Assembly (NCBI GenBank): GCA_038060895.1
Contig: JBBTCT010000004.1
Span: 1-27,825, forward strand
Direction of reading: 5' to 3'
From: Planctomycetota bacterium
Lineage (GTDB): Bacteria; Planctomycetota; MHYJ01; WSZJ01
Length of the DNA stretch: 27,825 nucleotides
The notes beneath the pieces were generated by a model. That model was not told where the DNA came from. It saw only the letters and a list, made by a program, of their open reading frames with translations, and made no database searches. How positions within the stretch are numbered: position 1 is the first letter of the stretch; every line of letters begins with the position of its first letter. The position numbers and the translations under genes are program-made. Below, piece after piece: positions 1-27,825 of the stretch.

Positions 1-231
1 GGGGGGGGGGCGCGGGGGGGGGGGAAGTGTCCCGCAGCCGGCTTCCGCGAGATCCCCACGGCCTCCGCCACCGCGTCCCGTCAGGCGTCCGGCTTCGCCG
101 GCCGCCCCGACCGCGCCGCTCCGCGGCGCGGTGGAAGTGTCCGAAACACTGGATTCAACTAACCTGTTTTGGATTAATCCGGATTCGGGTTTAGAAAGAC
201 CGCTCCTCCTCCATCCCGCAGAGGACGCGAC

Positions 232-501
232 GTGACGAAGTCTGTCTTTACCCCCGAGTACGAGCGTTTCCGGCTCGAGCTCGTTACCGCCCGGAAGAAA
301 GCCAGGGTGACCCAGGTCGCCCTCGCCAAGAGACTGCATCAGCCGCAGTCCTTCGTCTCCAAGTACGAGCGCGGCGAGCGCCGCCTGGATGTCGTTGAGT
401 TCTTCGGCGTCGCTCGAGCTCTGCGCATCGATCCCTTCAAGCTCCTCCGCCGGCTGTGGCACGACGCGCCGGTGGACGGATCGAAAAGGCGCACCCCATG
501 A
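232..501 (+). CDS. XRE-family HTH regulator, putative RM controller (C-like) protein
   Basis: HTH_3 pattern TQVALAKRLHQPQSFVSKYERGERRLDVVEF; GTG start with GAGG upstream; stop overlaps the REase ATG (ATGA 498-501). Confidence 0.85.
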   Translation: MTKSVFTPEYERFRLELVTARKKARVTQVALAKRLHQPQSFVSKYERGERRLDVVEFFGVARALRIDPFKLLRRLWHDAPVDGSKRRTP

Positions 502-1091
502 AAGTCATCAAGGTTGAAACGCTGATTTCCAAGGGCGTTTTCGCGGAAGGCAAGGAGTGGGGCGATTTGCGCGCGTCGATCGTCGATGCGATTCGCGTTA
601 TGGATTGGCCCGCCGGATCGGGAAAGTTCACGATTCGGCCGGAGAGAAAGGGCAACGGCGTCAAGCCGATCAAGGACCAGCTCATCGCCCAGCTCAAGAA
701 GCTTGGGTGGACACCCGAAAGGCCCCTCGACATCGCGACCGTACAGAGACCCGGCGATCTCGACGCCGTCTACGACACGACCTCGGGGCCGTGCGCGCTC
801 GAATGGGAGACGGGCAATATTTCGTCCAGCCACCGCGCGCTCAACAAAATGGCCCTGGGGTTGCTCCTCGGGCGTCTGGCAGGCGGCGTCCTCGTTGTGC
901 CCACTCGCGCTTTCTACAAGTACCTGACCGACCGGGTGGGCAATTTCGAGGAGATTCAGCCTTACCTGCCGCTCTGGAAATCCATCCCCGTCAAGCGCGG
1001 ACTCCTGGAGATCATCGTCGTGGAGCACGACGCCACAAGCGCGACTGTCGCGAAAATCCCGAAGGGGACGGATGGCCGCGCGCGCCGGTAG
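498..1091 (+). CDS. Type II restriction endonuclease, BamHI/OkrAI family (probable GGATCC)
   Basis: Motifs GNGVKPIK, PGDLDAV, LEWETGNISSSHRALNKM, YLTDRVGNFEEIQPY and IPKGTDGRA are as recalled for BamHI/OkrAI. Start taken at ATG 498 (MKVIKVETL). Confidence 0.9.
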   Translation: MKVIKVETLISKGVFAEGKEWGDLRASIVDAIRVMDWPAGSGKFTIRPERKGNGVKPIKDQLIAQLKKLGWTPERPLDIATVQRPGDLDAVYDTTSGPCALEWETGNISSSHRALNKMALGLLLGRLAGGVLVVPTRAFYKYLTDRVGNFEEIQPYLPLWKSIPVKRGLLEIIVVEHDATSATVAKIPKGTDGRARR

Positions 1092-1094
1092 GCG

Positions 1095-1997
1095 CTATCC
1101 CTCGATGAAATCGTCATTCTTGTGCGAGGCGATCTCGCCCGCCTCCATCCGATCCACAGTTTCCTGCGCGTAGTCGATCTCGATCCCGAGCCAGCGACGG
1201 CGCTTCTGCTGTGCAACGGCAAACGTCGTTCCGCTGCCGCCGAAAGGATCGAGCACCATCTCGCCGGGGACGGTCGACATTTCGACGACACGATCGAGGA
1301 TTTTCGTCGAGAGAGCGTTCGCCTTGCGGTTCTTCGACTTGAATTTCCAGTGGCGCACCGGAGGGACGTCGCTCCAGACGTCTTTGAGATTCACGCCCTT
1401 GGGGTTCATGGCGTCGCGGTGCCCGCCGTAGTCCTTCACCTCGCCCCCGCAGTGCCGGCACGTCTGGATCGGCGTGCGGATCTTGCGGAAGGTCTTGGGC
1501 TTGCCTTTCGTGTAGTAGAGCAGGCTGTAGTGGCTGGGATGCAGCCGTCCCGTGATCGGAAGGCATGCGCTGATCTCGATCGCGATCCAGTGCCGGAATT
1601 GAAGGCCAAGCTCAGTCAGGTAGGCGCCCAGGAGCACGTTCCAGCGCGGCAGGTTGTAGACGAAGACCGCGCCGCCGGGCTTCGTCACACGGACGCACTC
1701 CGCAAGCCAGCGTCGGCACCAGGTCAGGTACTCCTCGTCCGCGCGGCGGTCGTTCGTGTTCGCGCCGTACTTCTTGCCGATGTTGAAAGGCGGGTCCGCG
1801 AAGACCGTATCGACGACTTCATCGCGGATCATCGGCAAGACGTTGAGGCAGTCGCCGGCGAAGAGCGCCCCGAGGTCGGTCGAGTAGAAAGGCGACACCG
1901 CGGAGCGGGGTTCTTTGAGATAGGGAGCAAGGTCCAGGTGCTCGCTCTTGAATCCGAGACGAGGATGTGACCGTGAGACCGCTGCGTTTCCCGCCAT
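1095..1997 (-). CDS. Beta-class N4-C/N6-A DNA methyltransferase, likely cognate of the REase
   Basis: Catalytic motif FADPPFN precedes the SAM-binding motif VLDPFGGSGTT (beta order); CRHC element. Start ATG 1997 has GAGGT upstream; alternative start 2018. Confidence 0.9.
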   Translation of the reverse strand: MAGNAAVSRSHPRLGFKSEHLDLAPYLKEPRSAVSPFYSTDLGALFAGDCLNVLPMIRDEVVDTVFADPPFNIGKKYGANTNDRRADEEYLTWCRRWLAECVRVTKPGGAVFVYNLPRWNVLLGAYLTELGLQFRHWIAIEISACLPITGRLHPSHYSLLYYTKGKPKTFRKIRTPIQTCRHCGGEVKDYGGHRDAMNPKGVNLKDVWSDVPPVRHWKFKSKNRKANALSTKILDRVVEMSTVPGEMVLDPFGGSGTTFAVAQQKRRRWLGIEIDYAQETVDRMEAGEIASHKNDDFIEG

Positions 1998-2006
1998 AGG
2001 CACCTC

Positions 2007-2034
2007 AGGATATTCCAATTTCGGTTACTGTCAA
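2007..2034 (-). promoter_or_regulatory. Sigma70-like promoter candidate for the MTase
   Basis: Minus strand reads TTGACA-16 nt-TATCCT, ending 9 nt before ATG 1997. Confidence 0.45.
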
Positions 2035-2231
2035 GTTCGTGCAGCCGCGACCGGCGGGGTCGATCGGCGGCGGGCACCCGTGTCTGACACATACTCTCAT
2101 ACGACATCTCGATGCCAGTCGCAAGACCCTGGCCGCTACATTGTCAGAAGTTCCGCCGGACGATCCCGCTACAATCCGTTCGGGTTGAGAAACGCGGGTC
2201 GGCTCGAGTCCACCGGAGGGAGGCTTCTGCG

Positions 2232-2825
2232 ATGAAAGCTCGATGGGCGCTAGTTTCGTTGGCGATGATCTTCTCCGGCTGCGCCGGCGTTACTTTTCCG
2301 AAAGATGCACTTCGAGCCATCCTTGAGGAAAGCAACAAGGCCACCAGCACAACCGCCAACGTGATCGCTGCGATCGAGCGAGCCAAGGGCGATGATCCCG
2401 ACCTGGTCAGGCAGCTGGGTCCTCAGGTGCTTGTTCTTCAGCAATTACACGATAACTTAGCCGCGAAGCAAACCGCGGCTCTACAGACTCTCGAACTCGC
2501 CGCAAAGACCGGTAGCAATTCCGATCAGAAAGATTGCGCCGAGACGCTGGGTGCCGCGGCGAAGGAGCTAAAAAGTCAGGTCGGCGACTACCAAAAACGC
2601 GTGCAGGATATGCGAAATGCCGCAGGCCTGAACTTCGACATGGTGCCGATGAGTTTAGATCTGACTTCAGACATCATCGCGGGCTTGGTTGATGCTGCGC
2701 TCAAGTGGTGGAAGGCCCTCGAAGAGCAAGAGCGCAAGGAGCGGGAGAACTTTGTCACCTACCTGCAGAGCTACCACGCTAAGACGTGGGATCAGATTCG
2801 GTCTGAGGTCACGAAACGAAAATAG
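2232..2825 (+). CDS. Hypothetical helical lipoprotein
   Basis: GGAGGGAGG RBS; MKARWALVSLAMIFSGC signal with lipobox; Ala/Gln/Glu-rich helical body. Confidence 0.75.
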   Translation: MKARWALVSLAMIFSGCAGVTFPKDALRAILEESNKATSTTANVIAAIERAKGDDPDLVRQLGPQVLVLQQLHDNLAAKQTAALQTLELAAKTGSNSDQKDCAETLGAAAKELKSQVGDYQKRVQDMRNAAGLNFDMVPMSLDLTSDIIAGLVDAALKWWKALEEQERKERENFVTYLQSYHAKTWDQIRSEVTKRK

Positions 2826-2955
2826 TTCCGGAGAAATGCGCCCGTCATGTTTCGGGACGCGCGCCGCAAGAGCGACAACATGTTCGTGTGCTATCGACTG
2901 GTCTTCCTACTTGCTCGGCAACGGGTACCGCGATTCAAAAGGAGAGCGACTACAG

Positions 2956-4863
2956 ATGAAGCCGACCCAACTGAAATTCCTGCTGGGAACCCTCTTCGTG
3001 TCCATCGTCCTGTCCGGCTGTGGGAAGCAGGACGAATCCCATCCGACGCCCGCCGCCACATCTTCAAGTTCTAGCGGACCGCAGGTTCCGCAGCCCGCTC
3101 CTGCTCCCGGGATGAGGCTTCCCGAGTTCCACGGGTTGTACGCGCTTGATGGGGATCGCCTTGTTGAGCTGGGCAAGCAGGCGAAGTTCGAGGACTGTGA
3201 ACTTGACTCAAAGGCGACCTTCATCCTGTTCGATAAGACGGTGTCCACTGGCCTCAGTTCCCTCGCAGGCTCGCCTCGACTTCAGCGTTCGGTATTCGTG
3301 CGGTATCGGGTTTCTGATGTCGTAATACTCGAAGACATCTCAGGCCTTCAAGAGGCAACTGTGTCCTCTTTGAATCAGTGGAAGAAAGAAGGAAAGCCAG
3401 TTGAGTGCCGGACCAAGCCAATTCCGGGGCAGGCCGACATGATTCAGATCGTTCCACCACAGCCTCTTCAGCCAGGTGCCTACGAATTCGCCAATTTCAA
3501 GGCGGTCTTCTCCGTTGCTCTCGCCCAGAACGAAAGGTGCGACGAATTTCAGGACTCATATCGACCAGTCGCCGACCTGGACAACCTGATGGTCCGAGGC
3601 AAAGCGCTCGCGACGGAGGCGCTTGAGGGTAAGGACTGGAAAAAAGTGCTCGCGTTGACTCGCGGAGCCTTGAAGGTCAGGAGCGATGACGCGCCCTTCA
3701 TCGGCCTTCGAAACGAAGCAAGCTACGGTTTGGCGATGGAGGAGGCAAGTCGGCTGGAGGCAGCTAAGGATTTTGGGGCTGCGCTCACGGCGTATAAGCG
3801 AGCTCGTGACTGGAAAAACTCCGACAAGGCAGCGGAGGAAGCTGTCTCGCGAGTACGAGACCTGGCTTCCAAGGACCCGGTCGCATTCGTCGAGATTTCA
3901 AAGTCGGCTCCCGTAGGCTCGGATTGTCCTCAGAGCCTTGCCTTCAGTGCGGACGGCAAGCGAGTGATTTTGGTTCGCGGCTGCCCAAACAGGTTCGAGC
4001 CTGTGGTGATCCTGACGCTGGAAGAGAACCTTCGAGGCATCGTGAGCAGGACTGAGCGGAACAACGGAGTCGGAATGATGCAGAAATTCGCGCTTAGCTC
4101 CGATGGCGGCGTTCTCGCCATTGGATCGCCCGATAGTCCCTACACGGGAGACGATCGCAGGATCGTTCTATGGGATGTGGCCAAGAACTGCGCTTCGAAG
4201 ACGATTGAAAACGTAGAAGGCAAATTCTGGTCCATGGCGTTTGACCGGGGCAAGACCCGTGTGGCAACTGGAGGGAATGACAAGATTTGGGTTTGGGAGG
4301 TCTCAGAGGGCGCTTCTCAGAAACCTGCATCGGCCGTGCACGAGGAGGAATCCTGGGTGACCGCGTTAACGTTCAGCGATGACGGAAAGCTCCTTGCTTC
4401 CGTCGGCGGGTCGGACTACGGCAAACGCGACGTCAAAGTCAAGATCTGGAATCCGACGTCTCTGAAGACGATTCAGACGTGCGTAGGACACCAAGCATTA
4501 GTCAATTCGATCGCTTTCAGTCGGGACGGAAAGCTTCTCGCGTCCGGAGGCGAGGAGCATATCGGATGGAACGACAGCGTCGTTAAGGTGTGGGATGTTC
4601 CGACTGGGAAAGAAATCCGCTCGTTTTCCGAAAAGAAATCCGAGGTAACCAGTCTAGTTTTTAGCCACGACGCGAAGTACGTCCTATCCGGAACGAAGGG
4701 CGGGAGAATCTTGGTCTGGAACATCGAGACCGGAAAGTGCTCCGCGGCTCTGCAGGGCCACACTGCTGCTGTCGGAATTCTCGTGCTTAACTCGGACGGC
4801 ACCCGACTGGCGAGTGCGAGTGCGGACGAAACAGTCCGAATGTGGGGCATGTCCGAGCGCTGA
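2956..4863 (+). CDS. Lipoprotein with TPR-like helices and C-terminal WD40 beta-propeller
   Basis: AGGAG RBS; MKPTQLKFLLGTLFVSIVLSGC lipobox; WD repeats such as GHQALVNSIAFSRDGKLLASGG..VKVWD and GHTAAV..LASASADETVRMW. Confidence 0.88.
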   Translation: MKPTQLKFLLGTLFVSIVLSGCGKQDESHPTPAATSSSSSGPQVPQPAPAPGMRLPEFHGLYALDGDRLVELGKQAKFEDCELDSKATFILFDKTVSTGLSSLAGSPRLQRSVFVRYRVSDVVILEDISGLQEATVSSLNQWKKEGKPVECRTKPIPGQADMIQIVPPQPLQPGAYEFANFKAVFSVALAQNERCDEFQDSYRPVADLDNLMVRGKALATEALEGKDWKKVLALTRGALKVRSDDAPFIGLRNEASYGLAMEEASRLEAAKDFGAALTAYKRARDWKNSDKAAEEAVSRVRDLASKDPVAFVEISKSAPVGSDCPQSLAFSADGKRVILVRGCPNRFEPVVILTLEENLRGIVSRTERNNGVGMMQKFALSSDGGVLAIGSPDSPYTGDDRRIVLWDVAKNCASKTIENVEGKFWSMAFDRGKTRVATGGNDKIWVWEVSEGASQKPASAVHEEESWVTALTFSDDGKLLASVGGSDYGKRDVKVKIWNPTSLKTIQTCVGHQALVNSIAFSRDGKLLASGGEEHIGWNDSVVKVWDVPTGKEIRSFSEKKSEVTSLVFSHDAKYVLSGTKGGRILVWNIETGKCSAALQGHTAAVGILVLNSDGTRLASASADETVRMWGMSER

Positions 4864-4998
4864 ATCGCAGGAGTGCGACCGCGAATACTCGGGTTTGCCG
4901 TTCAGTGCGCGGGAAAACGGCCTGAGTGCCGGATGATCGACGACCGCGCGCGCCTTGCCCTGACCGGGGCTTTGGGTTTCTCCAGGTCAAACAATGAG

Positions 4999-5024
4999 CC
5001 GCCCCGACGAGTTCGCCGGGGCGG
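4999..5024. terminator. GC-rich hairpin between convergent genes
   Basis: CCGCCCCG...CGGGGCGG stem; no clear U tract. Confidence 0.35.
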
Positions 5025-5050
5025 GGAGGGGTTCGACCTGATCGTACTCC

Positions 5051-6049
5051 CTACCTATGCCTGTGTCCGAAAGGCCAGTTGAGGTAGTACTGCACATTGT
5101 CCAGCGTGCGGCTGTAATGGTGGCCGCCATGACTCCAGGAGTGTCCGCCGTGGTAGTACGTCGAAGGGCGGTAGTAAGAGTGCCGGCTGCCCGACCGATA
5201 GCAGCTGCCGGAGGAATAGTAGCCGTCGTCCGACAGGTACGAGTAAGCCGGCTCGCAGCTGCTGCCGTAGTACGTGGATGAAGAATGGTAGTTCCCGGGC
5301 ACGATCACGAGCCGCGTCGGAACCTGCACGATGTCGCGGATCACCCTCACGTTCGAATTCGTCGGCGAGGTGTACACGCGCGTGGGTGGATTGGCGATCA
5401 GCTCTTCCGGCGTCGGAGCGGGTTCGACCTTCGCCGCGTTCGGATCCGGTTCTTCCTTACCTTCGAAGATGGCCACGGCGCGGATGCCGCGGGCGAAGCG
5501 TTCGTCGTCGCGGAACTCGAATTCGGTCGTGACGTTTTTCGCGACGGCGAGCTCGCGGAAGGACTCCTCATTGGCCCAGCGGACGCGATAGAGGCCGCTC
5601 GGCACTTTCAGTTCGGCGCGCGAACCATTGAGCAGGACGGTCGCGCTGCTGATCTCGCCCTGCACGAGGACGATTTCGCGTTCGTGCGAGTAGACCAGGA
5701 CGCTCACGATTCCTTTGGCGACGTTGCGCACCGTGAGGGCCGCGTCCTTCACTTCTTCCGTCGACTTGATCGGGTCGCCCTTCGGGATCGGGGCGGGCCT
5801 GCCGGAACCTTTGACAGGCGCCTGCTTGCCTCGCACCGAGACCATGTACTTGATGACGACGGGGGAGACCTTCTTCTTCTGGAGCTCAACGAGTTCCTTC
5901 GCCGAAAGCTCGAAGGCGCTTCCGTCCGCCTTCAACTGGTCGAGGATGATGTCGTCGGAGACGCCCGCCTCGGTGAGCTGCACGACCTCTTCGACGGAGA
6001 GGGCAGCAGCGGGCGCGGCGAGTGCGAGGAAGAGTGCGAGCGCGCGCAT
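5051..6049 (-). CDS. Secreted hypothetical protein with Tyr/His/Ser/Gly-rich C-terminus
   Basis: GAGGT RBS; signal MRALALFLALAAPAAA; helical N-domain LSVEEVVQLTEAGVSDDIIL; low-complexity tail. Confidence 0.75.
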   Translation of the reverse strand: MRALALFLALAAPAAALSVEEVVQLTEAGVSDDIILDQLKADGSAFELSAKELVELQKKKVSPVVIKYMVSVRGKQAPVKGSGRPAPIPKGDPIKSTEEVKDAALTVRNVAKGIVSVLVYSHEREIVLVQGEISSATVLLNGSRAELKVPSGLYRVRWANEESFRELAVAKNVTTEFEFRDDERFARGIRAVAIFEGKEEPDPNAAKVEPAPTPEELIANPPTRVYTSPTNSNVRVIRDIVQVPTRLVIVPGNYHSSSTYYGSSCEPAYSYLSDDGYYSSGSCYRSGSRHSYYRPSTYYHGGHSWSHGGHHYSRTLDNVQYYLNWPFGHRHR

Positions 6050-6130
6050 GGAACACCTCTTGAGTTTGTACGGCCCCCTGACGTGCGAAGAGTAGCTCTT
6101 GTGGCTTGGGTAGCACAAGTCGAAACAGCG

Positions 6131-6290
6131 GGGAAAACGGCGGGGGATGGGGTAACGGCGGGATTGGGATAGGGGGGGATGGGGATTGGGATGGGGATTG
6201 GGATAGGGCGCGTGGAACCAGGCGTTGCTGTTTGCCCAATCCCCATCCCCATCCCCATCCCGCTCTCACCCCATCCCCTGTCGTTTTCCC
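6131..6290. repeat. ~160 bp imperfect palindromic element built from GGGGAT/ATCCCC hexamers (copy 1)
   Basis: Left arm GGGAAAACGGCGGGGGATGGGGTAACGGCGGGAT; right arm reverse-complements to GGGAAAACGACAGGGGATGGGGTGAGAGCGGGAT. Confidence 0.8.
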
Positions 6291-8089
6291 TACTTCCCAT
6301 GCACCGCATCTATCACACTCAGCAACAATTCCCGCTGCAGCTTGAGCGCCTGCGGCATCGTGCTCCCGATGCTGTCAAAGAACTCCTTCGTGCTCGTCAG
6401 CTCCTGCTTCCACTCGTTCAGGTCCACCGCCGTCGCCGCCTTGAACGCCTCGCTCTTGATGTCGAGCCCCGACAGGTCGATGTCCCCTTCGCGCGGCACC
6501 CAGCCCACCGGCGTCTCCTGCCCGCCCGTGCGCACCAGCGCGCGGTCGATGATCCACTTCAGGACGCGCATGTTCTCGCCGTAGCCCGGCCAGAGGAACT
6601 TGCCGTCCTTGCCCTTACGGAACCAGTTCACCATGAAAATGCGCGGCACGTTGGTCAGCTTCGCGCGCATCTCGAGCCAGTGCTGGAAGTAGTCGCCCAT
6701 GTTGTAGCCGCAGAAAGGCAGCATCGCCATCGGGTCGCGCCGCACGACGCCGACCGCGCCCGTCGCCGCCGCCGTCGTCTCGCTTCCCATCGTCGCGCCC
6801 ATGTACACGCCGTGCACCCAGTTCACCGCCTGCAGCACGAGCGGCACCGTCGTCGCCCGCCGGCCGCCGAAGATGATCGCGCTGATCGGCACGCCTTCCG
6901 GGTCGTCCACGTGCTTGGAGAGGACGGGGTTGTTGGCCATCGGGGCCGTGAAGCGGCTGTTGGGGTGCGCGGCCTTTTCGGTCGAGTCCTTCGTCCACGG
7001 GCGCCCCTGCCAGTCCACCGTCCCCGCGGGCGCTTCGTTGTCCATGCCCTCCCACCAGATGTCGCCGTCCGGCGTGAGGGCGACGTTCGTGAAGAGCGTG
7101 TTCCTGGTGAGCGACTTCATCGCGCTGGGGTTTGACTTGAAGCTCGTGCCGGGAGCGACGCCGAAGTAGCCGGCCTCAGGGTTGATCGCCCAGAGTCGGC
7201 CGTCCGGGCCCGGGCGCAGCCACGCGATGTCGTCGCCGACGGTGAAGACCTTCCATCCTTCGAACCGGTGCGGCGGCAGCAGCATCGCGAAGTTCGTCTT
7301 CCCGCACGCGCTCGGAAACGCCGCCGCGACGTACGTTTTCTGTCCCTCGGGTGACTCGACGCCGAGGATCAGCATGTGCTCGGCGAGCCAGCCTTCGCGT
7401 TTCGCGAGGTAGCTTCCGATGCGAAGAGCGAGGCACTTCTTGCCGAGAAGCGCATTTCCGCCGTAGCCGCTTCCCACGGACCAGATCAGGTTTTCCTGCG
7501 GGTAGTGGGTGATGTACCGGCGGTCGGGGTGCACATCGAGGAGGCAGTGGATGCCGCGGTTGAAGCCGGGATCGTCGCCGAGCATGTCGAGTGCGGCCTT
7601 GCCCATGCGGGTCATGATCCGCATGTTCAGGACGACGTAGACCGAGTCCGTGATCTCGATGCCGACCTTCGAAGACGGCGAGCCGAGCGGGCCCATGACG
7701 TACGGCACGACGTACATCGTCCGGCCGCGCATCGCGCCGTCGCAGAGCTTGCTGAGCTTCTGCTTCGCTTCTTCCGGCGCCATCCACTTGTTCGTCGGGC
7801 CGGCTTCCTGCTGCGTCGGCGTGCAGATGAACGTGAGGTGCTCGACGCGCGCGACGTCGTTGGGGTTCGAGCGATGCAGGTAGCAGCCGGGGCGCTTCTT
7901 CTGGTTGAGCTGGATCAGCACGCCCGCTTCGACGGCTTCCTTCGTGAAGCGGTCCCGTTCCTTTTCCGAGCCGTCGCACCAGACGACGCGGTCGGGCTTC
8001 GTGAGCTGGGCGACCTCGTCGACCCACGTGAGGAGGGCCTTGTTTTTCGTCGGGGGTTTTGCGGCGCCGGTGGTGGCGGAGGTGGGCAT
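6290..8089 (-). CDS. pckG: Phosphoenolpyruvate carboxykinase (GTP)
   Basis: [59 protein letters not shown]. Confidence 0.97.
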
Positions 8090-8223
8090 GAGGGATCTCC
8101 AGGTGAGGGCGGGCTTTTATTAGAAGACCGGGGGAAGGTTGGGGCGAGGAAAAGGATCGGCGTCGGGCGTTGAGTTTGGAGGGAGCGGGAATGTCGCCCG
8201 GGTTCGAGGTCAGGGGGCGTGGC

Positions 8224-8943
8224 TCACGGTGCGGGCACGGAGCCTCCGGCTGGGGCCAGGCGCTTCTCGGCATCCGCCAGCACCCGGAAGATGGCGGCGG
8301 CGTCGGGGGCCTCGAGCAGTTCCCGGACGGCGTCGGGCCTGGCGAGCATCGTGGAGAGCTTGGTGAGCCAGGGGAGGTGGAGTTCGTCGTACTTGAGGCC
8401 GAGGACGAAGAATAGGTGGGTGGGCTGGCCGTCGAGGGAGTCGAAATCGACGCCGGCGTGCGAACGGCCGAGGATCATGAACGGCCGGGTGACCTGCTGC
8501 GGGTTCCGGCGGACCGTGTGGAGGAAGGCGATCCCGTTGCCCGTGGCGGAGGGCATGACGTTCTCGCGTTCGATGAGCGCGCCGACGAACCAGGTCTTGT
8601 CGCGAACGAGTCCGAGGCGATGTGCCGCGGTCGCGAGTTCCTCGATGGCGGCGTCCTTCGTCTTCGCCGAGAGGTCCGCCAGGACGTGGTCGGCCTGGAA
8701 ACAACTCGCGAGCTCCAGCATGCGCCGCGCTGGATCGGCGGGGAGGGGCCGCTCTACGAAGCGGGGCGTGACGCCGAGCATCTGGTCGTCCAGCCAGGTG
8801 TCGATCATGGCCTTGCGGAAGCGCCACTGGTTGCCGACTTTGACGCCCGGGATGGAGCCGTCGGCGACGAGCTTGAGGACCGTGCGCTCGTTGACGTTAA
8901 GGTAAGCGGCAAGCTGCTTTACGGTCATCAGCCGATCATCCAT
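8224..8943 (-). CDS. Excisionase-like HTH fused to PTS EIIA (Ntr/Fru-type) domain
   Basis: N-terminal LMTVKQLAAYLNVNERTV..IPGVKVGNQWRF; C-terminal EREN..ATGNGIAFLH (phospho-His position) and GVDFDSLDGQPTHLFF. Confidence 0.88.
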   Translation of the reverse strand: MDDRLMTVKQLAAYLNVNERTVLKLVADGSIPGVKVGNQWRFRKAMIDTWLDDQMLGVTPRFVERPLPADPARRMLELASCFQADHVLADLSAKTKDAAIEELATAAHRLGLVRDKTWFVGALIERENVMPSATGNGIAFLHTVRRNPQQVTRPFMILGRSHAGVDFDSLDGQPTHLFFVLGLKYDELHLPWLTKLSTMLARPDAVRELLEAPDAAAIFRVLADAEKRLAPAGGSVPAP

Positions 8944-9050
8944 GCCGCGCTCCCTGGGAGGCAAAAGGGCCTTGAGCTTGGTTCGACTCTTACGCCAAGT
9001 GCACCTGAGGTCAATACTTTGCATGCGGTTTCCGGGCCGGAAGAGCGGCC

Positions 9051-9452
9051 TTACAGCTCGGCTTCGATCCCCCTGACGGCTTCTTCGACCGTGGGGTAGA
9101 TGTCGAACTGGTCCGTGAGGCCGAGGTTCTCGATGAATGTGACCACACCGGCTGAAGGGCCGACGAGGGCGAGGCGTGCGGACCGCAGCCGAATTTCGGT
9201 GGACACTTTCATCAGCCCCTCAACGCCCGCCGTGGTGACCCGGTCCAGACTGGTGAGGTCGATCAGGATCCGCTGGTACTTCTTGTTGAGGATTCCCGCC
9301 ACGACGCGATCGAGCGCGTCGCTTCCGACACAATCGAGAACGCTGAGGAGCCTGACTTCAGCCGGGTCCAGGCCGGAGAGCGTCCAGGAGATGCGAAGGT
9401 AGCCGGCGATCAGGGATCGCGATTCCACCGGTTTTGACGTCGTCGGGTTCAT
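9051..9452 (-). CDS. STAS-domain anti-sigma factor antagonist
   Basis: ILIDLTSLDRVTTAGVEGL..LALVGPS..FIENLGLTDQFDIYPTVEEA; start uncertain. Confidence 0.75.
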   Translation of the reverse strand: MNPTTSKPVESRSLIAGYLRISWTLSGLDPAEVRLLSVLDCVGSDALDRVVAGILNKKYQRILIDLTSLDRVTTAGVEGLMKVSTEIRLRSARLALVGPSAGVVTFIENLGLTDQFDIYPTVEEAVRGIEAEL

Positions 9453-9561
9453 GGAGCGTACACCGAAAGGAACGATCCGCGGTCGAGCCGCCGCCGAATT
9501 CACTACAGTGCGTAGTAATACGTCGGATTACTGTAAATGGCAACAAATGTTGTAGAATGAC

Positions 9562-9591
9562 TTGACAGTTCATCGTATTACTTGCCATGAT
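9562..9591 (+). promoter_or_regulatory. Sigma70-like promoter candidate for the pentapeptide gene
   Basis: TTGACA (9562-9567), 18 nt, then CATGAT preceded by TG-n, inside an AT-rich divergent intergenic region. Confidence 0.5.
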
Positions 9592-9684
9592 TTCGGGGAT
9601 TCATCACTGTTCCGCGCGCTGAAGGCGAGCACGGCCGATACCCACTCAACCGGCGCACTGAGGCCATTTTCAGGAGAGACCCGT

Positions 9685-10074
9685 ATGTCCGACCCCACCA
9701 CGCCCCCAACGCAATACGCCCAGACCGGCAACGTCCTCGCATTCCAGACCGTCCTCACCCCCACCGAAAAACGATCGCTTCGGAGGAAGGTTTTCCGGAG
9801 CCTGACTTTCGAACACGTGGACTTCTCGGGTGCGGATTTCCGGCTGTCACACTTCTCCAACGTGACTTTCCTCCGATGCGACCTGAGCGGCGCCGACCTG
9901 CGCCTGACCGAACTCCAGGGCTGCCGCTTCATCGAGTGCGAACTGGCCTCCCTGCGACTCGGCCGCAATCGCTTCTCGGACACCGATTTCAGGAACTGCC
10001 GCCGCCTGTCCCCGGAGCACCGGCGGCTCGTCCTTTCGATGGGCGGTCGCTGGATCGGGTCCCTCCGCGAATGA
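9685..10074 (+). CDS. Pentapeptide-repeat protein
   Basis: AGGAG RBS; repeats VDFSG ADFRL SHFSN VTFLR CDLSG ADLRL. Confidence 0.8.
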   Translation: MSDPTTPPTQYAQTGNVLAFQTVLTPTEKRSLRRKVFRSLTFEHVDFSGADFRLSHFSNVTFLRCDLSGADLRLTELQGCRFIECELASLRLGRNRFSDTDFRNCRRLSPEHRRLVLSMGGRWIGSLRE

Positions 10075-10180
10075 GAACGGCTGGGTTTTCTTGGACAGGG
10101 GCCGTGTCTCAATCTTCACTGTGAACGCGTTTTGTTGAAAACGTTCCGCCCGCCCGACTCACCAATTCAGGACGAATGCC

Positions 10181-12043
10181 TTGCCGCAACCCCGCCGAGT
10201 CAGCCCTGGGCGGAGCACTCCGTCCCTCCTGACTCTCCCCGCGAACGCACTTCGGGTCGCGTTCCGCGAGGGATATGGGTTCAAGGAATTCCAGCGCGAC
10301 CTCCTGGCGGGCGTCGTGGTCGGCATCGTGGCGCTCCCGTTGGCCATGGCCCTCGCCATCGCCGTCGGCGTCCCGCCCCAGTACGGCCTCTACACCGCCG
10401 TCGTCGCCGGATTCCTCGCGGCACTCCTCGGCGGCTCGCGCACCCAGGTCACAGGGCCCACCGCGGCGTTCATCGTCATCCTGGCGCCGATCTACGCGAA
10501 GTTCGGCATGGCCGGACTGCTCATGTCCGGGCTCCTGGGCGGCGTGATCCTGCTCATCATGGGCATCGCCCGGCTGGGGAAGTTCATCGAGTTCATCCCC
10601 TACCCGGTCACCACCGGGTTCACTGCAGGAATCGCCACCGTCATCGCCACCCTCCAGGTCAAGGACGTCTTTGGCCTCCAGCTCACCTCGAGCCCTGACC
10701 ATTTCTTCGAACGCCTCGGCGCCTATTGGCACGCACGCGGATCGTTCTCATGGTGGGAACTCGCCATCGCCGCCCTGACCCTCGCCATCCTCGTCCTCTT
10801 CCCGAAATTCGTGACCCGTAAAATCCCCGCGCCCCTCGTCGCCATCCCGTTCGCAGCCGTGGTCGCCTGGCTCCTCAAGGGCCACGTCTCCGGATTCGAC
10901 GTCGCCACCATCGGCTCCCGCTTCAAGAGCGTCGTCGATGGCATCGAAATCCGCGGCATCCCGCGCCTGCCGCCAATGCCCCTCTGGCCGCCCCTTCAGC
11001 CCGGACCCGGAGGCGAAGCGCTGAACCTGCTCGATTACGACACCTGGCGGCAGCTTCTGCCCGGCGCCTTCGCCGTCGCCATGCTGGGAGCGATCGAGTC
11101 GCTGCTGTCGGCCGTGGTCGCCGACGGCATGGCCCAGACCAAGCACGACCCCGACTCCGAACTGTTCGGCCAGGGGATCGCCAACATCGTCTGCCCGTTC
11201 TTCGGCGGCATCCCCGCGACCGGGGCGATCGCCCGAACGGCGACCAACATCCGCTTCGGCGCCTACTCGCCCATCGCCGCCATGATCCACGCCGTCACCA
11301 TTCTCGTCGCAATCCTCGCCCTCGCGCCGCTCGTGGCCTACCTCCCCATGGCCGCCCTCGCCGCCCTCCTTCTCCTCGTCGCCTGGAACATGGCCGAGGC
11401 CAAACACTTCGTCCATATCCTCCGCACGGCGCCGCGCGCCGACGTCGCCGTCCTGCTCGTCTGCTGGTCCCTCACGGTTACCTTCGACATGGTCGTCTCC
11501 GTCACCGTCGGCTTCGTCCTCGCCGCCATCCTCTTCATGCGCCGCATGGCCGAAATCACCCAGTACGGCTTCATCCAGGGCGCCGAACCCTCCCAGACCG
11601 GAGTCCTCCCCCCCGGAGTCGTCGTCTATTCCATCAACGGCCCTCTTTTCTTCGGCGCCGCGGAACGCGCCATGGGCGCCCTGGGCGAAATCGCCGACTC
11701 CGCAAAGGCCGTCGTCTTCCGCCTGAAGAACGTCCCCGCCATCGACGCCACCGGCCTCGTCGCGCTGGAGAGCGCGCTCGCAAGGCTCAAGAAGCGCAAC
11801 ATCCTGGCGGTTCTCTCCGCCGTTCCGCGCGGGACCATGGCTACGCTGATGCGCGGCGGCATCCGCCGGGAGGCCGGAAAGCTGGCGTACTGCGCGACCG
11901 TGGAAGAGGGAATCAAGGTGGGCGGTGAATTCGCGAGCGGCGCGGTCCCGGTGCCTCTGCAGTCGCAGGAAAAAGTGGCCCACGGCGCGACGAAAGTCCA
12001 GTTCGAATCGATCGCCGAGCACCTTGACGAGCCGCGGAGATAG
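10181..12043 (+). CDS. SulP/SLC26 anion transporter with C-terminal STAS domain (DauA/YchM-like)
   Basis: RDLLAGVVVGIVALPLAMALAIA, GGSRTQVTGPTAAF, AIESLLSAVVAD, PATGAIART, GPLFFGAA. Start uncertain (TTG 10181). Confidence 0.93.
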   Translation: MPQPRRVSPGRSTPSLLTLPANALRVAFREGYGFKEFQRDLLAGVVVGIVALPLAMALAIAVGVPPQYGLYTAVVAGFLAALLGGSRTQVTGPTAAFIVILAPIYAKFGMAGLLMSGLLGGVILLIMGIARLGKFIEFIPYPVTTGFTAGIATVIATLQVKDVFGLQLTSSPDHFFERLGAYWHARGSFSWWELAIAALTLAILVLFPKFVTRKIPAPLVAIPFAAVVAWLLKGHVSGFDVATIGSRFKSVVDGIEIRGIPRLPPMPLWPPLQPGPGGEALNLLDYDTWRQLLPGAFAVAMLGAIESLLSAVVADGMAQTKHDPDSELFGQGIANIVCPFFGGIPATGAIARTATNIRFGAYSPIAAMIHAVTILVAILALAPLVAYLPMAALAALLLLVAWNMAEAKHFVHILRTAPRADVAVLLVCWSLTVTFDMVVSVTVGFVLAAILFMRRMAEITQYGFIQGAEPSQTGVLPPGVVVYSINGPLFFGAAERAMGALGEIADSAKAVVFRLKNVPAIDATGLVALESALARLKKRNILAVLSAVPRGTMATLMRGGIRREAGKLAYCATVEEGIKVGGEFASGAVPVPLQSQEKVAHGATKVQFESIAEHLDEPRR

Positions 12044-12193
12044 GTGGCCGTATCCGAGGCCGTTTCCGCGAGATCTGCCTTCATCCGCGTATACGACCCC
12101 CCATCTCCATTAATTTCGTGAACATTCCCCGCATTTCAGACGATTCATTCTGTGGGTTCGTCGTCCCCGCAACCGCCCCTTTCCAGAGGCCCC

Positions 12194-12865
12194 ATGCCCC
12201 TCACCCCCGCCCACAGACACCTCAAGCACGCCCGCGCGCACTACTTCGACCGCGAATTCCCCGACGCGGACCGCCTGGCCTCCGCTTCCATCGACCTCGA
12301 CCCCTCCCTCGTCTCCGCCTGGGCCCTCCGCGGCCGCGCCCGCCGCGACGCCGGCAACCCCGACGCCGCCTGGAACGACTTCACCCGCGCCCTCGCCCTC
12401 GACCCCGCCTGCTTCACCACACGCAGCTCCCGCGCCTGCCTCGCCTTCGACCAGGGCGTGACGGAAGACGCCCTCGCCGATTTCGACCGCGCCCTCGCGG
12501 ATCGCACCGCCGGCCCCGACGACTACAACCGCCTCCGCATCTGGCTCTGCCGCGCCCGCCTCGGCAACGAACACGCCGCCTCCCGCGAACTCCGCACCTG
12601 GCTGCGCGCCTCCCCCTGCGCTTCCACCTGGACCTGGGCCATCGCCGAGACCCTCTGGCGCGAGAAGCGCCCCTCCGCGCTCCTCGAGGCCGCCACCAAC
12701 GACGCCGAACGCTGCGAAGCCGGCTTCTGGGCCGGCGAGCGCCTCCTCCTCGACCACGACCGCCCCGCGGCGAAGCGGGCTTTCCGCCTCGCGGCCGTAA
12801 GCCCCCTCTGGCGCTTCACGGAGAAGCGGAGCGCAGAGGCGGAGCTGAAGCGGCTCGGGGCGTAA
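12194..12865 (+). CDS. TPR-repeat protein
   Basis: AWALRGRARRDAGNPDAAWNDFTRALALDP and ALADFDRAL; GAGG upstream of the ATG. Confidence 0.75.
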   Translation: MPLTPAHRHLKHARAHYFDREFPDADRLASASIDLDPSLVSAWALRGRARRDAGNPDAAWNDFTRALALDPACFTTRSSRACLAFDQGVTEDALADFDRALADRTAGPDDYNRLRIWLCRARLGNEHAASRELRTWLRASPCASTWTWAIAETLWREKRPSALLEAATNDAERCEAGFWAGERLLLDHDRPAAKRAFRLAAVSPLWRFTEKRSAEAELKRLGA

Positions 12866-12869
12866 GGGG

Positions 12870-13310
12870 CTACTTCTTCGTCGCGTCCAGCCCCTTCTGC
12901 AGCAGCGCTTCGACGTCCTCCGCGTCCGGCCCCGTCTCGCTCCCGATCAGCGACCCGTCCGGCTTCAGCGCGGCGATCGACGGCACGCCTTTGACCTTGC
13001 ACGTCGCCCAGATCGCCTGTTGCCCGGCGTCGTCCGGCTTGCCCCCCGCACCCAGCGACACCTTCACCCGCGCGCAGACATACCCCTTCAGCCGCCTCTG
13101 CATCGGTTCGTCCGTGAGCTCGACCTCGAGCGCGATGCACGCCCCTCAGTCGTCCGACCAGAACTCCACGAAGAGCGGCTTGTTTTCCGCCTTCGCCTGC
13201 GCGAGCGCGGCGGTGGCGTCGACGGCGAAGGGAATGTCGCCGATGCGGCCCGCCTTCCTCTCGCAGGCGACAAGGGCGATCACGGCAGTCAGGGCCAGCA
13301 GTCGCTTCAT
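12870..13310 (-). CDS. Predicted selenoprotein: thioredoxin-fold lipoprotein with UxxC motif (146 aa, Sec55)
   Basis: GGAGG RBS; MKRLLALTAVIALVAC lipobox; ..AKAENKPLFVEFWSDD-TGA(13148-13146)-GAC continues in frame into ORF 12870..13103, which has the cis-Pro motif VKGVPS. Confidence 0.88.
13099..13139 (-). promoter_or_regulatory. Candidate bacterial SECIS element
   Basis: After the UGA: GGGGCG UGCAUCG C GCUCG-AGGU-CGAGC UCACGGACGAAC CGAUGCA. The G-containing apical loop begins 19 nt after the UGA. Confidence 0.65.
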
Positions 13311-13532
13311 GGGAGCCTCCTAACTCTGATGTAACCGGGGCCCGCCGCTTCGTTTTCTCTCACTCAGCATAAGCAAACCGCTTCCTCCCATCTCCAGCCA
13401 AGCCTACACGCAGTCTGCGGAAGCGCGACTCGCGCGTTTTTAGCGCACCGTAAACCGTTTCCCTTGTTAGATTCTTCGACTTCTTCCCCCGCGGCGCTCC
13501 GTCCTGAGCGAGCGAAGCGAGTCGAAGGGAAG

Positions 13533-13625
13533 GGGAGCGGATACGGTCCTGGTGGCCGTCCTGGACTTCAAATCCGGTGTACCCTCCACAAGAGGGTAGG
13601 TCGGTTCGATTCCGATGCGCTCCCG
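13533..13625 (+). tRNA. selC: tRNA-Sec (anticodon UCA)
   Basis: Acceptor GGGAGCG/CGCTCCC; D stem ACGGTC/GGCCGT; anticodon arm CTGGA-CTTCAAA-TCCGG; long variable arm TACCCTC/GAGGGTA; T arm GTCGG-TTCGATT-CCGAT; G discriminator; CCA not encoded. Confidence 0.93.
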
Positions 13626-13626
13626 T

Positions 13627-13725
13627 CTCGAATTGGCGAGGTCCGTTTGTAAAGCGCGCCGGCCGTCGCACTTACGGCCGCGCGCCGGACCGCCGCGCTT
13701 CACAAACGGACCTCGCCAATTCGAG
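13627..13725. repeat. 99 bp inverted repeat immediately 3' of tRNA-Sec
   Basis: CTCGAATTGGCGAGGTCCGTTTGTaAAGCGCG ... CGCGCTTcACAAACGGACCTCGCCAATTCGAG (32 bp arms, 1 mismatch). Confidence 0.85.
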
Positions 13726-13841
13726 CCGCGGTAAACGGCAAATTGGCGATGCGGGAAGCGCGGCGAGGCGTGCGCTGAACGGGCGACTTCCCCTGCGGAT
13801 CTGGTGGCTCCGGCTGGACCTCCCAGCCCACGCGACCTCGC

Positions 13842-14837
13842 CTACTTCTCCTTCGGCTTCTCGCCCACGGGCTCCGCGGGCAGCTTCTTCATCCACGCGA
13901 TCGCGTGGGGAATCCCCGTGGCGATCATCGACTCGTAGTGATCGCCGGTCTTCACCGTGTCGAACTCGACCTTCTTGCCTTCCTTGCGAAGCAGATCGGC
14001 GAGCGCCTTCCCGTCCGCGAACGGCACGGTGCCGTCATCTTCGGCGTGAAACAGGAACAGCGGAGCGGCGAAGCGTTTCGCGTGGGTTTTCGGAGAGCTG
14101 CGGACGAGGAAGTTCTGGAACCCGGGCAGGAGACCTTCGACGGCGGTCCGCGTTTTCTCCGGGAGGTGTGCGGCAACGTCGGCGACGGCCGCGTAGGCGG
14201 CGCAACCGCGGAGACGCGGCTCGTGCGCCGCGAACAGCAGCGCGTGCGTCGCCGCGGAGCTGTGACCCGCGGCAAAAAGGCGCTTCGGGTCGATCGCGGG
14301 CACCTGGGCGAGCCCGTATTCCAGCGCCGCACGCGCGTCCTGCAGCCCTGCGGCGGAGTCGATGAAGCGGCGCATCTGGCGCAGGAACTCTGCGTCCGTG
14401 GTGTCCGGGATTTCCGCGCCTTCCAACTCGTAGGCGATCACCGCGAAGCCCGCCTTCACGTAAGGGAGATGCTCGACGCGATCTCCGTCGCCTAGTTCCA
14501 TTCCGACAATCAGAGTGCTTCCTGCCGGCGCCGCCAGCACGCACGCCAGCGACTTGTCGGCGGGTTTGCGGGAGGGAAGGTAGATCCAGAGCTTGCTCGC
14601 CCCGCGATCCCACTTCAGCGTGACCTCGCCGAAAAACACGCCCGGTTCGAGCTCCTTCAGTGCGGGCATTTCCGGGAATTTCGGCAGTTTCGCGCTTTCG
14701 ACGGGGAAGAGCTGGTCGCGCGATTTGTCGTCGACCACCTTGGCTGGGGGCTGTTCGGCAAACAGGCAGGCCGGTCCGAAGAGAGAAATCGCCGTCGCGA
14801 AAATGACGAGGGAACGGAACGCTCTTTGTGTCTTCAT
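13842..14837 (-). CDS. Secreted alpha/beta hydrolase (S9 peptidase-like)
   Basis: Signal peptide; IDPKRLFAAGHSSAA (nucleophile Ser), LFLFHAEDDGTVP (Asp), GDHY (His). Confidence 0.85.
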   Translation of the reverse strand: MKTQRAFRSLVIFATAISLFGPACLFAEQPPAKVVDDKSRDQLFPVESAKLPKFPEMPALKELEPGVFFGEVTLKWDRGASKLWIYLPSRKPADKSLACVLAAPAGSTLIVGMELGDGDRVEHLPYVKAGFAVIAYELEGAEIPDTTDAEFLRQMRRFIDSAAGLQDARAALEYGLAQVPAIDPKRLFAAGHSSAATHALLFAAHEPRLRGCAAYAAVADVAAHLPEKTRTAVEGLLPGFQNFLVRSSPKTHAKRFAAPLFLFHAEDDGTVPFADGKALADLLRKEGKKVEFDTVKTGDHYESMIATGIPHAIAWMKKLPAEPVGEKPKEK

Positions 14838-14909
14838 GGCTCGGGATCGTAGTTCGTTCAGGTGTGCGGCATCAAGCGAAGCGCGGCCGGGTCGTACTTG
14901 CCCGAGGAA

Positions 14910-15323
14910 CTAATATGGGTTCGTTCCGGAAGGTGTTCCCGAGATCTTCCGCATCAGGGAGCCCAGGCACCCTGCCCGCTCCGATCTCGGTTTGTGGCAA
15001 CCGCAACCACCAGCCGGGTGCCGCGATCGAGAAGACAAGTCCTCGGGCAACCCCGCGGCCTTCAACCGATCGCCGAATGAGGGATCTGCCGGTTTGCCAT
15101 CGGACCCGATCGCGTTACACGGGCATTCCTCAGCCGCCTGGGCTGCGAGCCGAAGCTCTTCGGGGGTCTGCGGCTGGGCGGCGACGTAGGCGTAACCGTG
15201 CTCGTCATCACGTCGGAAGACCGTGGGCTCCGTGTCCTGGCAAAGGCTGCAGTCCGTGCACTGGGAGTCGACGTAGAACGCGCCGGGGGCGTTCTGGGGA
15301 TGGCGGTCGGGCCATGAGGGCAT
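14910..15323 (-). CDS. Single-cluster ferredoxin with C-terminal extension
   Basis: NAPGAFYVDSQCTDCSLC...EECPCNAIG; GGGAG RBS before ATG 15323. Confidence 0.82.
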   Translation of the reverse strand: MPSWPDRHPQNAPGAFYVDSQCTDCSLCQDTEPTVFRRDDEHGYAYVAAQPQTPEELRLAAQAAEECPCNAIGSDGKPADPSFGDRLKAAGLPEDLSSRSRHPAGGCGCHKPRSERAGCLGSLMRKISGTPSGTNPY

Positions 15324-15342
15324 CGGAATCTCCCGTTGCTGG

Positions 15343-15588
15343 CTAATCGCCCGCCACATCGTTCCTGGTTACCCGGTACATCTCTTCAACTTTCGCCCTC
15401 GCCCACGGCGTCCGCCGCAGAAACTTCAGGCTGGAACTGACGCTCGGGTTGTCCGTGAAGCACTTGATCCGGATTTTCCGCCCCAGGCGCTCCCAGCCGA
15501 ACTGGTTCACGAGGTCCACGATCATCCGCTCGAGGGTGATGCCGTGAAGCGGGTTATTCTTCTGCTTTTCGGGGAGCTTTCCCGTCAC
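15343..15588 (-). CDS. VF530/DUF2132 family small protein
   Basis: NNPLHGITLERMIVDLV..GWERL..CFTDNPSVSSSLKFLRRTPWARAKVE; GTG start overlaps the M16 stop, with GGAGG upstream. It is the 3' end of shadow ORF 15343..17802. Confidence 0.85.
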   Translation of the reverse strand: MTGKLPEKQKNNPLHGITLERMIVDLVNQFGWERLGRKIRIKCFTDNPSVSSSLKFLRRTPWARAKVEEMYRVTRNDVAGD

Positions 15589-18455
15589 TTGCCGGATCCT
15601 CCGGCCGTCGGCTTGACCACCACGACGATGGCATTCTTCGGGTCGTAGTACTTCGCGAAGGTCTCCTTCACCTGTTTCGCCGTCAGTGCCTGAAACGCAG
15701 CCGGCTCTCCCACGATGTCGTCGAGGCGTGTGCCTTGGTACGTCAGGGTGTCGAGGCGGCCGGACCAGGTGGCGGGCTCCTTCATCTGTTCGTCGAACGT
15801 GTTGGCCATCTGCTTTTTCGCGATGTCGAGTTCCTCGTCCGTGGGGCCGTTCTTCGCGAATTCGGCGTACATGGACGCGAGTTTTTCGACGAGCGCTCCG
15901 GTCTTGGTGGGCTCGGTCGGCGCGCTGGCGGAGAAAATGCCGAAGCCGGGCCAGGTCGTCGCGGCGCGTGACGACGCCCCGATGCTGTACACCAGCTGCG
16001 CCTTCTCGCGCACCTCGGTCGTCATGCGGGTAGAGAGGATTCGGGACGCCATGCTCAACGCGCGGACGTCGTCGCGGTTGGACTGGTCGGCGCCGTAGAA
16101 GCCGGACATCACGTACGCCTGCTTCGTGGGCGTGTCGAGCGTCTGCTCGGAAGTGCGCGGCCCCGCCGGCCGCTTCAGCGAACGGACCGGCAGGAGAGTT
16201 TCGGGGCTGACGCGCGGCCTGGGCGGGAGGGAACCGAGGTAGCGCGCGGCGAGTTCGAGCGCGCGATCCTTCGGGATGTCGCCGACGATCGCGATCTCGA
16301 TCGGGGACTCCTTGATGAGCTTCTCCAGCCAGGCCTGTGAAGCGGCGAGCGTCAGCGCGTCGATGTTCTCGCAGGTGACCGGTTTCGTGCGGGCTTCGTC
16401 GTCGGGGAAGGCCAGCGACGTGGCGATGCGCGCGCCGAGCCCGGACGGGGAGTTCATCGACTCCTGGATGAGGCCCTTCACCGTGGACTGGAACTGCGTG
16501 AAGGAGGCTTCCTCGATCCGCGGCTGCGTGAGCAGGAGGTAGGCTAGCTGAAAGCCGGTTTCGAAATCCTCGGGGCTTCCTGAAATGGTGAGCGAGACCG
16601 CGCCCGGCGAACCGCCACCTCCGCCGCCGCGCCCGCCCCGGCCCCGCCCCCCGCCGCCGCCGCCGCTTCCGCGCACTTCGACTTTCCTGCCGGTCATGAG
16701 CGCGCGGACGTCGGTCGAAGTGAGTCCCTTTGTGGCCGCGCGGGACCAGGCGAGCTGGGCGGCCTGCGTGATGCCGCGATTGCCGGCGGATTCGAGGAGG
16801 TCGCCGCCGATCAGCGTGATCGTGACGGTGGCTTCGTTCTTGCGGTAGTCCATGAAGCGGTAGTGCACGCGCGCGTTGTTGCTCAGCCAGGCCGACCAGA
16901 CTTTGCTGGCCGCGTGTTCTTCCAGTTCCTTGACCTCGCCCGGCTTGGGAAGTTCGGGCAGCAGTTTCGTCGCGAGCGCGATTTCGACATCCTGCGTGGG
17001 TTTGACGGCGAGGGCGGCGGTCCCGATTTCGAGGAGCTGGCTTTCGGTCGGGACGTCTGCGCTGGTGGGCAGCACTGCGACGAACGCCACGGCCGCGGGG
17101 TCGAACTCGGCTGCGAACCGCTTTGCGACTTCCTCCACGGTGATGGACGGCAGCATCTGCCCCAGCAGGTCGAGGCGCTGTGCGGGCGAAAGGATCGGCT
17201 GGCCGGACTCGATGGAGCCGTTCATGCGGCTGATGTGCGAACTCGCGGACACGGTCGATACGGTTTCTGCTTCGCGCTCCGCGTCGGAAAGGATCTGCTT
17301 CTTCACGGCCCCCAGCTCGCCTGCCGTAAATCCGAATGCGCGCGCCCGCTGCAGTTCGAGGGCCAGTTCCTGAAGCGCCGCCTTCCACTTGCCGGGCGCG
17401 GCGCGGCCGGACAGTTCGGTGCTGAACAGGGTGGAGGCGTCGTTGCCGCTGGAAATCCGGCCGATCAGGTAGCTGGTTCCGCCGCGCGAGATCTTCGCTT
17501 CGAGCCGCCGGTTGAGGGCGCTCTCGCCGACGCGGACGACCAGGGCATCGCGATAGAGAGCCAGCGTGGTTGCGGGAGGCCGCGCCGGTTCGAGGCGCAT
17601 GATGCGGATGTCCTCGGCGGTCAGTTCTGCGTCGCTGGCGACGACGGCGAAGCTCTTCTCGTACGCCTTCACCCCCGGCGACTGGTCGGCCGGCCGGTCC
17701 TTCTTCGGCGCGGCGCCGAACTTGTCCTTGATCGCCTTGACGACGATGGCCGGGTCGGCGTCCGCGACCACCATCACGGTCGCGTTGGAGGCCGTGTACC
17801 ACTTGCCGTAGTAGTCGCGGAAGTCCTGCTGCGTGAATCCGTTGATCGTGGCCTCGGTGCCGATGGTGTCGCGCTCGCCGAAGAGCGACCCGGGAGCAAT
17901 GTGCTGCATGACGTAGTCGCTGGTGCGCTGGCGCGCGGACAGGCTGCGCCGGCGCTCTTCCTGGATGATCTGCCGCTCCGCGTCGATTTCTTCCTTCGTC
18001 AGCAGGAGTCGGAACAGGACGTCCGCGAAAAACAGCAGGCCCTTGTCGAGCGTCTCCGGCTTCGCATCCGGCAGGGAGAGCTGGTACGCGGTCTGTTCCA
18101 TGTTCGTGAAGGCGTTCTGGTCGCGGCCGAACGTCATGCCCAGCGATTGGAAGAACGGCACGACGGAGCCGGGCTTGAAGTTTTCCGACCCGTTGAACGC
18201 CATGTGCTCGAGGTAGTGGGCAATGCCGCGCTGGCGGTCGGTTTCGTTCAGCGAGCCGCTGCTGATGTGAATCCAGACGACCGCGCGCCCGGGCGGGACC
18301 GCGTGCTTGCGCACGATGTAACGCAGGCCGTTGTCGAGCTGGCCTGTGACGAGCGCGGGGTCGGTCGGGAGCGGCTGGTCTTCGGCCTGTGCCAGATTGA
18401 CCGTGGAAAGGACTGCGACGGTCAGGGCGGAAGCGAGGAAGATTTGAGAGCGCAA
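15585..18455 (-). CDS. M16 family zinc peptidase (PqqL-like), secreted
   Basis: GQLDNGLRYIV, GIAHYLEHMAFNGS (HxxEH), NAFT; TTG start after AGGAG; signal peptide. Confidence 0.92.
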   Translation of the reverse strand: MRSQIFLASALTVAVLSTVNLAQAEDQPLPTDPALVTGQLDNGLRYIVRKHAVPPGRAVVWIHISSGSLNETDRQRGIAHYLEHMAFNGSENFKPGSVVPFFQSLGMTFGRDQNAFTNMEQTAYQLSLPDAKPETLDKGLLFFADVLFRLLLTKEEIDAERQIIQEERRRSLSARQRTSDYVMQHIAPGSLFGERDTIGTEATINGFTQQDFRDYYGKWYTASNATVMVVADADPAIVVKAIKDKFGAAPKKDRPADQSPGVKAYEKSFAVVASDAELTAEDIRIMRLEPARPPATTLALYRDALVVRVGESALNRRLEAKISRGGTSYLIGRISSGNDASTLFSTELSGRAAPGKWKAALQELALELQRARAFGFTAGELGAVKKQILSDAEREAETVSTVSASSHISRMNGSIESGQPILSPAQRLDLLGQMLPSITVEEVAKRFAAEFDPAAVAFVAVLPTSADVPTESQLLEIGTAALAVKPTQDVEIALATKLLPELPKPGEVKELEEHAASKVWSAWLSNNARVHYRFMDYRKNEATVTITLIGGDLLESAGNRGITQAAQLAWSRAATKGLTSTDVRALMTGRKVEVRGSGGGGGGRGRGGRGGGGGGSPGAVSLTISGSPEDFETGFQLAYLLLTQPRIEEASFTQFQSTVKGLIQESMNSPSGLGARIATSLAFPDDEARTKPVTCENIDALTLAASQAWLEKLIKESPIEIAIVGDIPKDRALELAARYLGSLPPRPRVSPETLLPVRSLKRPAGPRTSEQTLDTPTKQAYVMSGFYGADQSNRDDVRALSMASRILSTRMTTEVREKAQLVYSIGASSRAATTWPGFGIFSASAPTEPTKTGALVEKLASMYAEFAKNGPTDEELDIAKKQMANTFDEQMKEPATWSGRLDTLTYQGTRLDDIVGEPAAFQALTAKQVKETFAKYYDPKNAIVVVVKPTAGGSGK

Positions 18456-18532
18456 GGATGTCTCCTGGACTGTGTGGGCATGGAAGGGAACAGCCGAGTC
18501 TTGGAGTCTACCGCCTGCCACGCAGCGGGTGA

Positions 18533-18696
18533 ATCTGCGCGTATCAGCGAGGATCGCGTTTTATCTGCGCGACGCATTTCCTTGAGCTCAATCCCGGGGT
18601 TTGCGCCGACGGGTACGCCTTCGGTCATATAGCGCGCTTCAACTCGACAACGACGTTCGCGCAGATAAAACGCGATCTTCGCTGATCCGCGCAGAT
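18533..18696. repeat. 164 bp element with 40 bp inverted arms containing ATCTGCGCG/CGCGCAGAT units
   Basis: Arms 18533-18572 and 18657-18696 differ at 2 positions. Confidence 0.85.
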
Positions 18697-18716
18697 AAGG
18701 CCCAAAGGAGAGACTT

Positions 18717-20474
18717 CTATTCCTGAAGGGCGCTCCACCTCTCAAACGCCGCCGCAATCTCGCGATCAACATCGGCCACTCTCGCCTGCACCTGATCCCT
18801 CGGCTCCTTCGGTCCCGTCCAAAAGTCCGGTTTCTCCATGGCTTCATGCAGCGCCTTCTTCTCCTTCTCGAGCGCGTCGATCTTCTTCTCGAGCCGTTCG
18901 ACTTCGCGGCGATCACGGATCGTCGCCCGATGATCGGAGGCGGGTTTGGGCGCCGGCGCAGCCGGCCGCACGCGGGCGGCCTCCTCGGAACGGATCCTGT
19001 CCCACTCACTCCACCCCCCGACGACTTCGCGGACGCCGCCGTGCCCGTCGAAGACGACGAGGCCGGTGACGACCTGGTCGAGGAAGTCGCGGTCGTGGCT
19101 GACGACGAGGACGGTGCCGCTGTAGGCCTGGAGCGCGTTCTCGAGGACATCCATCGTCTCGGCGTCGAGGTCGTTCGTCGGTTCGTCGAGCACCATGAGA
19201 TTGCTGGGCCTCGCGAACAGCCGGGCGAGGAGCAGCCGCGCGCGTTCGCCTCCGGAAAGGACGCTCACGGGTTTGCGCGCGTCGTCCGAATCGAACAGGA
19301 AGTCGGCGAGGTAGGATTTCACGTGGCGCGTCCGGCCGTCGAGTTCCACGAAGGTTGTCCCGACGGTGATGCTCTCCTCGAGGGTCGCGTCGGGATCCAG
19401 GGACGCATTCAGCGGGTCGAACCAGATCGGCTCCAGGTTGCCCCCGCGCCGCACCGTTCCCGCGAGCGCCGGCAGGTCGCCGAGCAGCGTGCGGACGAGC
19501 GTCGTTTTGCCGCTTCCGTTGGGCCCGACGAAGCCGAGCCGGTCGCCGCGCGTCACGACGAGGTCGAGATTGCGGACGACCGGCGTCTTCCCGTGTCCCG
19601 CGGTAAGCCCCTTCGCCTCGAATACCAGATGCCCCGAGCGTTCCGCTTCGGCCACGCCGAGCCGGACGGAGCCCGTCTTGTCGCGGCGGTCGCGCCGCTC
19701 CTGCCGCAGGCGCTCGAGATCCGCGACCCGCGAGTAATTCCGGTTGCGCTGGGCCTTCACGTTCTTGAGCGCCCAGACCTCTTCCTTCGCGAGCTTCCTG
19801 TCGGCCCGAGCGTGACGCTGGGCTTCGTCCACGGCCCTCTCTTCCTGGCGCCGAAGGTAGTTCGCGTAGTCGCCGGGCCACGAAGTGAGCTGCCCGCGGT
19901 CGATTTCGAGGATGCGGGTCGCGAGGCGGCGAAGGAAGGCGCGGTCGTGCGTCACGAAGAGCGTCGCCGCCCGGCGTTCGAGCAGGTGGGCTTCGAGCCA
20001 TTCGATGCTCTCGACGTCGAGGTGGTTCGTGGGTTCGTCGAGGAGCAGCAGGTCGGGCGAGGCCGCAAGCGCGCGCGCGAGGAGCACGCGGCGCGACAGT
20101 CCCGCTGAGAGCGCGGCCACATCGGCGCCCGGATCGAGCCGCAGCCCGTCTAACAGGCGCGCGAGCCGCTCCTTCGTGCGCCACTCATCTTCGCCCCGCG
20201 GTACCGCCGCCGCGACCGTGTCGAACACCGTGCCCTGCATCCCGCGCGGAACTTCCTGCGGGAGACGCGCCACCGTGAGCCCCTGCCGCCGCATGACGTC
20301 GCCGGACTCGGGCTCGAGTTCTCCCGCGAGCACCGCCATCAATGTCGATTTGCCCGAGGCGTTGCGGCCAAGCATTCCCAGCCGCTCGCCCTCGTCGATC
20401 TGAAGCGACACCCCGTCGAGGATGCGGGGGCCTCCATGGGTCAGGGACACTTCGGAGAGGGAAAGGAGGGCCAT
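18717..20474 (-). CDS. uup: ABC-F ATPase, Uup-like
   Basis: Two ABC domains (GRNASGKST/LLLDEPTNHLD and GPNGSGKTT/LSGGE/LDEPTNDLD), no TM segments, C-terminal coiled coil ending ERWSAL. Confidence 0.88.
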   Translation of the reverse strand: MALLSLSEVSLTHGGPRILDGVSLQIDEGERLGMLGRNASGKSTLMAVLAGELEPESGDVMRRQGLTVARLPQEVPRGMQGTVFDTVAAAVPRGEDEWRTKERLARLLDGLRLDPGADVAALSAGLSRRVLLARALAASPDLLLLDEPTNHLDVESIEWLEAHLLERRAATLFVTHDRAFLRRLATRILEIDRGQLTSWPGDYANYLRRQEERAVDEAQRHARADRKLAKEEVWALKNVKAQRNRNYSRVADLERLRQERRDRRDKTGSVRLGVAEAERSGHLVFEAKGLTAGHGKTPVVRNLDLVVTRGDRLGFVGPNGSGKTTLVRTLLGDLPALAGTVRRGGNLEPIWFDPLNASLDPDATLEESITVGTTFVELDGRTRHVKSYLADFLFDSDDARKPVSVLSGGERARLLLARLFARPSNLMVLDEPTNDLDAETMDVLENALQAYSGTVLVVSHDRDFLDQVVTGLVVFDGHGGVREVVGGWSEWDRIRSEEAARVRPAAPAPKPASDHRATIRDRREVERLEKKIDALEKEKKALHEAMEKPDFWTGPKEPRDQVQARVADVDREIAAAFERWSALQE

Positions 20475-20493
20475 GCGGGGGGCCTACTCTACC

Positions 20494-20907
20494 TCAGGGT
20501 TTGAGCACCTTCTGCGTCTCCTCGTTGTTCCGCAGCTTCAGGGACGTCTCCTTGCCGTCGGCCTGCAGGATCGTGTGCGTCGTGTCGGAGTCGCCGAGGA
20601 GCATGAGGCCCGAGCCGTCGACGGAGGTCGTCAGCTTCACGCGCGGTTTTCCGTCGGGGGTGATCAGCCGGAAAATCACCGTCTCGGGATAGCCCGTCGT
20701 GCCATCGGGCATCTTGTACGTCGCGTTCGCCGGCTCGACTTTCATCTGGACCCGAAGCCGCCCCTGGTCATCCACGATCTCGAGCCCGCGCCCGCGGAGC
20801 ATCGGCGCGTCGTCCTCCGCGTGGGCTTTCTGGCTCGGCGCCGCCTGGTACGCGAGACACCCGAGGTTGAAGACGGTGAGCGCCCAGAGAACGCGGTTCG
20901 ATTTCAT
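20494..20907 (-). CDS. Exported hypothetical protein
   Basis: GAGGAGG RBS; N-terminal hydrophobic segment; LRGRGLEIVDDQGRLR beta-rich body. Confidence 0.75.
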   Translation of the reverse strand: MKSNRVLWALTVFNLGCLAYQAAPSQKAHAEDDAPMLRGRGLEIVDDQGRLRVQMKVEPANATYKMPDGTTGYPETVIFRLITPDGKPRVKLTTSVDGSGLMLLGDSDTTHTILQADGKETSLKLRNNEETQKVLKP

Positions 20908-21061
20908 GATTTCCTCCTCGATAGCGGGTTGTGCAGGAGACGGGCTGGCAGGGCTGCGCGTTAACGGAAATCCGCTTTCGCTGAAACCTGATCCCGTTCA
21001 CCAACTTCTCATTTCCGCTTCACTTCAGCATCATCCGCGCAAGCGCAGAATTCCTTCCACG

Positions 21062-22348
21062 ATGCGCGCAAGATTCCTGACCTATCGGTCGCTGGTCGCG
21101 TTCACCTGCCAGACCCCGGTGTTCGCCCTGTTTTATTTGTCCCGCGGCTTGGACTACGGCGACCTCCTGCTCCTGACGCTGGCCTTCGCCGCGTCCAAAA
21201 TGGTGTGCGACGTTCCCTCGGGCCTCTTCGCCGACCGATTCGGCCGCAAGCCCGCGATTCTCGTGCGCGTCGGGCTCGAAGCGCTGTCCGTCGCCCTCCT
21301 CTTCTCGGACAGTTTCCTGGCGTCGGCGATGCTGGGCGGCGCGGCCGTCGCGTTCAGCGCCGGCGCGGAACAGGCGCTCGTGTATGAATGGGAAGGCCCC
21401 GCGGCGTTCGGCCGCGTCTTCGGGCGCGTTTCCTTCTGGAGCTGCGTCTCGACCGCGATCGCTTCCGTCGCGGGAGGTGCCCTCGCTTTCGCCGGCTTCG
21501 GCTGGGTCTACACCCTCCGTCTCGCCGTCCTGGCGGCGGCCGGCGGCGTCGCGCTGACGTTCGTTGAGCCGCCGCGCCCCGTGCTGAAGCGGGCTGCCTC
21601 TCCGGTTCCGCGCCCCTCCGCCGGCCTTGCCCGGACCCTGGCCTTCGCCGGAATCCTCGGCGCCGTCCACGTGGCCGCGCTTCAGCTGCAGCAACCGTTT
21701 TTCAGGTCGGCCGGCATCCCCCTGGTTGCGTTCGGCGCGCTCTACGTCCTCCTCCAGCTCGCCACCGCGGCCGGCGCCCGCTTCTCGCACCGGCTTCCGG
21801 GTCCGCTCGGCTTCGTCGCCGCCGCGAGCGCCGTGGGATTCGCCCTCATGGGCGGCTCCGCCCCGTGGATCGGCGTCGCCGCCGTCTTCCTGCTGAAGTT
21901 CGCCCACGGCGTGTCGCTTCCCGCCTTCGGCTCCGCGCTCAATGCCCACGCGCCGCCCTCCGCCCGCGCCACGGCCATTTCCTTCCGCTCGATGTTCGAG
22001 GGCTGCGCCCTCCTCGCGGTCGTCCCCCTCATGGGTTGGACAGCCGACACCCTGTCGCTCAACGCCGCTTTCATCCTCGCCGCGCTTCTCGTCCTCCCCT
22101 CGTTCCTGCTCCTGGAGTCTGCACCTATGAGAAAAGCCCTTCGCATTCCGTTCGCCTGCCTCGTTCTCGCGCTCGCGGGGTGTTCGAACATCCCCTACTA
22201 CGAGAAGAAGGACCTGGACCGCCGGATCATGCAGTTCGACCCCAACGAGCTCGAGATCTCGTACCAGAACAAGGTCAACTTCTCCCGCGAAGTCAGCGGC
22301 GGAAGGCCCGGTCACTCCGCGGGAGGCGGCTGCGGATGCGGAAACTGA
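21062..22348 (+). CDS. MFS transporter continuing in frame into a DUF4266 domain
   Basis: MFS motif A (PSGLFADRFGRK), about 12 hydrophobic segments, ARATAISFRSM; no stop before 22348. Confidence 0.75.
   Translation: MRARFLTYRSLVAFTCQTPVFALFYLSRGLDYGDLLLLTLAFAASKMVCDVPSGLFADRFGRKPAILVRVGLEALSVALLFSDSFLASAMLGGAAVAFSAGAEQALVYEWEGPAAFGRVFGRVSFWSCVSTAIASVAGGALAFAGFGWVYTLRLAVLAAAGGVALTFVEPPRPVLKRAASPVPRPSAGLARTLAFAGILGAVHVAALQLQQPFFRSAGIPLVAFGALYVLLQLATAAGARFSHRLPGPLGFVAAASAVGFALMGGSAPWIGVAAVFLLKFAHGVSLPAFGSALNAHAPPSARATAISFRSMFEGCALLAVVPLMGWTADTLSLNAAFILAALLVLPSFLLLESAPMRKALRIPFACLVLALAGCSNIPYYEKKDLDRRIMQFDPNELEISYQNKVNFSREVSGGRPGHSAGGGCGCGN
22127..22348 (+). CDS. DUF4266-family small lipoprotein (internal in-frame start)
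   Basis: GGAG then ATG 22127; MRKALRIPFACLVLALAGC lipobox; PYYEK..L...MQFD; SRE..SGG; C-terminal GGGCGCGN. Confidence 0.8.
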   Translation: MRKALRIPFACLVLALAGCSNIPYYEKKDLDRRIMQFDPNELEISYQNKVNFSREVSGGRPGHSAGGGCGCGN

Positions 22349-23478
22349 TCCTCGCTCTCATCCTTCTCCCCGCCCTCGCACGGGCCCAGGAGAAGCCGGC
22401 TGAAGCGGAGGCCCCGGCCAAAAGAATCGAAGCCGAAACGTCGCGAAGCTATCTCCGCTTCGCATTCAATTTCTACAAGCAGAAAGACGGCGAGGGGAAT
22501 CCCAATCTCAAGGAGGACATGACGGTGCTCGAACCCCAGATCCTCCTCGGCCTCGGACTGGGCGAAAAACTGTCTCTGAACCTGAAACTGCAGGCGGACA
22601 TCATCACGGCCGCCTCCGTGGACAAGAAGTACCGCTTCCTCCCGGGGACGCAGTCCGGCGCGTCGGGGGACAAGTTCTTCGGCGCGGAGGGCGGGTTGTT
22701 CTACGCGTGGAGCGACCAGGTCAAGACGGGAATCGGTGTCTCGACCTCCACCGAATATGACTACAAGTCCCGAGGCATCAACGCCCGCTTCATTTATGAC
22801 ACACCCGACAAAAACGACACCTTCCTGATCAAGGCGTCCGCATTCTTCGACACGCTGGACATCATCAAGTTCGACGGAAGCGAAGACGGGACCGAGTCGC
22901 GGAATTCGTACAGCCTGGGGCTCGGGTGGACGCACGTCCTCGGGCGACGAACGCAGATGACGCTCAATTACGACCTGACGATCCAGCGCGGGTTCCTCGC
23001 GACCCCCTACAACTCCGTCTTCATCCGGGGCAAGGAGTACGAAGAAGTGCTTCCAAGCTCACGAATGAGACACAATCTTTTCGGGAGAGTCCGGCACTTG
23101 CTTCTTGACGACCTCGCCGTCGAACCGGGGATCGGTGTCTACGCCGACGACTGGGGCGCGCTGGCCTTCAACCTCGAGGTGCGCGCGTTCTGGGAGGCCA
23201 TTCCCGGCGTCCTGATCGTCCAGCCGTGGTACCGCTTCCATGGCCAGACCGAGGTGGACCAATTCGTGGACACGTCTGCGTCCAGCCTCCCGAAACACCG
23301 GACCCAGGACAGCGATCTCGATGCGTTCGACAGCCACACGTTCGGCCTCAAGCTCGTGACTCCGCACGTCAAGATCTTCGGCATCGACACGGAGTTCGAG
23401 CTCGGAGCGGACTACTCGATCCGAAGCGATTTCCTGGATTCCTACAGCGTCACGTTCGGCGTCATGGTGAGGTTCTGA
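22336..23478 (+). CDS. DUF3570-family outer-membrane beta-barrel-like protein
   Basis: Signal peptide; DIITAAS, SGAS, STEYDY, GFLATPY, E.LP.SR.R, YADDWG, DSDL; C-terminal Phe; position between DUF4266 and TlpA/ApbE. Confidence 0.8.
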   Translation: MRKLILALILLPALARAQEKPAEAEAPAKRIEAETSRSYLRFAFNFYKQKDGEGNPNLKEDMTVLEPQILLGLGLGEKLSLNLKLQADIITAASVDKKYRFLPGTQSGASGDKFFGAEGGLFYAWSDQVKTGIGVSTSTEYDYKSRGINARFIYDTPDKNDTFLIKASAFFDTLDIIKFDGSEDGTESRNSYSLGLGWTHVLGRRTQMTLNYDLTIQRGFLATPYNSVFIRGKEYEEVLPSSRMRHNLFGRVRHLLLDDLAVEPGIGVYADDWGALAFNLEVRAFWEAIPGVLIVQPWYRFHGQTEVDQFVDTSASSLPKHRTQDSDLDAFDSHTFGLKLVTPHVKIFGIDTEFELGADYSIRSDFLDSYSVTFGVMVRF

Positions 23479-23897
23479 TGAAAAAACTCCTGCTGCTGGC
23501 CGCCATCGCGGGGTGCGCTTCACAGCCGCCCGCCACTCCGGCCCCGGCCTTCGAACTTTCGGGGCTGGACGGCGCTTCCGTGAAAAGTTCCGACCTGTGG
23601 GCCGACAAGCCCGTGCTGCTCGTTTTCATGACTTCGTGGTGTCCGGCGTGCCGGAAGGAAGTCCCGCGGCTGAACGAGATCGCCCGGACGCATGCGGTGA
23701 TCGCGATCGCGACGGGGGACACGAAGGAGGCGATGGAACGCTGCCGCGCGCAGACCGGAATGACCTATCCTGTGCTGCTGGACGAGGGCGCGGTGAGCCG
23801 GGCATTCGGCATCCAGGCGAGCCCGACCTGCATCCTGGTGGACAAGGGCGGCGCCATCGTCTATCGCGGATCGAAACCCCCGGAGAAACTCAAATGA
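23478..23897 (+). CDS. TlpA/ResA-like thiol-disulfide redoxin lipoprotein
   Basis: IAGC lipobox; KPVLLVFMTSWCPACRKEVP; YPVLLD; ASPTCILVDKGG. Confidence 0.9.
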   Translation: MKKLLLLAAIAGCASQPPATPAPAFELSGLDGASVKSSDLWADKPVLLVFMTSWCPACRKEVPRLNEIARTHAVIAIATGDTKEAMERCRAQTGMTYPVLLDEGAVSRAFGIQASPTCILVDKGGAIVYRGSKPPEKLK

Positions 23898-24916
23898 AGA
23901 AGTGGGCGCTTCTGGTCGCGGTCCTCGCGGGCTGCGACCGGGCCCCTCACCCCGCGCCGGCTCCCGCCCCGCCCTCGAAGGGGCCGGCGAGCGCGGTGTG
24001 GAAGGGGACGCTGATGGGGAGCAGCGCCGGGATCGAGGTGTACGGCCCGGACCAGGCGGCCTGCGACGCGGCGGTCGCGGACGCCCGGGCAGAGATCGAA
24101 CGCCTCGACGTGATGATGACGGACTGGAAGCCGGACAGCCCGCTGATGGACATCAACAAGGCTGCGGGGTTGAAGCCGGTGAAAGTGCCGCCGGAGCTCC
24201 TGTTCCTGGTGCAGAAATCGCTCGAGCTGAGCGAGCTGACCGAAGGAGCGTTCGACATCTCGTTCGCGGGGGCGGGGAAGCTCTGGAACTGGCGTGCACC
24301 CGACCCGAAAATCCCGACGCCCGAAGAGGTGCGCGCTTCGCTGGTCAACGTCGGGTGGAAGGGAATCGTCGTGGACGAGAAGGAATCCACTGTCTTCCTG
24401 ACGAAACCCGGAATGCGAATCGGGCTGGGCGCCATCGCGCCGGGATATGCGGGGGACCGCGCGATGGAAAAAATCCGCGCGCACGGAATCAAGGACGCCA
24501 TGGTCGACATGAGCGGCGACCTGATGCTCATCGGGCAGAAAAGTGGTGAGCCCTGGAAGGTCTACATCAACCACCCGCGCGTGAAAGACGAGTTCGTCGC
24601 GGTCATCCCCGTCAGCAACGCGGCGATCGGGACGTCGGGCGACTACGAGCGGTTCTTCATCAAGGACGGCAAACGCTACAGCCACATCATCGACCCCCGC
24701 ACCGGCTATCCCGCCGACGGTTGCCAGAGCGTGACCGTCGTCGCGCCCGTCCTCGCGTTCGCCGACGCGCTCGCCGTCGGGCTGTTCGTGCTCGGGCCGG
24801 AAAAGGGGATTGCGCTCGCCGAGAAGATGGAGGGAGTTGAAGCGATGATCGTCGGCGCCGACGGGAAACTCCACGTCACGACCGGCCTGAAAGGCGTCGG
24901 TCCCCCGGCGAAATAG
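23894..24916 (+). CDS. apbE: FAD:protein FMN transferase
   Basis: LAGC lipobox; LMGS, TEGAFDIS, AIGTSGDYERFF, RYSHIIDPRTGYP, ADAL. Confidence 0.92.
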   Translation: MKKWALLVAVLAGCDRAPHPAPAPAPPSKGPASAVWKGTLMGSSAGIEVYGPDQAACDAAVADARAEIERLDVMMTDWKPDSPLMDINKAAGLKPVKVPPELLFLVQKSLELSELTEGAFDISFAGAGKLWNWRAPDPKIPTPEEVRASLVNVGWKGIVVDEKESTVFLTKPGMRIGLGAIAPGYAGDRAMEKIRAHGIKDAMVDMSGDLMLIGQKSGEPWKVYINHPRVKDEFVAVIPVSNAAIGTSGDYERFFIKDGKRYSHIIDPRTGYPADGCQSVTVVAPVLAFADALAVGLFVLGPEKGIALAEKMEGVEAMIVGADGKLHVTTGLKGVGPPAK

Positions 24917-24920
24917 GAGG

Positions 24921-26306
24921 TTACCTGAACGCCGCGACGATCGCGGCCACGGCTTCCTCGTCCTCGCCGTCCTGCATCGTTCGCGGATCGAGCAGCACGC
25001 GGCCCTTGTGCACGCGCGCGAAAACGGGAGGCTCGCCGAGGCGCAGGCGCGTAATCAGCACGTCGGCGCCGCGCGAGCCCGGATCCACCGCGACGACCTT
25101 CGTCTTGAGGTTCTGCCCCGGCGTCGATCCGCCGCCGATCTGCGACTCCTCGTCCCAGACCTCGGAGTCGATCTTCGCCTTCACCAGCGCGCGCGACATC
25201 ACCGTGGCGCGCTTCTCGATCTCCCCCAGCTTCAGGTTCATCATGCGAAGCGTCGGCACGGCGTCCTCGACCGTGTCCGGATTGAGATAGAGCCGGAGCG
25301 TCGCTTCGAGCGCGACAAGCTGCAGCTTGTCGGGGCGGACGGCGCGGAAGAGCGGATGCCTGCGGCAGAGAGCCACGGGTTCGAGCTTGCCGGCGATCAT
25401 CCCGGCCTGCGGTCCGCCAAGAAGCTTGTCTCCTGAGATGCAGGCGAGGTCCGCGCCTTGCGCGACGGAGGCGGCGATCATCGGTTCGGGCGCGATGCCG
25501 TACTTCGCGACGTCGAGAAGCGCGCCGCTTCCGATGTCGTCCATGACGCGCAGGTTGTGTTTCTTCGCGAGCGCGACCAGTTCTTCCAGGGACGGCTCTT
25601 CCACGAATCCGACGACCGCGAAGTTGCTCCGGTGGACGCGCATGAGAAGCGCCGTTTCGGGCGTGATCGCCTTTTCGTAATCCGCGATGCGCGTCTTGTT
25701 CGTGGTTCCGACTTCGACCATCTTGCATCCCGACATTTTCATGACGTCCGGCACGCGGAAGGCCCCGCCGATCTCGACGAGCTGGCCACGCGAGACAATG
25801 ACTTCCTTCCCGGCAGCGAGCGCCGCCAGGCAAAGCATCGTCGCCGCGGCGTTGTTGTTCACGACGGTCGCGGCGGGCGCGCCGGTCAGGCGCTCGACAA
25901 GTTTCGCGACGTGGCGCTCGCGGTGCGCGCGCTCCGACGTCTCGAGGTCCACCTCCAGCAGGTTGTACCCGCGGTTCTCCGAGACCAGCGCGTCGAGCGC
26001 CGCCTTCGGCATCACGGCGCGGCCAAGGCCCGTGTGCAGGATAATCCCTGTCGCGTTGATCACGCGGCGCAGGCCGGGACGCGAAGCGCCCGCGAGGATC
26101 GCCCCGGCGCGGGCGAGGATGGCCGGCGCGGTCAGGGCCTCCTCGGAGACGCCGTTCTCGCTCGACTTGATCTGCGCTCGCAGCCCGTCGATGACCCCGC
26201 GAACGGCTTCCGTGACCAATTCGCGGCCGTGGGTTTTCGAGAGCGCGTTTGCCTCGCTGGACTCGAGCAACGCGTTGACTTGCGGCAGCTTCCGGAGGAG
26301 GGACAT
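24921..26306 (-). CDS. selA: L-seryl-tRNA(Sec) selenium transferase
   Basis: RRVINATGIILHTGLGRA, VVNNNAAA, SRGQLVEIGGAFRVPDVM, EVGTTNKT, SGDKLLGGPQAG (PLP Lys). Start MSLLRKLPQV at 26306. Confidence 0.96.
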   Translation of the reverse strand: MSLLRKLPQVNALLESSEANALSKTHGRELVTEAVRGVIDGLRAQIKSSENGVSEEALTAPAILARAGAILAGASRPGLRRVINATGIILHTGLGRAVMPKAALDALVSENRGYNLLEVDLETSERAHRERHVAKLVERLTGAPAATVVNNNAAATMLCLAALAAGKEVIVSRGQLVEIGGAFRVPDVMKMSGCKMVEVGTTNKTRIADYEKAITPETALLMRVHRSNFAVVGFVEEPSLEELVALAKKHNLRVMDDIGSGALLDVAKYGIAPEPMIAASVAQGADLACISGDKLLGGPQAGMIAGKLEPVALCRRHPLFRAVRPDKLQLVALEATLRLYLNPDTVEDAVPTLRMMNLKLGEIEKRATVMSRALVKAKIDSEVWDEESQIGGGSTPGQNLKTKVVAVDPGSRGADVLITRLRLGEPPVFARVHKGRVLLDPRTMQDGEDEEAVAAIVAAFR

Positions 26307-26356
26307 GCGGCTGATTATGCCAAATCCGCCGCAGGGCGGGTCGTCGGGCCGCCTTC

Positions 26357-26857
26357 CTACGACACCGAAGCGTCCACTTTTGGCGGCCGCGAGTCGGTCT
26401 TCGCTGACGCGTAATCGTCCTCCTCGAACGCTTCGTCGTCGCCGAAGAGCTCGACGGGCTTGTAACCCGGCAGCTTCGACTTCTCGAGTTCCTCGCCGAA
26501 CGCTTTGAGAATCGCACCCGCCAGCTCTTCGCGCCCCGCCGCATGAATCGGGTGCGCGACGTCCGCGTACAGCTTCTGCCGCCCCTCCTCCGTCACGATC
26601 TTCCGCTTCGCCGGCAGCCGCCCGCCGCAGTCGTTGCAGAAGCTCGCGCGCAGGTGGTTCTTGCCGCCGCACTTGGGGCAGCGATCGGTGAGTTTCCTTG
26701 ACGGCATCGCGACGAACGGGCCGCGTGAGCCGTCGATGATCTTGATGTCCCGGATGACGAGCGCGTTCTCGAGCGTGATCGAGCAGAACCCGCGCAACTT
26801 GTCGTTCGGACGGCTGACGAGCTTGACCCGCACCTCGGTGATCTGCATGGTGTCCAT
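26357..26857 (-). CDS. spoVG: SpoVG family nucleic-acid-binding protein with Zn-ribbon insertion
   Basis: MQITEVRVKL, VIRDIKIIDG..GPFVAMPSRK, CPKC..CNDC insertion, YADVAHPI. Confidence 0.9.
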   Translation of the reverse strand: MDTMQITEVRVKLVSRPNDKLRGFCSITLENALVIRDIKIIDGSRGPFVAMPSRKLTDRCPKCGGKNHLRASFCNDCGGRLPAKRKIVTEEGRQKLYADVAHPIHAAGREELAGAILKAFGEELEKSKLPGYKPVELFGDDEAFEEDDYASAKTDSRPPKVDASVS

Positions 26858-26878
26858 CCCTTTCGACGGCGGTTCGCG

Positions 26879-27751
26879 CTACCGAGCGCTCGAAGCCGGA
26901 ATCACACGGCCGAGAAGGGACAGCTCCGGGTCCGACGCGAGTTTTTCCGCTTCCGCGCGGGACGAAACCGGCATAAAGACCGTCGATCCGCTCCCGGTCA
27001 CCCTGGCACCGGAAGGCCCGATCCGCTGGGCTGTGGCGAGGACGCGCACGAGGCGCGGCTCCGCGGCGAGCGCGGCGGGTTCGAGGCGGTTAAGGAGCCC
27101 TCCCTCAAGGGCAGCCGGCGTCCCGGCGGGAAGCCGGCTGATGAGAATATTAGAAGAGCGGCGCGGGGCGTTCAAGTCAAAGGTGAAGCGGCGATAGACG
27201 TCGGCGGTGAGGGTGGGGAAGGGGGGAGCGAGGAGGGCGAAGTGGAGCGGCGGGTGCGCGGGAAGCGGGGTGACGATCTCGCCGCGGCCGGTGCAGAGGG
27301 CGGTTCCGCCCTCGAGGAAGAAGTTGACGTCCGAGCCGAGGCGGGCGGCGAGGGAGTGAAGCATGGCGCGAGGTGTGGCGAGGTTCCAGAGGCGGTCCAG
27401 GGCGAGGAGGGTTGCGGCGGCGTCGGCGGAACCGCCGCCGAGGCCGGCGCCGGAGGGGACGCGCTTGGTGAGGGTGATGCGCGCGCCTGCCGATGTTTTT
27501 ATTTCTGAAGCGAAGAGGCGGGCGGCTTTCAGGACGAGGTTTTCCTCGCCGGGAGGCGCGCCGTCGCCCTTCACAACAAGCGACAGTTCGGGCGCGCGTT
27601 CGAAGGTCAGCTCATCCCCGAAATCCAGCTCGTGGAAGACGGACTCAAGCTCGTGAAAGCCATCGGGGCGCTTGCCGACGATTTCAAGAAAGAGGTTGAG
27701 CTTGCAGGTCGCCTGGACGGTCAGGCCGCGAGAATCGCCGGTCAGATGCAT
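26879..27751 (-). CDS. ispE: 4-diphosphocytidyl-2-C-methyl-D-erythritol kinase
   Basis: KLNLFLEIVGKRPDGFHELES, NLVLKAA, KRVPSGAGLGGGSADAA, LGSDVNFF, TGSGSTVF. Confidence 0.96.
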   Translation of the reverse strand: MHLTGDSRGLTVQATCKLNLFLEIVGKRPDGFHELESVFHELDFGDELTFERAPELSLVVKGDGAPPGEENLVLKAARLFASEIKTSAGARITLTKRVPSGAGLGGGSADAAATLLALDRLWNLATPRAMLHSLAARLGSDVNFFLEGGTALCTGRGEIVTPLPAHPPLHFALLAPPFPTLTADVYRRFTFDLNAPRRSSNILISRLPAGTPAALEGGLLNRLEPAALAAEPRLVRVLATAQRIGPSGARVTGSGSTVFMPVSSRAEAEKLASDPELSLLGRVIPASSAR

Positions 27752-27784
27752 GGAGGGAGGCTAACCGAGGTTTGACGGGGGTGG

Positions 27785-27825
27785 GGGAAAAACGGCCGGG
27801 GATGGGGTGACGGCGGGATGGGGAT
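27785..27825. repeat. Second copy (left arm, truncated by window end) of the GGGGAT palindromic element
   Basis: GGGAAAAACGGCCGGGGATGGGGTGACGGCGGGATGGGGAT closely matches both arms of 6131-6290. Confidence 0.75.

Follow-up and report, generated by a model that had tools for sequence, protein, structure and literature searches.

A gene of 146 codons in a Planctomycetota bacterium very probably encodes a genuine selenoprotein, with selenocysteine (Sec) predicted at residue 55. It lies in a 27,825-nucleotide stretch of DNA that was analysed as a whole and is called the window here (GenBank assembly GCA_038060895.1, contig JBBTCT010000004.1). The reading frame opens with the ATG at 13310 and closes with the TAG at 12872-12870, on the minus strand, and a lone internal TGA at 13148-13146 forms codon 55. 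Translated through this codon, the product is a protein of 146 residues, MKRLLALTAVIALVAC...FVEFWSDD-U-GACIALEVEL...KGVPSIAAL...GLDATKK, in which U stands for Sec. The fuller reading, in which this selenoprotein is also exported, anchored by a lipid and reliant on Sec55/Cys58 chemistry, is likely as well. The gene carries these features:

12870..13310, minus strand: predicted selenoprotein coding sequence, 146 codons plus TAG stop, with Sec at codon 55
13316..13320, minus strand: Shine-Dalgarno sequence GGAGG, by direct reading, with the ATG 5 nt downstream
13263..13310, minus strand: lipoprotein-type signal peptide (MKRLLALTAVIALVAC), with the presumed lipobox L-V-A-C and Cys16
13146..13148, minus strand: in-frame TGA, read as U55; kept in 5 of 5 orthologues and aligned with Cys in 70 unique homologous loci
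13137..13148, minus strand: active-site motif U55-G-A-C58, with the TGA as its first position
12981..12983, minus strand: codon of Pro110, invariant in 39 of 39 aligned sequences, presumed cis-Pro

A mechanical list of open reading frames breaks this gene in two, at 13146-13310 (54 aa) and 12870-13103 (77 aa). A first-pass annotation of this DNA had already pointed to the split when it proposed a hidden selenoprotein here, and the frame, GGAGG, start codon, internal TGA and tail motifs that it described are all present in the sequence. The locus is one 146-residue protein and not two fragments; the gene is real and is misread by standard gene calling. Public annotation misses it too, as had been anticipated. 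When a large protein database was searched with a query in which Cys replaced Sec, it returned three matches, two of them Cys homologues from Verrucomicrobiota and the third a truncated orthologue, present as an 87-residue C-terminal fragment labelled 'hypothetical protein'. The annotation can thus be corrected to a single gene where two fragments, or a truncated 'hypothetical protein', are now called.

The TGA is conserved among close relatives, with Cys taking its place in distant ones. Matches were found in 23 of 41 related genomes (the gene's own included), with an in-frame TGA at 53 of the 57 matched places. An orthologue is present in four of the seven other genomes of the genus; identity is 72-81%, the TGA again stands in a DDUGAC context, and similarity extends to both sides of it. 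Counting the gene's own genome, five of five orthologues have the TGA in this context. In the remaining three genomes (G005-G007, 81-87% complete) the query found paralogue-level matches only and no orthologue. A contig from a second sample (12700-13627) and one from an independent study (12840-13653) both cover the gene and differ from it at no letter. Since the TGA recurs in a second sample, in a different study and in four genomes of the genus, an assembly error is excluded, which settles the sequencing-error doubt raised in the first-pass annotation. A 223-nt contig from an RNA library, covering 12966-13188 and thus the TGA with no differences, may stem from contaminating DNA, and because DNA can occur in such libraries it is weak evidence of transcription.

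Further afield, a scan of a genome collection yielded 80 loci from Planctomycetota, Verrucomicrobiota, Armatimonadota, Acidobacteriota, Bacteroidota and other phyla. Over all fetched loci, 99 alignments span residue 55, of which 29 have TGA and 70 have Cys at this column. With duplicates removed, 24 unique Sec loci stand against 70 unique Cys loci, the latter being a biased sample, since peptide patterns from the query served to retrieve them. The TGA aligns with the first Cys of CxxC in these homologues, the nucleophilic position to which it had been assigned from the sequence alone. Only three columns are invariant in a 39-sequence alignment: U/C55, C58 and P110. An additional 150 genomes, sampled evenly from the phylum, gave 16 with a match at E <= 1e-5. 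Matches with a TGA occurred in four of the 16, one of which held a TGA-free match as well; in the other 12 every match was TGA-free, so both forms exist within the phylum.

The genome holds the machinery for Sec. Three genes of the window are needed to describe its setting:

13533..13624, plus strand: tRNA-Sec (selC), Rfam RF01852, 71.7 bits against a gathering score of 47
24921..26672, minus strand: selA (selenocysteine synthase), given as the longest open reading frame, ~11.6 kb from the selenoprotein gene
10181-12043, plus strand: SulP transporter gene, preceding a TPR gene

The tRNA-Sec gene is divergent from the selenoprotein gene and begins ~220 bp from its start codon. ARAGORN calls a tRNA-SeC with anticodon tca here and beside the gene in four of four orthologous loci, in the same arrangement. 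The selA gene matches TIGR00474 with 541 bits at 24942-26297, and both Pfam models, SelA and Se-cys_synth_N, match it; its true start is probably internal to the longest open reading frame. The gene for SelB is on contig C1 of the genome and that for SelD on contig C2 (G000:C2:48628-49548, 364 bits). The presence of selB and selD had been named as a check on the selenoprotein proposal, and both are found, along with selA and tRNA-Sec. The selD gene has one in-frame TGA of its own, so selenophosphate synthetase is probably a selenoprotein here. Within the window, tRNA-Sec and selA are ~11 kb apart. As selB and selD are on contigs other than the one with selA and tRNA-Sec, the Sec genes are not in one operon.

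The selenoprotein gene is monocistronic and converges on the TPR gene (12152-12865, plus strand). Past the tRNA-Sec gene, the minus strand carries genes for an S9-type hydrolase, a ferredoxin and an M16 peptidase; no gene for a redox partner was seen among the adjacent genes. The stretch as a whole was found in groundwater and aquifer metagenome runs. Directly upstream of the tRNA-Sec gene, 35 nt at 13496-13530 (plus strand) reach a summed contig depth of 345-405, against 5-8 in the flanks, because many unrelated metagenome contigs carry this short sequence with 1-3 mismatches. Six copies occur in the genome itself (three forward, three reverse, <=3 mismatches), compared with none for a reversed-pattern control, and the sequence has no notable fold. 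We considered it as a shared regulatory element of the system and rejected this, as it is absent from the four orthologous loci; it looks like a short dispersed repeat. Elsewhere in the window, the longest open reading frames at 20699-22348 (MFS/DUF4266) and 21865-23478 (DUF3570), both on the plus strand, overlap by ~480 nt in different frames and are followed by an ApbE gene.

Recoding of a UGA in bacteria is directed by a SECIS hairpin within the coding region, and a candidate follows the TGA:

13105..13145, minus strand: putative bacterial SECIS, with the apical hairpin GCUCG-AGGU-CGAGC at 13131-13118 and its loop at 13126-13123

This hairpin has a 5-bp stem and a 4-nt AGGU loop that starts 19 nt past the UGA. 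The bacterial SECIS model, as set out in the portion of PMC13188914 compared here, has an apical loop of 3-9 nt with a G in its first two positions, an upper stem of 4-16 bp, 16-37 nt from UGA to loop and a minimum free energy of <= -7.5 kcal/mol. Loop, stem and spacing of the candidate fit these values, and the energy fits only with an extended stem: the strict 5-bp stem, at -6.2 kcal/mol, does not reach the threshold of -7.5, while the extended fold, with a lower stem, gives -15.0 to -18.3 kcal/mol in the five orthologues. Hairpins of this quality are not rare in such DNA. Within the orthologues, 12-47 of ~127 codon positions have an equally good one, as do 16% of in-frame positions nearby. 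Plain folding of the 71 nt that surround the TGA did not outperform shuffled sequences (z = 0.73), and we therefore did not count folding energy by itself as evidence; at gathering thresholds Rfam found only the tRNA-Sec over the window and no SECIS family.

In DNA of 67% GC, energy alone is weak evidence for a SECIS, and the case rests mainly on conservation. No other invariant run in the gene is as long as the 18 nt of the TGA context or the 17 nt at the hairpin. Among columns where a synonymous change could occur, codons are identical at 10 of 12 in residues 52-66, against 31 of 69 elsewhere (one-sided Fisher p = 0.014, with the 52-66 window picked after viewing the alignment). Across the family, the hairpin recurs at the same distance with differing stem sequences. 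A strict hairpin of <= -7.5 kcal/mol is present at 15 of 24 Sec loci versus one of 70 Cys loci. The GC content of the Cys homologues is lower (0.55 vs. 0.65), and when each locus was set against nearby positions in a local GC-matched control, the median fraction scoring as well was 0.087 for the Sec loci and 0.48 for the Cys loci.

These observations bear on two other accounts of the internal TGA. It might terminate translation, in a nonsense pseudogene or through an assembly error, with the part downstream never made; gene calling does split the frame here, and the orthologue in the public database is indeed a C-terminal fragment. We consider this account extremely improbable, given an identical TGA in five genomes and in independent-study contigs, a complete Sec machinery, and invariant Cys58 and Pro110 residues that both lie beyond the TGA. 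Purifying selection also acts on the part downstream of the TGA, where all 10 orthologue pairs have a dN/dS of 0.25-0.51; upstream of it the values are 0.18-0.29. The other account accepts that the UGA is read through but has Trp, Cys or another residue inserted in place of Sec, by near-cognate decoding or a changed code. Ordinary bacterial tRNAs do read through UGA at low levels, which lends this account some footing. Of 14 genes in the window with Pfam support, however, five use TGA as their stop codon and none has it internally, so that a genome-wide change of code is not the explanation. Furthermore, 70 homologous loci have the nucleophilic Cys of a CxxC motif at this position, a tRNA-Sec gene is adjacent, selA, selB and selD are present, and a hairpin stands at SECIS spacing. 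Insertion of a residue other than Sec is thus very unlikely.

On our preferred reading, codon 55 would be decoded as Sec by SelB with Sec-tRNA(Sec), directed by the in-gene hairpin whose AGGU loop begins 19 nt after the UGA. The product would be a precursor with a lipoprotein signal peptide. Its N-terminus combines a basic n-region with a hydrophobic core and with L-V-A-C, which we take, by eye, to be a lipobox, in agreement with the first-pass annotation. Cys16, followed by (E/S)RKAGRIG, is kept in five of five orthologues, and genes for Lgt and LspA are present in the genome. The protein is probably exported, lipidated on Cys16 and tethered to the membrane, facing the periplasm.

The thioredoxin fold that had been proposed for the mature domain is seen in both profile and structural comparisons. 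Pfam PF13899 (Thioredoxin_7) scores 33.9 bits against a cut-off of 27; PF13098 (18.9 vs. 27) and PF00085 (21.1 vs. 23.5) remain below theirs. An AlphaFold2 model from the 39-sequence alignment has a pLDDT of 88.6 and a pTM of 0.82, and it places U55 between a strand at residues 46-51 and a helix at residues 56-64, with residues 1-20 disordered and of low pLDDT. Pro110 is presumably the conserved proline of the thioredoxin fold, in the cis-Pro role. Foldseek ranks the C-terminal (gamma) domains of DsbD (PDB 2fwe, 2fwf, 1uc7, 4ip1) highest, at 28% identity; for DsbD gamma and DsbH the E-value is ~6e-7 and the TM-score by target 0.64-0.70. They are followed by a Xylella disulphide isomerase, a Bacteroides exported cytochrome-c-biogenesis-related protein, AGR2 and DsbH. 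A profile of the family matches 2kuc, DsbH (2ju5) and DsbD-gamma at E-values of about 1e-25 to 1e-23, with 2e-23 to 5e-23 for DsbD-gamma and DsbH. A Thioredoxin_7 / DsbD-gamma type is thus predicted for the mature domain, with helix 1 beginning at the U55-G-A-C58 motif.

In this active site, Sec55 would be the nucleophile that attacks a disulfide or an oxidised thiol of the substrate, and Cys58 would resolve the mixed selenenylsulfide. We favour a role on the reducing side of the envelope, in which the protein may be recharged by a membrane electron carrier of the DsbD/CcdA type, because of its likeness to DsbD-gamma and DsbH. The same selenoprotein could instead act as an oxidant or isomerase, like DsbA or DsbC, or as a reductant of peroxides or sulfenic acids, and not as a disulfide reductant fed by DsbD. 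The fold and the UxxC motif leave the direction unfixed. The best profile and fold matches include PDI and 'disulphide isomerase' entries, and the neighbouring genes, for the TPR protein, the SulP transporter and the S9-type hydrolase, place no redox partner next to it. Against this, the closest structures by identity are DsbD-gamma (28%), along with DsbH, and a DsbD_TM gene exists in the genome, on another contig (G000:C14:123686-124321). DsbD-gamma and DsbH are reductant-side proteins. This alternative direction is a substantial possibility, a little short of an even chance; between a reducing-side, DsbD/CcdA-recharged role and an oxidase, isomerase or peroxide-reducing one, our reasoning finds the case about evenly balanced. 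The evidence for the DsbD link and for the direction of electron flow consists of fold similarity and of the presence of that gene elsewhere in the genome.

The reducing-side selenoprotein that we prefer is one of several related genes. Three further Thioredoxin_7-like genes of its own genome carry an in-frame TGA within a W/G-U-x-x-C motif:

G000:C39:13119-13514: further Thioredoxin_7-like gene with in-frame TGA
G000:C35:20498-20815: further Thioredoxin_7-like gene with in-frame TGA
G000:C34:94793-95134: further Thioredoxin_7-like gene with in-frame TGA

One of the three is small and lipoprotein-like, and one has a long C-terminal extension. Up to seven matches per related genome point to a lineage-specific expansion. 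A distant member (L017, at G015:C177:12312-12560) has two in-frame TGAs three codons apart, F-R-U-E-K-U-K-D-C, and may therefore have a double-Sec active site. The gene and its paralogues suggest that selenium is put to work in the cell envelope of groundwater planctomycetes. It has been proposed that fdhA, found beside sel genes in Proteobacteria, is the selenoprotein that maintains the Sec trait there. A comparable and more far-reaching idea here would be that an expansion to at least four copies of envelope-located, DsbD-gamma-like Sec thioredoxins in groundwater Planctomycetia has produced a selenium-based periplasmic redox network, and that the need for this copy, kept beside tRNA-Sec throughout the genus, maintains the Sec trait. 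Taken jointly, these propositions are doubtful, and we offer them as speculation.

Among bacterial selenoproteins, the commonest kind is a thioredoxin-fold protein with UxxC and with Cys homologues, a well-known kind to which the product of this gene belongs. The catalogued UxxC proteins, in the portion of PMC13188914 compared here, are thioredoxin (PF00085), the 'thiol:disulfide interchange protein' (PF13098), an isomerase-like group (cd02966) and redoxin (PF08534). With these the protein shares the thioredoxin fold, Sec as the first residue of UxxC, the existence of Cys homologues and a SECIS, here a candidate one, in the coding region. Unlike them, it has PF13899 as its best Pfam family, is of lipoprotein type with a single domain, and comes from Planctomycetia; its PF13098 score of 18.9 bits against 27 does not place it with the 'thiol:disulfide interchange protein'.

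No NCBIfam family reaches its cut-off, the best being NF041199 (29.7 bits vs. 300) and then TsoB (28.4 vs. 805). NF041199, a Trx7/PDZ (seleno)protein family, likewise has a Sec-carrying domain of Thioredoxin_7 type. It differs in that only positions 6-61 of its 390-position profile are matched and that the PDZ domain is absent here, as judged by Pfam; its motif, according to the same portion of PMC13188914, is CxxU and not UxxC. DsbD gamma and DsbH (2ju5), the best structural matches, are likewise periplasmic thioredoxin folds with CxxC. They use Cys, whereas Sec is predicted here, and DsbD gamma is fused to a membrane domain, whereas this is a free-standing single-domain protein of 146 residues and lipoprotein type. 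The similarity to DsbD is therefore one of fold, and with no fused transmembrane domain the protein is not itself a DsbD.

The first-pass annotation had suggested an undescribed subfamily. That the subfamily is undescribed is plausible, because no NCBIfam cut-off is reached and PF13899 has no occurrence in the text of the 2026 inventory (PMC13188914); the kind of protein to which it belongs is well known. It may stand under a broader name in BSepDB (PMC13326102, seen here in part) or in the supplementary tables of the selenoproteome inventory. A literature search for Planctomycetota together with selenoprotein found no relevant paper, although one paper on planctomycetes from a red alga, in the portion compared here, reports selenoproteins. 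The finding leaves the understanding of selenoproteins unchanged. To the thioredoxin folds that use Sec it adds a Thioredoxin_7, DsbD-gamma-like predicted lipoprotein, from a phylum on whose selenoproteins the literature searched says little.

Follow-up and report, generated by a model that had tools for sequence, protein, structure and literature searches.

An MFS transporter gene reads directly into a DUF4266 lipoprotein gene

The window, by which we mean the whole 27,825-nt stretch of DNA that was analyzed, carries a single open frame at positions 20699-22348 of the plus strand, and translation from the ATG at 21062 yields 428 residues free of stops. Over 21062-22348, a 12-helix MFS transporter of 355 aa reads directly into a complete DUF4266 lipoprotein, and Pfam places both domains in the same protein: MFS_1 with 82.5 bits (cut-off 33.4) and DUF4266 over residues 380-426 with 43.2 bits (cut-off 27). 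An in-frame fusion of this kind had been described in a sequence-only reading of this DNA, and it was confirmed as a real observation.

The transporter part (21062-22126, plus strand) is efflux-pump-like according to Pfam MFS_1, AF2, and Foldseek, and its start agrees with those of 21 homologues in the alignment. Its AF2 model has a pLDDT >90 over residues 1-350 and shows 12 long helices, residues 165-186 forming a loop, and this fold of two six-helix halves, together with the PF07690 match, identifies it as a member of the MFS superfamily. The best Foldseek matches were NorA, LacY, MFSD10, and YajR, and >340 MFS structures in the PDB matched at E≤0.001, while a PDB sequence search returned no sequence match to any solved structure. 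Its subfamily was not indicated by NCBIfam, where all matches fell far below the cut-offs, or by Foldseek and Atlas, both of which returned generic MFS/efflux proteins. We also considered the transporter as a DsbD-like thiol relay and rejected this candidate, as Cys16 in helix 1 is the single invariant cysteine among 22 sequences, which leaves a two-cysteine relay unsupported. The loops predicted to be inner carry basic residues and, judging from the model, the C-terminus should be cytoplasmic. The signal peptide that follows would therefore be correctly oriented to serve as a 13th helix, in agreement with the topology first proposed for this protein.

The DUF4266 gene (22127-22348, plus strand) encodes 73 aa plus a stop, scores 47.7 bits against PF14086 when searched alone (cut-off 27), and ends in GGGCGCGN at 22322-22345, the last residue of the GGGCGC tail lying two residues ahead of the stop. 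Its internal ATG (22127-22129) is preceded by a Shine-Dalgarno-like GGAG (22114-22117, plus strand) with a 9-nt spacer, located within Leu-Glu codons of the MFS gene at columns that are invariant in a five-sequence DNA alignment. The putative lipoprotein signal peptide (22127-22183, plus strand), which is the candidate 13th helix of the fused chain, comprises a basic n-region, a hydrophobic core, and the lipobox L-A-G-C, whose cysteine is Cys374 of the fused chain (codon 22181-22183). Thus, the putative ribosome binding site and signal peptide previously ascribed to DUF4266 are both in place. An alignment of 45 DUF4266 proteins, that of the window among them, shows no variation at Cys19 (the lipobox cysteine), Met35, Gly68, Cys69, or Cys71. 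The invariance of the lipobox cysteine, seen here as the sequence pattern L-A-G-C after a basic and hydrophobic segment, argues for lipidation and cleavage. With GGAG, lipobox cysteine, and Cys-Gly-Cys tail all retained, the elements for independent expression and processing have been kept. In the AF2 model of the fused chain, residues 356-428 have a pLDDT of 42-66, with a helix at 356-371 of ~63, and no confident packing between MFS and DUF4266 was obtained. Hence, the model bears out the 12 helices with confidence, but the topology of the tail is without a confident prediction.

The junction is identical in assemblies from three studies

The source assembly is a metagenome-assembled draft of 47 contigs and 86.5% completeness, and the host of the merged genes is a groundwater bacterium. 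As the whole difference between one gene and two is a single base, a sequencing or assembly artefact has to be considered, in which case the true genome would have two genes and the MFS would end at the TGA at 22128-22130. Logan contigs were available over the junction from three runs. An 8686-nt contig from run X1, which is possibly the source sample, covers 21000-23000 with no differences and no gaps; a 182-nt contig from a different study (run X3) covers 22009-22190 with no differences; and a 191-nt contig from an RNA library of a third study (run X7) covers 22033-22186, again with no differences. The junction was not covered in run X9. The same base therefore recurs when the possible source run is assembled independently and in contigs from two further studies, and T22126 does not lie within any homopolymer. 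Assembly error was ruled out by the identical junction on contigs from three studies, and we regard an artefact of any kind as scarcely credible. It should be noted that this support comes from contigs rather than raw reads, such that minor variants are possible, and that the RNA-library contig is no proof of transcription and is silent on translation. The junction is unchanged in samples dated 2018-2025, a persistence that is equally expected of a selected, functional fusion.

One base separates the merged gene from the two overlapping genes of relatives

The sequence at the junction is T-ATG-A, and its origin can be read from four related genomes (G003, G004, G005, and G019). In the DNA alignment with these, the sole gap column at the junction is the extra T at 22126 (plus strand), which is missing from all four relatives, falls between a Pro codon and the DUF4266 ATG, and merges the two frames. 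In every relative, MFS and DUF4266 occupy different frames with a ~35-nt overlap, the MFS frame passing the DUF4266 ATG by about 11 codons to reach a TGA within the signal-peptide coding region. Likewise, the 21 close MFS homologues, which have 56-67% identity, are 356-371 aa long, and match PF07690 only, all terminate at Pro-Cys plus 8-13 residues, which corresponds to an out-of-frame read-across of the DUF4266 ATG.

The fused architecture was found in none of the four related genomes and in none of the 21 close homologues, so the merged gene does not belong to a conserved MFS-DUF4266 family. In a search across 401 genomes of the phylum, residues 1-428 were covered by a single match only in the window's own genome. 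From the side of DUF4266 the result was the same: none of the 109 representatives found with the window sequence (45-132 aa) is fused, its nearest relatives, 72-73 aa long, stand alone, as do the three other members (61-72 aa) of the 90% cluster to which the window protein belongs, and a profile search yielded no MFS-containing protein among 21 long DUF4266 proteins. By comparison, no stop separates MFS from DUF4266 in the window, where the ~70-aa gene is not a standalone one. On this sequence evidence, the merge is a young, lineage-specific event of single-base origin. We propose that a one-base insertion (T22126) placed the normally separate genes of an efflux-type MFS and DUF4266 in one frame, and that the ancestral layout would have been the out-of-frame ~35-nt overlap at the head of an MFS-DUF4266-DUF3570-TlpA-ApbE operon. 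The caution in the sequence-only reading that one indel might have merged two overlapping genes was well placed with respect to the single base, but the overlap in the relatives is ~35 nt and not ATGA.

The merged gene heads a flavinylation operon

Downstream of the merged gene are three further genes on the plus strand. The first (22336-23478) encodes DUF3570, a predicted outer-membrane beta-barrel (PF12094, 104 bits), and overlaps DUF4266 by 13 nt; the next (23478-23897) encodes a TlpA-like thioredoxin-fold lipoprotein of 139 aa with a W-C-P-A-C motif (Pfam Redoxin and AhpC-TSA); and the last (23894-24916) encodes the lipoprotein ApbE, a 340-aa FAD:protein FMN transferase (276.9 bits). From DUF4266 onward, the four genes adjoin one another and overlap by 13, 1, and 4 nt. 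The sequence-only reading had described DUF4266 as usually a standalone protein of ~70 aa in DUF3570/TlpA/ApbE clusters. A scan of 20400-25200 gave no promoter-like sites and six intragenic terminator-like sites, with 3.4 expected.

According to Meheust et al. (2021, eLife, PMC8238504), DUF3570 is flavinylated by ApbE, and DUF4266 is a small CXC protein that is secreted. The DUF3570 of the window has one [S/T]GA[S/T] flavinylation motif, SGAS at residue 107, a type of motif for which that study showed flavinylation, compared to two motifs in the Chlorobium protein (PMC8238504). Gly108 and Ala109 of the SGAS motif do not vary among 12 DUF3570 homologues, with Ser107 close to invariant (≥90%). 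The operon does not encode DsbD and is not a "DsbD system" proper: DsbD_TM was found neither in the window operon nor beside the operons of the four relatives, and its one match is on a separate contig (C14). This fits the 316 ApbE/DUF3570/DUF4266-type clusters reported to be without a nearby DsbD (PMC8238504). In the window and all four relatives it is instead an MFS exporter that heads the operon, and MFS does not occur in the main text of PMC8238504. From its gene content, we can conclude that the operon represents the ApbE/DUF3570/thioredoxin-like/DUF4266 flavinylation system already described in the literature, here led by an exporter rather than by DsbD.

Predicted placement of DUF4266 in the lumen of the DUF3570 barrel

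The AF2 model of DUF3570 is all-beta with about 16 long strands, its best PDB matches in Foldseek are outer-membrane barrels throughout, and all 12 homologues end in F or W. Complex prediction for DUF3570 with DUF4266 gave a score of 0.80 (median of three runs), the best control reaching 0.02. A mark of 0.80 was attained by 116 of 157 solved complexes and by 2 of 215 mismatched pairs, a calibration that is only rough for the custom alignments (12 and 45 rows) used as input here. Contact agreement among runs was at least 62%, and the pLDDT of the partner was ≥62. The predicted contacts fall on alternate strand residues of DUF3570, which places DUF4266 in the barrel lumen. Thus, DUF4266 is predicted by these models to sit inside the DUF3570 outer-membrane barrel. 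If this holds, DUF4266 would be expected to function as a free lipoprotein, as a chain anchored in the inner membrane would be out of reach.

Exporter-DUF4266 fusions exist elsewhere

The absence of the fusion from other genomes, named as part of a refuting condition in the sequence-only reading, has to be qualified: no MFS fusion was found, but conserved fusions to a MATE exporter do exist. An initial comparison of the single 73-aa query with longer proteins gave no fused relatives, which is weak evidence, and a profile search later found fusions that it had missed in assembled public runs. The MATE::DUF4266 proteins P0136 and P0137, of 520 and 519 aa, are 52% identical to each other. In each of them a 12-TM exporter continues in the same frame into a basic linker and a hydrophobic segment whose last residue is Cys, and DUF4266 forms the extreme C-terminus; the indels in their linkers are in frame. 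The window protein has the same architecture of exporter, internal lipoprotein signal, and DUF4266. In P0136 and P0137, as well as in Cys-rich::DUF4266 proteins, there is no internal Met ahead of the signal-like segment, so that DUF4266 must there either be released from the longer chain or function as part of it. Chains of this kind are thus likely to be processed. The genomic context of the MATE fusions was sought in two scans and not recovered. A contig scan returned two Kiritimatiellia loci with a standalone DUF4266-DUF3570-ApbE arrangement and MATE genes elsewhere in those genomes, and a metagenome scan returned one MATE gene without DUF4266 and one standalone DUF4266 locus. Among 301 genomes of the phylum of the Kiritimatiellia loci, MATE matches were ≤38% identical and none extended into the DUF4266 part. 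With two conserved MATE::DUF4266 proteins in hand, the exporter::DUF4266 architecture is, on sequence grounds, viable and appears to link an exporter to the flavinylation system.

Discussion

We consider the most probable explanation, at roughly 0.6, to be a one-base frame merge in which both functions were kept and a free DUF4266 lipoprotein works in the DUF3570 barrel; that MFS and DUF4266 both retained their functions after the merge is most likely. Free DUF4266 would still be made by internal initiation from its own GGAG and ATG. In the read-through MFS::DUF4266 chain, the signal peptide would insert as a 13th helix with its N-terminus in and its C-terminus out, after which the chain may be lipidated at Cys374 and then cut by signal peptidase II. 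The products would be an exporter lengthened by one helix and a mature lipoprotein identical to that made from the internal start, and two products from one frame, as the sequence-only reading suggested, are plausible. Mature DUF4266 would presumably leave the inner membrane and be sorted to the lumen of the flavinylated outer-membrane barrel of DUF3570, where its C-terminal Cys-Gly-Cys could cooperate with the flavin and the TlpA-like thioredoxin.

The proposal with which this locus was first described is that of a transporter with a permanently tethered thiol carrier, in which the 13th helix is kept and Cys-Gly-Cys is held captive at the periplasmic face of the MFS. The 12 helices and the basic cytoplasmic linker preceding a hydrophobic stretch would suit such a protein, as would the conserved MATE::DUF4266 chains maintained elsewhere and a junction that did not change across three studies spanning several years. 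However, the fusion is absent from all four related genomes and all 21 MFS homologues, the lipobox cysteine is retained both in the window and in the MATE fusions, which favors cleavage, the predicted site of DUF4266 is inside an outer-membrane barrel, and the fused model lacks confident packing between the two parts. We therefore find a functional tether quite improbable. It is also conceivable that read-through is merely tolerated and useless, the fused chain remaining unprocessed and being degraded or burdening the exporter, while all working DUF4266 comes from initiation at 22127. The conserved and intact GGAG and ATG are compatible with this, and so is a unique event of a single base; moreover, a literature search that took in PMC8048626 turned up no precedent for Lgt/LspA processing of a lipobox behind a polytopic protein. 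Against it stand the MATE::DUF4266 and Cys-rich::DUF4266 proteins, whose lack of an internal Met makes processing of the chain likely, and we judge useless read-through to be unlikely as well. Should the fusion nevertheless be a tolerated accident, it serves as a warning for annotation, as the ORF is then to be read as two gene products.

Beyond the one-base merge with both functions kept, a broader hypothesis can be put forward, one that we hold to be rather doubtful. Exporter::lipoprotein precursors may be a recurrent class (MFS and MATE) that is cut by signal peptidase II to yield a barrel-plugging Cys-Gly-Cys lipoprotein, with the exporter supplying FAD, another cofactor, or reductant to periplasmic ApbE/DUF3570, in which case the window would capture the birth of such a precursor by one base. 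FAD for periplasmic ApbE is our tentative guess at the MFS substrate; where this FAD comes from is an acknowledged open question (PMC5655446).

ApbE/DUF3570/DUF4266 is a widespread and functionally unsolved envelope redox system, and our results extend the published descriptions in several respects. An MFS-led system in one planctomycete clade and a MATE fusion in another lineage suggest that the system includes a dedicated exporter, while the predicted placement in the barrel would give the "small secreted CXC protein" DUF4266 a concrete location. In addition, one base suffices to convert a gene overlap into an in-frame precursor of a polytopic protein and a lipoprotein, making the window a natural test case for whether Lgt/LspA can act on a lipobox behind 12 transmembrane helices.

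Comparison with known systems

LptD/LptE is a lipoprotein-plug-in-barrel system. Here too a small lipoprotein is predicted to lie within the lumen of a barrel encoded alongside it, but the two systems are related neither in sequence nor in function, and the comparison is a working analogy only. Relative to standalone DUF4266 proteins (PF14086), the window part is 73% identical to a 73-aa member and shares Cys19, Met35, and the Gly-Cys-Gly-Cys end, whereas the window copy follows its upstream gene without an intervening stop codon. The likeness to P0136 and P0137 is one of architecture alone, since the transporters come from non-homologous families. Their exporter is MatE and not MFS, and their fusion is conserved at 52% identity with the internal Met absent, whereas the window fusion is limited to one lineage and has kept its internal ATG. 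Bacterial flavin exporters include Bfe and YeeO of the MATE family (PMC5655446) and the ECF exporter EetB/FmnA, whose genes are often located beside apbE (PMC9973259). The window similarly couples an exporter gene to an apbE-containing operon, and a MATE exporter carries a fused DUF4266 in another lineage; however, the window MFS shows generic MFS/efflux likeness only and is without a sequence match to solved structures. The closest correspondence is to the clusters of Meheust et al. (2021), with which the window operon shares four adjacent and overlapping marker genes, SGAS in DUF3570, and a C-terminal CXC in DUF4266, and from which it differs in being without DsbD, in being led by an MFS, and in carrying the exporter and DUF4266 in one frame.

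The merged reading frame and the junction

Inspection of the ORF at 21062-22348 (+) revealed a stop-free frame that spans 20699-22348 (+), and translation from the ATG at 21062 yields 428 residues uninterrupted by stops. Pfam places both MFS_1 (82.5 bits) and DUF4266 (residues 380-426, 43.2 bits; 47.7 bits for the C-terminal 73 residues alone) in this single protein, which bears out the in-frame union claimed by the sequence-only reading. The same reading credited DUF4266 with its own ribosome binding site and signal peptide, and the sequence contains both: GGAG at 22114-22117 (+) precedes an internal ATG at 22127 (+), and the internal product opens with a basic n-region, continues with a hydrophobic core and the lipobox L-A-G-C (Cys374 in fused numbering), and ends in GGGCGCGN. 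The junction reads T-ATG-A, with a TGA (22128-22130) one frame off the MFS frame. The MFS part has 12 helices by hydropathy and in an AF2 model (mean pLDDT 86.8), and because basic residues occur at its N-terminus, in the even loops, and in the linker behind helix 12, its C-terminus is predicted to be cytoplasmic, as had been presumed. A helix is also predicted at 356-371 of the fused chain; pLDDT for residues 356-428 is only 42-66. All 22 MFS sequences of the clade share Cys16 of helix 1 (21107-21109), which stands in a Cys-Gln-x-Pro context, and they have no second invariant Cys.

The junction is real DNA. We compared the window with assembled contigs from four public sequencing runs, a format that cannot reveal minor variants. 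An 8686-nt contig from X1, which may be the source sample, spans 21000-23000 without a difference or a gap, a 182-nt contig from X3 (a separate study) covers 22009-22190 with 0 differences, and a 191-nt contig from the RNA library X7, which belongs to a third study, covers 22033-22186, again with 0 differences; the X9 contigs do not cover the junction. The mapping proposed earlier, performed here with contigs, therefore returned an identical fused junction from three studies. Three contigs of the X7 metatranscriptome match the operon without differences (21665-21843, 22033-22186, and 22174-22348), which is compatible with operon expression in an aquifer sample, without proving transcription. 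The 428-aa protein is also recorded in a protein collection (3 contigs) and in the ESM Atlas, records that may stem from the same samples.

Origin of the merge

Among 41 related genomes, G003, G004, and G005 (same genus; 64-66% identity) and G019 (same class; 57% identity) carry MFS and DUF4266 as separate, adjacent matches in different frames; four further genomes from the genus (completeness 85-89%) gave no match. Read directly, the MFS frames of G003, G004, and G019 continue ~11 codons beyond the DUF4266 ATG and stop at a TGA within the signal-peptide coding region. The DNA alignment of these four relatives with the window has one gap column at the junction, where the window holds an extra T (T22126) between the two C's of a Pro codon and the ATG; minus this T, the window MFS would end at TGA 22128-22130. 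The earlier caveat that a single indel could have merged two overlapping genes is thus matched by one base that distinguishes the window from all four relatives. All 21 close MFS homologues in a 5.8-billion-protein collection are 356-371 aa with PF07690 only, and all end in Pro-Cys plus 8-13 residues, the out-of-frame read across the ATG. In a scan of 401 genomes of the phylum, a single match over residues 1-428 occurred in the window's genome only, adjacent MFS/DUF4266 pairs occurred only in G003 and G019, and ~30 more genomes had a DUF4266 match away from any match of the window MFS. A search of 1.84 billion representatives with the 73-aa query (E≤0.001) gave 109 DUF4266 matches, all of 45-132 aa and none fused; the rest of the window protein's 90% cluster consists of three standalone proteins (61-72 aa). 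The merge is therefore a derived, single-base event confined to the window's lineage. Of the observations named beforehand as refuting, relatives whose MFS frame differs from that of DUF4266 were seen and no other MFS fusion was found; the contigs that cover the window's junction show no frameshift.

DUF4266 fusions elsewhere

A search of longer proteins with a profile built from 45 DUF4266 sequences recovered 21 clusters of long PF14086 proteins (≥192 aa), with partners from MatE (2), thioredoxin-like domains (15), fn3 (1), or no other family (3). The domain-architecture search suggested earlier hence found no MFS partner, but did find two fusions to MatE exporters. DUF4266 lies at the extreme C-terminus in all eight long proteins read. 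In both MATE::DUF4266 proteins (520 and 519 aa, 52% mutual identity), DUF4266 is preceded by a basic stretch and by a hydrophobic segment whose last residue is Cys; their linkers, known here from protein sequences alone, differ by in-frame indels and contain no Met. The same pattern precedes DUF4266 in two Cys-rich secreted proteins (P0138, P0140), behind a sorting-tail-like segment. P0139 and P0141, which keep a Met ahead of the signal, and P0156, whose upstream part is doubtful, may be accidental merges themselves, and P0144 is a direct domain fusion lacking a lipobox. An internal lipoprotein-type signal before DUF4266 is thus recurrent, in some lineages conserved, and occurs also behind a 12-helix exporter.

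The operon and its surroundings

Downstream of the fused ORF, Pfam identified DUF3570 (22336-23478), a TlpA-like redoxin with W-C-P-A-C (23478-23897), and ApbE (23894-24916), all on the forward strand, with successive overlaps of 13, 1, and 4 nt and opposite-strand genes on both flanks. This is the ApbE/DUF3570/thioredoxin-like/DUF4266 cluster of Meheust et al. 2021 (PMC8238504), in whose account DUF3570 is flavinylated by ApbE at [S/T]GA[S/T] motifs; the window DUF3570 has a single SGAS motif, at residue 107. In the alignment, the G005 DUF3570 (L041:5004-6443, -) carries a long insertion rich in Gly and Ser at its flavinylation loop; S-G-A-S occurs there ~6 times, and this may be a multi-flavinylated loop.

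The relatives' four loci have the order MFS-DUF4266-DUF3570-(redoxin)-ApbE, with no DsbD among the 45 ORFs scanned. At eight further phylum loci, where we scanned the 56 of 92 crudely picked ORFs nearest to DUF4266 and where misses are not absences, DUF3570 was found at 8, ApbE at 6, a redoxin at 3, and an MFS upstream of DUF4266 at 0. One of these eight, L045 of G215, carries DUF4266-DUF3570-redoxin-ApbE and, directly 3' of ApbE, a different MFS_1 transporter (10425-11684, +; 420 aa, E 7.7e-44), a second case of association with an exporter and independent of the first. At three of the loci, the neighbours of the DUF4266/DUF3570 module include histidine-kinase or response-regulator genes (L039:9530-11540, -; L042:4978-7259, -; L049:7952-9460, -).

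Elsewhere in the window, a selenocysteine synthase gene (SelA, 24924-26672, -) lies tail-to-tail with ApbE, and a BamHI-like restriction-modification unit (232-2018) comprises a small HTH protein (232-498), a BamHI-family endonuclease (456-1088), and, on the opposite strand to these, an N4/N6 DNA methylase (1098-2018). The adjoining stretch at 2001-5000 has a G+C content of 57% versus ~65% and may be acquired DNA; it holds a WD40-repeat protein of 724 aa (2689-4863) and a 237-aa ORF that matches no family.

A predicted plug and the probable fate of the fused chain

The DUF3570 model is all-beta, with ~16 long strands (mean pLDDT 78.3) and a disordered SGAS loop (93-110). Every one of its top PDB hits is an outer-membrane barrel (OccK/OprD, FadL, PelB, chitoporin, and OmpG; probability 1.00, TM-scores 0.4-0.5), and 12/12 homologues have Phe or Trp as the last residue. 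When DUF3570 (residues 19-380) was modelled together with mature DUF4266 (residues 19-73), the median score was 0.80 against 0.02 for the best of three controls. Of solved complexes 116/157 reach this mark, and of mismatched pairs 2/215, a calibration that is only approximate for a prediction run with self-supplied alignments. Between runs, at least 62% of contacts agree, with a partner pLDDT of at least 62. The DUF3570 contact residues occupy alternate strand positions and would therefore face the lumen, with DUF4266 as the predicted plug of the barrel.

The most likely account, in our view (roughly 60%), is a recent merging of the two frames in which both functions are retained: free DUF4266 would arise from its own start, any fused chain would be resolved at the lipobox by Lgt/LspA, and the mature lipoprotein would proceed to the DUF3570 barrel. 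A DUF4266 carrier truly tethered to the MFS is quite improbable, as a chain fixed in the inner membrane could not reach the lumen position. Read-through that yields a useless, unprocessed product is unlikely, yet the stronger competitor of the two. A junction artefact is hardly credible, given the same junction, with 0 differences, in X1, X3, and X7.

Exporter substrate and comparison with known systems

The window MFS has only generic efflux likeness. ApbE requires FAD outside the cytoplasm, and the known flavin exporters are the MATE proteins Bfe and YeeO (PMC5655446) and, of the ECF type, EetB/FmnA, the genes for which are often adjacent to apbE (PMC9973259). On these grounds, FAD export is our leading, if tentative, guess for the MFS. 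We have not found in print the exporter-led operon form, the MATE::DUF4266 parallel, or the predicted plug-in-barrel arrangement of DUF4266 in DUF3570, and the main text of PMC8238504 makes no mention of MFS. The ApbE/DUF3570/thioredoxin-like/DUF4266 system is already known, and the MFS fusion itself arose in one lineage through a single base. PMC8238504 counts 221 clusters beside DsbD and 316 without a nearby DsbD; the window operon contains no DsbD (a DsbD_TM match lies on C14, another contig of the same genome) and in this fits the 316 unlinked ones.
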